64,000 bases of DNA. It comes from an uncultured delta proteobacterium. Lineage in GTDB: Bacteria; Desulfobacterota; Desulfobaccia; Desulfobaccales; 0-14-0-80-60-11. The position numbers and the translations under genes are program-made. Positions 1 through 64,000 of this stretch are shown here, piece after piece (within the stretch, counting starts at the first letter, position 1; each line of letters starts with the position of its first letter). The notes beneath the pieces were generated by a model. It searched no databases. It was not told the origin of the DNA and was given only the letters and a program-made list of their open reading frames with translations. The stretch lies in contig CAWETI010000002.1 of NCBI GenBank assembly GCA_963812015.1, positions 544,001 to 608,000 on the forward strand, written 5' to 3'.

Positions 1-1006
1 ACTCCGCCAGACCGTCCACCAGGGCCGTGCCGCCCACCAGCACCGCGCCGGAGTGGAGGGGATGGGTGAACCGGGCCCGCTGCACCTCTTTGCCCAGCAG
101 GTTCAAAATTTCCGCCACCCGCATGTGGATGATCTCCGCCAGGCGGCTGCGGGGCATGCTCTGGGTCTCCCGGCCGGTGAGGCCCGCCACTTCGATGAGT
201 TCATCCGGGTCCGAGAGGGCGTTGAGACAAGCGCCGTATTGTTTCTTCAGTTCTTCGGCATGGTTCAGTGAAGTGGGCAGTCCCACGGCAATGTCGTTGG
301 TCAGGTTGTTGCCCCCCACCGGCAGGACGAAGTTGTGCCGGAGGGCGTTTTCGGCAAAGATGGCCAGGTTCGTGACGCCGCCGCCGAAGTCGACCAGGGC
401 CACGCCCATTTCCTTCTCTTCGTCGGTGAGGACCGCCTCCCCGGCGGCCAGGCTTTGGAGGGCGATGCCGTTCACTTCCAGGCCGGCCCGATTGGCGCAC
501 TTGAGAATATTATTGAGGGAGGTCACGGCCCCGGTGACGATGTGGACCTTGCACTCCAGGCGCACCCCGTTGATGCCCACCGGGTCCTTGATGCCGTCTT
601 GCCCGTCGATCAAAAAGTCCTGGACCAGGGTATGGATTACCTCCCGGTCGGAGGGGATGGCCACGGTGCGGGCGGTCTCGATGACCCGCTCCATGTCGGC
701 CGGGGTCACCTCCCGGTCCTTGATGGCGATGATGCCCTGGCTGTTGATGACCTTGGTCTGGCCGCCGCCGACCCCGGCGTAAACCGAACGGATTTCACAG
801 CCGGCCATGGTTTCGGCTTCCTCCACGGCGCGGCGGATAGCCCTCACGGTGTTTTCAATATTTACCACCACCCCTTTGCGCAATCCACCGGCGGTGGGCG
901 ACGAACCCAGTCCCACGATATCCAACTGCTGGTCCCGCACTTCGCCCACCACGGCGCAAATCTTGGTGGTGCCGATGTCCAAACCGACGATGAGGTCTTG
1001 AGGCAC
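1..1006 (-). CDS. ftsA: Cell division protein FtsA (5' part; runs off window start)
   Basis: Hand translation from GTG at 1006: VPQDLIVGLDIGTTKICAVVGE...GLRKGVVVNIE. Follows ftsQ. Absent from the ORF track because its stop lies outside the window. Confidence 0.95.
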   Translation of the reverse strand, partial: MPQDLIVGLDIGTTKICAVVGEVRDQQLDIVGLGSSPTAGGLRKGVVVNIENTVRAIRRAVEEAETMAGCEIRSVYAGVGGGQTKVINSQGIIAIKDREVTPADMERVIETARTVAIPSDREVIHTLVQDFLIDGQDGIKDPVGINGVRLECKVHIVTGAVTSLNNILKCANRAGLEVNGIALQSLAAGEAVLTDEEKEMGVALVDFGGGVTNLAIFAENALRHNFVLPVGGNNLTNDIAVGLPTSLNHAEELKKQYGACLNALSDPDELIEVAGLTGRETQSMPRSRLAEIIHMRVAEILNLLGKEVQRARFTHPLHSGAVLVGGTALVDGLAE

Positions 1007-1015
1007 AGTTCTATC

Positions 1016-1921
1016 CTATGGGTTAGCTTCCATCCCCTTCAGGGTAACCAGCGCCCGACGGGGATAGTTGAGGTTGATACGCCCAGTCTTGGCCACTAAT
1101 CCCTTTTGCACTAATACGGGCCATAATTGCGCGAATTTCTGCAATTTTTCCGAATAGTCTTTGAAGCCGACGTCCAGGGCGACCCCCACGCCGTTGGCAT
1201 AGAGGGTGAAGCCCTGTTCCAGGTCCGCGTGAATCTCGGAGATATTCTCCAGATTAAGAGGCGGCGGCATTTTCTTCAGCACTTCCATCAAGTTGAAGGC
1301 CTGGGCCACCACCTCGGGCAAATCACCGGCCCCATGCCGGAACTGCTCCGGCGTCAAGCCCGTGATAACGGGAAAATTATGAGGATCACCGGGAGACAGG
1401 GGTTTAAAGATCATCCCCTGGCGATCCATATAGAGCAACTCTTCGCCGATCTGGGCCAGGGCCACCGGGTCCCGCTCCTGAATCTTCAGGTGGAGGCTGT
1501 GAGGCCACTTCCTGGACACTTCGGCCTTGGCGATCCAGGGATGGGTCATCAGGGCCCGCTCCACCTGGCCGGGCCGGATGGCCAGAAGGTTGACGCCGGG
1601 TCCCAGCCTGGCCTGTTGGAGCAGGACGCTGGGGGACAGACGCTTGGTCCCCTCAATCTCGATATTGTTGATATCTTTAATGCAAAACGCGGAACAGGTC
1701 AAGAGTTGATGGTAGAGCACCACCAAACCCAGACAGAGACCCGCCAGGGTCAACAACCCGAAGACCCAGGCCACGCCCCGGAGCCAGCTTTTCCGGGACT
1801 CTCCCTTGAAACGATTGCGGCGATAACTGTTCTGGGAGCGCCCTCGGGGGAGGAGCCGGGTCTTGCGCACCGGGCGCTGGGGTACGAGACGGGAGGGCCG
1901 TTGCTCGGTGCTTTTCTTCAT
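1016..1921 (-). CDS. ftsQ: Cell division protein FtsQ/DivIB
   Basis: Basic N-terminus, one TM helix, POTRA-like segment (IEIEGTKRL...HPWIAKAEVSRKWPHSLHLKIQERDP). Directly upstream of ftsA. Confidence 0.9.
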   Translation of the reverse strand: MKKSTEQRPSRLVPQRPVRKTRLLPRGRSQNSYRRNRFKGESRKSWLRGVAWVFGLLTLAGLCLGLVVLYHQLLTCSAFCIKDINNIEIEGTKRLSPSVLLQQARLGPGVNLLAIRPGQVERALMTHPWIAKAEVSRKWPHSLHLKIQERDPVALAQIGEELLYMDRQGMIFKPLSPGDPHNFPVITGLTPEQFRHGAGDLPEVVAQAFNLMEVLKKMPPPLNLENISEIHADLEQGFTLYANGVGVALDVGFKDYSEKLQKFAQLWPVLVQKGLVAKTGRINLNYPRRALVTLKGMEANP

Positions 1922-3321
1922 GGGCGCCCCGTGTCTAGCCCCGCCGCCTGGCTTTGCAGGCGGGCCAGCAGCTCTTCGCCGGTCTTCCAGATATCCCCGG
2001 CCCCCAGGGTGAGAACCATGTCACCGGCATTGAGGTGATTAAAAATATAATCGGCCTTTGAGCCGTTTTCTTCAATAAAATGAACTCCGGGGTGGCCGGT
2101 GCGACGGACGCCCTCATAGACGGACCGGCCGGAGAGACCATTGGGGCGGCTTTCGCCGGCGCCGTAGATCTCGGTGATGAAGACCACCCCGGCCTCAGCG
2201 AAGACGGGAAAAAATTCCGGCAGCAGGGCCCGGGTGCGGCTGTAGCGGTGGGGCTGGAAGGCCACCACCAGGCGGCGGTGGGGAAAGGCCTGGGCCAGGC
2301 CGGTTAAGGTGGAGCGGATTTCGGTGGGGTGATGGCCGTAATCATCCACCACCAGGATGCCCCGGGCTTCCCCCTTGACCTGGCAGCGGCGGTGGATCTG
2401 GCCCAGGTCCCGGAGGCCCTGCTGCCAGGCCGGGAACTCCAGGCCCAACAGATGGCCCACGGCGCAGGCGGCCATGGCGTTGAGGACGTAATGGGACCCG
2501 GCCAGGGGCACGGTGACGGTCCCCAGGGCCTGCCCCCGGCGCCAGAGGCGGAAGCGGTAGCCCAAACCCTGGGGGGAAAGATCGGTGGCGTAGAAATCGG
2601 CCGTACCCGGCTTCAGGCTGTAAGTAAGCATCTCGTGGGGGCAGCCTTTGAGGACCGGGGCCAGGTGGGGGTCGTCGGCCCAGGCCACCAGCCGGGCGCC
2701 CGGGGGCAGGCCCGCCAGATACCCGGCAAAGGTCTCCTGGATGTGGGCCAGGTCCCGGTAGTGGTCCAGGTGTTCTTTATCCAGGTTGGTGATGATGCTG
2801 ATCTGGGGGGCCAGATACGTAAAGGAGCCGTCGGACTCGTCGGCTTCGGCCACGAAGTAGTCGCCCCGGCCCAGGATGGCGTTGGACCCCAGGCAGTCCC
2901 ACAGGGCCCCCACCACCACGGTGGGGTCGAGGTAGCCGGCCCGGAGCACCGCCGCGGTCATGGCGGTGGTGGAGGTCTTGCCGTGGGCCCCCGTGACCGC
3001 CACCTGAAAATGGTTTTGCATCAGGGCGGCTAACATTTCGCCCCGCCGGAGCACCTTTAAGCCTCGGGCCCGGGCCGCGGCGAGTTCCGGGTTGTCCTCT
3101 TTCACCGCGGTAGAGTGGACCACCACGTCGGCGTCGCCCAGGTTTTCGGCCTGGTGGCCTAAATGGACGCGCACCCCCAGGGTTTGAAGGCGCTGGGTGA
3201 TGGCGCCCTCGGCCAGATCCGAGCCGCTCACCCGGTAGCCCTGGCGCACCAACAGCTCCGCCAGGCCGCTCATGCCGATGCCGCCGACGCCGATGAAGTG
3301 GTAGGTGGTGATATTAGTCAT
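1918..3321 (-). CDS. murC: UDP-N-acetylmuramate--L-alanine ligase
   Basis: HFIGVGGIGMSGLA, GAHGKTSTT, EADESD and DDYGHHPTE motifs. Confidence 0.97.
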   Translation of the reverse strand: MTNITTYHFIGVGGIGMSGLAELLVRQGYRVSGSDLAEGAITQRLQTLGVRVHLGHQAENLGDADVVVHSTAVKEDNPELAAARARGLKVLRRGEMLAALMQNHFQVAVTGAHGKTSTTAMTAAVLRAGYLDPTVVVGALWDCLGSNAILGRGDYFVAEADESDGSFTYLAPQISIITNLDKEHLDHYRDLAHIQETFAGYLAGLPPGARLVAWADDPHLAPVLKGCPHEMLTYSLKPGTADFYATDLSPQGLGYRFRLWRRGQALGTVTVPLAGSHYVLNAMAACAVGHLLGLEFPAWQQGLRDLGQIHRRCQVKGEARGILVVDDYGHHPTEIRSTLTGLAQAFPHRRLVVAFQPHRYSRTRALLPEFFPVFAEAGVVFITEIYGAGESRPNGLSGRSVYEGVRRTGHPGVHFIEENGSKADYIFNHLNAGDMVLTLGAGDIWKTGEELLARLQSQAAGLDTGRP

Positions 3322-3334
3322 ATTAAGGAATTAT

Positions 3335-3355
3335 GGTGGGCAGTGCCCACCCTAC
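3335..3355 (-). repeat. GTAG-REP palindrome, family A (copy 1)
   Basis: Minus strand reads GTAG-GGTGGGCACTGCCCACC. Confidence 0.9.
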
Positions 3356-3370
3356 ATATTTTTATATTTC

Positions 3371-3607
3371 TCAAACAACATTACTTTCAGGTAAGCCGCG
3401 GTCATTGTCATCATTATCCCAACCGCACTTGGTGCAATTAAACAAGTTGTTTAATGAAGCTCCTCCACAACGGGGGCATCGACCCTTCTTGATGCAATCA
3501 TCACAATCAGAAATATATGGAGGACGATCCTGCTTTTTGAATCTCCCCCACCCTTCACAGGATTTACAATAGTTTGGGTATGTTTTTTCGTATTCGGCGC
3601 GATCCAT
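3371..3607 (-). CDS. 78-aa Cys-rich protein with four CxxC motifs (putative double zinc finger)
   Basis: MDRAEYEKTYPNYCKSC...CDDC...CPRC...CTKC. GAGGA RBS upstream of the ATG at 3607. AT-rich and bounded by REPs. Confidence 0.7.
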   Translation of the reverse strand: MDRAEYEKTYPNYCKSCEGWGRFKKQDRPPYISDCDDCIKKGRCPRCGGASLNNLFNCTKCGWDNDDNDRGLPESNVV

Positions 3608-3656
3608 GATCTTATCCTCTGCCTCATATTCTGACTTTATATAATCAATGTAACAT

Positions 3657-3677
3657 GTAGGGCGGGCACTGCCCGCC
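3657..3677 (+). repeat. GTAG-REP palindrome, family A (copy 2)
   Basis: GTAG-GGCGGGCACTGCCCGCC. Confidence 0.9.
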
Positions 3678-3683
3678 ATTTTT

Positions 3684-4187
3684 TTATTCACCAAAAATAT
3701 CATTCGAATCAAAACAAACTCCTTCACCCCAATTTGCCGGATATAACCCTTCCTCTAAGTAACGATGAAAGGTGGAAGAAGGCCAATCTTTGGGACTCTC
3801 GACCAACCCATGTTTCACCGGATTATAATGGATATAATCAAGGTGTGTTTGCAAATCCCGGTCGTCACGGATAAGATGCTCCCAAAAACGGTTTTGCCAG
3901 ACCGGCGTGGTTGGACGGCTCAATGCCTTGGTAAATTTTGCCTTGATTAGCCCCCAGCGTTTGGAAAAGTCGGCGTCTCCTTCAGGAAGCGTCCATATAC
4001 AGTGGAGATGTTCCGGTAATAATACCCAGGCGTCGATGTTAAACGGATAGGTTGATTGCACCTCCATAATGGCCTTTTTTAAAATCAATCGATTATTAAT
4101 CTCGTAGAAAAGTTTCCTGCGCCGATGCGTCACCACCGTAAAGAAGAAGGTCCCTCCTGGTTGTTGTGCTCTTTTATAACGAGGCAT
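3684..4187 (-). CDS. rayT: REP-associated tyrosine transposase (RAYT / TnpA-REP, HUH superfamily)
   Basis: GGTFFFTVVT, VLLPEHLHCIW (HUH), WQNRFWEHLIRD and YIHYNPVKHGLV (catalytic Tyr). Flanked by inverted GTAG REPs. Confidence 0.93.
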   Translation of the reverse strand: MPRYKRAQQPGGTFFFTVVTHRRRKLFYEINNRLILKKAIMEVQSTYPFNIDAWVLLPEHLHCIWTLPEGDADFSKRWGLIKAKFTKALSRPTTPVWQNRFWEHLIRDDRDLQTHLDYIHYNPVKHGLVESPKDWPSSTFHRYLEEGLYPANWGEGVCFDSNDIFGE

Positions 4188-4210
4188 GTTCGCATATCAA
4201 GGTAAATGCC

Positions 4211-4231
4211 GGCGGGCAATGCCCGCCCTAC
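4211..4231 (-). repeat. GTAG-REP palindrome, family A (copy 3)
   Basis: Minus strand reads GTAG-GGCGGGCATTGCCCGCC. Confidence 0.9.
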
Positions 4232-4247
4232 ATTAATGATCCCAAAA

Positions 4248-5339
4248 TTAGTCGGATCGGATCAACTCCAAACACCCCTCTACAATCTCTTTCGCCGCAT
4301 CGGGCCGGGCCAGTTTGCGGCTGGATGCTTCCATATTAGCCAGGGGTTCGGGATCGGTGAGAAACTGGTTTATCTTACCAGCGAAAGCTTCTCCGGTAAA
4401 ATCTTTATTTAAGATTATCTCGGCGGCCCCAGCCGCGGCCAGGAACCGGGCGTTGAACTCCTGGTGGTTGTTAGCCGCGAAGGGGTAGGGCACCAGGATG
4501 GCGGCCCGGCCCACCGCGGTGAGTTCCGCCAGAGTGGAGGCCCCGGCCCGGCAGACCAGGAGGTGGGCCCGGCGCATCCAGGCGGCCACCTCCGGGGTGA
4601 ATGCCGCCACTTCCGCCGAGAAACCGTGCGCCCGGTAGCCCCCGGCCACCGTCTCCCGGTCGGCTTCGCCGGTGAGGTGGAGAAAGGCCAGACGGTCTTT
4701 ACAACCCGCCAGCCCCGGCAGCCCCGCCAGCACCCCCATATTGAGGTGGTGGGCCCCCTGGCTGCCGCCGGTGATCATCACCGTGAAGGGCGAGTCGGCC
4801 CTGGGCTCCCCGGGCTCAAAAAACTCCGGCCGGATGGGATTGCCGGTCCAGAGGCAGCGCCCCGGAGGGAAAAAATCCTGGCTGGCGGGAAAGGATACGA
4901 AGATCTTCCGGGCCAGCCGGGACAAATAGCGGTTGGTGGCCCCGGGGATAGCGTTTTGTTCGTGGAGCGCCAGGGGAATACCCAGGAGCCAGGCCGCCAC
5001 CCCCGCGGGACCGGAGGAATGGCCGCCCATGCCCAGGACCAGGTGGGGATTGAGGGCTTGCAGCCGGGACCGGGCCGCCAGCACGGCTCCCGGCACCCCC
5101 AGGAGGGTGCGGATGCGGCTCAAGAGCCCCTCACCCTTGAGGGCCCGGGCGGAGACGGCCTCCCAGGCAAAGCCGTAGCGCTCCAGGATCTGGGTGGTGA
5201 CCGCCTTGGGGGTGGTGAGGAAGGTGACCGTCGCCCGGTGGCACTCCTGGAATTCCCGGGCCACGGCAATGCCGGGGAACAGGTGCCCGCCGGTGCCGCC
5301 CGCGGCGATTACCACCCTGAGCTCTCTGGGGCCCTCCAT
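4248..5339 (-). CDS. murG: Undecaprenyl-PP-MurNAc-pentapeptide GlcNAc transferase
   Basis: AAGGTGGHLFPG, HEQNAIPG, GGSQGA, RAGASTLAE and HQEFNA motifs. Start placed at MEGPRE after a G-rich RBS. Confidence 0.96.
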   Translation of the reverse strand: MEGPRELRVVIAAGGTGGHLFPGIAVAREFQECHRATVTFLTTPKAVTTQILERYGFAWEAVSARALKGEGLLSRIRTLLGVPGAVLAARSRLQALNPHLVLGMGGHSSGPAGVAAWLLGIPLALHEQNAIPGATNRYLSRLARKIFVSFPASQDFFPPGRCLWTGNPIRPEFFEPGEPRADSPFTVMITGGSQGAHHLNMGVLAGLPGLAGCKDRLAFLHLTGEADRETVAGGYRAHGFSAEVAAFTPEVAAWMRRAHLLVCRAGASTLAELTAVGRAAILVPYPFAANNHQEFNARFLAAAGAAEIILNKDFTGEAFAGKINQFLTDPEPLANMEASSRKLARPDAAKEIVEGCLELIRSD

Positions 5340-5489
5340 TCTCCCCCCCCGATGGCCATCGGCCCCTCCCTGGGCCAATGCTATGAATGGCTTACCTCAA
5401 CCTAAATCCCCGGTTTTGCGGCCGCGGTGGCCGGAATCATCATGGGAAACTTATCCCGGCAGGGCGCCGGGCGTTCCGCCCTCGTCCGG

Positions 5490-6662
5490 TTATTTTTCTC
5501 CCTCCACCGGCGGTTTGGGCGCTTTGGGCGAAGCCCCCTGGGGAAACTTGACCTGGCTGCTGATATTCAACAGGATGCCCACGGCCAGTAAATTGACCAG
5601 CAGCCCCGAACCCCCGTAGCTGAGGAAGGGCAGGGACAGCCCCTTGGTGGGGAGGATGCCGCTCACCACCCCCATGTTGATGAGGGCCGGCAGGCCGATC
5701 ATGAGGGTGAGCCCCAAGGCCAGATACGAGCCGAAGCTGTCCGGGGCCTTAAGGCTCAGGCGAATGCCCCGGCAGATCAAGATGGTAAACAGGGCCAGCA
5801 CCAGCAGAACCCCCAAAAAGCCCAGTTCTTCGCTGAAGATGGCCAGGATGAAATCAGTGTGGCAGTCAGGCAGGTAAAAGAGTTTGGCCCGGCTCTGGCC
5901 GAGTCCCAGGCCCGACAGCCCCCCGGAGCCGATGGCGAGCAAGGCCTGCTTGAGCTGGTAGCCCACGTCCTGGCCGTGCTTCCAGGGGTCCAGGAACGAC
6001 AGGATGCGGGCGAACTTTTTGGGGTCCCGGAGCACCATCAAAATGCCCAGGGGGATGACGGCGGCCATGGCCAGGAGGATGTGCGTGACCCGGGTGCCGC
6101 CCACAAAGAGCATGGTGAAGACGATGGCCCCCAGGGTGACGGAGGTGCCGAAATCCGGTTCCTTGAGGATCAGGGCGATAAAGAGGCCGGCCATCAGCAT
6201 GTGGGGCAAAAAGCCGATGGCGAAATACTTCATTTTCTCCTGCTTCCGGGCCAGGGAATAGGCCATGAACAAGACCATGGCCAGCTTGGCGAACTCCGAG
6301 GGCTGGAGGGTCAGGGGCCCCAGGCGCAGCCAGCGGGCCGCGCCCCGGACCTTGCCGCCGATGCCCGGGACAAAGACCAGAACCAGGGTGAGGAGGGAAA
6401 GCACCAGGATGTGGTAAATCCAGCGCTTGTAACGGTGATAGTTGATGCTGCGCCCCAGGAAGAGGGCCCCCACGCCCAGGAAGGCGTAGATCCCCTGGCG
6501 CTTGACGAAGTAGTAGGCGTCGCTGTACTCGGACTGGGCCATGAGGGTGCTGGAGGTGAAAATCATGGCCATTCCCAGGGCCAGCAAAGAGTAGGCGGTG
6601 ATCTGGAGAGTCTGGTCGTAATGGACCGAGGCCATTGCCGGAGCGGCAGCTTCATGCTTCAT
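5490..6662 (-). CDS. ftsW: Peptidoglycan polymerase FtsW (SEDS family)
   Basis: GAARWLRLG, QPSEFAK, EPDFGT, HTDFI and LPFLSYGGS motifs; multi-TM. Confidence 0.96.
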   Translation of the reverse strand: MKHEAAAPAMASVHYDQTLQITAYSLLALGMAMIFTSSTLMAQSEYSDAYYFVKRQGIYAFLGVGALFLGRSINYHRYKRWIYHILVLSLLTLVLVFVPGIGGKVRGAARWLRLGPLTLQPSEFAKLAMVLFMAYSLARKQEKMKYFAIGFLPHMLMAGLFIALILKEPDFGTSVTLGAIVFTMLFVGGTRVTHILLAMAAVIPLGILMVLRDPKKFARILSFLDPWKHGQDVGYQLKQALLAIGSGGLSGLGLGQSRAKLFYLPDCHTDFILAIFSEELGFLGVLLVLALFTILICRGIRLSLKAPDSFGSYLALGLTLMIGLPALINMGVVSGILPTKGLSLPFLSYGGSGLLVNLLAVGILLNISSQVKFPQGASPKAPKPPVEGEK

Positions 6663-8004
6663 ACGAGAGCTCCCTTACCTGTTTTTGAAAGGTTTGCCCA
6701 CGGTGAACGTAATCTTTGTACATATCAAAGCTGGCGCAGCCGGGAGACAGGAGCACCACCTCCCCGGGGCGGGCCAGGTCCCAGGCCCGAGCCACCGCCG
6801 CGGCCATGTCGTCGGCCAGGTAGGCCGGAGTGAGCCCCCCCCACACCCGGGCCAGGTGCTCCCGGGTTTCCCCGATCAGGACCAGGGCCTTGACCCGGGT
6901 CCGAATGAGGTCGTTCAAGAGGGAGAAGTCGCTGTCCTTGTCCCGGCCGCCGGCAATGAGGACCACCGGCCGGTCAAAGTGGGCCAGGGAGCAGGCTACC
7001 GCGCCCACGTTGGTGCCTTTGGAGTCATCGTAGAAGGAAACCCCCCGGCGGTCGGCCACCCATTCCAGGCGGTGAGGCAGGCCGCCAAAATTCGCCAGCA
7101 CTTCCCGGCAGGCCCCGGGGTCGGCCCCCGCATCCAGGGCCAGGAGCAGGGCCGCCATGATGTTCTCCAGGTTGTGCCTACCTTTTAGCCGGATGTGCTC
7201 CAGGGGAAAAGTTGCTTCCCGGCTGTCGGCCAGCCTCACCTGGATGGCGGCGTGGTGCAGCCAGGCCCCGGTGGTGAGGGGCCGGGCGGCGGAAAAGTAA
7301 TAGACCCGGCTCTCGCCCCGGCCAAGGGCCGCCACCGCGGGGTCGTCGGCGTTGAGGACCTGAAGATCGCCCGGCTCCTGGCAGCGGAACAGGCCGGCCT
7401 TGGAAGCGAGATAGGCGTCGAAGCCGGGGTAGCGGTCCAGGTGGTCCTGGGTGACGTTCAAGAGCGCCGCAGCCTGGGGATGGAAGTGGGGAGCGGTGTC
7501 CAACTGGAAGCTGCTCACCTCCAGCACCAGGCAATCCGCCTCATCCTGCCGGGACAGAAGCGAAACCACGGGGGTGCCGATATTGCCGCCCACCAGGGGT
7601 TTTTGCCCCGAGGCGGTGAGCAACTCCCCCAGCAGGGTGGTGGTGGTGGTCTTGCCATTGGTGCCGCTCACCGCGATGAGTCGCCGACGGATGTAGGGGC
7701 CGGCTACTTCGAGTTCGCCCACCACCGGCACGCCCGCGGCCCGGGCCGCCATGAGCCAGGGGAGTTCCGGGGGCACCCCGGGGGAGAGGACGATGGCATC
7801 GTATCCCTGCCAATCAGGTTGGGCCACGCCCAGGGCCTCCGTCACCCCCAGACTGTGGATGTCCCGGCGGGCCTCGGCCAGGGCCGAAGGATCGGCCTGG
7901 TCGGTGACCGTCACCTTCGCCCCGTGTTCCACCAGAAAACGGCACAGGGCCACGCCGGTCCGGGCCAGACCCACTACCAAAATTTTCTGATTAAGTAAGT
8001 CCAT
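6652..8004 (-). CDS. murD: UDP-MurNAc-L-Ala--D-Glu ligase
   Basis: SGTNGKTTT, GGNIG, EVSSFQL, DHLDRY, DDSKGTN and LLSPGCASFD motifs. Confidence 0.97.
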   Translation of the reverse strand: MDLLNQKILVVGLARTGVALCRFLVEHGAKVTVTDQADPSALAEARRDIHSLGVTEALGVAQPDWQGYDAIVLSPGVPPELPWLMAARAAGVPVVGELEVAGPYIRRRLIAVSGTNGKTTTTTLLGELLTASGQKPLVGGNIGTPVVSLLSRQDEADCLVLEVSSFQLDTAPHFHPQAAALLNVTQDHLDRYPGFDAYLASKAGLFRCQEPGDLQVLNADDPAVAALGRGESRVYYFSAARPLTTGAWLHHAAIQVRLADSREATFPLEHIRLKGRHNLENIMAALLLALDAGADPGACREVLANFGGLPHRLEWVADRRGVSFYDDSKGTNVGAVACSLAHFDRPVVLIAGGRDKDSDFSLLNDLIRTRVKALVLIGETREHLARVWGGLTPAYLADDMAAAVARAWDLARPGEVVLLSPGCASFDMYKDYVHRGQTFQKQVRELSYEA

Positions 8005-8034
8005 TGATCATATAAGCCACAAAGATGTTTGGGA

Positions 8035-8135
8035 CTTTGGGGGGCAAAAGGCGAAAAGGAGTTAACAGGATCACCGAATCCAGGCTTTTGTTTTTCCTTT
8101 TCCCCTTTTCTCCTTTTGCGCTTTTCCCCCAAGGG
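8035..8135. repeat. Imperfect inverted repeat with TTTTCCY-like tandem units between mraY and murD
   Basis: CTTTGGGGGGCAAAAGGCGAAAAGGAG ... CTCCTTTTGCGCTTTTCCCCCAAGGG. Confidence 0.6.
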
Positions 8136-8176
8136 CCAAGAAACCATCGAACTCGTTGAACCTAAATGACTTTGCG

Positions 8177-9256
8177 CTATCTCAGTTTAAGGGCGCTTAA
8201 TGACACCAATCCCAAAATAATGGCGATGATCCAGAAGCGCACGATGACCTTGGGTTCGGGCCAGCCCTTCAGTTCAAAATGATGGTGCAGCGGCGCCATG
8301 CGAAAGATGCGCTTGCCGTTGGAGACTTTAAAAAAGCCCACCTGGAGGATGACGGACAGGGCTTCCACCACGAAAATGCCGCCCACGAGGGCCAGGAGGA
8401 TTTCCTGCTTAGTGGCCAGGGCCACGGTGCCCAGGACGCCGCCCAGGGCCAGGGCGCCCACGTCCCCCATAAACACCTGGGCCGGGTAGGCGTTAAACCA
8501 GAGAAAACCCACCCCGGCGCCCATAAGGGCCCCCAGATAGATGGAGAGTTCCCCCACGCCCCGGACATAGGGGATTTGCAGATAAGCGGCGATCTTGATA
8601 TTGCCCGCCAGGTAGCAAAAAATCATGTAGAAGGCGGCGGCGATAGTTACCGGGCCGATGGCCAGGCCGTCCAGGCCGTCGGTGAGGTTCACCGCGTTGG
8701 CGGTGCCCACAATAACAAAGACCGCGAAGGGGATGAACAGGATGCCCAGGTCCGGCTGGACCTGCTTGAAAAAGGGGATCGTCAGAGTGGTGTCAAACCC
8801 GGGGTTGACGTAGAACCAGATGGCCGGCACCAGGGCCACGATGATTTGGCTCACCAGCTTGGCCCGCCCGCTCAAGCCCTGGTTGTGTTTCTTGATGACC
8901 TTGAGATAGTCGTCATAAAAGCCGATAAGGCCGAAACCCAGGGTCACCAGAACCAGAAGCCAGATGTAGGGATTGTTCAACTCGGCCCACAAGACGGTGG
9001 CGGTCAGGGTGGCGAAAATGATCATCAGCCCGCCCATGGTGGGCGTGCCGTTCTTGGCGAAGTGGGACTTGGGGCCTTCTTCCCGGACGGTCTGGCCGAT
9101 TTGCAGCGCCTTGAGCTTGCGAATAAACCAGGACCCAACCACCATGGAGATGATCAGGGCCGTGAGGATGGCGAAGATGGTCCGGAAGGTAATGTACCGG
9201 AAGACATTAAACCCGCCGAAAACCGTTTTTAATGGATAGAGAAGATGATAGAGCAC
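8177..9256 (-). CDS. mraY: Phospho-MurNAc-pentapeptide transferase
   Basis: [27 protein letters not shown] and MAPLHHHFE motifs. Confidence 0.98.
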
Positions 9257-9347
9257 CTAAGCCATTCTCCCTTAAAAATCCTTTTAAGTCCACTGAGGCA
9301 ACGAAACCGGGTTTTCCCGGCACGCCCAAGGGCCAAACCCGGCCACC

Positions 9348-10781
9348 TTACCGGGAAGGCGCCTCCTCCAACCGGTCAATGAGCCCTTCCATGTGCATGC
9401 TCCGGGAGCCTTTCACCAGGAGCCAGTCCCCGGGGACCAGGAGTTCCTGTAAAATCCGGGCGGCGTCAATCCGGCGCTCCACCGGAAAGATGCGGTTCGG
9501 GGCGAGGCCCGCTTCCCGGGCGCCTTCGGCCACCTCCTGGCGAAAACTGCCATAAAACACCAACAGGTCCAAGCCCAGGCGGCCGGCCAGCCGACCCAGC
9601 TCCCGGTGGTCGGACGCGGCCCCAACGCCCAACTCCAGCATGTCCCCCAGGGCCGCGGCGGCCCGGCCGTGGTCCTTGAGTTCCATCAGGGTCCCCAGCG
9701 CCATGGCCATGGAGCCGGGATTGGCGTTGTAGCAATCATTGATGAGGTGCACCCCGGAGTCCAGGGTGATGACCTGGGAGCGCCGATGAATGGCGCGAAA
9801 CTGTTCCAGGGCGGCGGCGGTCTCTCCGGGGGCCAGCCCCAGACAGAGGCCCACGGCGGTGGCGGCCAGGGCATTATAGAGCATGTGCAGCCCCGGGGCG
9901 GGGAGGCTCAGGGGCCAAACCTGGCCCTCATAGGAGAGGCTGGCGGTCTGGCCGTCCCGTCCCTGGGTCTGCCTATCCTTCGCCCGGAGGCGGGCCGCGG
10001 CGTTGAGGCCGAAACCCAGCTTAGGGCCGCGGAAATCCTGGGCCAGGCGGGCCACCCAGGGGTCATCGGCATTGTAAATCAGGCGGGCGCCATGATCCAG
10101 GGCCCGGATCAGCTCCCCCTTGGCCCGGGCCACCCCGGCGATATCCCCCACGCCTTCGGTGTGGGCCGGATGGACGTTGGTGAGCACGCCGATGGTGGGT
10201 GAGGCGATCCGGGTGAGGCGGTGGATTTCGCCAAAGGCGTTCATGCCCATCTCCACCACCGCGGCTTCGTGGGTCCCCTCCAACCCCAGGAGGGTGAGGG
10301 GCATGCCGATGAGGTTGTTGAGGTTCAGCCGGTTTTTCAAGACCCGGAAGGCCGGCGAAAGCGCCGCGGCGATCATCTCCTTGGTGGTGGTCTTGCCGCA
10401 ACTGCCGGTGATGCCCACCACCGGCACCGAAAAGCGGGCCCGCCAGGCCTGGGCCAGATCCCCCAGGGCGGTCAGGGCGTCCCGCACCGCGATGACGGTC
10501 ACTTCGGCGGGGACTGTAGGGGCGGGTTTTAAACCCGCCCCTACACCGGCAGGCCTCAATATTCTTTTCTCAACTAAAACCCCCCGGACGCCCCGGCGCA
10601 GGGCGGCGGGGATGAATTCATGGCCGTCGTGGCGCTCCCCGGTGAGGGGGATGAACAGCTCCCCGGTCTGGCAGGTGCGGGAGTCGGTGCTGATGCCGCA
10701 AAAGGCGTTCCAGGCCCCCGATTGCACCAGGGCGCCGCCGGTGGCGGCCAGAATCTCCGGGGTGGTAAAGGTGGCCCGCAT
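9348..10781 (-). CDS. murF: UDP-MurNAc-tripeptide--D-Ala-D-Ala ligase, with an in-frame REP insertion
   Basis: ISTDSR, GITGSCGKTTTKE, EMGMN, DCYNANP, GDMLELG and VKGSR motifs. Confidence 0.96.
   Translation of the reverse strand: MRATFTTPEILAATGGALVQSGAWNAFCGISTDSRTCQTGELFIPLTGERHDGHEFIPAALRRGVRGVLVEKRILRPAGVGAGLKPAPTVPAEVTVIAVRDALTALGDLAQAWRARFSVPVVGITGSCGKTTTKEMIAAALSPAFRVLKNRLNLNNLIGMPLTLLGLEGTHEAAVVEMGMNAFGEIHRLTRIASPTIGVLTNVHPAHTEGVGDIAGVARAKGELIRALDHGARLIYNADDPWVARLAQDFRGPKLGFGLNAAARLRAKDRQTQGRDGQTASLSYEGQVWPLSLPAPGLHMLYNALAATAVGLCLGLAPGETAAALEQFRAIHRRSQVITLDSGVHLINDCYNANPGSMAMALGTLMELKDHGRAAAALGDMLELGVGAASDHRELGRLAGRLGLDLLVFYGSFRQEVAEGAREAGLAPNRIFPVERRIDAARILQELLVPGDWLLVKGSRSMHMEGLIDRLEEAPSR
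10515..10545. repeat. GTAG-REP palindrome, family B, inside murF
   Basis: TGTAGGGGCGGGTTT-T-AAACCCGCCCCTACA with perfect 15-bp arms; 28/29 identical to 46584-46612. Confidence 0.9.
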
Positions 10782-12319
10782 CAGCCGTGGTACTCCTTGA
10801 GGGCCCGCGCCACTTCCTCTCGATCGTCGAAGTGGCGGCGCTCGGCGCCCCAGATCTGATAGTTTTCATGGCCCTTGCCGGCCACCAGCACGGCCTCGCC
10901 GGGGCGGGCCAGGGACACGGCCAGGCGGATGGCCTCCCGGCGATCGGGGACCACCAGGTAGCCCGCCTCGCCTCTTTGGGCCTCGGCCGCGGTGAGGCGG
11001 GGCAGACCGCTGGTCTCCAAGCCGGGCTCGATCTCCCGGATAATGGCCAGGGGGTCTTCGGTGCGGGGATTGTCGCTGGTAACGATAACCAGTTGGGACT
11101 TCTCCGCCGCCACCTGACCCATGAGAGGCCGCTTGGTGCGGTCCCGGTCGCCGCCACAGCCGAACACCGTGATCAGCCGGGAAAAATTAAGGGTCTCTAA
11201 GGCCGCCAGGGCCTGGGTGATGGCCGCCGGGGTGTGGGCATAATCCACGAACACCCCGGGACCCTCGGGGGGGGCGAAGCGCTCCAGGCGGCCCGGCACG
11301 CCGGGCAGGGAGGCGATGCCCCGGGCCACCGCCTCCGGGTCGATCCCCAGGCCCAGTGCGGTGGCGGCGGCCGCCAGGATATTGGCCAGGTTGAAGGGCC
11401 CCACCAGGCGAGAGGTGATCTTAACTTCCCCTGCGGGCGTGGTCAGGGTGGCCTCCAGGCCGTCATGGCGGAAATGCACGGTGCGGGGCCGGACCTGGCT
11501 GTCCGGATGGACGCCATAGGTGAGCACCGGCACTGGGACGGCATCTTTAAGATCAAGTCCCCGGGGGTCGTCCAGATTGAGAACTGACAGCCCCCGGGAG
11601 CCGCAGCCGTTGGCCAGGATTTCCAAAAAGAGCCGGGCTTTGGCGGCAAAATACTCGTCCAGGTTCCGGTGGTAGTCCAGGTGATCCTGGGAGAGGTTGG
11701 TGAAGACGCCGGCGTCGAAGGCGGCGCAATCCACCCGCCTTAAATCCAGGGCATGGGAGGAAACCTCCAAGAAGACGTGGGTGACGCCCCGGGTGCGCAT
11801 CTCCCGGAGGAGGCGCTGGAGGTCCAGGGACTCGGGGGTGGTCACCGGGGCCGGCCAGGTCTGATCACCCACCCGGTAATTCACCGTGCCCACCACCCCC
11901 ACCCGGTAGCCGGCGGCGCCCAGGATGGCTTCCAAAAGATAGGTGGTGCTGGTCTTGCCGTTGGTGCCGGTAATCCCCACCAGGGTCAGCTCCCGGCTGG
12001 GATGGTCATAAAAGGCGGCGCTGATATGGGCCAGGGCCAGCCGGGCCTGTTCCACCCGGACGACCGTAACCCCCGGGGGCGGGGCCAACTCCTGCTCGGT
12101 GACCACCACCCGGGCCCCCTGGGCCAGAGACGCGTCCAGATAGAGGTGGCCGTCGGTGCGGCAGCCTTGCAAAGCCACGAAGAGCCCGCCGGGGACGACC
12201 TCGCCGGAATGGTAGGCCACGCCGGTCACCGGCACGTCAACCTCGCCCAGCACCTGGCAGCCGGCCAGCCCGTCAAGGAGCTCTCTCAATGTCTTGGGGG
12301 TCACCATATCTCGCGTCAC
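10781..12319 (-). CDS. murE: UDP-MurNAc-dipeptide--meso-DAP ligase
   Basis: GITGTNGKT, EVSSHAL, DHLDYH, VDYAHTP, DNPR (mDAP specificity) and AGKGHE motifs. Confidence 0.97.
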   Translation of the reverse strand: MTRDMVTPKTLRELLDGLAGCQVLGEVDVPVTGVAYHSGEVVPGGLFVALQGCRTDGHLYLDASLAQGARVVVTEQELAPPPGVTVVRVEQARLALAHISAAFYDHPSRELTLVGITGTNGKTSTTYLLEAILGAAGYRVGVVGTVNYRVGDQTWPAPVTTPESLDLQRLLREMRTRGVTHVFLEVSSHALDLRRVDCAAFDAGVFTNLSQDHLDYHRNLDEYFAAKARLFLEILANGCGSRGLSVLNLDDPRGLDLKDAVPVPVLTYGVHPDSQVRPRTVHFRHDGLEATLTTPAGEVKITSRLVGPFNLANILAAAATALGLGIDPEAVARGIASLPGVPGRLERFAPPEGPGVFVDYAHTPAAITQALAALETLNFSRLITVFGCGGDRDRTKRPLMGQVAAEKSQLVIVTSDNPRTEDPLAIIREIEPGLETSGLPRLTAAEAQRGEAGYLVVPDRREAIRLAVSLARPGEAVLVAGKGHENYQIWGAERRHFDDREEVARALKEYHG

Positions 12320-12632
12320 CGGGATGTTCCACCTGACCCATCGGGATTATGCATAACAGCAGCAAAGGCTTTGCTTACTGCGTTTGGGGAGTCTTTCCCC
12401 CTCTCCCCGCCTCTGAGGACGATGCCGGGCTGGGAATAAACTCAGAAAATTAACCTTGAATAATTACGGAACCGGATTGATTATCAATCAGCAAAGAAGG
12501 GCAGGCACAGAGGCCTACCCTTGTCATTGCCGTCAAGTTGTGACTGGCGCCCGCTCGCTATCAAGACTCACCGCCTGATTCATTAATAGTATAAAAACTC
12601 ATGAAACTTGGCAAGGACCAATGCCGGCCCGT

Positions 12633-14675
12633 TCAGGCGCCGGACTTGAATTTGACCACGCAGGTGGCGCCGGGGGTGATGGTGGTCCCGGGCGCCGGCT
12701 CTTGGCTGACGGCCATGCCGCTGCCTTCGAAGCGGCAGTGCAGGCCCGAAGGATTCAACAGATTGAGAACCTGGCGGATGGTGTACCCCCGCAGATCAGG
12801 CATGACGGTCAGAGGCCCCTGGGAAATCTCCGGTTTGGCGGGAGTAACCTTGACCTCCGGGTTGGTGGCGGCGATGGCCGGGGTGGACAGGAGGCTCGCC
12901 AGTACCGGCTCGTTTTTGTCTTTGGGAGGTTCCTTGGGATAATAGCCCAAAACCCGCAGGGATTGGGCGGCGATCTCCCGGAAGATGGGGGCCGCCACTA
13001 CCCCCCCGAAGATGGCCCCTTTGGGTTCGTCCACGACGACCGAGATGGCCAGGACTGGATTTTCGGCCGGGATCAGGCCGATGAACAGGGCGTTAAATTT
13101 GCTGTGGGAATAGGCCCGGCCGATCAATTTCTGGGCGGTGCCGGTCTTGCCGGCCACCGTGAACCCGGGCGGCGCCGCTTCCTTGGCGGTGCCGCCGGTT
13201 TGGGTCACCGTCTCCATGATCGCCAGCATCTGGCTGGCGGTTTGCTGGGAGAGGACCCGCCGGATCGGGTTAGGTGGATACTCTTTAACTATTTCCCCCT
13301 GGGGACTGACGACCTCCTTGACCAGATGGGGCTCCATAAGCACGCCGCCGTTGCCCATGGCCGCCAGGGCCATGGTCATTTGGAGCAGCGTCACCGACAC
13401 GCCCTGGCCGAACGCCACGGTGGTCCGGTCGATGAGGGAGCGGGTATGGAGCAGGTTTTTCACCAATCCGGCAGTCTCCCCGGGAAAAAGGATATCGGTG
13501 CGGCGGCCGTAGCCAAAGTCACGGAGATAGTGATCCAGGCGCTTCGGGCCCACCTTGGCGGCGATTTTGGCGGCGCCGATGTTGCTAGATTTCTGAATGA
13601 CCTGCTGCACCGTCAGGGTGCCATAAGGATGGACATCGTGAATCACCTCTGTGGCTCCCAGGTGCCAGACGCCGTTTTCGCAATGTAACTTATCCGTGGG
13701 CTTGACCACCTGGGCGTCCAGGGCGGCGGCGGCCACGAAGATTTTGAAGGTGGACCCCGGCTCCAGGCAATCGGTCACTATGCGGTTGCGCCGGCCCGAT
13801 TCCGGGCATTGGGCATAACGGTTGGGATCCATGGACGGGGTCTGGGCCATGGCCAGGATTTCCCCGGTTTGGGGCCGCATCACCAGGGCCAGGCCCCCGG
13901 CGGCATGGTATTTTTCCACCCCACTGGCCAGTTCCTTTTCGGCGATATACTGAAGGGTGCGGTCCAGGGTGAGGACCACGTTGTTGCCCATGACCTCGGG
14001 ATCCCAGGCCTTTTCCCCGGAGACGACGATGTGGCCCTTGGCGTCGGTCATATTAAAGCACTTCTTGGGCTTGCCGTAGAGCTGGTTATCAAACTGGATT
14101 TCCAGGCCTTCCAGACCCTGACCATCGATGTTGCAGAACCCCAGGATCTGGCCGGCCAGGGTCATCTGGGGATAGTAGCGCTTGGCCTCGGGGACCAGGT
14201 AAATGGCGTCCAGGTCGGTGCGGCCGGTGATCTTGGCCGCCCGGGCCTGGTTTTCTTCAGCGGCCGCCCAGGCCCGGAACGCCTCTTCGCGCTCGGGGGT
14301 GAGATGGCGTTTCACAAAGATAAAGGGACGGGGCCGAGTGAGGAACTCTTTCAAGTCCCGGGGGTTAAACCCCAAGATGGGGGCGAGTTCCCGGGTCAGG
14401 CGGGTGGCTTGCTTGATCTGGCTGGGATGGGCCACCACGGAGGCGACCCGGGTGCTGACGGCCAGTTCGGTGCCGTTGCGGTCCAGGATCATGCCCCGTA
14501 CCGGCAGGATGGGGCAGAATTTCTGGACCTCCCGGGTGGCTTCTTCCCGGAGTTCCGGACCCCGAATGGCCTGGAGGTAAAAAAACCTGCCGCAGACCCA
14601 CAGGCCGAAGGCGAACAGCGCCAGGGCCACCAGGCCGATGCGCAGCCGGACCCATTTGCCGACCGCAGGATTCAC
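12633..14675 (-). CDS. ftsI: Division transpeptidase PBP3 with C-terminal PASTA domain
   Basis: N-terminal TM, RGMILDRNG, PGSTFK (SxxK), SSN, GKTGTAQK, and PASTA-like MPDLRG...SQEP. Confidence 0.95.
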   Translation of the reverse strand: MNPAVGKWVRLRIGLVALALFAFGLWVCGRFFYLQAIRGPELREEATREVQKFCPILPVRGMILDRNGTELAVSTRVASVVAHPSQIKQATRLTRELAPILGFNPRDLKEFLTRPRPFIFVKRHLTPEREEAFRAWAAAEENQARAAKITGRTDLDAIYLVPEAKRYYPQMTLAGQILGFCNIDGQGLEGLEIQFDNQLYGKPKKCFNMTDAKGHIVVSGEKAWDPEVMGNNVVLTLDRTLQYIAEKELASGVEKYHAAGGLALVMRPQTGEILAMAQTPSMDPNRYAQCPESGRRNRIVTDCLEPGSTFKIFVAAAALDAQVVKPTDKLHCENGVWHLGATEVIHDVHPYGTLTVQQVIQKSSNIGAAKIAAKVGPKRLDHYLRDFGYGRRTDILFPGETAGLVKNLLHTRSLIDRTTVAFGQGVSVTLLQMTMALAAMGNGGVLMEPHLVKEVVSPQGEIVKEYPPNPIRRVLSQQTASQMLAIMETVTQTGGTAKEAAPPGFTVAGKTGTAQKLIGRAYSHSKFNALFIGLIPAENPVLAISVVVDEPKGAIFGGVVAAPIFREIAAQSLRVLGYYPKEPPKDKNEPVLASLLSTPAIAATNPEVKVTPAKPEISQGPLTVMPDLRGYTIRQVLNLLNPSGLHCRFEGSGMAVSQEPAPGTTITPGATCVVKFKSGA

Positions 14676-15022
14676 GGGAGATTCACGACCTGGGTGGGCT
14701 GGGGAGCCCCCATGTCATACTCGGCTGCCAGTTGCTCCAAACGGTGGATGGAGGTGAGGCAGGCCAGTTCAATCCGGAGCTTGCGGTTCAGATCCAGATG
14801 CTGCTTCTGCGTCTCCTGGGACTGGGCAATCTGGTAGCTCTGGGTGATGTACTGCAAGTCGGCCCAGGCCAGGAACAGGGAGGTGAAGAAGACCCCGGCA
14901 GTAGCCAGGACCACCACGGTCACCACGATTTTGCTCCAGCGCCAGGGGCGGCCGACCTTGCGGTTCTTGGAAATGAACACCTGCCCGGCGGCAGCCAATC
15001 GGAGGGTCAGATTGTTAGGCAT
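14672..15022 (-). CDS. ftsL: Cell division protein FtsL
   Basis: TM helix plus coiled coil (LNRKLRIELACLTSIHRLEQLA), between rsmH and ftsI. Start placed at MPNN. Confidence 0.8.
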   Translation of the reverse strand: MPNNLTLRLAAAGQVFISKNRKVGRPWRWSKIVVTVVVLATAGVFFTSLFLAWADLQYITQSYQIAQSQETQKQHLDLNRKLRIELACLTSIHRLEQLAAEYDMGAPQPTQVVNLP

Positions 15023-15947
15023 CCCCCATACCTCCACAGTTAGTGGCCGTTTTCTCGGCAATACGCAGCTTGGCACTCCGGGCCCGGGGATTGGCGGCGA
15101 CTTCGGCCGGGGTCGGGGTGAGAGGTTTGCGGGTGAGGCGCACCATCACTCCGGCCCGCTCCCAGGCCATCAGGCGATGTTTGACCAGCCGGTCTTCCAG
15201 GGAGTGGTAGGAGATGACCACCAGGCGCCCCCCGGGCTCCAGCCAGGCTGGGGCGTGCTCCAGAAAAGTGGTCAGCTCTGCCAACTCCAGGTTCACGGCA
15301 ATCCGTAAGGCCTGGAAGACCCGGGTAGCTGGATGCAGTCTCCCCCTGCTTCCCCCGGGTCCCAGGGCCTGTTCTATGACTTTGACTAACTGCCGGGTAG
15401 TGTGGAAGGGATGCCGGCGCCGATCCTGCACCACCTGGCGGGCGATGCGCCGGGCTCGGGGCTCCTCGCCATATTCCCGGAAAATCCTTTCCAACTCTGC
15501 CTGGGGGGCGCGGTTTAACAACATGGCCGCGGTGGGCTGCGGCCCCTCAGGGTTAAAGCGCATGTCCAGAGGCTCATCCCCCTGGAAGGAGAAGCCCCGT
15601 TGAGATCCTTGCAACTGGAAAGTCGACAGGCCCAGGTCCAGCAGAATCCCCGCAACCCCGGGGAGCCGGGCCGATTCCAGCAGTTCCCCCAATTGGGCGT
15701 AAGAACGATGAAACAGGTGAAACTTGGAGGCGTGGTGAGCCAGCCGGGCGGCGGCCACCTGTAGGGCGTTTGGGTCCCGATCCAGGCCCCAGAGCTCCCC
15801 CTCCGGGCCGCTGTGGTCCAGAATGGCCGCGGCATGCCCCCCCTCACCCACGGTGCCATCCACATACAGGCGGCCGGACCGGCAGTTCAGGCCCACCAAC
15901 ACCTCCCCCACCATCACCGGAGCATGAACCGGATTGTGGTCTGTGAT
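15015..15947 (-). CDS. rsmH: 16S rRNA m4C1402 methyltransferase (start uncertain: ATC at 15947 or GTG at 15917)
   Basis: HAPVMVGEV, VDGTVGEGGHA, LDLGLS, PLDMR, FQALRIAVN, SYHSLEDR and NPRARSAKLR motifs. Confidence 0.95.
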   Translation of the reverse strand: MTDHNPVHAPVMVGEVLVGLNCRSGRLYVDGTVGEGGHAAAILDHSGPEGELWGLDRDPNALQVAAARLAHHASKFHLFHRSYAQLGELLESARLPGVAGILLDLGLSTFQLQGSQRGFSFQGDEPLDMRFNPEGPQPTAAMLLNRAPQAELERIFREYGEEPRARRIARQVVQDRRRHPFHTTRQLVKVIEQALGPGGSRGRLHPATRVFQALRIAVNLELAELTTFLEHAPAWLEPGGRLVVISYHSLEDRLVKHRLMAWERAGVMVRLTRKPLTPTPAEVAANPRARSAKLRIAEKTATNCGGMGDA

Positions 15948-16381
15948 TAGATTAGCAATTCGTGCAACATCCCTTCATCGATGGATTCTTCCAACTCTTT
16001 ACGATGGGACTCAAAGGTGGCGCGGTCCCAAATTTCAAAGCAACGGATGGCCCCCACCAGGCAGACTTCCCGGCTGAGGCTGGCATAATCCCTCAGGTTG
16101 GGGGGCACCAGGATGCGGCCCTGGCGATCCAGGACGCATTCCTCGACCCCGGAAATCAGGAACCGCTGGAATGCCCTCAGGTCTTTGCGAAAGAGGGGCT
16201 GCTCGGCAAATTTGGCCTCGATTTTGCTCCATTCGGTTTGTGGGAAGGCCAGGACGTAACCGCCGAAATTAGTGAGGATGATCTGACGATCCTTGCGGTC
16301 CTTAAGGATCTCGCGGTAGCGGGACGGGATGCTGACCCGACCTTTGTTATCCATAGTATGGAAGTAGCTACCGGTGAACAT
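15947..16381 (-). CDS. mraZ: Transcriptional repressor MraZ
   Basis: Duplicated AbrB-like motifs DNKGRVSIP and DRQGRILVP; first gene of the dcw cluster. Confidence 0.97.
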   Translation of the reverse strand: MFTGSYFHTMDNKGRVSIPSRYREILKDRKDRQIILTNFGGYVLAFPQTEWSKIEAKFAEQPLFRKDLRAFQRFLISGVEECVLDRQGRILVPPNLRDYASLSREVCLVGAIRCFEIWDRATFESHRKELEESIDEGMLHELLI

Positions 16382-16384
16382 ATT

Positions 16385-16459
16385 CCCCCATTAATCCCCA
16401 CTCTATTCCACTTTTTCCCACATGGAGCTAAAATACGCCTTCCCTTAGGGCGATGTCAA
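16385..16459 (-). promoter_or_regulatory. dcw promoter with MraZ-binding direct repeats
   Basis: Minus strand has TTGACA (16459-16454), a TATTTT-like -10, then four 10-nt-periodic units GTGGGAAAAA GTGGAATAGA GTGGGGATTA ATGGGGGAAT, matching the known TGGG-type MraZ operator architecture. Confidence 0.8.
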
Positions 16460-16765
16460 GAAAAATAATCACAAAAAAAGCACTCCATCCCCGGGAAAAA
16501 TCTCCTGTGGGCCGCGTATTTTATAGGAGGGCGTGGGAAGGGGGATCGTGGACCCCTGTTTCAGGGATGCGGAGCCGGGCGCGGTGGCGCCGGCAATTAC
16601 GGAAGAGGTTGGCCTAATTGAATAGATTAGATAATAATATCAATGAGATATATAAATAAGTGGGAGGGTGGCCCAGGTTCACCCAGGCGGGGAGTGGACT
16701 GCGAAGTCACGGCTGGGGGCTGTCTTAAGAGCCCCGATGTGCTTGGGCATTTTTCCGGAGTTCTG

Positions 16766-17221
16766 TTAAAGGGTCGGCTCCAGACTGTCCAGATAGCTTT
16801 GCAAAATGAGGACCGCGGCCAGTTGATCCACCACCTGGCGCCGGCGTCGGCGGCTGACGTCCGCCTGAATCAGCAGCCGTTCGGCCGCCACGGTGGTGAG
16901 GCGTTCATCCCAAAAGATGACCTCTCCTCCCAGGGCCTCGCCCAGGGCCCCGGCGAACTCCTCGATTTCCGGGGCCGCGGCCCCCGGCTGACCGTTCATG
17001 TGGCGGGGCAGGCCCACCACAATCTGTTGCACGTTATAGTCTCGAGCCACCTGAAGGAGGTGGTCCAGGTCCGCCTCCCGGCCCCGGCGGACCCAAACTT
17101 CCAGCCCCTGGGCCGTGATTCCCAAAGGGTCGCTCACCGCCAGGCCGATGCGCTTAGCGCCCATATCCAGACCGAGAATGCGTCTGGCCTCGCGCTTGGG
17201 GAAAGACTGATCGGTTTCCAT
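16766..17221 (-). CDS. yqgF: YqgF/RuvX pre-16S rRNA nuclease
   Basis: ILGLDMGAKRIGLAVSD, VVGLP, WDERLTT and VDQLAAVLILQSYLD motifs. Confidence 0.95.
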   Translation of the reverse strand: METDQSFPKREARRILGLDMGAKRIGLAVSDPLGITAQGLEVWVRRGREADLDHLLQVARDYNVQQIVVGLPRHMNGQPGAAAPEIEEFAGALGEALGGEVIFWDERLTTVAAERLLIQADVSRRRRRQVVDQLAAVLILQSYLDSLEPTL

Positions 17222-17261
17222 AATAAGGTCTCAGACATCACTCATGCGTTGGATTGATGAC

Positions 17262-18512
17262 TCAGCCGCGCCCCGTCTCGGAGGCATGGTAGCCTGCCAT
17301 GATCCCCACCTGCACGTGAAAGAGCCAGTTGACCGGGGGGATGAGGAGGGAATCGTAGCTCAGGGAGTGGATAGCGAAGCCGAGCACAATGAGCACCCGG
17401 TACCACCCCAGGGTGGAGGATTCCGGTGAAGACCTCAATTTTCGACAATATCTTATTACAATGCCAATGACCAGGCCAAAATATAAGAGGGTCATCAACC
17501 CCCCCATCTCCACCAGGGCGGTAAGCGCCATATTATCGAAGGTGTGGATGCTGGCGACCACTTGAGGGAAATTATGGAGCGCCTGATCATGGAGTCGGTA
17601 ACCGGATAGATAGCGATTCTGGGTAAAAGAACGCAAGCCGATTCCCATGATCGGGCGGGTTTCCCAGATGTGCAGGGCAAAATTATATAACTCCAGGCGA
17701 TGCAGGATGCTCACATCATGAGGAATTTTCGGGTCCAGGCGGGCCACCTGGCGCCTGGCTTCCAGAGGCAGGATCAGGGCAATAGCCAAAAGCCCGGCTA
17801 AGATAAGGTAGCGGTGTCGACGGCCGTGGTAAATCATCCACCCCACCAGCATGGCGGCCAGGGCCAGCCAGGTCCCCCGCTTGTGGGTAAGAAAAATCAG
17901 GATAACGCCCGACAGGACCAACAGCCAGCCAAGGAGCTTGGTGGGGGAATGTTGCCCGAGGATCAGGCGCACCGGGCCGGAAGACAGGAGGAGTATCACG
18001 GTTCCCAAGGGGATCGGATGCGCGGTAAAGGTCTGGAAGATCCCCGGGCCATGGTTGCCTTGGACCAGATAAACGATAATTTCCACCAGGACAATAACGG
18101 CCAGAGCGCCGGCACAGGACCAGTCGAAGATTTGGCGTCGGCGTTGATCCGTTAATAATAACATCGAAGTCCATAGGGCGAATATCCCGGTAAGCAGAAA
18201 GCTGCGCATGGGAGATATGGAGTTGGCTAGGGAATCGCTGAAATACGTGTTGAGCACCCCGAGAATTAATATCGAGACTATCAGGATGATTTCCAGGCGA
18301 TGTTCTCTAGTGGTAACCACCTGCCAGGAATAAACCAACCATAACATCAGCCAGGGGAATAAATAAATAATGACTTTAGTCAAGCGACTAAAATAGTTGC
18401 CCAATACATTGGGGGACCATAAGAAGATAATGTAAGCTCCGGAGCCAAGTAGGCAATAAAGGGCGAGTTGATTGAGGCGAGTGGGAGTGATGATACCTGA
18501 AAAATATTTCAT
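17262..18512 (-). CDS. O-antigen ligase / Wzy_C family membrane protein
   Basis: Multi-TM; THKRGTWLAL, RLELY...PIMGIG, and HTFDNMALTALVEMG (HN-like motif). Confidence 0.75.
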   Translation of the reverse strand: MKYFSGIITPTRLNQLALYCLLGSGAYIIFLWSPNVLGNYFSRLTKVIIYLFPWLMLWLVYSWQVVTTREHRLEIILIVSILILGVLNTYFSDSLANSISPMRSFLLTGIFALWTSMLLLTDQRRRQIFDWSCAGALAVIVLVEIIVYLVQGNHGPGIFQTFTAHPIPLGTVILLLSSGPVRLILGQHSPTKLLGWLLVLSGVILIFLTHKRGTWLALAAMLVGWMIYHGRRHRYLILAGLLAIALILPLEARRQVARLDPKIPHDVSILHRLELYNFALHIWETRPIMGIGLRSFTQNRYLSGYRLHDQALHNFPQVVASIHTFDNMALTALVEMGGLMTLLYFGLVIGIVIRYCRKLRSSPESSTLGWYRVLIVLGFAIHSLSYDSLLIPPVNWLFHVQVGIMAGYHASETGRG

Positions 18513-18612
18513 AACCTTCTTAAACTATACTGTAATTGCTGCTCAGTATGAATAACGTATCATTTTGATAAGTTAAAAATAATCCGCTCGGCCGGTTTAC
18601 CATAATTCCCCT

Positions 18613-19236
18613 TTATTCATTGACTTGAGTCTCCCGCACCAATTTATTTAACTGGTCCGATAATTCATCCAGCCTGTCGTGGTATGCCTGCCAGCATGCC
18701 CGGTTCTCCTGGACTCGCTGCAACGTTTGGTCGATCTCCGACTTAGCTGGCGATGCTGCGCCGATATCCGCCCCTTGCAGCTCTAAAGACCGCTGCAGGG
18801 ATTTTAGCTGTGTGTCTATCAGGGGCAGCTTTCTGGCCACATACACCCGGGCTTTTTTGGCCGTCTGGAGCGTGGATTGCCAGGGTAACTCCGGCGTGAG
18901 CCGGACACTGGCGGCAGCCTGGGATGACGGTGAGAGGGATAATTTCCGCCCCGGTGGTGCCGCCGGAAGCTGGGCTCGATTTTCCCGCAGCGTTTTCAGT
19001 TTGTCAATTTCAGCCCGGAAAGATGTAAGCTCCTTTTTTACCTTTAAGCATTCCCCTTCGATCAAATGAAGCTTTTGTTCCTGGTATCGGCCGGGGAAGA
19101 AAAAGTTTTGCACTTCATAAACTTGGGACAACCCCAGGACAAAGACCAGGAGAAGCCCCATGGCGAGCAGCGCTTTCCCGCATCGAGAGCGATTAAGGTG
19201 TATGCCGGGCTGGTGGATTTTTTCCATTTTTTTCAT
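18613..19236 (-). CDS. Hypothetical membrane-anchored coiled-coil protein
   Basis: One N-terminal TM followed by heptad-rich helices; co-oriented with its neighbours. Confidence 0.6.
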   Translation of the reverse strand: MKKMEKIHQPGIHLNRSRCGKALLAMGLLLVFVLGLSQVYEVQNFFFPGRYQEQKLHLIEGECLKVKKELTSFRAEIDKLKTLRENRAQLPAAPPGRKLSLSPSSQAAASVRLTPELPWQSTLQTAKKARVYVARKLPLIDTQLKSLQRSLELQGADIGAASPAKSEIDQTLQRVQENRACWQAYHDRLDELSDQLNKLVRETQVNE

Positions 19237-20815
19237 AAACGACCAATGGCGCTAATAATTCCATGGGAGGAATAAAGCGGTGATACAGAGGGTCGGGTTG
19301 ATTGCCGAAAACCTCGTCTTGGCCCGGCAGGATCACCGGCCGATAATCGTTCCCCTGCGAGAGGAGTTGCCTGATCAGTATCTCGGGTTCATTGAGGTCA
19401 TAATGGCGATTCCAGCGAGTGTCCCAACGCAGGACCATCCAGTCCGGGGGCCAGGTGAGGAGGGTTTGCCCTTCAAGACCCCCTAAGACCTTGAAGGAAG
19501 TATAAAACTGCAGGGGGAGATCACCGTAAGTCGTCAAAATAGTATCTCCCGGCTGAGCGTGAGTCTGAAAGAACTGAATAAGGTTTGCATTCACATCCGG
19601 ATAGGGCGAGCTCAATTCGGTGAGGTAAAGTTTTAAGGGGAAGTTGGGATAGATAAGCATATGCGGGTCATTGTGAATCGGGCGGTTTATCAGCCCCAAC
19701 CAACCCATGGGCAGCACGCAGAGCCAGTTGGTACCCAGCAGGAAAACCGCCAGGAGGGCGCCGGAAAATTTGTGATAGCGCCAGGCCCGGCAAACGATCC
19801 ACCCCAGGACTATGGCGCACAAAGGATAAAGGTGAACCAAATAGCGAAATTCACCCTGGGGGGCGGGAGTCAAAATCAAGATGTTGCCGAGCATCACCAA
19901 GCCCAGGAACAAGATATATCTTTCTTGAGGGGCTTCCGAAAGGCCTGAGCGGCTCCAGAGCATCCGTCCCCATCGCCACGCCAGGTATAAGGCCAGTGGC
20001 AGGGGGAACATAAATTGAAAAAAATCACCAAAATAGGTTACCAGATTAGCATGAATTGCCCCCAAGCTCACCATCGTGGCCTGCTGCTGGAGGCGAAACA
20101 AAAAACACCCCGGGAAAATGATGATTCCCGTGCCGATGATCAGTTTTAAGCTTCTGGCCAACGGCATGTCGGCGTGGTAAAGCAAAACCGCGGCCAGAAA
20201 AGCGGGACCGGTAAAACTGAGGAAGAGGAGATAATTCGTATAGAACAATAATCCCAAGGAGCAACACAATAAGAGAGCCGGCCCCGTTTTGGCTTGCCAG
20301 TCTGCCTTAAAGGCATAAAGACTCAGCAGGGTGAATAAAGCCCCCAAGCTGTAATAGCGGCATTGGCGGGCATACAGGAGAAAGGGCACGGAACAGGTTA
20401 ACAGGGCCGCGGCCACCCAGGCCCAGGCGCGGTCGCCAAAATTATGGCGCACCAACCGATAGACCAGGAAAATACACGCCAGGCCCAGCACCGCAAAGGG
20501 GAGACGGCCGGCGTAGGTGGTGAGACCGCCCAGGCGAAACGCGGCCGCGGCCACATAAATTTGCAGCCAGGGGGACCAGCGCCATAAAAAGTTTTCGTCA
20601 AACTCGTGCCCCTGTTCCTGGGAGATGATATTGGTCCCGTCATACGCCTGGGGCACGCCATATTTTAAGACATTTTTGGCCAAGCCGGCGGTCTCGGCTT
20701 CATCCTGCCAGAAAGGCCGGTGGTCCAGGTGAAACAGCAGGAGAAAGGCCCCCAGGGCCAAAATCAGGATGAGGGGGTAATATGATTGATACACCCGGTT
20801 GGAGGACTCAGCCAT
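19193..20815 (-). CDS. GT-C fold glycosyltransferase (ArnT/PMT-like)
   Basis: FWQDEAE after TM1, AGRLPF and ARQCRYY motifs; multi-TM. Confidence 0.8.
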   Translation of the reverse strand: MAESSNRVYQSYYPLILILALGAFLLLFHLDHRPFWQDEAETAGLAKNVLKYGVPQAYDGTNIISQEQGHEFDENFLWRWSPWLQIYVAAAAFRLGGLTTYAGRLPFAVLGLACIFLVYRLVRHNFGDRAWAWVAAALLTCSVPFLLYARQCRYYSLGALFTLLSLYAFKADWQAKTGPALLLCCSLGLLFYTNYLLFLSFTGPAFLAAVLLYHADMPLARSLKLIIGTGIIIFPGCFLFRLQQQATMVSLGAIHANLVTYFGDFFQFMFPLPLALYLAWRWGRMLWSRSGLSEAPQERYILFLGLVMLGNILILTPAPQGEFRYLVHLYPLCAIVLGWIVCRAWRYHKFSGALLAVFLLGTNWLCVLPMGWLGLINRPIHNDPHMLIYPNFPLKLYLTELSSPYPDVNANLIQFFQTHAQPGDTILTTYGDLPLQFYTSFKVLGGLEGQTLLTWPPDWMVLRWDTRWNRHYDLNEPEILIRQLLSQGNDYRPVILPGQDEVFGNQPDPLYHRFIPPMELLAPLVVYEKNGKNPPARHTP

Positions 20816-20973
20816 AACTTTTATCTTGGGGGGTACCAGGGAGGCGGTCTTTACACTAGGCGCATAAAGAACGGGTGCTGAAGCAAGACCGCTTCATCTT
20901 AAGTCATTCCCCGTGAGATTTCCACTTTTTTTAAAGAACCAGGCAAGCATTGGCCCGGCTTTGCTTGGCTGCG

Positions 20974-21381
20974 CTATTTGGACAACAGCCAGGCGGCCGC
21001 CAACGCCAGGGCGAGGCCGGCCAGATGGCGCAGGGTCAAGGCCTCCTGGAGGAAAATCCGGCTCAAGACCACGGCGACAGCCGGATAGAGGGCCGTGAGG
21101 GGCACCACCAGCGTGGCCGGGCCCCGGGCCAGGGCTTCGTAGAAAAAGAGCAGGGCCACGGCCATGGCAATACCGGAACCCAAAGCGGCCCCGACTCCCC
21201 AGGGTTGCCAGGCAACCGCCCCCAACCCCCCCACCAGGATATAGACCGCCACGAGCAGGTGCCCGGAAATGGCCAAGAGATAGACCACCTGGGAGGGCAG
21301 GTGCTGGGAGGCCACCTTGCCCAAAAAGGCCCACACGCCCCACAGTCCCAAAGCCACTAAGGAAAAGCCCAGCCAGTTCAT
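20974..21381 (-). CDS. EamA/DMT family small transporter
   Basis: WGVWAFLGK, VVPLTALYP...FLQE; five TM helices. Confidence 0.85.
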   Translation of the reverse strand: MNWLGFSLVALGLWGVWAFLGKVASQHLPSQVVYLLAISGHLLVAVYILVGGLGAVAWQPWGVGAALGSGIAMAVALLFFYEALARGPATLVVPLTALYPAVAVVLSRIFLQEALTLRHLAGLALALAAAWLLSK

Positions 21382-21512
21382 ATCCTCGCCCCCGGTCTTG
21401 CCAGCTAACGGTCTTTCATCTAATATACGAAAGTACGCCACGGTACAAGGATCAACTGCTTTTTGCCCCGATTCCGCCTCCACAGGAGCGCAGCCCCCGG
21501 CACGGGTGGACC

Positions 21513-22694
21513 ATGACCTGTCCTTCGGCCAGTCGCGAGATCGTCATCATCGGCGCCGGCCCGGCCGGGGCCACCCTGGCTTACGCCCTGCTTCAGGGGG
21601 GGGTGAAGCCCCTGGTCCTCGATCAGGCGGCTTTTCCCCGGGTCAAAGTCTGTGCCGGGGGCCTGACGGTCAAAGCCCTCAAGTTCCTGCCTCCGGATCT
21701 GGGCGCAATCCTGGAAAATGAGATCCGCCGGGTGCATTTGAGCTTCAACCTGGACGGCGCCTTCACCAAAGCCTCGCCTCAGGTTCTGCTCTATACCGTG
21801 GCGCGGCAACGGTTCGACGCCTTCCTGATGGAACGGGTGCGGCAAGCCGGGGGGGACTTCGGGGACGGGGAACGGGTCGAGCACATAACTCCGGGACCGG
21901 GAGACTTCTCCACCATTGTCACCTCCAGGCGGCTGATTAAGGCTCGGGTGGTGGTGGGAGCCGACGGCGCCCGGAGCCTGGTGGCGAGATGCAGCGGCTT
22001 GCAGCCGGTGGAGTTCTGGCACCTGGGGCTCCAGGTGGAAATCCCCCGGCAGCTGGTAAAAACCATCGACCCGGAGTTTTCCCGGACGATCTTTTTGGAC
22101 CTGGGCACCATGGCCGACGGCTATGGCTGGGGCTTTCCCCGGGGCGAGACCCTGGTCATCGGGGTGGGGGGCCCAATCCACCAGGGGCGGCAGCTCAAGC
22201 GGTATCATGCCCGTCTGCTGTCTCGCCTGGGCCTGGGGGACCAGGCCTTCCCCCTGGCGGCCCACCTCATCCCCCACCGGGTGACCCCCCGGCCAATCAT
22301 GAGGGGCCGGGTCCTCCTGGTGGGGGACGCCGCCGGCCTGGCGGATTACTGGACCGGGGAAGGGATCTTTTCGGCTTTACAAAGCGCCGACCTGGCGGCC
22401 CGGCAGATCCTCAGGTTTTTCCGGGGGGAGGCGGGGGCGCTCCCCGAATACCAGGCCAGGGTAGACCGGGAGATAACCCCGGGGCTGAGGGCCTCCTACC
22501 AATTTTCCAAGCTCTGCAACTACCTGGGCTCACTGGCCTTCAGATGCCTGGAGCACTATGATTATCCCTGGGAAGCATTCTGCCGCGTCATGCGGGGCGA
22601 CCGCTCCCTGTTGGAGGTCAAAAAAGGCTTCCGACCGGATATCTTAATCCGCAAACTCCTGGTAAAATCAGCTAGAAACCGAACGATCACCTGA
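21513..22694 (+). CDS. Geranylgeranyl-reductase family flavoprotein
   Basis: IIGAGPAG, FPRVKVCAGG, VGADGARS, GYGWGFP and LVGDAAG...TGEGI motifs. Confidence 0.88.
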   Translation: MTCPSASREIVIIGAGPAGATLAYALLQGGVKPLVLDQAAFPRVKVCAGGLTVKALKFLPPDLGAILENEIRRVHLSFNLDGAFTKASPQVLLYTVARQRFDAFLMERVRQAGGDFGDGERVEHITPGPGDFSTIVTSRRLIKARVVVGADGARSLVARCSGLQPVEFWHLGLQVEIPRQLVKTIDPEFSRTIFLDLGTMADGYGWGFPRGETLVIGVGGPIHQGRQLKRYHARLLSRLGLGDQAFPLAAHLIPHRVTPRPIMRGRVLLVGDAAGLADYWTGEGIFSALQSADLAARQILRFFRGEAGALPEYQARVDREITPGLRASYQFSKLCNYLGSLAFRCLEHYDYPWEAFCRVMRGDRSLLEVKKGFRPDILIRKLLVKSARNRTIT

Positions 22695-22706
22695 AGAAAG
22701 GCAGCT

Positions 22707-23393
22707 ATGGCAGATATCATCGGGCACCGGGGAGCCCCGGCCTATGAGCCGGAAAACACCCTGCGCTCGTTCAGGCGAGCCCTGGCCATGGGAGTGGCCG
22801 CCGTGGAGTTGGACGTCCAGCTCACCAAAGATGGCCGGCTGGCCGTAATCCACGACGAGACCCTGGACCGGACCACCAACGGCAAAGGGCTGGTCAAGAA
22901 TTGCACCCTGGCGGAAATGCAGCGCCTCGATGCCGGCCGGGGAGAGCCGATCCCTTCTCTGGAAGAAGTCTTTGACCTGGTGCAGGGCAAAGCCCGCCTG
23001 ATGGTGGAATTGAAACAAACCGAGGCGGCCCCGGCCCTGCTGGAGTTTTTTCGCCAGCACCAGGCCTTCGACGCCGCCCGCGTCATCTCCTTCTGGCACC
23101 CGGCCGTCAAAGCCCTCAAGGAACAAGAGCCGCGCCTCGACACCGGCGTCCTCATGGTGGGATGCCCGGCGGACCCGGTGGGCCTGGCCCAAGCCGCCCG
23201 GGCCGACACCCTGGTCCTGAATTATCGTTACGTCAACCGGGAACTGGTGGACGCCGCCTGCCGGCAGGATATTAAGGTCATCGTCTGGAATATCGACGAT
23301 CCAGGCATCCTGAAGCCCTACCTGGCCATGAACCTGTACGCCATTTGCACCAACCGGCCCCAAGAGATTATCAATTATGTGAACAGTCATTGA
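22707..23393 (+). CDS. Glycerophosphodiester phosphodiesterase
   Basis: IGHRGA...PENTL, ELDVQLTKDG and HDETLDRTT motifs. Confidence 0.93.
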   Translation: MADIIGHRGAPAYEPENTLRSFRRALAMGVAAVELDVQLTKDGRLAVIHDETLDRTTNGKGLVKNCTLAEMQRLDAGRGEPIPSLEEVFDLVQGKARLMVELKQTEAAPALLEFFRQHQAFDAARVISFWHPAVKALKEQEPRLDTGVLMVGCPADPVGLAQAARADTLVLNYRYVNRELVDAACRQDIKVIVWNIDDPGILKPYLAMNLYAICTNRPQEIINYVNSH

Positions 23394-23442
23394 AAAAGTC
23401 GGCGGGGCGAGCCTCCGGGCCCGCCATTGCAAACGAAAAATT

Positions 23443-26130
23443 ATGGAAGCAACCCCACAAACCTTGACCGGCCAATTCGCGGTGGTGTTTCGGGAGGCTG
23501 CCGATGCAGTGGCCCTCAATTACCGGGAAGGGGACACGATACGGGAGTACTCCTACGGCCAACTTTACCGGCGCAGCCTGGTTGTGGCCGGGTGGCTTCA
23601 GGCCCAAGGGGTGGAAAGGGGGGAGCGGGTGGCCATTCTCCTGGAGAACCGGCCCCAGTGGCCCCTGAGCTATTTCGGCGCGCTGTTGGCGGGTGCGGTG
23701 GCAGTCCCCCTGGATCCGGCCTCTCGCTGGGACCATATTCATTACGCCCTGGATCAGACCCGGGCCAAGATCATCTTCACCTTTCCCAAGGCCCCCCTCC
23801 CCCAGTTGCAGCAGCTGCCGTTCCTGGAAAAGGTCGTGGTGGTGGGCGAAACTGGAGAATCAGGCAGTAAAATCATCAAGTTCGCCGAAGTCTTGCAATC
23901 ATCCGGGAGTGAGGCAAGTCTTCCCGGGATGCGCCCCGAGGACCTGGCCTCCATCATCTATACCTCCGGCACCACCGGGATTCCCAAAGGGGTGATGCTC
24001 ACGCACCGGAATTTTTATGCCAATTACCGGGGAATCCTTAAATTAAACGTCATCCGGCCGGATGACAATTTTCTCTCCATCCTCCCCTTGCACCATGCTT
24101 TTCCTTTTACTGCCACGCTACTGCTGCCCCTTTTTTCCCGGGTGAAAATCACCTATCTGGATACCTTGAAGGCCGAAGCCATCTTAAAGTGCATCAAAGA
24201 GCAGAAGATCACCATCCTGGTGGTCACCCCCCAGGTTCTCCAGCATTTTTATCAAGGGATGCAGCGGCAGTTGGAGCTCATCCCCTGGCCATGGCGGCCT
24301 CTGCTCCTGGCCTATCTCAATCTTTCCTGGCGGTTGTCCGAATTTCTGGGAGTAAATCCCGCCAGGCCCCTCCTCCAGAAATTCCGCAGTGTCCTGGGGG
24401 AGCAGTTTCGCTTTTTTGTCAGTGGTGGGGCAAAACTGCCCGAGTCCCTGGGGGAGAATCTGGCCCGGTTGGGATTTACGGTGCTGGAAGGCTACGGCCT
24501 CACGGAGACCGCGCCGGTGGTTTCCTTCAATCCTCCGGAAGCCCCCCGCTTGGGGTCTGCGGGTCGGTGTCTTCCGGGGGTGGAAGTCATGATTCTCCAC
24601 CCGGACGCGACCGGCGTCGGCGAGGTCCTCATCCGGGGCGACAACCTCATGGCCGGGTATTTCCAAAATGAGGCCGCCACCCGGGAAGCCCTCGAAGACG
24701 GTTGGTTCCACAGCGGCGATCTGGGTTATTTCGACCGGGACGGTTACCTTTACATCCAGGGACGGATCAAGGATATTATCGTCCTCGCCTCAGGCAAGAA
24801 AGTATCCGCCGAGGAGGTGGGCCAGCACTACCTGAAGGCTCCTTCCCTCAAAGAGATTTTCGTAACCGCCGACGACCGCGCCGAAAAGCTGGCCGCATTG
24901 GTGGTGCCGGATCTGGATTTTTTCCGGAAAACCGGGGAAACGGATATTTATGACAAGGTGAAGTGGGACCTGGAGATGCTGTCTCAAGACCTGGAGCCCT
25001 ATGAGCGGGTGCGGGATGTTGTCCTGATCAACGAAGAGCTGCCCAAGACTCGTTTAGGAAAGGTCAAGATCCACGAGGCCCAGCGCCTCTACCGGGAGCG
25101 GGCCGGCCGACGGTACGACCGGAGAAAGCCGGCCGTGGAAGAAGGGTTGTCTCCGGTGGGCGAGACCGTGGTGGCGGTTTTGGCCCGCCAGCTTGGGGAC
25201 GTCCGCATCTTCCTGGACGACCATTTGGCGTTGGATTTGGGTCTGGATTCTCTGGGGCTGGTGGAACTGCTGGCAGCCCTGGAAAGTCAGTTCAACCTCA
25301 AGATCCGGGACGAAGACTTTACCGGAATTTTCACGGTCAGAGAGCTCATCGGCCTTATCGAAGCGAAAAATCCTGAAGCAGCAAAGGAGCCTGAAGAAGA
25401 AATGGCGGCTTGGAGCAGCATGCTGATGACCGATCCGCGTCCGGACTTGCTCCGGCGCCTCGGTATGGAAGGAGGGTTCACAGCCCGGATGGCCACCCAG
25501 GGGCTGGCGTCGGCATTAGGTTCCTGGTTTAAATGGATGTTCGACCTCAAGGTGTATGGCCGGGAGAGGCTAACGGACCAGGGGTATATCCTCTGCTCCA
25601 ACCACGCCAGCTTTTTGGATGGCTTCATCTTGGCTTATGCGGTCCCCGGCCCCCTGCGCCACCGCCTGTTTTCCCTGGGATACAGCGGGTATTTCGACGT
25701 GCCGGTGCTTCGAGACCTCCTCAAACTTATTCGGGTAATCCCGGTAGACTCAGCCCGGAATGTGGTGGCGGCCATGCAGGTGTCGTCGTATATTCTCAGG
25801 AATGGCCGGCTCCTGTCCATCTTCCCCGAAGGCTTCCGAACCCCCTCCGGGGAGGTGGGCCAATTTAAGAAGGGCGTAGCCATCCTGGCCAAGGAACTGG
25901 AGGTGAAGCTGGTCCCGGTTTATATTCAAGGCTCCTATGAAGCCTGGCCGCCGGGGGCAACCCTGCCCCGCCCCCGTCCCATCCAAGTGATTTTCGGGCG
26001 GGAGCATGCCTGGAAGGAGCTTAAAGACCGGGGCCTGGAGGTTGCCCCGGACGCGGCGGACTATGACGCCATCCGACTGGGCCTGCGGGAGGAAGTATTG
26101 AGGCTTAAAGAGGTCTTAGGGGGAAAATAG
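23443..26130 (+). CDS. Acyl-CoA/acyl-ACP synthetase - ACP - lysophospholipid acyltransferase fusion
   Basis: YTSGTTGIPKG, GYGLTET, WFHSGDLG (adenylation); LGLDSL (phosphopantetheine site); NHASFLD and IFPEG (LPLAT). Confidence 0.9.
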   Translation: MEATPQTLTGQFAVVFREAADAVALNYREGDTIREYSYGQLYRRSLVVAGWLQAQGVERGERVAILLENRPQWPLSYFGALLAGAVAVPLDPASRWDHIHYALDQTRAKIIFTFPKAPLPQLQQLPFLEKVVVVGETGESGSKIIKFAEVLQSSGSEASLPGMRPEDLASIIYTSGTTGIPKGVMLTHRNFYANYRGILKLNVIRPDDNFLSILPLHHAFPFTATLLLPLFSRVKITYLDTLKAEAILKCIKEQKITILVVTPQVLQHFYQGMQRQLELIPWPWRPLLLAYLNLSWRLSEFLGVNPARPLLQKFRSVLGEQFRFFVSGGAKLPESLGENLARLGFTVLEGYGLTETAPVVSFNPPEAPRLGSAGRCLPGVEVMILHPDATGVGEVLIRGDNLMAGYFQNEAATREALEDGWFHSGDLGYFDRDGYLYIQGRIKDIIVLASGKKVSAEEVGQHYLKAPSLKEIFVTADDRAEKLAALVVPDLDFFRKTGETDIYDKVKWDLEMLSQDLEPYERVRDVVLINEELPKTRLGKVKIHEAQRLYRERAGRRYDRRKPAVEEGLSPVGETVVAVLARQLGDVRIFLDDHLALDLGLDSLGLVELLAALESQFNLKIRDEDFTGIFTVRELIGLIEAKNPEAAKEPEEEMAAWSSMLMTDPRPDLLRRLGMEGGFTARMATQGLASALGSWFKWMFDLKVYGRERLTDQGYILCSNHASFLDGFILAYAVPGPLRHRLFSLGYSGYFDVPVLRDLLKLIRVIPVDSARNVVAAMQVSSYILRNGRLLSIFPEGFRTPSGEVGQFKKGVAILAKELEVKLVPVYIQGSYEAWPPGATLPRPRPIQVIFGREHAWKELKDRGLEVAPDAADYDAIRLGLREEVLRLKEVLGGK

Positions 26131-26229
26131 GTTCCATATCGGCAGACTTGAGATAGAATTATTGAGGCAAGGGCCGGGGCGGGTGCCCCTGGCTCTTTCC
26201 CCACGACAATCCTCCCGAAGGGATTAACC

Positions 26230-28149
26230 ATGGCAAAAACGATAGTTGAGCAAGTGATGGCGGCGCATCTGGTGTCCGGGGAGTTGGCCCCCGGGGCCGA
26301 AGTGGCGCTCAAGATTGACCACACCTTGACCCAGGATGCCACCGGCACGTTGGCCTATCTGGAGTTCGAGGCCATGGGGGTGGAGAGGGCCCGGCCCGAG
26401 GTGGCGGTGAGTTATGTGGACCACAACCTGCCCCAGACGGATTTTCGCAACGCCGACGACCACCGGTTTCTGAGGACGGTGGCGGCCCGCTACGGCCTCT
26501 ATTTTTCGCCGCCGGGCAACGGCATCAGCCACCAGGTGCACCTGGAGCGGTTCAGCGCTCCGGGTAAGACCTTGCTGGGGTCCGACAGCCACACGCCCAC
26601 GGCCGGGGGCGCCGGGATGCTGGCCTTTGGGGCCGGGGGTCTGGACGTGGCCCTGGCGTTGGCCGGGCAGCCCTTCTATCTGGTCATGCCCGAGATCCTG
26701 GGGGTTCGCCTGACGGGACGGTTCCGGCCCTGGGTGTCGGCCAAGGACGTCATCCTGGAGTTGCTGCGCCGCCTGACGGTCAAAGGGGGGCGGGGCAAGA
26801 TCCTGGAATTCTTCGGCCCGGCCCTGCGCTATCTCAGCGTACCCGAACGGGCGGCCATCACTAACATGGGGGCGGAACTGGGGGCCACCACCTCCATCTT
26901 CCCGGCGGATGCCCAGACCCATAAGTTCCTGAAAATGCAGGGGCGGGAGGTGGATTTTCGGCCCCTCGAGGCCCAGGGGCGCCCGGATTACGCCGAAGTG
27001 CAGGAGGTGAACCTGGATACGCTGGTGTCCCTCACGGCCCAGCCCAGTTCCCCGGACCGGGTGGCGCCGGTCAAAGACCTGGCGGGCACCCCGGTGGAAC
27101 AGGTGCTCATCGGCTCCTGCGCCAACTCGTCTTTTCGGGATTTAATGATCGCCTCCCGGGCCTTGCGGGGCCGGCGGGTGCATCCCCGGGTGAGCCTGGA
27201 GATCAACCCGGGGTCCCGGCAGGTCCTGGAAAACCTCATCCTGGCCGGGGGCCTGCTGCCGCTTCTGGAAGCCGGGGCCCGGGTGATGCCGCCGGGCTGT
27301 TGGGGGTGCATCGGCATGGGCCAGGCCCCGCCCACCGAGGCCGTGAGCGTGCGCACCTTTCCCCGGAACTTCCCGGGGCGGAGCGGCACCAAGGACGACC
27401 GGGTGTATCTGGCCAGCCCCGAAACCGCGGTGGCCGCGGCCATCTTCGGGGAACTGCGGGACCCCCGGGACCTGGGGAATTACCCCCGGGTAGGCGGGCC
27501 CCGGCTTTTTGTGGCGAACGGGAGCAACATCATCCCGCCGCCGCCCAAAGGGGAGGCCGGGGAAGTGATCCGGGGCCCCAACATCGTGCCCTTTCCCCAC
27601 CTGACGCCCCTGGCCGAGACCTGGCGTGGAGAAGTGTGGCTCAAAGTGGGGGATAATGTCACCACCGACGATATCATGCCGGCGGGCAGCCAGATTCTGC
27701 CGTTGCGCAGCAACCTGCCGGCCATCAGCCAGTACGCCTTCACCCGCCTGGACCCGGAATTTCCCCAGCGGGTGGCGGGCCGGGGGGAAGGCGCGGTGGT
27801 GGGCGGGGAGAACTACGGCCAGGGGTCGTCCCGGGAGCACGCCGCCCTGGCGCCCCGGTACCTGGGGGTGAGGGTCAAACTGGTGAAAAGCTTTGCCCGC
27901 ATCCACCTGGCCAACCTGATCAATTTCGGCATTTTGCCCCTGACCTTTGAGAATCCCGGGGATTACGATCTCCTGGCCCAGGGGCAAACCCTGGAATTGC
28001 CCGGGGTGCGCCAGCGGCTTTTGGACGGGGCGGAACGCCTGCCCCTGAAGGTGGGTGGTAAAGAAATCTGGGTGCGGGTGGACCTGTCGGCGCGGCAGCG
28101 CCGCCTCCTGGCGGTGGGCGGGGCGTTGAATCTGGCCAGAGAGGCGTAG
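26230..28149 (+). CDS. Aconitate hydratase (short AcnA-like type)
   Basis: TQDATG, DHN, GSDSHT, three Fe-S Cys (IGSCAN, GCWGCIG), TTDDI and NYGQGSSRE. Confidence 0.92.
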   Translation: MAKTIVEQVMAAHLVSGELAPGAEVALKIDHTLTQDATGTLAYLEFEAMGVERARPEVAVSYVDHNLPQTDFRNADDHRFLRTVAARYGLYFSPPGNGISHQVHLERFSAPGKTLLGSDSHTPTAGGAGMLAFGAGGLDVALALAGQPFYLVMPEILGVRLTGRFRPWVSAKDVILELLRRLTVKGGRGKILEFFGPALRYLSVPERAAITNMGAELGATTSIFPADAQTHKFLKMQGREVDFRPLEAQGRPDYAEVQEVNLDTLVSLTAQPSSPDRVAPVKDLAGTPVEQVLIGSCANSSFRDLMIASRALRGRRVHPRVSLEINPGSRQVLENLILAGGLLPLLEAGARVMPPGCWGCIGMGQAPPTEAVSVRTFPRNFPGRSGTKDDRVYLASPETAVAAAIFGELRDPRDLGNYPRVGGPRLFVANGSNIIPPPPKGEAGEVIRGPNIVPFPHLTPLAETWRGEVWLKVGDNVTTDDIMPAGSQILPLRSNLPAISQYAFTRLDPEFPQRVAGRGEGAVVGGENYGQGSSREHAALAPRYLGVRVKLVKSFARIHLANLINFGILPLTFENPGDYDLLAQGQTLELPGVRQRLLDGAERLPLKVGGKEIWVRVDLSARQRRLLAVGGALNLAREA

Positions 28150-28160
28150 GGTAGGGCCGC

Positions 28161-28187
28161 GTAGGGGCGACTCGGCGGGTCGCCCCT
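28161..28187 (+). repeat. GTAG-REP palindrome, family C
   Basis: GTAGGGGCGACTCGGCGGGTCGCCCCT; near-identical to 46467-46493. Confidence 0.85.
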
Positions 28188-28273
28188 CCTCCCCTCCCAG
28201 CCCCCCATAAAGTGCGAGAGGGGCTGTCGAGCGCCGACTATCTCCCATTGACCCCGTTGAGAGAGGTAAGGTT

Positions 28274-28900
28274 ATGGGCATCTTAAGGTCTTGGTTTAAA
28301 TCAAAACCACCCCCCGAGGAGCCGACCTACGAGATTGTCGAACGGCGCCTGTCCATCGACGAGCGCCATTACCAGGTGCGGATCATCAAGGCAGGGCGGG
28401 AATTCTTTGCCGAGGACCTCTTCCAGACGGCGAAAAAACCCGTGGATCTTAATTTCAGCAGGTTTTTTCCGCTCAATGAACACCCGCCGAAACCGCATTT
28501 CGCTCCCTCCTTGCAGGAGGCGGTGGATTGGTTCACCGGCCGGAAACTCCCCAAAGACGGCTATAACAACATTTGGTGGGGAGACCAGGCTATCTATGAG
28601 TGTGGCCTCTGCCAGGGCAGGCGGGCCGTGCCTTTACGGATTACCAAGGTGGAGCGCCTGGCGGTGGATAGGGCGATTCCCACGCACCTGGAAATCGTCG
28701 GCTGGCGGGTGGTGGAGGTGGAATCGGAGTTGACGGGCAAGGGGATACCCTCCCGGAGATTAGTGCAGCTTAAGCTTAAACCGATAATCATATGGCATCA
28801 GGCGCCCAACCACTACCTGTGCCGGAGTTGCGCCCAGAAGTTGACGGACGCGGGACGGCCGCCGGACCCAGCCGAATATTTTATCTTTGAGACGGAGTAA
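28274..28900 (+). CDS. Hypothetical protein with two widely spaced CxxC motifs
   Basis: GAGG RBS-like sequence upstream; 208 aa; CGLC and CRSC. Confidence 0.7.
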   Translation: MGILRSWFKSKPPPEEPTYEIVERRLSIDERHYQVRIIKAGREFFAEDLFQTAKKPVDLNFSRFFPLNEHPPKPHFAPSLQEAVDWFTGRKLPKDGYNNIWWGDQAIYECGLCQGRRAVPLRITKVERLAVDRAIPTHLEIVGWRVVEVESELTGKGIPSRRLVQLKLKPIIIWHQAPNHYLCRSCAQKLTDAGRPPDPAEYFIFETE

Positions 28901-29042
28901 AGGTTGGGCCAGGGGGGACCAGAGGCTATCCCCAAAAATCCGGATGGCGGGGCGGCTGCCTCTGACCGCCACCCTTAAAATTGCCTGAATCGACGGTATG
29001 AGTAGTCGTGGCGGTAATCAGGGGGCCAGGGTCTCAAGGAAT

Positions 29043-29081
29043 CGAAGGGGATCATTGGGGCAAACCCCGTGATCCCCTTCG
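29043..29081. terminator. Strong hairpin between convergent genes
   Basis: CGAAGGGGATCA-TTGGGGCAAACCCCG-TGATCCCCTTCG; no clear U-tract. Confidence 0.5.
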
Positions 29082-29125
29082 GGCTTAAGGCACTTAAGGA
29101 AAAAGATCAGGACTAACGGTGAAGC

Positions 29126-29614
29126 TTAACCTACTCCGGGCACCGTGAAATAGACTTCTTTCAATAGAGGCGGCTTGAATTCTAAGGTCCTGAACAACAA
29201 TACCGGGACGGTGGCGTGGGAGGCGACTTTGTCTGCCACGCCGCCCATGTACCAGGCCACTTCGCCGGCGCCGTGCGTCCCTAAAACGATAAGGTCATAG
29301 CCTTTGTCTTGGGCAAAAGCGATGATTTCCCGAGCCGGCACCCCATCCTGGCAGGCCCAGTCGGCGTCCAGGCCCTGGTCCTTCAGGTCGTTGCCGGCCT
29401 TGGCCAGGAAGGTGTCGCAGAATTTCTGCTCTTGGGCTGCTTCCGCTTTGATGGTGCCAGGGGTGCCTTCCCCGGCGAAAGCGCCGACGCCGCTGTAGCA
29501 GGCGTGGAAAAGGGTTACCTTGGCCTTGAAGGTTTTGGCCAGTTCCACTACTTTGGGGAGAACTTTCGCCGCAATTTCCGAGCCATCCAGAGGAACCAAC
29601 ATCTTTTTAAACAT
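29126..29614 (-). CDS. Universal stress protein
   Basis: MFKKMLVPLDGS, DLIVLGTHG and GGVADKVASHATVPVLL. Confidence 0.92.
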   Translation of the reverse strand: MFKKMLVPLDGSEIAAKVLPKVVELAKTFKAKVTLFHACYSGVGAFAGEGTPGTIKAEAAQEQKFCDTFLAKAGNDLKDQGLDADWACQDGVPAREIIAFAQDKGYDLIVLGTHGAGEVAWYMGGVADKVASHATVPVLLFRTLEFKPPLLKEVYFTVPGVG

Positions 29615-29732
29615 GACCGCCCTCCTGATTAAGGTGAACCGGGTCCGCCGACCAATCGCCTGACAGCCCATGCTCCTTATTTCTCAAGGTAAGACAGTTT
29701 TGTAAGGTTGTCAACTGAGCTAGTGGAAATCT

Positions 29733-30758
29733 TTACCTATTTTCATTATCGGGGTCTGGTTCCCGGTCCGGTTCGGGGTCTTCGGGGGCGTGAGGGCCGC
29801 CTTTGTAAAGATCGCGCTGCAACACCCGGTGATAACTGGTGAAATCGCCTGCCCCGGTGTCACCTTCCAGATGTTGACTCATCATTTTCAGCTTGGCGTC
29901 CAGGTCATCCAGGAAATTTACCAGCAGGGCCTCCCGGGTCTTGGGGGGGATGGGAGAGCCGAACTCCAGGGAGCCGTGGTGGGATAAGATGATGTGTTCC
30001 AACTGCAGGAGCACGGTGGGGTCGGGGAACTCCAGGGCCTGGGCTTCGGAGCGCACCAGGTCCCAGCCCAGGACGATGTGGCCCAGGAGCCGGCCCGGCA
30101 CGGTGGCTTCCGGGGCCGTGGGATTGGCCAGTTCTTTGACTTTGCCCAGGTCGTGGAGGATGGCCCCGGCCAGGACCAGGTCCCGGTTCAGTTCGGGATA
30201 GATATTGAGGGAGGCCAGGGCGTGGCGGGCCACGAACCAGGTGTGCTCCAGGAGACCGCCCAGATAGGGGTGGTGATAGAGGCGGGCGGCGGGGCAGACC
30301 AGGAACTCGTCTCGGTAACGGTCCAAGAGCTTGAGGACCAACTGCTGGAGGGGGGGGCTGATCTGGCTTTCGGCCAGGTGCCACAGCTCCTGCCACAAAG
30401 CTTGGCGGTCGTAGGGGGTGGCCTGGAAGAGCAGTTCCGGGTCATACTCCTTAAGGTCCCGGCCCAGCTCCCGGAGGGCGTCTACGGTATTGATATAACC
30501 GATATTGAGCTGCAATTCGCCCTTGTAGGACTCAACCTGGGCCTGGACTGCCACATGATCCCCCGGGGCGAAGGGGCCGGGGCATTTGGCCAGCACTTTG
30601 TTCCAGACCCGGGCCACCACGGCGCCGCTTTTGTCCCCCAAAACCAGGGAGAGGTAGGGTTTACCGGACTTGTCGGTGCGGCTCTCCGCCTGGCGCACCA
30701 AGAAATATTGCTGCACCGCGGCCCCTTCCTTCAGGTGAGAAATTAGCTCATGGGGCAT
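29733..30758 (-). CDS. YhaM-like 3'-5' exoribonuclease (OB fold + HD domain)
   Basis: GKPYLSLVLGDKSG, HHPYLGGLLEH, LHDLGK, GHI, SHHG and DDLDAK motifs. Confidence 0.9.
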   Translation of the reverse strand: MPHELISHLKEGAAVQQYFLVRQAESRTDKSGKPYLSLVLGDKSGAVVARVWNKVLAKCPGPFAPGDHVAVQAQVESYKGELQLNIGYINTVDALRELGRDLKEYDPELLFQATPYDRQALWQELWHLAESQISPPLQQLVLKLLDRYRDEFLVCPAARLYHHPYLGGLLEHTWFVARHALASLNIYPELNRDLVLAGAILHDLGKVKELANPTAPEATVPGRLLGHIVLGWDLVRSEAQALEFPDPTVLLQLEHIILSHHGSLEFGSPIPPKTREALLVNFLDDLDAKLKMMSQHLEGDTGAGDFTSYHRVLQRDLYKGGPHAPEDPEPDREPDPDNENR

Positions 30759-30880
30759 GACTCGGGCCTCTGAGGGTGAGATGGTGAGATGGGGGTATGA
30801 TACTCTCAAGGCCGGAAGGGGTCAAGGAGAGGTTTTGGCGGTTTTTTAAAGATATGGAAGAGATTTGGTGCAGATAATCG

Positions 30881-31008
30881 TTGACATTCGCCTGAAGATA
30901 ATTATCTTAAAATCTCTAAGAATTTCCCGGAACAATGCCGACATGAAAAAAAAAGCGCCATGGGTGATTAACTTTTTTTCTTGACATCGGTCTAATTAAG
31001 GGTAAACT
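30881..31008 (+). promoter_or_regulatory. Tandem sigma-70-type promoters upstream of the sigma-factor gene
   Basis: TTGACA-N16-TATCTT at 30881 and TTGACA-N16-TAAACT at 30981, exactly 100 bp apart in an AT-rich gap. Confidence 0.6.
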
Positions 31009-31059
31009 AACCTCTTTAAACTTTTGATGAGTTGGGGTAGCAATACAGGACAAAAATCC

Positions 31060-32346
31060 ATGGAAAAAGATTACCTGAAGAAATTTATCGAATTGGGCGG
31101 CAATGAGTTTTTGGCCTACGACAAGTTCAATCTCTCCGACGAGGAGCGGGAATCCCTGCGCGCCCCGTTTGATGGACCGGCAGACGAGGATCTGGACGTC
31201 TCCGAGCATCTGGATGCGACGGGCTACGGCCCTATAGCGGAAGAGGGGGTTGACGAGGAGCTGGAAGAACCCATCGAAGCCGACGAGATCCCTGAACACG
31301 AGGGCTTGGTGGCCGCCTACTTCCGTGAGATGCTGCGATATTCCATCCTGTCCCCGGAAGAGGAGAGGACTTTAGGGCGCATTATCAAAGAAGGGCAGGA
31401 TGCCATCCTGGATCTGGTGTCCATCGCCCAATCCGACCTGGAGGAAGTCCATTATCTCCAGAAGAAAATCCAGCAATGGTTCCAGGCCCCGGACAAGAGC
31501 GCCCAGGGGAAGGAAAAGCTCTTTAAGGTGATCCACCAGAGGCTCTCCCAGGTGCAGAAACACCATCCGGAAGCCACTGAGGTCAAGGATCTGGCCCAGA
31601 ACATCAGGGTGACGGAAGATGAGGTCAATCAGGCCCGGGACCAGATGATCAAAGCCAACCTGCGCCTGGTGGTGAGCATCGCCAAGAAGTATCTCCACCG
31701 GGGCCTGACCTTCTCGGATCTGATCCAGGAAGGCAACCTGGGTTTGATGAAAGCGGTGACTCGCTATGACTACACTACCGGTTACCGCCTCAGCACCTTT
31801 GCTTCCTGGTGGATCCGGCAGACCATAACCCGGGCCATTTACGACAAGACCCGGACTATCCGGATCCCGGTGCACCTGCAGGAGATCCGGAACCGGTGCT
31901 ACCGGGCCTTCTATGATCTGCTCAAGGAACTGGGCCGGGACCCGAGCCTGAAAGAGATTGCCGAACGCTCAGGGGTGGCCGAGGAAAAGATCCTCCTGGT
32001 CACCAATCTGGCGGACGAACTCATCTCCCTGGAGACCCCGGTGGGCGACGAAGGGGACCGCCTGGGGGACTTCATCCGCAATGACAAGGCGGTGTCTCCC
32101 TACGAGGCTATTCTTGAGTCCCAACTCGGCGAAAAGACCGACACCATCCTGACCACCCTCACCGCCCGGGAAGAAAAGATCATGAAGATGCGGTTTGGGA
32201 TCGGCGAGGAAGTGGAGCACACCCTGGAAGAAATCGGGCGGGCTTTTAAGGTGTCCCGGGAACGCATCCGGCAGATTGAGAAAAAGGCTCTCAAACGCTT
32301 AAAGCATCCCACCCGCAAAGCGGCGCTGGAAGATTTTCTGGAATAA
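31060..32346 (+). CDS. RpoD/SigA-like sigma-70 factor (probably a secondary paralogue)
   Basis: Region 1.2 (AYFREM), ANLRLVVSIAKKY, DLIQEGNLGLMKAV, WWIRQ, RTIRIPVH and region 4 TLEEIG...RERIRQIE. Confidence 0.93.
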   Translation: MEKDYLKKFIELGGNEFLAYDKFNLSDEERESLRAPFDGPADEDLDVSEHLDATGYGPIAEEGVDEELEEPIEADEIPEHEGLVAAYFREMLRYSILSPEEERTLGRIIKEGQDAILDLVSIAQSDLEEVHYLQKKIQQWFQAPDKSAQGKEKLFKVIHQRLSQVQKHHPEATEVKDLAQNIRVTEDEVNQARDQMIKANLRLVVSIAKKYLHRGLTFSDLIQEGNLGLMKAVTRYDYTTGYRLSTFASWWIRQTITRAIYDKTRTIRIPVHLQEIRNRCYRAFYDLLKELGRDPSLKEIAERSGVAEEKILLVTNLADELISLETPVGDEGDRLGDFIRNDKAVSPYEAILESQLGEKTDTILTTLTAREEKIMKMRFGIGEEVEHTLEEIGRAFKVSRERIRQIEKKALKRLKHPTRKAALEDFLE

Positions 32347-32397
32347 GGTCCGGGGGTTATAAACGGCCCCGGCATCGATCTTGGGAGGGATTGAACG

Positions 32398-32784
32398 ATG
32401 GCAGGACTGAGCCCTGAGAAGCTGGATGAGACAAAAGCGCGCTTGCTGGATCGGAAACGGCGCCTTTGGCAGGAGGTCAAGCAACAGCTCAAGAGCAACA
32501 TCGGCGACGGCTATCAGGAGATGCTGGCTGCGGCCCGGGATGAAGAGGACCAGGCCACCGTCAGTTTGATGGCCGAAACCAATCTCACCCTCTTGGGACC
32601 GAAACGGCAGGAATTGGAGGCCATCGAAGAGGCCCTGAACCGGCTGGAAAACGGCGTGTACGGTCTCTGCGAGGTCTGCGGCCAACCCATCGAGCCGCGT
32701 CGACTGGAGATCATGCCGGAGGCGCTTCTCTGCCGCAATTGCATGTCCCATCGGGAAAAGCTGGCCAAGGCCACGGCACGCTGA
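32398..32784 (+). CDS. DksA/TraR C4 zinc-finger protein
   Basis: Coiled coil with DEEDQA (DxxDxA) tip; YGLCEVCG...RLEIMPEALLCRNC. Confidence 0.9.
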   Translation: MAGLSPEKLDETKARLLDRKRRLWQEVKQQLKSNIGDGYQEMLAAARDEEDQATVSLMAETNLTLLGPKRQELEAIEEALNRLENGVYGLCEVCGQPIEPRRLEIMPEALLCRNCMSHREKLAKATAR

Positions 32785-32808
32785 TTGCGGCAATTCTTCC
32801 GGATGCCG

Positions 32809-32841
32809 ACGGGCGGGGGTAATCCTCCCGCCCGTTTTTTG
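32809..32841 (+). terminator. Rho-independent terminator
   Basis: ACGGGCGGGGG-TAAT-CCTCCCGCCCGT followed by a T-run. Confidence 0.85.
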
Positions 32842-32976
32842 TGGGGGGCGGGGGCAGCCCCGGATACCGCGACCCGGCGCGGCGGCGAGGGCTAAAGACC
32901 GTCGGGATTATCACTCTCCCGGAGAGCCGATCAACCTTTCCCACCTGGCTAAAGGACGCGAGGTCAAGAATCAACC

Positions 32977-33774
32977 ATGTTGACAATTATGCTGATTTAT
33001 CTGGGGCTGGGGGCCGTGGTGGGGATGCTGGCCGGCTTACTCGGGGTGGGCGGGGGGCTGGTCATTGTACCCATAGTGGTCTTCACCCTGACCTGGCAGG
33101 GGGTGCCAAGCGAATACCTGATGCACCTGGCCCTGGGCACCTCCATGGCCAGCATCATCTTTACCTCGGTATCGAGTTTTTGGGCCCACCACAAGCGGGG
33201 CGCGGTGCATTGGCTGGTGGTGCGCCGGATCGTCCTGGGCATCCTGGTAGGGACCTTTCTCGGTTCGTGCCTGGCCTCACGGCTGTCCACCAACGCCCTG
33301 AAAGGCATTTTCGTGATCTTTATCTACTACATGGCGTTTCAGATGCTGACCAATATAAAGCCCAAGCCGACACGCACCCTGCCCGGGCCGCTGGGCATGT
33401 TCGGGGTGGGCAACGGCATCGGGGCGGTGTCCAGTCTCGTGGGGATCGGCGGCGGGATGCTGTCGGTACCCTTCATGGTGTGGTGCAATATGACGGTCCA
33501 CGAGGCCATCGGGACCTCGGCGGCTATCGGCTTCCCCATCGCCATCGCCGGGGCGGTGGGCTATATCGTCAACGGGCTGCAGGTTGCAGGTTTGCCGGCT
33601 TATTCCCTGGGGTACGTGTACCTGCCGGCCCTGGCCGGCATTGTCGTCGCCAGCGTCCTCACCGCGCCTCTCGGGGTGCGTCTGGCCCATAGCCTGCCCG
33701 TCGCCAAGCTCAAGCGGATCTTCGCAATCTTTCTCTTCGTTATGGGGACCAAAATGCTCATCGGCCTGTTTTAG
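32977..33774 (+). CDS. TauE/SafE family permease
   Basis: AGLLGVGGG, ALGTS, GIGGG and AIGTSAA motifs; about eight TM. Confidence 0.92.
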   Translation: MLTIMLIYLGLGAVVGMLAGLLGVGGGLVIVPIVVFTLTWQGVPSEYLMHLALGTSMASIIFTSVSSFWAHHKRGAVHWLVVRRIVLGILVGTFLGSCLASRLSTNALKGIFVIFIYYMAFQMLTNIKPKPTRTLPGPLGMFGVGNGIGAVSSLVGIGGGMLSVPFMVWCNMTVHEAIGTSAAIGFPIAIAGAVGYIVNGLQVAGLPAYSLGYVYLPALAGIVVASVLTAPLGVRLAHSLPVAKLKRIFAIFLFVMGTKMLIGLF

Positions 33775-33841
33775 GCCGGAGAACTCCGAGCTGGCCGGTT
33801 CATAGGCACTGGCGAAAATCCGTCCCCAAGGCGACCCATTA

Positions 33842-34798
33842 CTAGGGGTTCAGCGTCGTGCGCCGACAGGCCGGGGGCACTGCTCCAGCAGATCCGCTTA
33901 TCGGCAGAATCGCCGCCTTGCGACGGTGGGCCGCAACGCTGGGGTTGAACCAGAAGATATTCCGGCCCTTGACGCCCTCAAGGTCAGGAGTTTCGTACCA
34001 CCGCCCCTTGCTCAGATGCGCCGCCCGGTAGCCGTAGCCGGTAAGAAAGTCCGCAATGGCCGCTTTGCTGGCCCCCGCGGCTTTCAGGTTCTTTTCCTCC
34101 ATTTCCATCAGCCACAGCGGGGGTGAGTCCTGGATGAGCCCTTCGGCCCCCTGCAGCACGGCCAGCTCCGCCCCCTCCGCGTCCAGCTTGATGAGGTCGG
34201 GGGGGCGCAGGCCCTCGGACCTCAGGAAGTGGTCCAGGGCCACCGTCCGGCAGACCTCCCGGCCGGCCTGACCCCGGCCCGCCGGGTAGAGGCTGGCGCT
34301 GCTGTCGGCAATGTCCCCGGCGACATGGAGCACCGCCTCACCCTCCCGGTCGGCGACGGCCACGGGGTAGGCCTTGATATTCCGGTAGGCATTCAAGGCG
34401 AGGTTCTCGGTCAGCCGGGCATAGGCGTTCCGTCCCGGTTCAAAGGCCACGATTTGGCCGCGGTTGGTCAGGGCCGTGGCCGCCACCAGGGTAAAGTAGC
34501 CCACGTTGGCGCCCACATCCCAGAACACCTCGTCCCCCTCCATGAGCCGCTGCACCAGATCGGCTTCATAGCGTTCGTGATAATGCCCGTAGAAATAGAC
34601 CTTCATCTGCTCCGGGTCTTGTAAATCCAGCTTCATGCGAAAACCCTTGTCCAGCCGGACGACGGCATACCGGTTCCCCGGCTTAAGAGCGGCATGGAGC
34701 CGCTCATACAGAAAAGCCTTGCCGTCCCGCAGGGGAAATTTGCTGAGGTACCAGCGGAAAATACCCCGGAAGGCCGACTTGGGCCAGGAATCAGGCAT
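33842..34798 (-). CDS. FkbM family SAM methyltransferase
   Basis: WDVGANVGYFT, AFEP and IKLDAEGAE motifs; AAGGAG RBS before MPDSW. Confidence 0.9.
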   Translation of the reverse strand: MPDSWPKSAFRGIFRWYLSKFPLRDGKAFLYERLHAALKPGNRYAVVRLDKGFRMKLDLQDPEQMKVYFYGHYHERYEADLVQRLMEGDEVFWDVGANVGYFTLVAATALTNRGQIVAFEPGRNAYARLTENLALNAYRNIKAYPVAVADREGEAVLHVAGDIADSSASLYPAGRGQAGREVCRTVALDHFLRSEGLRPPDLIKLDAEGAELAVLQGAEGLIQDSPPLWLMEMEEKNLKAAGASKAAIADFLTGYGYRAAHLSKGRWYETPDLEGVKGRNIFWFNPSVAAHRRKAAILPISGSAGAVPPACRRTTLNP

Positions 34799-34806
34799 AT
34801 GGCTCC

Positions 34807-34882
34807 TTTTAGCTTTCAGCTGGCAGCGATCAGCTTTCAGCAAAATCATAACCCATCTAGAATTTAGAGAAATCTGCCTGCT
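34807..34882 (+). repeat. Heptamer-containing ~75-bp dispersed repeat (copy 1)
   Basis: TTTTAGCTTTCAGC...CAGCAAAATCATAAC...GAAATCTGCCTGCT; aligns by eye with the reverse complement of 35944-36013. Confidence 0.6.
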
Positions 34883-34886
34883 TATC

Positions 34887-35693
34887 TCACGGCAGGCGCC
34901 GGTGGCGCAGGCAGGGCAGTTCCCGGCGCAGGCGCTGGAGGCGTTCATAGTCCAGCCGGGCCAGGATCACCCCTTCGCCGTCCGGGGCCTGGGCCAGCAC
35001 CAGCCCCCAGGGGTCAATGATGAGGGAGCGCCCATAGGTGCAACGTCCCGGCACGTGTTGTCCGCATTGGGCCGGGGCCACCACATACGCCAAATTTTCA
35101 ATGGCCCGGGCCCGGAGCAGCACTTCCCAGTGATCCCGGCCGGTGGCCACCGTGAAGGCCGCGGGGAGCAGGAAGAGGTTGGCCCCCCGGCTGACCTGGG
35201 CCCGGAAGAGTTCGGGAAAACGCAGGTCATAGCAGATGGCCAGCCCGGCGGTAAAGGGCGCGCCCGGCAGCGCCGCGGTCACCACCTCGTCCCCCGGCTG
35301 GGTGCACTCCGACTCCCGGGAGGGCGGGGCGCCGGGCAAGTCCACGTCGAAGAGGTGCAGCTTGCGGTAGGAGGCCAGGATCTGGCCCCGGGGACCCAAG
35401 AGGAGGCTGGTGTTGTAGGGCCGGGCCTTGCCCGGGGCGTGCTCGGGGAAGGAGCCCAGGAGGAGCAGGATTCCCAGTTTCCCGGCCAGTTCCCGGAAAC
35501 GGCTCACCAGGGGGCCGTCCAGTGGCTGGGCCACGGCCGCAGTGTCGGCCGGGCCCCCCAAACAGGCGAAATGCTCCGGCAAGGCCACCAGCCGGACGCC
35601 CCGGGAGGCGGCCTCCTCAACCAGGGCCTGGGCCCGGGCCAGGTTGGCCTCCATATCCGGCGTGGAATTGAGTTGTACGGCGGCAACCCACAT
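34887..35693 (-). CDS. Carbon-nitrogen hydrolase (Nit1/YbeM-like amidase)
   Basis: Glu-Lys-Cys triad: LPEH, YRKLHLFD, ICYDLRFPE; also RARAIEN. True start is MWVAAVQ; the longer ORF merely reads through a MITE. Confidence 0.92.
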   Translation of the reverse strand: MWVAAVQLNSTPDMEANLARAQALVEEAASRGVRLVALPEHFACLGGPADTAAVAQPLDGPLVSRFRELAGKLGILLLLGSFPEHAPGKARPYNTSLLLGPRGQILASYRKLHLFDVDLPGAPPSRESECTQPGDEVVTAALPGAPFTAGLAICYDLRFPELFRAQVSRGANLFLLPAAFTVATGRDHWEVLLRARAIENLAYVVAPAQCGQHVPGRCTYGRSLIIDPWGLVLAQAPDGEGVILARLDYERLQRLRRELPCLRHRRLP

Positions 35694-35739
35694 AAGCAGT
35701 AAGCAGTGATACCAAGTTTCGTTCGAAGAGCTATTTTTT

Positions 35740-35921
35740 GTAGCCGCAGGCTTTACCGTGCAAAACTTCAAATCCCCTTGAATCCCCCTTTTCCAAAGGG
35801 GGACTTTAATACCTCCCTTTGAAAAAGGGGGGCAGGGGGGATTTTTCATCCTCGGGGGTGAAACATTGGTGGTTCATGAACGTTTAGCCTGCGCCTGCAC
35901 AGGTGAGACGCCTGTGCCACC
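35740..35921. repeat. REP doublet: family D GTAGCCGCAGGCTTTAGCCTGCG (split by a MITE) plus inverted GGTGGCACAGGCGTCTCACCTGTG
   Basis: Left half 35740-35755, right half 35883-35893. An intact family D copy is at 42632-42654. The second palindrome is at 35898-35921. Confidence 0.8.
35756..35882. mobile_element. 127-bp MITE-like element with C/G-run palindromic core
   Basis: Flanked by duplicated TTTA inside the REP. A second copy of identical length is at 39522-42365 once the IS is removed. Confidence 0.8.
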
Positions 35922-35943
35922 TGTTTGATTGTTGCTCGGTATG

Positions 35944-36013
35944 AGCAGTCAGCAGATATTCCAAGATTCCGGGTACGTTATGTTTGCTGAAGGCTAAGCG
36001 CTGAAAGCCAAAA
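35944..36013 (-). repeat. Heptamer-containing dispersed repeat (copy 2, inverted)
   Basis: GCTGAAG GCTAAGC GCTGAAA GCCAAAA units; similar to 34807-34882. Confidence 0.6.
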
Positions 36014-36061
36014 CCTAAAACCTACAACTTGCACTTTCTCCCTCAGATAATTATCACAGGG

Positions 36062-37531
<1,470 letters not shown>

Positions 37532-37559
37532 GAGGATTCCAGCGCGTTATTTAAGATAT

Positions 37560-37740
37560 TATAGCAATTGCCAAAAGTTCTTTCCGTTATGGAACATGCT
37601 CCAGGAACCTAAATCCCCCCTACCCCCCTTTTCCAAAGGGGGGAACTTAGCGGAATTCCTTTTAAAGTCCCCCTTTGAAAAAGGGGGATTTAGGGGGATT
37701 TAAAAACCATCACTGAGAAGAATTTTTGGCAAACGCTATA
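37560..37740. mobile_element. ~180-bp MITE with 22-bp TIRs and TA ends (IS630/Tc1-like)
   Basis: TATAGCAATTGCCAAAAGTTCT ... AGAATTTTTGGCAAACGCTATA (19/22 match). Core is the same AAATCCCCC...TTTTCCAAAGGGGG / CCCTTTGAAAAAGGGGG palindrome pair. Confidence 0.8.
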
Positions 37741-37814
37741 ACCTTAGCGCCTGGGCCGATGGGTCTCCCTTTCACCTAACATAAGGAATCCTTACGCCAT
37801 CTGCAAGCGGGGAT

Positions 37815-39497
37815 TTACGTCGGGCCGGCCACCCGGTCTTGAAACTCGGCCGGGGTCAGGGCCATGAAGCCCAGGGCCCGGCTGAGCTGCACCACCGCCG
37901 GGGGCACCAGGTGCGCCCGGGTCAATGCCTCGGCTGCGGCCAGCACCTGCCGGGTGGGGCCGTCCAGGAGGACCCGGCCGTCCAGCAGGACCACCAGGCG
38001 CCTGGCATAGGTGGCGGCGGCCCACATGGAGTGGGTCACCATGATCACCGTGTGGCCCTGGGCGTGGAGTTCCCGGACCAACCCCAGGAGGTCCTGCTGC
38101 TCCCGGTGGTCCAGGCCGGTGGTGGGCTCATCCAGGATGATCACCTGGGGGGCCAGGGCCAGGACCCCGGCCACGGCCAGGCGCTGGCGCTGACCCTTGG
38201 TGAGGGAGAAAGGGTCGTCCCGGGCCCGGTCCAGGAGATGCACCCGCATCAGGGCGGCCTCAACCCGGCGCTCCACCTCCGGGGGCGCCAGGCCCAGGAG
38301 GCGAACCCCGAAGGCCACCTCTTCCCAGACCTCGGTGGCGAAAAGTTGGTGGTCCGGGTTCTGAAAGACATAGCCCACCCGGAAATTTTCGCCCGGCTGC
38401 TGCCACACTTCCCCGTCCTGAGGCGTCAATAAGCCCCGGAGGAGCTTCAGCACGGTGGTCTTGCCGCTGCCGTTGGGCCCCAGGATGGCGGTGAGCTCCC
38501 CGGCCCGGCAGGCGAGGGAGAAGTCTTGGAAGACCGGCGGGGCGCCCGGATAGGCAAAGGTCACCCGACGCAGGGCCAGAATTTCTGGTGCCGGGGCCTC
38601 CTGGTCCGGGGCTTCGGCAGCAGGGCCGGGGGCCGGGCGGCCGGTCCACCCCAGGCTGCGGGCCTGGACCATCGCCTCGGTTAGGGTGAGGGGGAGGGTC
38701 GCCTGGCCCAGATCGTGGAACAGGGCGGGCAGTTCCGGCGGGTTGAGGCCGAGGGTGCGCAGGAGTTCCACTTCCCGCAAGATCCGGTCCGGGGGGCCGT
38801 CGGCCAGGATTGCCCCCCGGTTAAGGAGGACGATGCGGGAGCAGAGGCGGGCCAGGCGCAAATCTTCTCCCAGGAGGACCAGGGTGAGGTCCCGGGCCCG
38901 GCCGAGGCGGTCCAGGGTGGCCAGCAGTTCCTCCACCCGCACGGGGTCGAGATCGGTGGTGGGTTCATCCAGGACCAGCAGGCGGGGCGCCGACGCCAGG
39001 ACCGCGGCCAGGGCCAAAAGCTGCTTCTGCCCGCCGGAGAGGGTGGCGGGGTCCCGGTCATCCAGGCCGGCCAGCCCCATAAGGGCCAGGCACTCCCCGA
39101 CCCGTTGCCGCAGCTCCTCCCGGGGCAGCGCCAGGTTTTCCGGACCGAAGGCCACCTCCTGGTCCACCCGGGTGGAGAAGAGCTGGGCCTCGAAATCCTG
39201 GAGCAGAATCCCCACCCGTCCCGCTAACTGGCGGGGCCGGCAGGTTGTGGTAAGACATCCGTCCACCTCGATCTCACCCCGGAAATCCCCCTTAATCATC
39301 CGGGGGATGAGACCCTGGAGGCAGAGGGCCAGGGTGGATTTCCCGGCTTCGCTGGGGCCCAGGATAGCCAGGCGCTCGCCGGCCTTGATCTCCAGGCTAA
39401 GCCCCTGGAATACAGGACGGGCGGCTTTCTTGTAGCGGAAATAGAGATCAGTGATCTTGACGATAGGATCGATTGGCTGCACATGCTTACCCGTCAT
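37815..39497 (-). CDS. ECF transporter fused A-A' ATPase
   Basis: Two ABC domains (GPSEAGKST, LSGGQ, LDEP; GPNGSGKTT, LTKGQRQR, LDEP) with ECF-type QNPDHQLF and EVAFG. Confidence 0.92.
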   Translation of the reverse strand: MTGKHVQPIDPIVKITDLYFRYKKAARPVFQGLSLEIKAGERLAILGPSEAGKSTLALCLQGLIPRMIKGDFRGEIEVDGCLTTTCRPRQLAGRVGILLQDFEAQLFSTRVDQEVAFGPENLALPREELRQRVGECLALMGLAGLDDRDPATLSGGQKQLLALAAVLASAPRLLVLDEPTTDLDPVRVEELLATLDRLGRARDLTLVLLGEDLRLARLCSRIVLLNRGAILADGPPDRILREVELLRTLGLNPPELPALFHDLGQATLPLTLTEAMVQARSLGWTGRPAPGPAAEAPDQEAPAPEILALRRVTFAYPGAPPVFQDFSLACRAGELTAILGPNGSGKTTVLKLLRGLLTPQDGEVWQQPGENFRVGYVFQNPDHQLFATEVWEEVAFGVRLLGLAPPEVERRVEAALMRVHLLDRARDDPFSLTKGQRQRLAVAGVLALAPQVIILDEPTTGLDHREQQDLLGLVRELHAQGHTVIMVTHSMWAAATYARRLVVLLDGRVLLDGPTRQVLAAAEALTRAHLVPPAVVQLSRALGFMALTPAEFQDRVAGPT

Positions 39498-39604
39498 GGT
39501 GAATAATAGCCGCAGGCTTTACCGTGAACAACTTCAAATCCCCCTAAATCCCCCTTTTCCAAAGGGGGACTTTAATACCCCCCTTTGAAAAGGCGATTAT
39601 TTAC

Positions 39605-39633
39605 TTGACAAATACATATCGCTAATTTATATT
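39605..39633 (+). promoter_or_regulatory. Inward sigma-70 promoter in the IS left end
   Basis: TTGACA-N17-TATATT, with the -35 inside the TIR. Confidence 0.7.
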
Positions 39634-39783
39634 CTATTTCAAGCGGTTTGACGGCCTTCCTCTGCGCCGGAGTATCCGCAGATAGCTCTCGATTTTGGTT
39701 GATATTTGGAAAAAAATAAATATTGCTCTCCGGGCAATATACCGGAGGGCAACAATAAAAAACCCATTTTAAGGGAATCAGCC

Positions 39784-40758
39784 ATGAAGATGCACGATGC
39801 CACCTTTGATGAAAAAAGGTTCCATGATGAGAACGCGGCCCGCCAATTTCTTGAGGCGATTATCTGGCCTAACGGCCCGGTATGCCCCCATTGTGGCGCA
39901 AGTGGCCGTATTTGCCGCATTGAAGCACAGAGCAAAGAGAAAGGCAAGGGTGCGCGCCCTGGCCTGCGTGCCTGTGGCGATTGTCGCAAACAGTTCACTG
40001 TCACTGTCGGCACCGTCTTTGAACGCAGCAAGGTTCCTCTCCATAAATGGCTATTGGCTACACATTTGATCTGCTCAAGCAAGAAAGGCATATCAAGCCA
40101 CCAGTTAGGCCGCACCTTGAAAGTGACCTATAAAACGGCTTGGTTCATGTCGCACCGCATCCGCGAAGCGATGAAGCCTGTTAACCCTGGAATGTTGGGC
40201 GGCGGGAATAATCCGGTTGAAGCCGATGAAACTTTTGTGGGAAGTAAGCCGGGGAGAAAAAAGCGCCGTGGTTATGCACATAAAAACGCCGTCCTCTCGC
40301 TTGTTGAGAGAAACGGCGCCGTCCGCTCTTTCCATGTCCCCAGCGTCAATGCCGATACCTTGAAGCCCTATCTCAAGGCCAACATCACCCCGGATGCTCA
40401 CCTTATGACCGATGATGCAGGGCAATATAGGCTTATAGGCCCTGAGTTTGCCAGGCATGATGTTGTTTGTCATAGTGCTGGGGAGTATGTGAGAGGTAAG
40501 GCGCACACGAATACGGCTGAGGGGTTTTTCAGTATCTTTAAGCGCGGCATCTACGGGGTTTACCAGCACGTTAGCCCCTTCCATCTGCACCGCTATACCA
40601 CGGAGTTTGACTTCCGCTATAACCATCGTGAGAAGCTGGGCTTTGATGATACTGAGAGAGAAGCCCAAGCCCTCAAGGGCATTTCCGGCAAACGTCTGAC
40701 CTATCGGCGGACTGACCAAACTTCTTTGTCCCTTCAAGAAGGGGAAGAAATGCACTAG
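39784..40758 (+). CDS. IS1595-family DDE transposase
   Basis: Zn ribbon WPNGPVCPHC...CGDCRKQFTVTVGTVFE; KGISSHQL; VEADET, MTDD, HTNTAEGFFS, EFDFRYN and GKRLTY. Confidence 0.95.
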   Translation: MKMHDATFDEKRFHDENAARQFLEAIIWPNGPVCPHCGASGRICRIEAQSKEKGKGARPGLRACGDCRKQFTVTVGTVFERSKVPLHKWLLATHLICSSKKGISSHQLGRTLKVTYKTAWFMSHRIREAMKPVNPGMLGGGNNPVEADETFVGSKPGRKKRRGYAHKNAVLSLVERNGAVRSFHVPSVNADTLKPYLKANITPDAHLMTDDAGQYRLIGPEFARHDVVCHSAGEYVRGKAHTNTAEGFFSIFKRGIYGVYQHVSPFHLHRYTTEFDFRYNHREKLGFDDTEREAQALKGISGKRLTYRRTDQTSLSLQEGEEMH

Positions 40759-40837
40759 ACGCTGCCCCTTTCAAATCCGCCCCAAGAACAAACCGGAATG
40801 CGCGCTAATTACGCGATTTCGCTTTAAAACTCCATGA
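40712..40837 (+). CDS. Cryptic 41-codon Cys-rich ORF overlapping the transposase 3' end (+1 frame, CTG start only)
   Basis: LTKLLCPFKKGKKCTRRCPFQIRPKNKPECALITRFRFKTP*; same CPF..C..C.F..ECA pattern as 40904-41083. Confidence 0.45.
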   Translation: MTKLLCPFKKGKKCTRRCPFQIRPKNKPECALITRFRFKTP

Positions 40838-40903
40838 CTTCTCGTCTACCTTTGTGCTATGGTGACTTTGCGAGAATGACCATATCTAAGGAGACGAGAA
40901 GTC

Positions 40904-41083
40904 ATGAATAAATGCCCCTTTCAGCCCAAAAAAGATTGTCCTATTGAAAATTGCCATTTTTATATTGAATTGGCACACGAATGCGCTTTCGTTTTTACTG
41001 CAAATTCTCTTGTAAGAATTGAGAACCTTTTGCAGCGATTTTATCATGATTTTAAAAACCCACCAATCCAAATTACTGATTAA
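40904..41083 (+). CDS. 59-aa four-Cys mini-protein (IS cargo)
   Basis: AAGGAG RBS; MNKCPFQPKKDCPIENCHFYIELAHECAFVF...; below the ORF-track cutoff. Confidence 0.65.
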   Translation: MNKCPFQPKKDCPIENCHFYIELAHECAFVFTANSLVRIENLLQRFYHDFKNPPIQITD

Positions 41084-41085
41084 TT

Positions 41086-41256
41086 TTATTGTAAGGTCAA
41101 GGTATTGTATAGGGCAGTAATAATTCCTTGATGAGGATAAAGCCCAAAAAGGGCCTCTAAATCTGATAGAGTTATACCACCCTCAACTTTGATGAAATCC
41201 TTAACCAAGGCAACCACTTTGTCTTGGAGGATTTGCTTTTTGCTTTGCTCTACCAT
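41086..41256 (-). CDS. 56-aa hypothetical protein (IS cargo)
   Basis: Near-perfect RBS TAAGGAGGTGG; MVEQSKKQILQDKVVALVKDFIKVEGGITLSDLEALFGLYPHQGIITALYNTLTLQ*. Stop lies 2 nt from the convergent ORF's stop. Confidence 0.65.
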   Translation of the reverse strand: MVEQSKKQILQDKVVALVKDFIKVEGGITLSDLEALFGLYPHQGIITALYNTLTLQ

Positions 41257-41273
41257 TTTACCACCTCCTTAAG

Positions 41274-42041
41274 ATGACTGATATATTTGCCGATTCAAAA
41301 ATCCGTCTCGCACAAGCAAAGAGACATATCCTTACACTTAAGAAAGAGATTAGGGCTTTCCTCGAAAAGTATGCAAAAAAGACCTACGTTATTTAAACCG
41401 ATCCCTCTGATTCTGATTGCTATTTGCATAAAATCAAAATTACAGAGAGACCTTCTCAAGAAATCGTAGCCTTTACTACTGATATTATTGACAATCTCAG
41501 GGCAGCCCTTGACATTGCTTGGCATAATCTTGCCGTTACCGGTGGGTTTGTCAGTCCCCAATTCGAAGCGAAGTTTCCTTTTGCTGATAATGTCACGAAG
41601 TTTAATGGTATGCTGGACAGAGGATTCAAGAATTTCTCGCCAGAGATTGTCGCGCTTGCGATGGGGTTCAAGCCATACAAAGGAGGGGACGATCTGCTCT
41701 GGGCACTGAACAGGATATGTGCTGCAAATAAGCACCGCCTGCTTACTACCCAATTTATTGGTTTTCACAAGATTGAGGGAGGAATTACAAAGTGGGGTCC
41801 CGGAGAGGTTCCTTCTGACATGAGGTGGGATCACACAAAAAATGAGATCATATTTTTCCGTACCCATGGTGAGATATGGACTGATTGCAATATACACGTT
41901 ACCTTTGTAATATCCTTTGATAAATCTATTGATGTCGTGGGACAGAAGCCAGTCACTACTACGCTTAACGCCTTGGCTGATAAAGTCGAGAACATCTTGA
42001 AAGCTCTTGAAGGGGCGGCACAGACATTGGGGGTTGCCTAA
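41274..42041 (+). pseudogene. ~255-aa hypothetical gene (possibly HEPN-like) with an in-frame TAA at codon 41
   Basis: MTDIFADSKIRLAQAKRHI...TYVI*TDPSD...DNLRAALD...KPYKGG...LNRICAANKHR. One continuous frame except TAA at 41394-41396. Confidence 0.7.
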
Positions 42042-42089
42042 GCCGATTTTGGCCTTGCCTTTTCCCATCGGCTGGCCTATTCTGTAACC

Positions 42090-42227
42090 ATGGACCAGCC
42101 CATGAAGGACAAGCCCCAAAAGGGGAAAATCCATCCTGACGAAATCGACGTGCTTCGCAGGATGCTTACAACCCCGCCCCAGCCACGCAAAAAGGCGCAG
42201 AAAAAGGCAGAGAAAGAAGCTAAGTAA
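42090..42227 (+). CDS. Small basic protein near the IS right end
   Basis: MDQPMKDK...DEIDVLRRMLTTPPQPRKK; resembles the LxRMLxTPP mini-ORFs I recall from IS1595-type elements (not searched). Confidence 0.6.
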   Translation: MDQPMKDKPQKGKIHPDEIDVLRRMLTTPPQPRKKAQKKAEKEAK

Positions 42228-42409
42228 CCGTTTTGCCTATTCTTCGTGTCTTTCTTGTAAAGTTTTCCAAAACATAGCATTCTTCAAGTATACCATCCCC
42301 TTTGAAAAAGGGGGGCAGGGGGGATTTTTTATCATTAGGGATAAAATATTTGTGGTTCATGAACGTTTAGCTTCCACTCGGGGCTTATAAAAACCCCATA
42401 GCATTTGAG

Positions 42410-42568
42410 TTAGTTCCACTCGGGCTTTGGGTCAGGAATAAAGGTTAGACCGACACCACAACCCAGAAACATGGCTCTGACAAGCCAGCCACCAGGAACC
42501 CTTGCCCTGTCCGTCCACCAATTAGGGTTGTCTTTAGCTTATATCTTCTCCCATTCCAATTTTGCCAT
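42410..42568 (-). pseudogene. 52-codon mini-gene with an in-frame TAA at codon 10
   Basis: GGGGAG RBS; MAKLEWEKI*AKDNPNWWTDRARVPGGWLVRAMFLGCGVGLTFIPDPKPEWN*. Confidence 0.6.
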
Positions 42569-42631
42569 CTCATTTCTCCCCCTTTTCTATGTCTATAATC
42601 CGGTGATTATAGGCGGGAATTGCATTTCCCA

Positions 42632-42654
42632 CGCAGGCTAAAGCCTGCGGCTAC
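42632..42654 (-). repeat. GTAG-REP palindrome, family D (intact)
   Basis: Minus strand reads GTAGCCGCAGGCTTTAGCCTGCG. Confidence 0.88.
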
Positions 42655-42664
42655 CAATGATACT

Positions 42665-43405
42665 TCACAACAGCCAGCACCCGACCAGAAGTACGGCCAG
42701 GAAAGGGATCAGGGTGAGGGACAGGGCTGGCAGGCCGGGAACGGTGATCAGTCCCAGCCCCAGGACCAGCCCGGACAAAAAACCGCCCCCGGCCCCCAGC
42801 CATACCAGGACCAGGCCCAGGCGGCGGGCCGGGCCGGGGATACGGTCATCGGGGTCCATCTGTTCGGTCCAGTCCAGGTCCCAGCGGCTCACCCGGGGCG
42901 TAAGCAAGCGGAGGAGAACGGGGCCCAGGATGAGGGCGATGACCGCGTTGTTGATGAAGACCGCCACCGCGATGACGGAGAAGGGCAGGAGTTTAAAGAT
43001 TTCCACCCCGAAGCCGATCACCAGGGCGCAGGCCCAGGCGCCCAGAACCACGGCGGCGATAAAGCGAGGCAGGTGATTCCCCAGATCGGCCAGGGGACGG
43101 TCGCCCCAAAGTTTGTAGGTCAGGTAGGCGGCCAGGAAATTTCCCCAAAAGCCGAAGAAACTGCCCACCCCCAAGGTGCCGAAGAAGTCGCCGATGAGAT
43201 TGCCGAAGGCGGCGCCCCAGGCCCCCGCCGGGCCGAAAAGGAGGCCGAAGACCACGGGAATGACATTGGCAGGGCGCAGTTCGGTGAGCCCCGGGATCAG
43301 GGGGATGCCTTTGAAGGGGATGAGGATGGCGGCAAAGATCCCGGCGGTGAGCACCGTCAGGACCACCATGGTGGAATAATTCCACATGCGCCAGACTTCC
43401 CGCAT
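42665..43405 (-). CDS. ECF transporter S component (QueT-like family)
   Basis: IPGLTELRPAN...GLLFGPAGAWGAAFGNLIGD; multi-TM; co-oriented with the ECF ATPase. Confidence 0.85.
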   Translation of the reverse strand: MREVWRMWNYSTMVVLTVLTAGIFAAILIPFKGIPLIPGLTELRPANVIPVVFGLLFGPAGAWGAAFGNLIGDFFGTLGVGSFFGFWGNFLAAYLTYKLWGDRPLADLGNHLPRFIAAVVLGAWACALVIGFGVEIFKLLPFSVIAVAVFINNAVIALILGPVLLRLLTPRVSRWDLDWTEQMDPDDRIPGPARRLGLVLVWLGAGGGFLSGLVLGLGLITVPGLPALSLTLIPFLAVLLVGCWLL

Positions 43406-43937
43406 CCGCTTAAGCTCCCAGAGGCCCATTCTACCGCATTGGAGCCAACGGGGCAATGAGGCCGTGGGAGGGGGCGATCCGGATTGGACCGGTTAGGGAA
43501 TGTTGAGCGGGGCTTTAAAAATCGATGCGCCCGGACCCCATATAAGGAAGTCGGCACCTCCCGCAGCCGGGCCCAAACCGGATTTCCGGGGCTTGGCCAA
43601 GGGTCCCGTCAAGCCATCCCCAGGGAGAACTAGCTTGCGGGCCGGACCTTTTTTCTCTAAACTCTCATGGTTAAAGGCAGGAGAAAGGCAAGGCAGGCAG
43701 GGCGTTGACCGAGGCCCGGCCGTTTAGGCCGCGGTTCGGAGAACTGACTTTTTACTAGTGATGGTTATAGAGCAATCGCCGGCGGTTTATTAACAGTCAC
43801 CCTTCACGCGACGCGCTCCCGGACCGGCAGCCAGGGGCCGGAGGTCAGGCCCCGGCCGGCCCTTTCCTGAGCCGCGCCAGGGCGCTTTGAAGATCCTTGC
43901 GGATATTAGTCGCAGCAATGAAAGGAGTTGGAGTATT

Positions 43938-44753
43938 ATGGCACAGCGGCGAGTCGGGGTCTACGTGGACTCCATGAATATCATGCGTTGCGGCGGCTAC
44001 GGGATGCGCTATGAAGTGATTCGGCGCTTTGTCGGCCGGGATGGCGATCAAGTAATGCGCCTGAATGCCTACGTCGCCATTGACGAAGAGCGCGCCATTT
44101 CTGATCCCAATTACAAAACGACCTTGAATTTCATCCTTACCCTGCGGGATTTAGGGTTCAAAGCCATTGAGAAGCCCATCAGGTGGTACACCGATGAATC
44201 CGGCCGGACCTACGGCAAGGCCAACCTGGACATGGAAATGGGCCTGGACATCGTCGCCCAATCCGACCGGTTGGACCTGATCTATCTGCTAACCGGTGAC
44301 GGCGATTTCTGCAGCGTGGTCACCATGGCGCAGAACAAGGGTTGCCGGGTGGAACTGATAGCCTTTGCTAATGTGTCGGGGCGGCTGCGCCGGGAGGTGG
44401 ACCTGTTCGTACCCGGCTACCTGGTGCCGGGGCTGTTGCCCACCACCCCGCCCTTTGCCGGGGCTCCGGCCTGGGGGGAAGTGGGCAGCCGGGTCCGGGG
44501 GGTGTGCACCAAATACTTTTTGGACCGCTCCTACGGGTTTTTCCGGTTCATGCACAGCTTCGGCAAGGTCTGGATCACCGACACTCGTCTGGAGGAATCC
44601 CCCTATACTTCGGTGTTTTTCATGGAAAAGGACCTGCCGTCGGGGGTGCATCCCGAGAACCTGCCCAGCCGGGATTACATCTTCGAGTTCACCCTGAGTG
44701 AGGGGGATAAAGGGTTTGTGGCCGCGGATATCGATTTGAATTATAAGTATTAG
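43938..44753 (+). CDS. NYN (LabA/DUF88, PIN-like) protein with C-terminal cold-shock-like OB domain
   Basis: VYVDSMN, KANLDMEM and LLTGDGDF motifs; C-terminal RVRGVC...YGFFRF...VFF. Confidence 0.88.
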   Translation: MAQRRVGVYVDSMNIMRCGGYGMRYEVIRRFVGRDGDQVMRLNAYVAIDEERAISDPNYKTTLNFILTLRDLGFKAIEKPIRWYTDESGRTYGKANLDMEMGLDIVAQSDRLDLIYLLTGDGDFCSVVTMAQNKGCRVELIAFANVSGRLRREVDLFVPGYLVPGLLPTTPPFAGAPAWGEVGSRVRGVCTKYFLDRSYGFFRFMHSFGKVWITDTRLEESPYTSVFFMEKDLPSGVHPENLPSRDYIFEFTLSEGDKGFVAADIDLNYKY

Positions 44754-44754
44754 C

Positions 44755-44912
44755 CAGCAGCTTTCAGCGGTCGGTTTTCAGCTAAAAGAAAAAACCAAAA
44801 GTCGGCCTTTTCCATGGTACTAGAAATGACTATGGATTTCATGGTCGCTGTAGGCTTTCAACTGGACCGGCAGAGTTTTTGGCTGACCGCTGATAGCTGA
44901 AAGCTCAAAGCT
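44755..44912. repeat. Inverted pair of GCTGA(A/T/C)N heptamer tandem arrays
   Basis: CAGCAGCTTTCAGCGGTCGGTTTTCAGCT ... GCTGACC GCTGATA GCTGAAA GCTCAAA. Confidence 0.7.
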
Positions 44913-44929
44913 TCAACAAAGGAGAGCCC

Positions 44930-46384
44930 ATGGGCCAGAAACTGCGCGTGCTGTTTGTTGCTTCGGAAGGGGTGCCCTTTGCCAAGACCGGCGGTCTGGC
45001 CGATGTGGTGGGCACCCTGCCCCAGGCCCTGGAGGAACACGGGGTCGAAATCAAGGTCCTTATGCCCTATTACGGCATGGTGAAGCAGGGGAAGGTGCCC
45101 ACCACGCTCATCGCCGAGGACCTGGAGGTGAACCTGGGGCTGATCAACCACACCTTCAATCTCATGGCCCCCGCCACCCCGGGTTCCCCGTTCTATTTCG
45201 TGGAGCGGGACGAGTTTTACGAACGGAGCCAGCTCTACGGCACCCCCCGGGGGGATTACTTCGACAACCTGGAGCGCTTCGCCTTTTTCAGCGGCGCGGT
45301 TCTGCCTTTTTGCCGGGCCTTGGACTTTGCCCCCGACCTGATTCACTGCCACGACTGGCAGAGCGCTCTGGCGCCGGTGTACCTCCGCCAGCGCTGGGGC
45401 GGCGAGGACATCCTGGCCGGGGCCAAGACGGTGTTCACCATCCACAACCTGGCCTACCAGGGCCTTTTTCCCAAAGAGAAGTACCCCCTGCTGGGTTTGG
45501 ACTGGTCTTATTACTCCATCGACGGCCTGGAGTACTACGACCAGATCAACCTGCTCAAAGGCGGCATCATCTGCGCCGACGCAGTCACCACGGTGAGCCC
45601 GCGCTACAGCGTCGAGATTCAGACCCCGGAGTTCGGCTACGGCCTGGAGGGAGTGCTGGGCACCCGGGCGGAGAATCTGCACGGCATCCTGAACGGCGTG
45701 GATTATCAGGACTGGAGCCCCGAGACCGACTCCCTGATCCCGGCCAAATTCGGCCGGAAGGATTTGAAGGGTAAGGCTGCGGACAAGGCGGCCCTGATGG
45801 AGGCCTTCGGGCTGTCCAAGGACCTGGCCGACGCCCCCATCCTGGCCATCATCTCCCGGCTGGCGGACCAGAAGGGCTTTGACCTGGTGGAGCAGGTCTT
45901 GCCCCAGCTCATGAAACAGAGACTGATGGTGGTCATCCTGGGCACCGGGGAGGAGAAATACCACCGCTGGCTGGAGGCCGAGGCCCCCAAATACCAGGGC
46001 AAGCTGGGAGTGAAGATCGCCTTTGACAACAAGCTGGCCCACCTCATGGAAGCCGGGGCCGATATGTTCCTCATGCCGTCCCGCTACGAACCCTGCGGCC
46101 TGAACCAAATCTACTCCATGAAGTACGGCACCATCCCCATCGTCCGGGCCACCGGCGGCCTGGCTGACACGGTGACCGCGGTGGGGGACCCCAAGACGCC
46201 GGGCACCGGCTTCGTGTTCACCGACTATACCCCCGAGGCCTTCCTCAAGGCCATCCATACCGCCCTGGACGCCTTCGCCAATAAGGACTTGTGGCAGCGC
46301 ATCATGATCCACGCCATGGGCCAGGACTTCTCCTGGAAGGTGTCAGCCCGGGCGTACCTGGAACTGTATAAGAGTTTGATGTGA
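44930..46384 (+). CDS. glgA: Glycogen synthase
   Basis: KTGGLADV, HCHDWQ, TIHNLAYQG, SRLADQKG and PSRYEPCGL motifs. Confidence 0.97.
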   Translation: MGQKLRVLFVASEGVPFAKTGGLADVVGTLPQALEEHGVEIKVLMPYYGMVKQGKVPTTLIAEDLEVNLGLINHTFNLMAPATPGSPFYFVERDEFYERSQLYGTPRGDYFDNLERFAFFSGAVLPFCRALDFAPDLIHCHDWQSALAPVYLRQRWGGEDILAGAKTVFTIHNLAYQGLFPKEKYPLLGLDWSYYSIDGLEYYDQINLLKGGIICADAVTTVSPRYSVEIQTPEFGYGLEGVLGTRAENLHGILNGVDYQDWSPETDSLIPAKFGRKDLKGKAADKAALMEAFGLSKDLADAPILAIISRLADQKGFDLVEQVLPQLMKQRLMVVILGTGEEKYHRWLEAEAPKYQGKLGVKIAFDNKLAHLMEAGADMFLMPSRYEPCGLNQIYSMKYGTIPIVRATGGLADTVTAVGDPKTPGTGFVFTDYTPEAFLKAIHTALDAFANKDLWQRIMIHAMGQDFSWKVSARAYLELYKSLM

Positions 46385-46387
46385 TGA

Positions 46388-46612
46388 GCTGGGGAAGGGG
46401 GGCAGGGGCTTTTTTGTAAGTGGCCCCTGCCGCCCTTCCCCAGGCCCCATCCCCCAACCCCCATAAGTAGGGGCGACCCGCCGGGTCGCCCCTTTTTTTC
46501 TTATGTGATTGGGGGTGGAGGTTTGGAGGAGGGGGAAAGGGCACTTACGAAAAAGCCCCTGGCCCCCCAAAAAAACACGCCTCGTAGGGGCGGGTTTCAA
46601 ACCCGCCCCTAC
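46388..46612. repeat. Composite palindromic cluster between convergent glgA and copA
   Basis: Inverted G/C-run arms (GGGGCTTTTTTGTAAGTG / CACTTACGAAAAAGCCCC) enclose a family C REP (46467-46493) and are followed by a family B REP (46584-46612). Confidence 0.8.
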
Positions 46613-46615
46613 ATA

Positions 46616-48844
46616 TCACCCCTTGAAGCGCCGCAGGCGCAAAGAATTGGTCACGACGGACACTGAGCTCATGGCCATGGCCGCGGCGGCCAGGGCCGGG
46701 TTGAGGGTCCAGCCCCAGAGGGGGTAGAAGGCCCCGGCGGCCACGGGGATGGCCACGATATTGTAGCAAAAGGCCCAGAAGAGGTTCTGGCGGATGATGC
46801 GCATCATCTGCCGGGAGAGTTGGATGGCCTGGGGGATGAGGTCCAGGTCGTCCCGGATGAGGGTCAAGTCCGCGGCCTCCAGGGCCACGTCGGCCCCGGT
46901 GCCCAGGGCGATGCCGACGTCGGCCTGGGCCAGGGCCGGGGCGTCGTTGATGCCGTCTCCCACCATGGCCACCACTTCACCATTGGCCTGGAGTTCCGCC
47001 ACTTTTTTGGCCTTATCGCCGGGGAGGACTTCGGCCAGCACGTCCTCGATGCCGATGCTGCCGGCCACCGCCATGGCGGTCATTTTATTATCGCCGCTCA
47101 AGAGGAGGATTTTCAGGCCCATGGCCTTCAAGGCGGCCACGGTCTGGGCGGCCCGGGGTTTGAGGGTATCGGCCGCGGCGATCACCCCCACGGGTTTACC
47201 GGCCACGGCCAGGAAGATGGCGGTCTTGCCCTCCCGGGACAGTTGGGCCTGGTGGGCGGCGAGGGGTTCGGCGGCGACCCCCTGTTGGGCGAGAAAGGCC
47301 AGGTTCCCCAGGAGCACTGCCTGGCCGTCGATCCTGGCCTCCACGCCCAGGCCCGGCACGGCCTGGAAGTCATGCACCTGGGGCAGGGCCAAATGTTGGG
47401 CTTGAGCGGCTCGGGTGACGGCTTCGGCCAGGGGGTGCTCGGATTTCTCCTCCAGGGCTGCGGCATGGGCCAGGACCGCCTCGGCGCTCCAGTGTTCCCA
47501 GGTATGGACGTCCGTTACCTGGGGGGCGCCCCGGGTGAGGGTGCCGGTTTTGTCAAAAACCACGGTGGTGAGGCGGTAGGCCCGCTCCAGGGGTTCGCCG
47601 CCCCGCATGAGGATGCCGAGCTCGGCGCCCCGGCCCGACCCCACCATGACCGCGGTGGGGGTGGCCAGGCCCATGGCGCAGGGGCAGGCGATGATGAGCA
47701 CCGCCACCATGCTGATGACGGCCCGGCTAAAGGTGGGCGGCGGCCCCCAATTGAGCCAGGCCAGGAAGGTTACTGCGGCCAGGCCCATGACCACCGGCAC
47801 GAAGATGGACGCCACTTTATCCACCAGGCGCTCGATGGGGGCTTTGCCGGTTTGGGCCTCTTCCACCAGGCGGATGATCTGGGAGAGCACCATGTCCTGG
47901 CCCACCCGGGTGGCCTTGAAGACCAGAAAGCCGCGTTGGTTCAAGGTGGCCCCCCAGACTTCGGCCCCCGGTTCCTTGGGCACGGGCATGCTTTCGCCGG
48001 TGAGCATGGACTCGTCGACGCTGCTCACGCCCTCGGCCACGACGCCGTCCACGGGGATCTTTTCCCCCGGCCGCACCACCACCAGGTCGCCCACCAGGAC
48101 TTCCGCCAAGGGGATTTCCTGCTCCTTATCGTCCCGGCGCACCCGGGCGGTGGGGGGGGCCAGGGCGAAAAGGCGGCGCAGGGCCTCGGAGGCCCGGCCC
48201 CGGGTGCGGGCTTCCAGCCAGCGGCCCAGGAGGATGAAGGTAATGATCATCACCGCGGTGTCGTAGTACACCGCCGGGGCATGGCCGGCCGCGGCCACGG
48301 TATCCGGGAAGAAGGTGACCCAGGCGGAGTAGAAATAGGCGGCGGAGGTCCCCAGGGCCACCAGGGTGTCCATGTTGGTGGACAGGTGTCGGGCGGCGTT
48401 CGCGGCCCCGGTAAAGAAGGAGGCGCCGGAGTAAAACATCACCGGGGTGGCGAAGACGAGCAGGATGAAGGCCAGGGCGCGGTGGCTGAGGCCGATGGCA
48501 TGGGTGACCGGGGGAATCATCAAGAGCCAGACCGGCAGGCTCAATGCCAGGGCCAGGAGGAAACGCCGGCGAAATTCCCGGACCTCGGCCTCCGGGGAGC
48601 GGGGGGCCCGCTGCTCCTTGGAGGAGGCTTCAACGATGTAGCCCGCATCGATGACCACCTGGGCCAGGGCCTCGGGGTTGGTAAGGCCAGGATTATATTT
48701 GACCTTGGCCTGGCGGGTGGCCAGGTTGACCGTGGCCAGTTCCACCCCGGGGGCGGCCGTCAGGGCCCGTTCCACCCGGGCCACGCAGGCGGCGCAGTGC
48801 ATGTCCCCCACGGAGAGAATGATTTTTTCGGTCTGGGCGGAAAT
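46616..48844 (-). CDS. copA: Cu(I)-translocating P1B ATPase (start uncertain: ATT at 48844 or GTG at 48811)
   Basis: HMA motif [33 protein letters not shown] and MAMSS. Confidence 0.95.
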
Positions 48845-49107
48845 TGTCTTGATCTCCTCGGGTGCAGATTAGGCCTAGGTTATCCCCAGATGAACCAGAT
48901 ATTCCTTCATTATAGATAAATACGCCAAAGGGAAAAGGCAAGTGATCCGAAAGGATGACAAATTGCCGATACCCGGTTGGGGCTGTGGCGCCGTTCCGGC
49001 CACCTGGGAACCATCAAAAGATAGCCACCGAAAATTGCCGCATCGGGTCCGAGTCGTCAGGTCTTTCCCGTCTTGCTACCGGCCGCGGGAATTGATACTA
49101 TACCCCC

Positions 49108-50571
49108 ATGGGAAAGAGCTTAACACCGCGCTGGGGACGAAAGGTCAGCTACGTCTTCTGGGGCGCGGCAGGGATAGGTCTGTTGGCTGTCCTGGTGTGG
49201 CTGGCGGTGGGGCACCTGGACTTTGACGACCCCACGGTGGCGCTGAAGACCCCGGTGGAGGTGGTGGGGGCGAAAACCGCCCTGACGGTGGAGGCCGGAG
49301 ACCAGGACAGCGGCTTAAGAGAGGTCAAGGTCAGCTTGTCCCAGGGAGACCAGGGCAAGGTGGTGCTGGAGCGCACCTTTCCTCCGGGAGGGGGCCGGGG
49401 TGAGATCGTGGAGATCCCGGTGACCCTGGAGCCCAAGGCGTTAGGGTTTAAAGAGGGCAAAGCCATCCTCACCGTCGAGGCCCGGGACCGTTCCTGGCGG
49501 AACATGTTTCGGGGGCGCACCGCGAGCCTTACTCGGGAGGTGGTCATCGACCTGGTGCCCGTCACCTTGACCTACCAGGGGGTGAGCCATCTCCTCCATG
49601 CCGGGGGCACCGGGACCATCTGCTACCGCCTCAACAAAGAGGTCAAGGAGTCGGGGATTCTGGTGGGAGACCGGTTTTACCAGGGTTTTCCCAACCCCAA
49701 GGGGACCAAGGGGGATTACGTGGTGTTGTTCCCCGTGCCCCAGGAAGGACCGACGGGGTTCCGGGTGGATCTGGTGGCCCGACCGCCTCTGGGCACTGAA
49801 GTAAAGCAGGTGGTGTCCCTGCATGCCAAGCCGCGGCGGTGGCGCCACGATAGCATCAGCCTCTCGGACGGGTTTCTGCGCAAGGTGGCTTCCAGCTTTC
49901 CGGCGGCCAACCCCAACGACCTCCTGGGGACCTACCTGGAGGTCAACCGGAAGGTAAGGGGCCAGAATCACGAGTTGTTCCGGAAAGTCAGTTCCCAGAG
50001 CAGCCCGCAACCTTTGTGGGCCGGGGCCTTCCAGCGGTTTTTCGGCAAGCCCATGGCCCGCTTCGGGGACCGGCGCACCTACCTGTACCAGGGCAAAGCC
50101 GTGGACCAGCAGACGCACCTGGGCGAGGACCTGGCCTCCCTGATTAACAGCCAGGTGTACGCCGGCAATAACGGGGTGGTGGTCCTGGCTGAGCCCCTGG
50201 GGATTTACGGCCAGACGGTAATCCTGGATCATGGCCTGGGGGTCTTCTCCAGCTACAGCCACCTGAGCCAGATTGACGCCAAAGTGGGAGACAAAGTGGC
50301 CAAGGGCGCGGTCCTGGGCCGCACCGGCACCACGGGCCTGGCGGTGGGCGACCATCTCCATTTCGCCATCAACCTCCAGGGCGAATTTGTTGACCCCCTG
50401 GAATGGTGGGACCCTCACTGGCTCAAGGACCAGGTGGAAAAGGTTTGGGCCCAGGCCGGGGCCCCGGCGGCTGCGGCTGCGAGTCCCGACAAACCCACAT
50501 CGGAGCAGGGCAAGAAAAAGCCCGGCAAGGCAAGAGGCAAGGCCGCCAAAGGCAAAAAGCCGCACAACTAA
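49108..50571 (+). CDS. M23 family metallopeptidase, membrane-anchored
   Basis: HLGED (HxxxD), YSHLS and GDHLHF; N-terminal TM; basic tail. Confidence 0.9.
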   Translation: MGKSLTPRWGRKVSYVFWGAAGIGLLAVLVWLAVGHLDFDDPTVALKTPVEVVGAKTALTVEAGDQDSGLREVKVSLSQGDQGKVVLERTFPPGGGRGEIVEIPVTLEPKALGFKEGKAILTVEARDRSWRNMFRGRTASLTREVVIDLVPVTLTYQGVSHLLHAGGTGTICYRLNKEVKESGILVGDRFYQGFPNPKGTKGDYVVLFPVPQEGPTGFRVDLVARPPLGTEVKQVVSLHAKPRRWRHDSISLSDGFLRKVASSFPAANPNDLLGTYLEVNRKVRGQNHELFRKVSSQSSPQPLWAGAFQRFFGKPMARFGDRRTYLYQGKAVDQQTHLGEDLASLINSQVYAGNNGVVVLAEPLGIYGQTVILDHGLGVFSSYSHLSQIDAKVGDKVAKGAVLGRTGTTGLAVGDHLHFAINLQGEFVDPLEWWDPHWLKDQVEKVWAQAGAPAAAAASPDKPTSEQGKKKPGKARGKAAKGKKPHN

Positions 50572-50853
50572 GGACCTGACTCAATCAGGGCCCCAGGACC
50601 GCGGGGGAGACGCACGGAGCATCCCGGGAGTCCTGGGGCCTTGCCGGTTATCTGGCCAGAAGGCCCCGTTGGGACTCCAAACGCCATGAAAAGGTGGTAA
50701 GCGGATCAGGATGGCCGCTCTGGGTGGGCAAGGCGCACCCGGAGAAAACTCCCCTGGCTGCAATCATGTTGACCGGGCCGTGATGGAACACGGCCCTCGG
50801 TGCGTCAGGGGCATTGCGCCCCTGCCGGCGTAACGATCTGCGAGAAGCTCGTC

Positions 50854-51462
50854 ATGATTATCAAGATCAATCCCGATAACCCCCAGGAGCGCCTGCTGCA
50901 CAAGGCCGTGGAAGTGCTCACCGGGGGCGGTCTCATCGCCTATCCCACCGACACCTGCTACGCCATCGGCTGCGACCTGTATAACCTCAAGGGTATCAGC
51001 CGGATATACCACCTCAAGCGCCAGCCCTTGAGCAAACCCTTCAGCATCATCTGCCAGGATTTAAAGAACATCAGCGAATACGCCCGGGTGGGCAATTACG
51101 CCTACAAAGCCATGAAGCGCCTCTTACCCGGCCCCTACACCTTCGTGCTACAGGCCTCCCGGCAGGTGCCCAAGATCCTCCAGACCAAGCGGCGCACCGT
51201 GGGCATCCGGGTCCCGGACCACCCCATCGCCCTGGGGTTGGTGGGTCTGTTAGGGCACCCCATCATCACCACCACCGCGGCCCTGCCGGATTCCCCGGTG
51301 GAGAGCGACCCCTACGAGATCGAGGACAAGTTCAAGCCGCACCTGGGCCTGGTCATCGATGGCGGCATCATCTTGCCGGAGCCGTCCAGCATCATTGCGA
51401 TGATCGACGACGTGCCCGAGGTCATCCGGGTGGGGAAGGGGGACGTGAGCGGGTTTGCGTGA
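50854..51462 (+). CDS. Sua5/YciO/YrdC family protein
   Basis: AYPTDTCY, LLPGPYTF and VGIRVPD motifs. Confidence 0.92.
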   Translation: MIIKINPDNPQERLLHKAVEVLTGGGLIAYPTDTCYAIGCDLYNLKGISRIYHLKRQPLSKPFSIICQDLKNISEYARVGNYAYKAMKRLLPGPYTFVLQASRQVPKILQTKRRTVGIRVPDHPIALGLVGLLGHPIITTTAALPDSPVESDPYEIEDKFKPHLGLVIDGGIILPEPSSIIAMIDDVPEVIRVGKGDVSGFA

Positions 51463-51680
51463 AACGAGAGGGGTCAAAGGGAGAAGAGATGATGACTCCC
51501 ATTTCCCCTTATTTCCGGTAAATTCCTGCCGTCTCAAAATGTCCAGAAAATTCATCCTCGGCCCCCTGCGGCCAAGTTTTCCCCTTCGCCAGGTATGCTC
51601 TCATGGGTCTGCCCCAGGCAGGTCCCTGAGACAACTTGGCTATGCGGTTAAAAATTTTTCATGAAATCTCTCCGCCAAGT

Positions 51681-52733
51681 TTACTGGTCCTCCATCCACT
51701 TCCGCACCTGTTGGGCGCTTTCCGCATCTAACTCTTCCAACTGGCTCACCTGCCACTGATGGAGGATGAGTTCGAGGTCAATCCCCTTATCCAGGCAACC
51801 CAAACGAATCGCCTCCAGGTCCTCCGGGGTGGCGCCCCGGGGCAGGAGACTGGCAGGCGAAGAGGGAGTCACGGGGGCCTCGGCCTTGGGGGCCCGGCCC
51901 CTTTTACCTTTGTTTTCTTCTTTGGGGGTTGCTGCTTTGGGCCGCTCTTCCTTGGCCTCAGTGGCAGGGAATAACTGCTCCGCCGTGGCCTGGCCGTCTT
52001 TAAGTTGGGAAGCCATACCCCGCAAGCTGGCGATGTCCTCCGAGGCCCATTCATTTTTTGGTTTTCCTAAAACCGCCATCACGCGCGCTTCGCTGATACC
52101 GTAACCTGCCAGGAATTTCAGGGCCTTGTCCGTGGCCACGGCCAACCCTTCTTTGCTGATCCCCTGTAACACCGCTTCTTTGGCCCGTTCTTTAGCCTGG
52201 TCCGTGAGCCAGCGGGGGACCCCCGCCAAAACCACATTGCGGATGGCCCGGCTCTGAGCCGCCTGGAAGGTCATGTCCTCGGCCCGGTCGTCCTCCAGTT
52301 TCTTGAACACGCCCTTGCCTTTCTTTTTGCGAAAGACCCGGGAGACCGTAAAACCCCGCTCCAGATCCACGAAATGGGCATTGAACACCCATTCAGTCAG
52401 GGTCTCGTAGTATTCCACCGGCACCGCACAGTTGCTCCATTCCCGGGCCACGGCCATGGCCAAGCCGATGCTGGGGCCCTCAATTTTCTTGCCCCCCATG
52501 GGAAAGGAATAGTAGAAGGCATCCCCGGCGAATTCGGCTTCTCGCAGAACCGCGGCCACAACCTTATCCAGATTGCGGGGCCGCTGGACCGCCACCGCGG
52601 TGTGAAACTGGGTTTGGGAGCGCATCAGGGGGACAGGGGGATTGACGGTACCGGTCGGATAGGTTCCCGGTTCCCCGGTAAAAGGCTCCACCCCCGCAAA
52701 GGGGGGCGGGGCTATGTTTTGATTAGCTTCCAT
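51681..52733 (-). CDS. Phage-type hypothetical protein, candidate single-strand annealing protein
   Basis: AAGGAG RBS before MEANQN, 5 nt after the nuclease stop. Conserved-looking core PRN...YSFPMGGKKIEGPSIGLA...W.N...SRAIRNVVLAGVP; low-complexity linker; small C-terminal helical domain. Confidence 0.7.
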   Translation of the reverse strand: MEANQNIAPPPFAGVEPFTGEPGTYPTGTVNPPVPLMRSQTQFHTAVAVQRPRNLDKVVAAVLREAEFAGDAFYYSFPMGGKKIEGPSIGLAMAVAREWSNCAVPVEYYETLTEWVFNAHFVDLERGFTVSRVFRKKKGKGVFKKLEDDRAEDMTFQAAQSRAIRNVVLAGVPRWLTDQAKERAKEAVLQGISKEGLAVATDKALKFLAGYGISEARVMAVLGKPKNEWASEDIASLRGMASQLKDGQATAEQLFPATEAKEERPKAATPKEENKGKRGRAPKAEAPVTPSSPASLLPRGATPEDLEAIRLGCLDKGIDLELILHQWQVSQLEELDAESAQQVRKWMEDQ

Positions 52734-52738
52734 GGGTC

Positions 52739-53521
52739 TTATCTCCTTTTGATGGAGTATTTGCAGGTCCAAAAGTAACCGCACCATTGGGGGCTGCAGA
52801 TCCAGGCGCTGGGGTCGCAAGGGGGAAACAGCCCCGTGTGGATCTGGTTCAGCATCAAGTGGATTCTCAGTAAGAGGTTGGTCCAATCCTCCGGCCCCCG
52901 CCGGGTGGGTAGGCTTTGCAATTTTGGTTCTTTGTTGTTCACCAAGATTTCCAGGCTCACCTTTTCCGGCCACTTCCCCGTCTGGTGGGCCACTAGGCCG
53001 GCATAAAAGGTGAGCTGGAGGGAGTGGTCCGCCTCCTTGGGCCCCTTGCTCTTGTCGGAAGTCTTGAGGTCCGGGAGCCAGTGGTCGGCCGTGAGGACAT
53101 CAATGGTGCCCCGGAGGGGCAAGTCTAAGCCGGCATCCAGAGTCATCTTCTCTTCCACCAGGAGGGGGTGGATGGCCGGGGCCAAGGAGACTCGGTAGAG
53201 TTTGGTGAGTCGGATGGCCGCGTCCAGGCCCTTGGCCAGGAGGGTGTCTTTCTCGGCTATCTGGTCTTTGGGAATGAAAACCCCTTCATCGGTGATCAGT
53301 CTGACGTAATGATCCCGGGCGGCGTCCTGGAGGTCTCCCACGGGCAGATCTTCTTGGGAGTGCAGTTTTTGTTCATGATTGATTTGGGCGGCTTTGTGGG
53401 TGGCCGAACCGCGCCGGGCGGCAATCCCGGGAGGGATGATTTCGCCCCGGAGGTAGCGGCGCTCGAACTGGTGGGGACACCGTAAGAACATCCCCAGCAT
53501 CGATTGGGTTATCGTTTCCAT
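52739..53521 (-). CDS. PD-(D/E)XK RecB/AddB/Cas4-like exonuclease with putative 4Fe-4S cysteines
   Basis: SML..F.RCP, GSATH, VEEK, GTIDV, DLKTS and QLTFY motifs; C-terminal C..CSPQWCGYFWTC. Confidence 0.88.
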   Translation of the reverse strand: METITQSMLGMFLRCPHQFERRYLRGEIIPPGIAARRGSATHKAAQINHEQKLHSQEDLPVGDLQDAARDHYVRLITDEGVFIPKDQIAEKDTLLAKGLDAAIRLTKLYRVSLAPAIHPLLVEEKMTLDAGLDLPLRGTIDVLTADHWLPDLKTSDKSKGPKEADHSLQLTFYAGLVAHQTGKWPEKVSLEILVNNKEPKLQSLPTRRGPEDWTNLLLRIHLMLNQIHTGLFPPCDPSAWICSPQWCGYFWTCKYSIKRR

Positions 53522-53769
53522 ATCATTTGGACTCGCTATGATTTATCAAACTCAAACGCACATGCTTACTGAGTCAGTACTATGCCCGGGATAAACTCGT
53601 GTCTCATTAAAGAGGGTTTCTTGGCGCGCCCAGGTCATATACCCTCTTTCAGCACCTTTCCGTCCGAGATCTCCGTTTGACTTACCAACTGTTTCGCGGT
53701 AACTTGTAACTGCCTCGTACAGTTAATAGATCACTATAATATACTTTTGTCAAGCATAAATTCATTAAA

Positions 53770-54231
53770 GTGAACTTTAAGGGATTGCTTTTGGAAACTC
53801 TCGGCGAGCGCATAAAATATCTACAGAAAAATAGTGGCATGAATCAGGTTGATTTTGCTCAATCATTGGGTGTTTCTAAAGGATCTCTTATCCTATATCA
53901 AAAAAATGATCGCAGCCCTGGCGGTTCATTTTTGAAAACTTTATGTGAGATTTATAGAGTTAATCCTGCTTGGCTCTTGCTTGGGGAGGGTGAACCGTTT
54001 ATCAGGGAGAGGATTCCAGAAGAGGAATCTTCTAAACAGAGCAAAGTTGCAACCATCGACCCGGTGGTGCAACTCCTCGATGAGGAGCAGGAGAGAGCCG
54101 ATATCACCCTCACGCCGGAGCAGCGCACCGCCATCCTTAAAATTCTCCGGGAGTTGGTTGATCGGGATGTCCGCTCCATTCGAGAATTATTGCGTTCTAT
54201 CCCAGGAGGGAAGAAAACAGGGGATGAATAG
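53770..54231 (+). CDS. XRE-family HTH transcriptional regulator
   Basis: LGERIKYL...MNQVDFAQSLGVSKGSL...VNPAWLLLGEG; divergent from the nuclease operon. Confidence 0.88.
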   Translation: MNFKGLLLETLGERIKYLQKNSGMNQVDFAQSLGVSKGSLILYQKNDRSPGGSFLKTLCEIYRVNPAWLLLGEGEPFIRERIPEEESSKQSKVATIDPVVQLLDEEQERADITLTPEQRTAILKILRELVDRDVRSIRELLRSIPGGKKTGDE

Positions 54232-54997
54232 TGATAGTCAGGATTGCAAAAGGTTGACGGCCTTCTACTTTGCCGGCTTTTTGCAGCCGCCAGGTCATCC
54301 AGGAAATTTTTTTAACTTACCCCAGTTACCCCCTGCCTTTCTGTTGGCGAAATTCCTTCCCAGATTTCCTCTGTCCCGGTTTATTTAGTGATTTCCGAAA
54401 AAATATTTCAGCTCATTGATATTATTACATTAATTGATTTAGCCCCAAAAGAAAAGTCTATTATTAGGCACTCCCAAACAATGTGTCCTTCGTTAATGGA
54501 TGATTTTGGGTGAATTATCCATGATAGTGTATTGAATCATACATTGCTTTACATATAATTCGGCGAGATTTTTCAACAATGTGCCGGTGTGAATGGAAAA
54601 GCAATATGGTACCAGTAACGGCCATTCAAAATGGACCCACCCTTGTTGATTGGAACACCGATAGGACAAGCCAGCCGCAGGCCGGGGCAAGCGAGCCCAG
54701 AGCGATAGGCCTGTGGTTTTTAGATCGTATCTTGATAATGAAACTGGGAGGGTGCGGTCACCATCAAGGGAAGGATCTTTTCCCTCGAAAGTAAAAAATA
54801 TTTGATTATTTACAAAATATTCCATAAATGATTGATTGAGGAAGGAATTTTTCGATAACCGAGTTCAATCATCAAAGTAGAAACACTGCTGCATAATCTC
54901 GGTTCATAAAGGATTGCGATTTAAGGGTCTTGCACATTTTTGAATAGTATTCTTCGCCAATAAGTTGCCAACTTAGAATAAAAAGAGAGAAACGCAT

Positions 54998-56005
54998 ATG
55001 TCTGGTCATGGAGCCATCTGCCCCAAGTGCAAACAAGGGAGGTTATCCCGCTGGCGCCGAAAATCTTGGATGCGTCTCATACCCTGTAGCAAGCACTTTG
55101 CATGCGGCAAATGTGCCGCCAGATTTCTAAGCATATTTGGCGGGATTATGAAATTGCCCCTAACTCGTTTAAACGAAGCCCAGAGTGTTTCGCAAGCCAA
55201 TTTAATCTCTTCAATCCAATCGCCTAAGAAGGAGAGGGCGCGTCGGTTTGGAAAATTTTGCAAATCCTTAACTCTCGTGATAGCAGGTTTGGTCATTCTT
55301 GCCCTGAGTTGCTTTATTAGTTATCAGGGTTTGGGGGGAAAGGCGGTGCAACGAATTTCTCTCAGATTTCTACAACTTCTGCCCATAGGGTCAAATCCCC
55401 AGGATGGACTGGTAATGTCGGGACCCAAGAATTTCCCGGAGGGAGAATTGTTTCCGGATAGAGCGAACCTCCCAAAACCCGAAGAACATAAAGAAGCACC
55501 TTCCGTTCTGCCGGATGGCGGGAAATCCCCTCCCGCCAATATCCCCTTTGGAGTGGCGCCTTCGCCTGAACAAGAGTCGTTGGCAAGCGCTACCCGGTCG
55601 TTCCAAATAGAGATAAAGAGGGGAGAGAGTCTGGCCAGGATAATAGCGCAACATTATCCAGAAAACGAACAGATTAGTTTAGTGGCGATCATTTTAGCAA
55701 ACCCCGAAATTTATAAAGATGATTTTATTTATTCTGGACAAGTTTTAAAGTTGCCCAAGTTAGATTCCACAGACAAGACAATCCAGTTAGAGGACAATCT
55801 TTTTTATATCCTTTATGGTCGCTACTATTCTGATACAGATTTAAAAAGAGACACGCTTTGGTTAAACAAAAAGAAAGTACGATTTTTGGTAAGGACCACT
55901 AAAGATTCGAAAAGTAGGAATGTTAACAGGGTTATATTGGGCGGTTATGCGACAAAAGAGGATTTGGAAAAAGCTCTACAGAGCATAAAAACAAAATATA
56001 AATAA
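54998..56005 (+). CDS. Membrane protein: N-terminal Zn ribbon, TM, LysM-like and SPOR-like domains
   Basis: CPKC...CGKC; TM near aa 90-110; IKRGESLARII...ANPEI...IYSGQVLKLP; RVILGGYATKE. Confidence 0.7.
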   Translation: MSGHGAICPKCKQGRLSRWRRKSWMRLIPCSKHFACGKCAARFLSIFGGIMKLPLTRLNEAQSVSQANLISSIQSPKKERARRFGKFCKSLTLVIAGLVILALSCFISYQGLGGKAVQRISLRFLQLLPIGSNPQDGLVMSGPKNFPEGELFPDRANLPKPEEHKEAPSVLPDGGKSPPANIPFGVAPSPEQESLASATRSFQIEIKRGESLARIIAQHYPENEQISLVAIILANPEIYKDDFIYSGQVLKLPKLDSTDKTIQLEDNLFYILYGRYYSDTDLKRDTLWLNKKKVRFLVRTTKDSKSRNVNRVILGGYATKEDLEKALQSIKTKYK

Positions 56006-56232
56006 AATATTACGCTTTTTGCTTTTGCTCCTGTCATGTTCTTACGGAAGCAATAATAGCTGGCGGATCAAAGGTTTTAAAGATAATTGGTAATCTGTAA
56101 ATTTCTGTTGAAAAATTGATGGAAAAATTTTTAGGGAGTGGAGTGGAAGGGAACGTTAGCAGAAAAGCGTCGGAATCTGGAGCGCCTCCTGAATGAAGGA
56201 GGGAAAGTTTCTTCTGTCCCAAGGGGATAAAT

Positions 56233-57426
56233 TTAGCCTTGTTTCACCTCTAAGTGGTGATTTAAGATTGCCATAATTTTTTCCGCAGCCCGCCCGTCGC
56301 CATAAGGGTTTTTCGCCTGAGCCATGGCTTGGTAGCAATCAGGATTATTCAAAAGTTCTTGTGCCGCCCGAAATATTTTTTCCCTGCTGGCGCCCACCAA
56401 TTTAACTGTCCCGGCCCATACCCCTTCGGGCCTTTCCGTAACATCCCTCATTACCAAAACCGGCTTCCCCAGACCTGGGGCCTCTTCCTGGATGCCACCG
56501 GAGTCGGTCAAAACCAGATAGCTCTGAGTCATGAGAAAGAGGAAGGGGGCATAATCTAACGGAGGAAGAAGGGACAGACGACCTCCGCCGCCAGCCAGGA
56601 GCGAAGCTGGAGCCCCCTGCCGCTTAATGGGTCTGGAACCCCGGGAAAGGATATCGTAAACCGGTTGCTGCACATTGGGGTTGAGGTGAACCGGGTAAAT
56701 TAAATGCACATCGGGGCAGTGCTCCACTATGTCGCGCAAGGCCAGACAGATGTTTTCAAATCCCGGGCCAAAGTTTTCCCGGCGATGGCCGGTCACCAGA
56801 ATGATTCGCCGATCATCGAAGGATATTCCATGGTGATTAAAGAAATATTGTTCCCATAAATCTTTTTCTTTTGCGACTTGGGAGGCCACTATTTGTAGCG
56901 CGTCAATCACTGTGTTGCCGGTAACCCAAATGTTTTCGGCTGGCACGCCTTCGGCCAGCAAATTGTCCCTCGCCCAGGGGGTGGGGGCGAAGTGATAATC
57001 GGCCAAGACACTGGTCAGGCACCGGTTCATTTCCTCGGGATAGGGCCGGTATTTGTCCCGGGTACGGAGCCCCGCCTCCACATGACCCACCGGAATGCGA
57101 AAATAATAAGCCGCCAGCGCGGCGGCCAAGGTGGTGGTGGTGTCCCCGTGCACCAGTACCAGATCCGGCCTCTCCTGCACCAGCACCTCCTTAAGCCCTT
57201 CAAGAACCCGGATGGTGATGTCAAAAAGGTCCTGATCCGGCCTCATCAAATTAAGATCATAATCCGGAACAATCCCAAAGAGACCCAGCACCTGGTCCAG
57301 CATCTGGCGGTGCTGGGCGGTGACTGCAACCTTGACCTGAAACCTTTCCTCTTCCTTTAGCCGTAAAACCACCGGGGCCATCTTGATAGCTTCCGGGCGG
57401 GTGCCGAAAATGGTCAAAATTTTCAT
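56233..57426 (-). CDS. wecB: UDP-GlcNAc 2-epimerase (non-hydrolysing)
   Basis: GTRPEAIKM, HGDT, HVEAGLR, HRREN, TDSGGIQEE and NPYGDG motifs. Confidence 0.96.
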   Translation of the reverse strand: MKILTIFGTRPEAIKMAPVVLRLKEEERFQVKVAVTAQHRQMLDQVLGLFGIVPDYDLNLMRPDQDLFDITIRVLEGLKEVLVQERPDLVLVHGDTTTTLAAALAAYYFRIPVGHVEAGLRTRDKYRPYPEEMNRCLTSVLADYHFAPTPWARDNLLAEGVPAENIWVTGNTVIDALQIVASQVAKEKDLWEQYFFNHHGISFDDRRIILVTGHRRENFGPGFENICLALRDIVEHCPDVHLIYPVHLNPNVQQPVYDILSRGSRPIKRQGAPASLLAGGGGRLSLLPPLDYAPFLFLMTQSYLVLTDSGGIQEEAPGLGKPVLVMRDVTERPEGVWAGTVKLVGASREKIFRAAQELLNNPDCYQAMAQAKNPYGDGRAAEKIMAILNHHLEVKQG

Positions 57427-57427
57427 T

Positions 57428-58213
57428 TTATAAACTTGAAGGCAAGGCTACAATTTCATCTGGGAGTTTATGATCATAATTCCTGATCAAGCAACCATCA
57501 AAATTATCAATTTTGTAATTATACTTTCTGATAAAATCACTATATTCTCTGGCAACTTCTGGCCCATATAAAGATAAAAACAATATAACGTTCTCATTTT
57601 TTATTATATTTTCTATCCCTGAAGGGGCATGATATTCCACCCCCTCAATATCAATTTTAATTAAATCAGGCGGAATATTATTTTCATGGTAAACATATTT
57701 ATCTATCATAACAGTATCTACTATTGTCCTCCTTAAATTATCGCTTTGATTTATCCGTATTATACTTCCAGTATAATTTGATGCATGATGAGAATAAAAG
57801 ATAAACTAACCATTAGAAGCACTTATAATATATTGTTCAATTAGTGCATTTTCTAATTTATTTAAGCAGCTATACTTTTTTAAAAAAAGAAAATTATCAG
57901 GGAAAGGCTCAAAAGCGTAAACCATCCCATCTGGGCCAACTGCTCTTGAAAATAATAAGGTATAGAAGCCCACATGAGCACCGACATCATAAACAACCAT
58001 GCCTGGCTTTAGGCATTTTACTATTTGCTTTTATTTTTTTAATTCATAAGATCCCGACCAGCAACCGTAATCTGAAGAGCCAACTACCCATTTCATCGTT
58101 TTAGATGGCCATTGAAGTATAGGAAAGACAAACCCCTTAGGAGTCAGCTTTAGAATTTTCCTTAAGATTTTTCCGATCCTTGAATTGGCATTTAATCCCG
58201 ATAAATTTATCAG
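57428..58213 (-). pseudogene. Fragmented FkbM family methyltransferase
   Basis: Pieces in different frames: KWVVGSSDYGCWSGSYE, MVVYDVGAHVGFYT..AFEP, and PDLIKIDIEG. Very AT-rich; 5' end approximate. Confidence 0.8.
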
Positions 58214-58215
58214 TT

Positions 58216-59268
58216 TTACCTGTCATTTTTAACAACTGTTCTAACTGCAGAAGATATTCCTGGTCCAAACCTAGCTGCGGTCTGAATTCTGTCCCAATTT
58301 TCCCGGAACCAGGCTGTGGTGTTCTTTAACCCTGCTTCTAAAGACGTATGAGGTTCATAGCCAATAAGTTGCCGGGCCCGGTCCACCGAGGCCAGTAGGC
58401 GCGACTTCGTATCCCATTTGCGCCGCTCGGCGTAAAGGATGCCGGCTTTATTCCCCACCTGAGCATTAATCATCTGGGCCAGGTCGATGATGCGGGTCTC
58501 TTTTCCCGAGGCTAAATTAAACTCCTGTCCCACCGCGGCCTCAAAATAGCCGGCCCGCAGCAGCCCATCCACGATATCTCCCACATAAGTGAAATCCCGG
58601 GTTTCCTCGCCGCTGCCCGTGATGGGGAGGGGCTCGGTCCTCATAGCCCAATAGATGAAGTTGGGGATGACATTACGGTACTGGCCAGGCAATTCTCCCG
58701 GCCCATAGGAATTGAAAAACCGGGCCTTGACGACCGGCAAGTCGTAGTGGTGCTGGAAAAAGTTGCAATAAAGCTCCCCCAGCATCTTGGTGATTTGATA
58801 AGGGGAGCTGAGATGCAGAGACATAAATTCTTCGGTGAGGGGTAGGGGGGCGTTGCTGCCGTAGATGGAGCAACCCGAGGAGGCATAGACAAAACGCTGC
58901 ACCCCAGCCAGGCGGGAATATTGGGCGAGTTTCAGGGTACCCAGGCCGTTCACCAAGAGATCGGTTTCGGGGTGATCAATGGAGTTCTGGTTGGCGAACA
59001 AGGCGGCCAGGTGGAAAACGACCTCCGGCCCCTCAAAAAAGACCCGTTTCAGCTCAACTTCGTCGAGGATGCTGCCTTCCACAAACAAAACATTGGCAAG
59101 GCTCGGCACATTCCAGCGCACCGCCGAAGACAGGTCATCAAGGACGATAACCAGCTTGACCCCCAGTTCGCCTAAGGCCCTAATCAAATTACTCCCGATA
59201 GCCCCGGCCCCGCCGCTCACCAGGACAGTTTTGCCTCTATAAAAATCCAGGTATTTCCCAGTCTCCAT
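58216..59268 (-). CDS. NAD-dependent nucleotide-sugar epimerase/dehydratase
   Basis: SGGAGAIG, FHLAA, YQITK (YxxxK), FNSYGPG and RDFTYV motifs. Confidence 0.92.
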   Translation of the reverse strand: METGKYLDFYRGKTVLVSGGAGAIGSNLIRALGELGVKLVIVLDDLSSAVRWNVPSLANVLFVEGSILDEVELKRVFFEGPEVVFHLAALFANQNSIDHPETDLLVNGLGTLKLAQYSRLAGVQRFVYASSGCSIYGSNAPLPLTEEFMSLHLSSPYQITKMLGELYCNFFQHHYDLPVVKARFFNSYGPGELPGQYRNVIPNFIYWAMRTEPLPITGSGEETRDFTYVGDIVDGLLRAGYFEAAVGQEFNLASGKETRIIDLAQMINAQVGNKAGILYAERRKWDTKSRLLASVDRARQLIGYEPHTSLEAGLKNTTAWFRENWDRIQTAARFGPGISSAVRTVVKNDR

Positions 59269-59286
59269 AAAGCCTCCCAGATTGTT

Positions 59287-60768
59287 TTATATACCTCTCC
59301 CGAATAGAGTGATCCGCACCGTCTTGAGCAGGATAGCTAAGTCTAAAAAGAAGCTCATATTTTTAATGTAGAAGAGGTCATATTCAAGTTTTTCCTTGGT
59401 CTGTTCCAGGGAAGATGCATATGGAAACATGACCTGGGCCCAGCCCGTAAGCCCAGGCCTCATCAGCAGCCTGTGGCTGTAATAAGGAATTCGTTCATAA
59501 TAGTTGTAGTGAATCTCACACGCGGGCGGATTCTTAATCCGGCGTCCGCGCCGGACTCTGGGCACTAGTTCCTGGAATATATTAACGAAAATTTCCCGTT
59601 CCGGCCGTGGGCCGATGCAGCTCATCTCACCCCTTAGGATATTGATAAACTGGGGAAATTCATCCAGGCGGGAACGGCGCAGGACCCGTCCCACCCAGGT
59701 GATACGGGGATCCCTAAACGAAGCCCACTGGGGGCCGTTATATTCGGCATCCAGCTGCATCGTGCGGAACTTGATGATCTGGAAGGCCTTGCCGTCCTTT
59801 CCCAGCCGTTCCTGCCGGAAGAACACAGGGCCGGCGCTGTCCAGTTTAATGGCAATGGCAATGAGGACCAGTAGGGGGGAGGCTATAGCCAGGGCAAACG
59901 AGGCCAGCCCCAAGTCGATCAGCCGTTTGACACGGTGGTAGTAAAGCCTATTTTTTTGCAGCATAACTAGATAAAGCCAGAGGTCGGAAATATGATCAAT
60001 GGGAATTTTCCCCGTCAGGAACTCAAAAAAGGAAGGCATGTCTTGAAGATGGCAGCCGTTCCAGCTGATCCGGGTCAGGACGTTGATCATGGCAGGGGAC
60101 TTGTCGTGGGTGATGGCCACCACCGCCAGGTCCACCATGCGCTCCCGGATAATTTCCACCAACTCTCCACAACTTCCCAGCACCGGCAGGCCGTCAATAA
60201 CGGTGCCGACTTTACGCGGATCATCGTCGACAAAACCCACTGGGTCCAGGCCACTGCGGGAGCGATTCCGCAAAGCCTCCAAGAGGCGCCGTCCGCTCCC
60301 CCCAGCGCCGATAATAAGCAGCCTCTGCCTGAGACGCTGGGGCAAGGCCATCGCCGAGAAGGCCAGCCGCCACAGCAGCACCAGCCCGGCAAAGGTGGCG
60401 CTCTGAACCAGGAGCTGCACCCGACCGACGAAAACTCCCTTCGGGAAGTAAAAAAAGATGATGATACCCACCGAGCCCATTGCCACCGAGAACAACAGCT
60501 GGCCGATATTACTCCAGCGTCGGTAATCCATCTGGTAGTCATAGTTGCTGAAAATAAAGAAAACCACCAGATAGGCGAGCCCCATCATCAGGAAAGCAAA
60601 AAGATGAGCACCTAAAAAGGAAAATGGGTTACGGTCGACCAGTGGGTTGAAATACAGGGAGAGGAAAACGGCAAGGACATACATTGCGGCATCCCCTCCC
60701 AAGAGAAGGAATTGCCACTTTGAAATTTGGACGCCACAAAATCTAATCATAGCAAGAAAACCAGGCAT
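59287..60768 (-). CDS. Polyprenyl-phosphate glycosylphosphotransferase (priming sugar transferase)
   Basis: Four N-terminal TM, CoA-binding-like IIGAG domain, then KRLID, KFRTM, DPRIT, LDEFPQ, GPRPE and PGLTGWAQ. Confidence 0.93.
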   Translation of the reverse strand: MPGFLAMIRFCGVQISKWQFLLLGGDAAMYVLAVFLSLYFNPLVDRNPFSFLGAHLFAFLMMGLAYLVVFFIFSNYDYQMDYRRWSNIGQLLFSVAMGSVGIIIFFYFPKGVFVGRVQLLVQSATFAGLVLLWRLAFSAMALPQRLRQRLLIIGAGGSGRRLLEALRNRSRSGLDPVGFVDDDPRKVGTVIDGLPVLGSCGELVEIIRERMVDLAVVAITHDKSPAMINVLTRISWNGCHLQDMPSFFEFLTGKIPIDHISDLWLYLVMLQKNRLYYHRVKRLIDLGLASFALAIASPLLVLIAIAIKLDSAGPVFFRQERLGKDGKAFQIIKFRTMQLDAEYNGPQWASFRDPRITWVGRVLRRSRLDEFPQFINILRGEMSCIGPRPEREIFVNIFQELVPRVRRGRRIKNPPACEIHYNYYERIPYYSHRLLMRPGLTGWAQVMFPYASSLEQTKEKLEYDLFYIKNMSFFLDLAILLKTVRITLFGRGI

Positions 60769-60794
60769 CGGGGCTACCGGACCGGAAACCCCAT

Positions 60795-62018
60795 TCAGGG
60801 AGTGATCTGCTGAAAGTATGCTTCCAAGATCTCCGCACCCCTGGATAGTGACAGGTGGCGCTCGGCGTATAGTCTACCACTGGCCCCCAGCCGCTCGCGC
60901 AGTTCCGGTCGGTCAGCAAGCTGACGGATAGCCCTGGCCATGGCGTCCGGATCGCCGGGCGGCACGCAGAGGCCGCACCCCGCCTCGGCGATCAACCGGG
61001 GGGCGTCGCCGTCCAAAGGGAGACTGGCCAGCACCGGCCGCCCCGCGGCCATTATGCTTAAAATCTTGGAAGGGACTACCGGGGTTTTAACTTCTTGGCG
61101 CAGGGTGGCCAGGCAGAGATCAGAGGCTATCAAGACCCCCGGGTATTTATCTTTGGGCTGCATGGGAAGGAATAAGACGTTGCCGAGTTGGTTCTCCTGG
61201 GCAAGTTTTAGGAGTTTAAATTTTTCAACCCCATCGCCTACCATGAGGAAGACTATGTCTCTTTGCTCTTTTAATATCCTGGCACTGTGCAGCACGGTTT
61301 CCAGATCCTGGGAGTAACCCATAATGCCGGCGAAGGAGACCACAAAATGATGATCGAGGCCGAGAGAAGCCCTTAATCCGTTTTCTCGAGAACCGGGTTG
61401 GATTGCCTTAGTGTCTATCCAATTAGGTACAACGTTGACTTTTCCGAACTTTCCACCTGCATTTAAGACATGCTGGCGGTTACCTTCGGAATGGACCGCA
61501 ACAAGATCGGCATGACGGTATAGAAAGGATTCCAACCTCTTAAAAATTCGGATAAGGGAGGGGTTTTTCAGCACCCCCAAATCAATGGCACTTTGGGGAA
61601 AGAGATCTTGGATATTCACTATCAAGGGGCGTCGTCGTGCCCGGCACAGGGCCAGGGCGGCCAGGGCCAGGGGCAGAGGGGGCGAATAGACCAGGGCCGC
61701 GTCAAAGGCCGGCAGCCAAACCCCCGCCATCCCGGCAAAGAGGGCGGAGACAAATTGATCCATTCCTCGGATGATGGGAATGTTCCAGGGAATATCCAGG
61801 TTGAAGACCCGTAGTACTTTCAGACCGTGATAGGTCTCGTAAATGCAAGGACTTTGCCGGTAATCCTTTTGTTTTCCGGCCACATGATAACGGGGCAGGC
61901 CGGTAAGGATGGTAATCTCATGGCCCAGCTCCCGAAGAGCCTGCCCCAACTCATAATAAAGATGAGCTGCCGATCCAACCTCCGGTGGGAAATAAGGGGT
62001 GATTAGTAAGATCTTCAT
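60795..62018 (-). CDS. GT4 glycosyltransferase (WbuB-like)
   Basis: YFPPE, YSPPL, QDLFP, FAGIMGYSQ and PSKI..MAAGRP motifs. Confidence 0.9.
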   Translation of the reverse strand: MKILLITPYFPPEVGSAAHLYYELGQALRELGHEITILTGLPRYHVAGKQKDYRQSPCIYETYHGLKVLRVFNLDIPWNIPIIRGMDQFVSALFAGMAGVWLPAFDAALVYSPPLPLALAALALCRARRRPLIVNIQDLFPQSAIDLGVLKNPSLIRIFKRLESFLYRHADLVAVHSEGNRQHVLNAGGKFGKVNVVPNWIDTKAIQPGSRENGLRASLGLDHHFVVSFAGIMGYSQDLETVLHSARILKEQRDIVFLMVGDGVEKFKLLKLAQENQLGNVLFLPMQPKDKYPGVLIASDLCLATLRQEVKTPVVPSKILSIMAAGRPVLASLPLDGDAPRLIAEAGCGLCVPPGDPDAMARAIRQLADRPELRERLGASGRLYAERHLSLSRGAEILEAYFQQITP

Positions 62019-62278
62019 AGTAAAATGTTGCCTTTGGAGTAAATCTTAGGAAAACCAATAGGTTGGCCTGTGCCGGCCACCCCCATTCCGGTTCCAAATA
62101 ATATTAATCATATTTGTTTGACTTGCAAAATCTTTACCTAAAGGTAAGTTGCTGATATTTTACATATAATAACCACTGAGATCCTTTGAATGTTCGGTCT
62201 TCTGAACAAAATAGATCAACTTTTAACCACAAGGTTATTTATTAATAGAAAACGGGAAACCGTATTAGGAATTAGCTC

Positions 62279-64000
62279 TTACATCCCTTGAGTTTGTCCA
62301 GCTCTCAAAGCTGCGGCGGCCTTCAGGGTTGCCCGAGTGGACGCAGCATAATCTATAAAAAGCTTGGGGAAATTTTCCGGCTCTCCAACCGCCTTATTAA
62401 AAAATTCCAATTCCGCCTGATATCCCATGTCCATGGAAAGCTTCCTGATTTTTATAGTCCTCCCGCCCTGAATAAGCTGGGCTCGGCGAAAATCATCGAG
62501 AACTGCCGCCGAATCTTCGCAGAAGAGCTCAAAACGCTCCCGGGAAAAGGCCTTGGGTCCTTTGGCGGTGTAAAGAATGGTGCCGATTGAACCATCTTTG
62601 AAAGTCAGATTAATGATCAGATTATCGTCATATCTGTATTTGCCAGTGGCTCCGGAAATGGTCTCCACATTTAGCGATGCCGTCTCCGAGCTGGTCATGA
62701 AATGTAGGAAATCGATGAAATGACAGACTTCCCCCCGAAGACGACCGCCGCCCACTTCCGGGTCGTGCACCCAGTGGTCCCCTGGGATATAGCCGGCATT
62801 GACCCGATAAGTCATCATCAGGGGAGTGGTGCGACCCGCCACCATGGCCTTGACCTGCCGAGTCAACGGCGCAAACCGCCGGTTGAACCCCACCATCAAC
62901 AGCCGGGACCCATCATAGGCCGCCTCAATTTCTTCCAACTCGTCTGACGTCAGGCATAAGGGTTTTTCCACCAAGACGTGCTTGCCTGCCGCCAGGGCTT
63001 CCAACACCAGGGTGGCATGAGAATTATGTCTGGTAGTAATGATGATACTGCCGATGGCCTTATCCTTGAGAATTTCTTGGTAATCCGTGGTGGCATAGGC
63101 AAAGCCGAACTTCTTGGCGATATGCTGGACCGTCACGCCGGTGGTGGTAGCCGCCCCCATTAGTGTTAGCCCCGGGACCTTTTTCAAGGCTGGCAGGAGA
63201 ATATTCTTGGTAAACATGCCACCGCCGATGAGACCGATCGCCTGGGGATTAGCCGATTGGCTTGGAGAGGCGACCGGTTTCAGCCACACCTTCCGAAGCA
63301 GCGTGGCTTGGTCGGCATCGGCCAAGGCTTCCCCTGTTTCCTGGTTCTCCGGCTGAGGATAGGTCAGGACCACGCCGATATACGTCTCCCGATTTTTCAG
63401 GATCAGGTCATAGGCCTCCAGTGCTTGATCAATTGGAAAGCGGTGCGTTATCAGCCGGTCGACCTGCACCCGCCCCCGGGCCACCAGGTCCAGGAAGGCT
63501 GCCAGATTGCGCCGCTCGGTCCAGCGCACTAAAGATAGGGGATAATCAAATCCCTTGGCCTCATAGAGCGGCTGCAGGCTGCCCGGGCCGGCGGCCTTGG
63601 ACACCGTAAAGGTTAACTCCTTGTCCCAGAAAGCCTTCCGGGTGAGGCTCAGTTCCGCCACTCCCACCAGCACCAGCCGGGCCCGCTCCCGGGCTACCGC
63701 CTCCGCCAGTCGCACCGGGCGAGGATCACTGCTGGCCGCGGTAATGATCACCGCATCCGCTCCCCGGCCGTGAGTCGAATTGGCGACGGCTTCTTCCACA
63801 TCATCTTGGCCGGGAATCAGGGCCAGGTCCGCGCCCAGTTCCCGGGCAAGCTCGCATTTTTGCCGATCCAGGTCCACCCCGATGACCCTGCAGCCTTGGG
63901 CCGCCAGCAATTGCACGCTGAGTAATCCCAGGAGCCCCAGGCCAATGACCACCGCCGTCTCTCCCAGGGTCAGGCCGGCTTCCCGCACCCCATGGAGGGC
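62279..64000 (-). CDS. Bi-domain oxidoreductase (MDR-like + Gfo/Idh/MocA); 5' end outside window
   Basis: VIGLGLLG, RWTERRN, IGGGMF, VEKP and VGFNRRF motifs; frame open to the window edge. Confidence 0.9.
   Translation of the reverse strand, partial: ALHGVREAGLTLGETAVVIGLGLLGLLSVQLLAAQGCRVIGVDLDRQKCELARELGADLALIPGQDDVEEAVANSTHGRGADAVIITAASSDPRPVRLAEAVARERARLVLVGVAELSLTRKAFWDKELTFTVSKAAGPGSLQPLYEAKGFDYPLSLVRWTERRNLAAFLDLVARGRVQVDRLITHRFPIDQALEAYDLILKNRETYIGVVLTYPQPENQETGEALADADQATLLRKVWLKPVASPSQSANPQAIGLIGGGMFTKNILLPALKKVPGLTLMGAATTTGVTVQHIAKKFGFAYATTDYQEILKDKAIGSIIITTRHNSHATLVLEALAAGKHVLVEKPLCLTSDELEEIEAAYDGSRLLMVGFNRRFAPLTRQVKAMVAGRTTPLMMTYRVNAGYIPGDHWVHDPEVGGGRLRGEVCHFIDFLHFMTSSETASLNVETISGATGKYRYDDNLIINLTFKDGSIGTILYTAKGPKAFSRERFELFCEDSAAVLDDFRRAQLIQGGRTIKIRKLSMDMGYQAELEFFNKAVGEPENFPKLFIDYAASTRATLKAAAALRAGQTQGM

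Follow-up and report, generated by a model that had tools for sequence, protein, structure and literature searches.

Within the window analysed here, a stretch of 64,000 nucleotides from an uncultured delta proteobacterium, the 3' end of an IS1595 transposase gene is overlapped by an open reading frame (ORF1) in the +1 frame, and a second small ORF (ORF2) follows across a hairpin. How do ribosomes enter the +1 frame, and does the hairpin tie expression of ORF2 to that event? An earlier note on this DNA guessed that ORF1, which has only a CTG start, is reached by +1 frameshifting from the transposase, and took the hairpin for a translational-coupling switch. On balance, comparison with related sequences leads us to favour two separate devices lying side by side, a +1-recoded transposase tail and a portable promoter-plus-lock hairpin.

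The features of the element are collected in Table 1. Its transposase combines a DDE domain with an N-terminal zinc ribbon (PF12762, PF12760) and scores 191 bits against NF033547 (cut-off 75), and its ends are terminal inverted repeats bordered by an 8-bp target duplication, which places it in the IS1595 family. We take its subgroup to be the ISNwi1-like one, the passenger-gene carriers. Like IS1595 elements with passenger genes, it joins DDE and zinc-ribbon domains, short terminal repeats, an 8-bp duplication and cargo ORFs; unlike here, public records of IS1595 elements annotate the frame-0 transposase only. The left terminal repeat was also matched at the ends of four other loci (L001, L002, L004, L005). 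The element is present as a single copy in the genome, and its closest named relatives are labelled Desulfobaccales or Syntrophobacterales. X1 contigs are identical to it over 39646-41115, but X1 may be the source sample and these contigs do not count as independent. A sequence search found no solved structure of an IS1595 transposase. The insertion target was a repeated intergenic palindrome, of a family found at 37610-37704, 39533-39591 and 42297-42327 and abundant in related metagenomes.

Table 1. Features of the IS1595 element and its borders (positions in the window).
Feature	Position	Strand	Remarks
IS1595 element	39592-42300		2709 bp, with terminal inverted repeats inside an 8-bp target duplication
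Left target-site duplication, 8 bp	39584..39591		Identical 8-mer at 42301-42308
Left terminal inverted repeat	39592..39611	+	13 of first 17 bases equal to right end (by eye)
Putative sigma-70-type promoter-like site for the transposase	39605..39633	+	11/12 consensus match
IS1595 transposase, frame-0 product, 323 aa	39787..40758	+	PF12762 E 3.8e-35, PF12760 E 1.5e-13
Putative +1 shift window	40702..40714	+	Tyr codon TAT, CGG CGG, one free base, +1 Leu codon
+1-frame tail (ORF1), four Cys	40703..40837	+	Frame open from 40700; stop in hairpin left arm
Conserved hairpin	40833..40906	+	ORF2 SD and AUG paired with left arm
Extended -10 promoter-like motif, hairpin 5' half	40853..40863	+	Predicted start near 40870, in loop
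ORF2, 59-aa four-Cys small protein, variable cargo slot	40904..41083	+	SD AAGGAG at 40888-40893
56-aa ORF convergent on ORF2	41086..41256	-	Homologues at ORF2 slot: L283, L301, L302
Cargo gene with in-frame TAA at 41394-41396	41274..42041	+	Homologues in 8 loci
45-aa basic ORF, common near IS1595 right ends	42090..42227	+	Weak tblastn matches, many loci
Right terminal inverted repeat and target-site duplication	42281-42300 and 42301-42308		

Re-examination bore out the +1-frame reading of ORF1 and the Cys pattern that it shares with ORF2. A TGA at 40697-40699, just upstream of the open stretch, closes the +1 frame, so that entry can occur only within a few codons of the RLTY motif; the frame ends at the TGA at 40835-40837. 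The likeness of ORF1 and ORF2 is weak in pairwise alignment (11/29 identical, E 7e-4) and moderate between profiles (hhalign probability 77%, E 2e-5). As judged from these alignments, the two are members of one small, loose four-Cys family, which had no match in the libraries searched. They had been described as tandem paralogues: the common family stands, whereas a recent tandem duplication was ruled out for want of DNA likeness, the shared DNA word being only 11 nt. For ORF2 itself, an 86% identical homologue (P0003) was found and a family alignment (A2) built; Pfam, NCBIfam and PHROGs gave no match, and its atlas matches all stayed under 0.9.

Related elements do not lack the Cys pattern in the +1 frame. 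It was present in four others (L082, L083, L306, L325), and in all five elements the four Cys are kept in the same frame while their codons alternate between TGT and TGC. Against L082, ORF1 differs by five synonymous and one non-synonymous codon changes; against L083 there are 13 of each, and codon position 3 accounts for 19 of 37 base changes. Conservation of both Cys ORFs as a pair is another matter: L082 carries ORF1 with an unrelated ORF2, and L089, L094 and L097 have a four-Cys ORF2 behind non-Cys tails, so the pair is not obligate. Antisense coding was rejected, those frames being broken by stops in L081 and L083 and having a higher pN/pS. A search among longer proteins for in-frame fused forms of ORF1 yielded no candidate, which is weak evidence. 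Read from these comparisons, ORF1 is a real +1-frame coding tail of the IS1595 transposase and not a CTG-started gene.

The same arrangement recurs far beyond this locus. Among 139 distinct GKRLTY-type transposase ends (L001-L188), a Leu at Tyr+3 was found only in the +1 frame in 119, in both frames in 6, in neither in 14 and only in frame 0 in none. A wider motif gave 165 ends (L001-L330), of which 132 were of the +1 type, 20 neither and 13 in-frame; counts differ between our analyses, as motif filters and locus sets differ. The +1 frame was longer than frame 0 in 131 of the 132 +1 ends, and in the +1-only group frame 0 stays open for a median of 10 codons, +1 for 28 and +2 for 3. More distant relatives were retrieved by querying with in-frame proteins: they show RLTY-K/N-x-L-I/T/V without a shift and reach a stop shortly afterwards; the +1 ends of L175, L131 and L051 correspond to the codons of these relatives plus one extra base after Tyr. 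A midpoint-rooted FastTree tree of 166 tips (160 loci after 90% dereplication and 6 in-frame proteins) placed all 127 +1 ends in one clade with support 0.905, together with 16 'neither' ends and no in-frame tip. The family's terminal Leu is kept across transposases about 50% identical, and the tails differ by subclade, from basic helices to acidic tails and, in this element, the four-Cys tail.

Past the frame-0 stop, pN/pS was 0.29 in the +1 frame over 14 disjoint pairs, chosen by DNA identity and using 28 of 124 ends, versus 0.47, likewise low, in the antisense frame that shares the wobble base and 1.1-1.94 in the remaining four frames. Codon position 3 held 68 of the 122 differences. By this measure, +1 tails are under purifying selection. 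One subclade keeps the position of its frame-0 stop as well, and both frames therefore appear to matter. Since 20 of the 165 ends lack the Leu in both frames, the tail may be dispensable. An AlphaFold model of the in-frame protein P0108 gave its last residues low-confidence pLDDT values of 56-66 and no helix, and is uninformative about a need for YxxL.

How the +1 frame is entered was examined on a more strictly filtered set of 96 +1 ends, 85 after dereplication. The +1 Leu codon was CTG in 27, TTG in 26, CTA in 17, CTC in 12 and TTA in 3, and 37 of the 85 lacked any ATG, GTG or TTG there. No SD was found 4-16 nt upstream of the +1 codon (median -1.5 kcal/mol). These codon counts and the missing SD led us to reject a CTG start for ORF1, entry from the transposase frame being far likelier; selected +1 coding thus proceeds with no start of its own, unless a near-cognate AUN serves as one. 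The Tyr codon of the site was TAT in 77/85, as against 301/748 (40%) of core Tyr codons, and the codon after it was CGG in 60/85, as against 92/1754 (5%) of core Arg codons, the usual site being TAT CGG CGG. A slow A-site codon would fit this bias, which may also come from dual coding of a +1 Gly and a frame-0 Arg; CGG also follows Tyr in 7 of 17 'neither' ends. Neither P-site re-pairing of the prfB type nor an SD stimulator was found, inspection giving no cognate +1 codon except in three GGG GGG ends, and a homopolymer run is absent from the site in most members. A skip at any position between Tyr and Leu would restore the ancestral YxxL spacing. Ribosome hopping between matched Leu codons was rejected, take-off and landing codons being identical in only 16/85.

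The tail might instead be a separate micro-protein, made by ribosomes that scan back after the frame-0 stop and re-initiate at an AUC, AUG or AUA overlapping the Tyr codon, and complementing the truncated transposase in trans. That overlapping +1 codon is indeed ATC in 71, ATG in 4 and ATA in 2 of the 85 ends (AUN in 77/85), the frame-0 stop always lies 5-19 codons away, and termination-reinitiation appears as a proposal for IS91 orf121-tnpA in the part of the source covered here (PMC13181058). Yet ACC, ACG or ACA replaces AUN in the other 8 ends, the missing SD weighs here as well, and the +1 register exactly restores the in-frame YxxL motif. Re-initiation is further weakened by the Tyr codon TAC, which arose 12 times by parsimony with tails kept (e.g., L061, L119, L148, L174), and we consider it unlikely.

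Polymerase realignment that drops one base would move the frame change to the RNA. Several insertion sequences use transcriptional realignment, some of it +1, according to the sections of a 2016 review drawn on here (PMC5009743), and the GGG GGG runs in three ends (L052, L064, L077) would permit it; most ends have no homopolymer, however, and slippage on CGGCGG would keep the frame, making this very improbable. Less credible still is an untranslated relic left by a permanent frameshift, comparable to the relaxed 3' ends of IS1239 after a 1-bp deletion that are described in the portion consulted of PMC13630536. Tails that differ wholly between subclades and the 20/165 ends without Leu would suit a relic. 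The low pN/pS past the frame-0 stop, the Leu kept at about 50% transposase identity and the alternating Cys codons of the five elements argue against one.

Programmed +1 ribosomal frameshifting, giving a long and a short transposase, is thus the likely explanation on sequence grounds, and the earlier guess that ORF1 is reached from the transposase frame rather than from its CTG gains support in a form far more general than one locus. We propose that a single base was inserted directly behind the Tyr of the C-terminal RLTY motif in the forebear of a large IS1595 clade. The last residues of the motif (xx-Leu-Thr/Val/Ile) and a tail of about 10-45 aa today sit in the +1 frame, where selection still acts on them. 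Most ribosomes would end in frame 0 after some 10 codons and make the short transposase, whereas a fraction would pass over a single base on the way from the Tyr to the Leu codon, probably during the wait at a rare Arg codon. These would make a long transposase with the ancestral motif and a variable tail, which in this element would be a captured four-Cys module. The shift probably rations complete transposase, like the -1 shifts in IS1 and IS3; we assign the active form to neither product.

The part of the 2016 review covered here lists programmed -1 frameshifting in the IS1, IS3, IS5 and IS630 families, states that no insertion sequence had been recognised to use +1 ribosomal frameshifting, and leaves IS1595 unmentioned (PMC5009743). 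As in those families, the amount of complete enzyme would be governed by a change of frame within the transposase gene; unlike in them, the change here is +1, comes only behind the entire DDE domain, at the very C-terminus, and has neither slippery run nor SD stimulator. The same sections describe 'corrective' +1 frameshifting where one base has been inserted, in yeast Ty3 and in animal mitochondria, including those of glass sponges, in which rare UGG_(A) or CGG_(A) codons are the shift site and the inserted base adjoins GGA (PMC5009743). The IS1595 site fits a +1 shift at a slow codon without re-pairing, of the kind described there in Ty3 and in the mitochondria of sponges: an ancestral insertion of a single base is likewise retained and apparently decoded around, and CGG CGG A resembles the sponge site. 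It differs from the mitochondrial and Ty3 cases in involving bacterial ribosomes and a mobile element, and in a frame-0 product that is near full length with a conserved stop. The tandem rare Arg codons of the site also recall the +1-type shifts at AGG_AGG and AGA_AGA in E. coli (PMC5009743, same sections), but those are over-expression errors, whereas here the codon is CGG and the feature selected. The literature covered here contained no report of IS1595 frameshifting, and a prior mention elsewhere is possible.

The hairpin, for its part, was found as the earlier note had described it. The inverted repeat 40833-40847/40892-40906 is perfect over 15 bp, and CCTT (40849-40852) pairs with AAGG (40888-40891) across a bulged A. 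Folding of RNA 40800-40930 gave -41.2 kcal/mol (z = -5.5), and none of 200 shuffles was as stable. Covariation, which had been suggested as a check, was seen as compensatory change in 7 of 20 pairs among 11 aligned copies, all in the outer helix that buries the SD and AUG. None of 500 shuffles reached the covariation score and slid controls collapsed, although relatedness inflates such tests. A covariance model detected hairpin homologues in 19 of 83 genomes of the order, several of them weak matches, and a pattern search found 25 metagenome loci, for 40 distinct copies overall; invariance of the core is partly circular because the core was the search pattern. The pattern was absent from viral contigs, and Rfam gave no match up to E 5. 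Two more copies lie in the same genome as this element, G000 (C3:1842756-1842849 and C3:811533-811626; L095, L302). They sit within elements of another IS1595 subgroup, and behind each comes an ORF of the four-Cys type, in one case truncated.

Different genes follow the hairpin: four-Cys proteins and zinc ribbons in some copies, coiled-coil-like peptides or longer genes in others. ORFs in this cargo slot are unrelated, mostly polar and 44-258 aa long, unlike the small hydrophobic toxin of a type I toxin-antitoxin system. IS1182/IS5-type elements whose transposases have PF05598 and PF01609 (DUF772 and DDE_Tnp_1; L285, L288, L290, L291, L298, L300) bear the same promoter-like core and lock some 45 nt in from their left end, with a strong hairpin over the transposase start and no conserved gene upstream.

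The invariant unpaired part of the hairpin 5' half fits an extended -10 motif, and this half is kept where pairing is lost (L083, L093). With a promoter match in the 5' half, the hairpin probably silences read-through mRNA. In genome G000, the motif class TGTGnTAnnnT was 73% intergenic against a background of 26% (crude gene calls), and the extended -10 class lay upstream of a same-strand gene in 67/157 cases, versus 10-15% for four altered control motifs; the exact TG[CT]TATGGT was not clearly enriched upstream of genes (4/33), and no clear -35 element was found for the hairpin promoter. A start about 7 nt downstream of the -10 motif would fall in the loop, and the hairpin pairs the SD and AUG with sequence upstream of this predicted start, as in an IS10-type lock. 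Over 17 loci, opening the ribosome site had a median cost of 23.1 kcal/mol in read-through RNA versus 8.9 from the internal start. We therefore picture a portable promoter-plus-lock: a transcript begun in the loop would leave the ORF2 ribosome site open, whereas mRNA reading through from upstream would carry both arms and so bury the SD and AUG. That this is the main role of the hairpin, given a putative promoter, seems to us quite likely.

As the earlier note stated, the hairpin pairs the ORF2 ribosome site and ATG with the segment holding the ORF1 TGA. Its further proposal, a switch under which translation of ORF2 waits for shifted ribosomes to complete the tail, draws on a close fit: in each of the 19 copies with an abutting tail (10-44 aa, about four sequence types), the stop of the tail falls within -7..+5 of the arm, while the frame-0 stops of these copies lie 13-98 nt from it, and a ribosome at the stop lowers the opening cost of the ORF2 site in this element from 28.2 to ~8 kcal/mol. 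Coupling is thermodynamically plausible here and in L082 because the stop is inside the stem; in the Cys-tail relatives L306 and L325, by contrast, the ribosome barely opens the site (22-29 kcal/mol). The hairpin is moreover intact at many loci with no such ORF. No upstream ORF ends at its foot in 20 of 21 tail-less copies, among which L309 has only 33 nt of flank and L096 and L319 are decayed; in the lone exception, L003, an ATG-started ORF of at least 40 aa ends within 8 nt of the arm. A stop triplet in some frame ends at -8..-2 in 18 of the 21, and is thus part of the A/T-rich flank of the module, which also fronts transposases at the left ends of another IS family. As the chief function of the hairpin, an obligate coupling switch is hard to sustain and we judge it rather unlikely. 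Coupling is possible as a local extra and probably secondary: ribosomes ending the +1 tail may provide a minor second input where the stop is in the stem.

Sequestration has precedents among insertion sequences. IS10 is reportedly protected against outside promoters by a read-through lock, in work ascribed to Davis in 1985, and IS50 likewise has its ribosome site sequestered in read-through transcripts. For IS10 read-through transcripts, sequestration of the ribosome site is cited in the part of PMC13181058 drawn on here, and a 5' hairpin of IS200 is mentioned in the corresponding part of PMC4513863. As in IS10 and IS200, an inverted repeat buries the SD and start codon of an IS gene; unlike theirs, the present module stands before cargo genes that follow the transposase and also before the transposase of another family, and gave no match in Rfam. 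Besides promoter-lock and recoded tail as separate devices, a single scheme may be envisaged in which the whole IS1595 clade frameshifts efficiently at a non-slippery TAY-CGG-CGG site, toggling between a short form, often ended by Ala, and an active long form whose tail slot is exchangeable and has here taken up a cargo domain with four Cys; shifted ribosomes would also open the cargo gene further on. This we hold to be possible but doubtful; were it true, insertion sequences would have their first case of this kind and bacteria a novel +1 signal, and Arg-tRNA supply would gate transposition.

Productive +1 ribosomal frameshifting is rare in bacteria. If the shift is confirmed, many IS1595 transposases are annotated with a wrong C-terminus or with just one of two, a translation-linked control step is added to the family, and more than 100 natural variants of a re-pairing-free +1 site become available for testing base skipping. 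The hairpin would add a promoter-lock RNA motif, new and portable, that shields the expression of cargo from transcription of the transposase.

Some minor observations concern the transposase tails and the cargo region. In L017, L033, L034, L156 and L176 the +1 frame after RLTY runs into long (>120 aa) cargo ORFs, where a frameshift could fuse whole domains to the transposase. Frame-0 tails end in Ala in 38/85 cases, or 38/69 of those of at least 6 aa, versus 20% internal Ala; this element ends in His, and 4 of 13 in-frame ends also end in Ala. C-terminal Ala can act as a degron, and the Ala end of the short form might, purely as a lead, be a protease tag. The ORF type at 41086-41256 on the minus strand (56-59 aa) lies tail to tail with the ORF2 slot in several cassettes (L283, L301, L302) and has further homologues in L003 and L005; its end overlaps sequence resembling a relic IS1595 right end (41096-41127). 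Homologues of the 41274-42041 cargo gene occur in other IS1595 elements, and that in L322 (258 aa) seems, by eye, to stand directly behind the hairpin. Within 42021-42227 on the plus strand, an ATG at 42050 is preceded, at a distance of about 6 nt, by a promoter-like hexamer pair, also noted by eye; the 45-aa basic ORF follows downstream.
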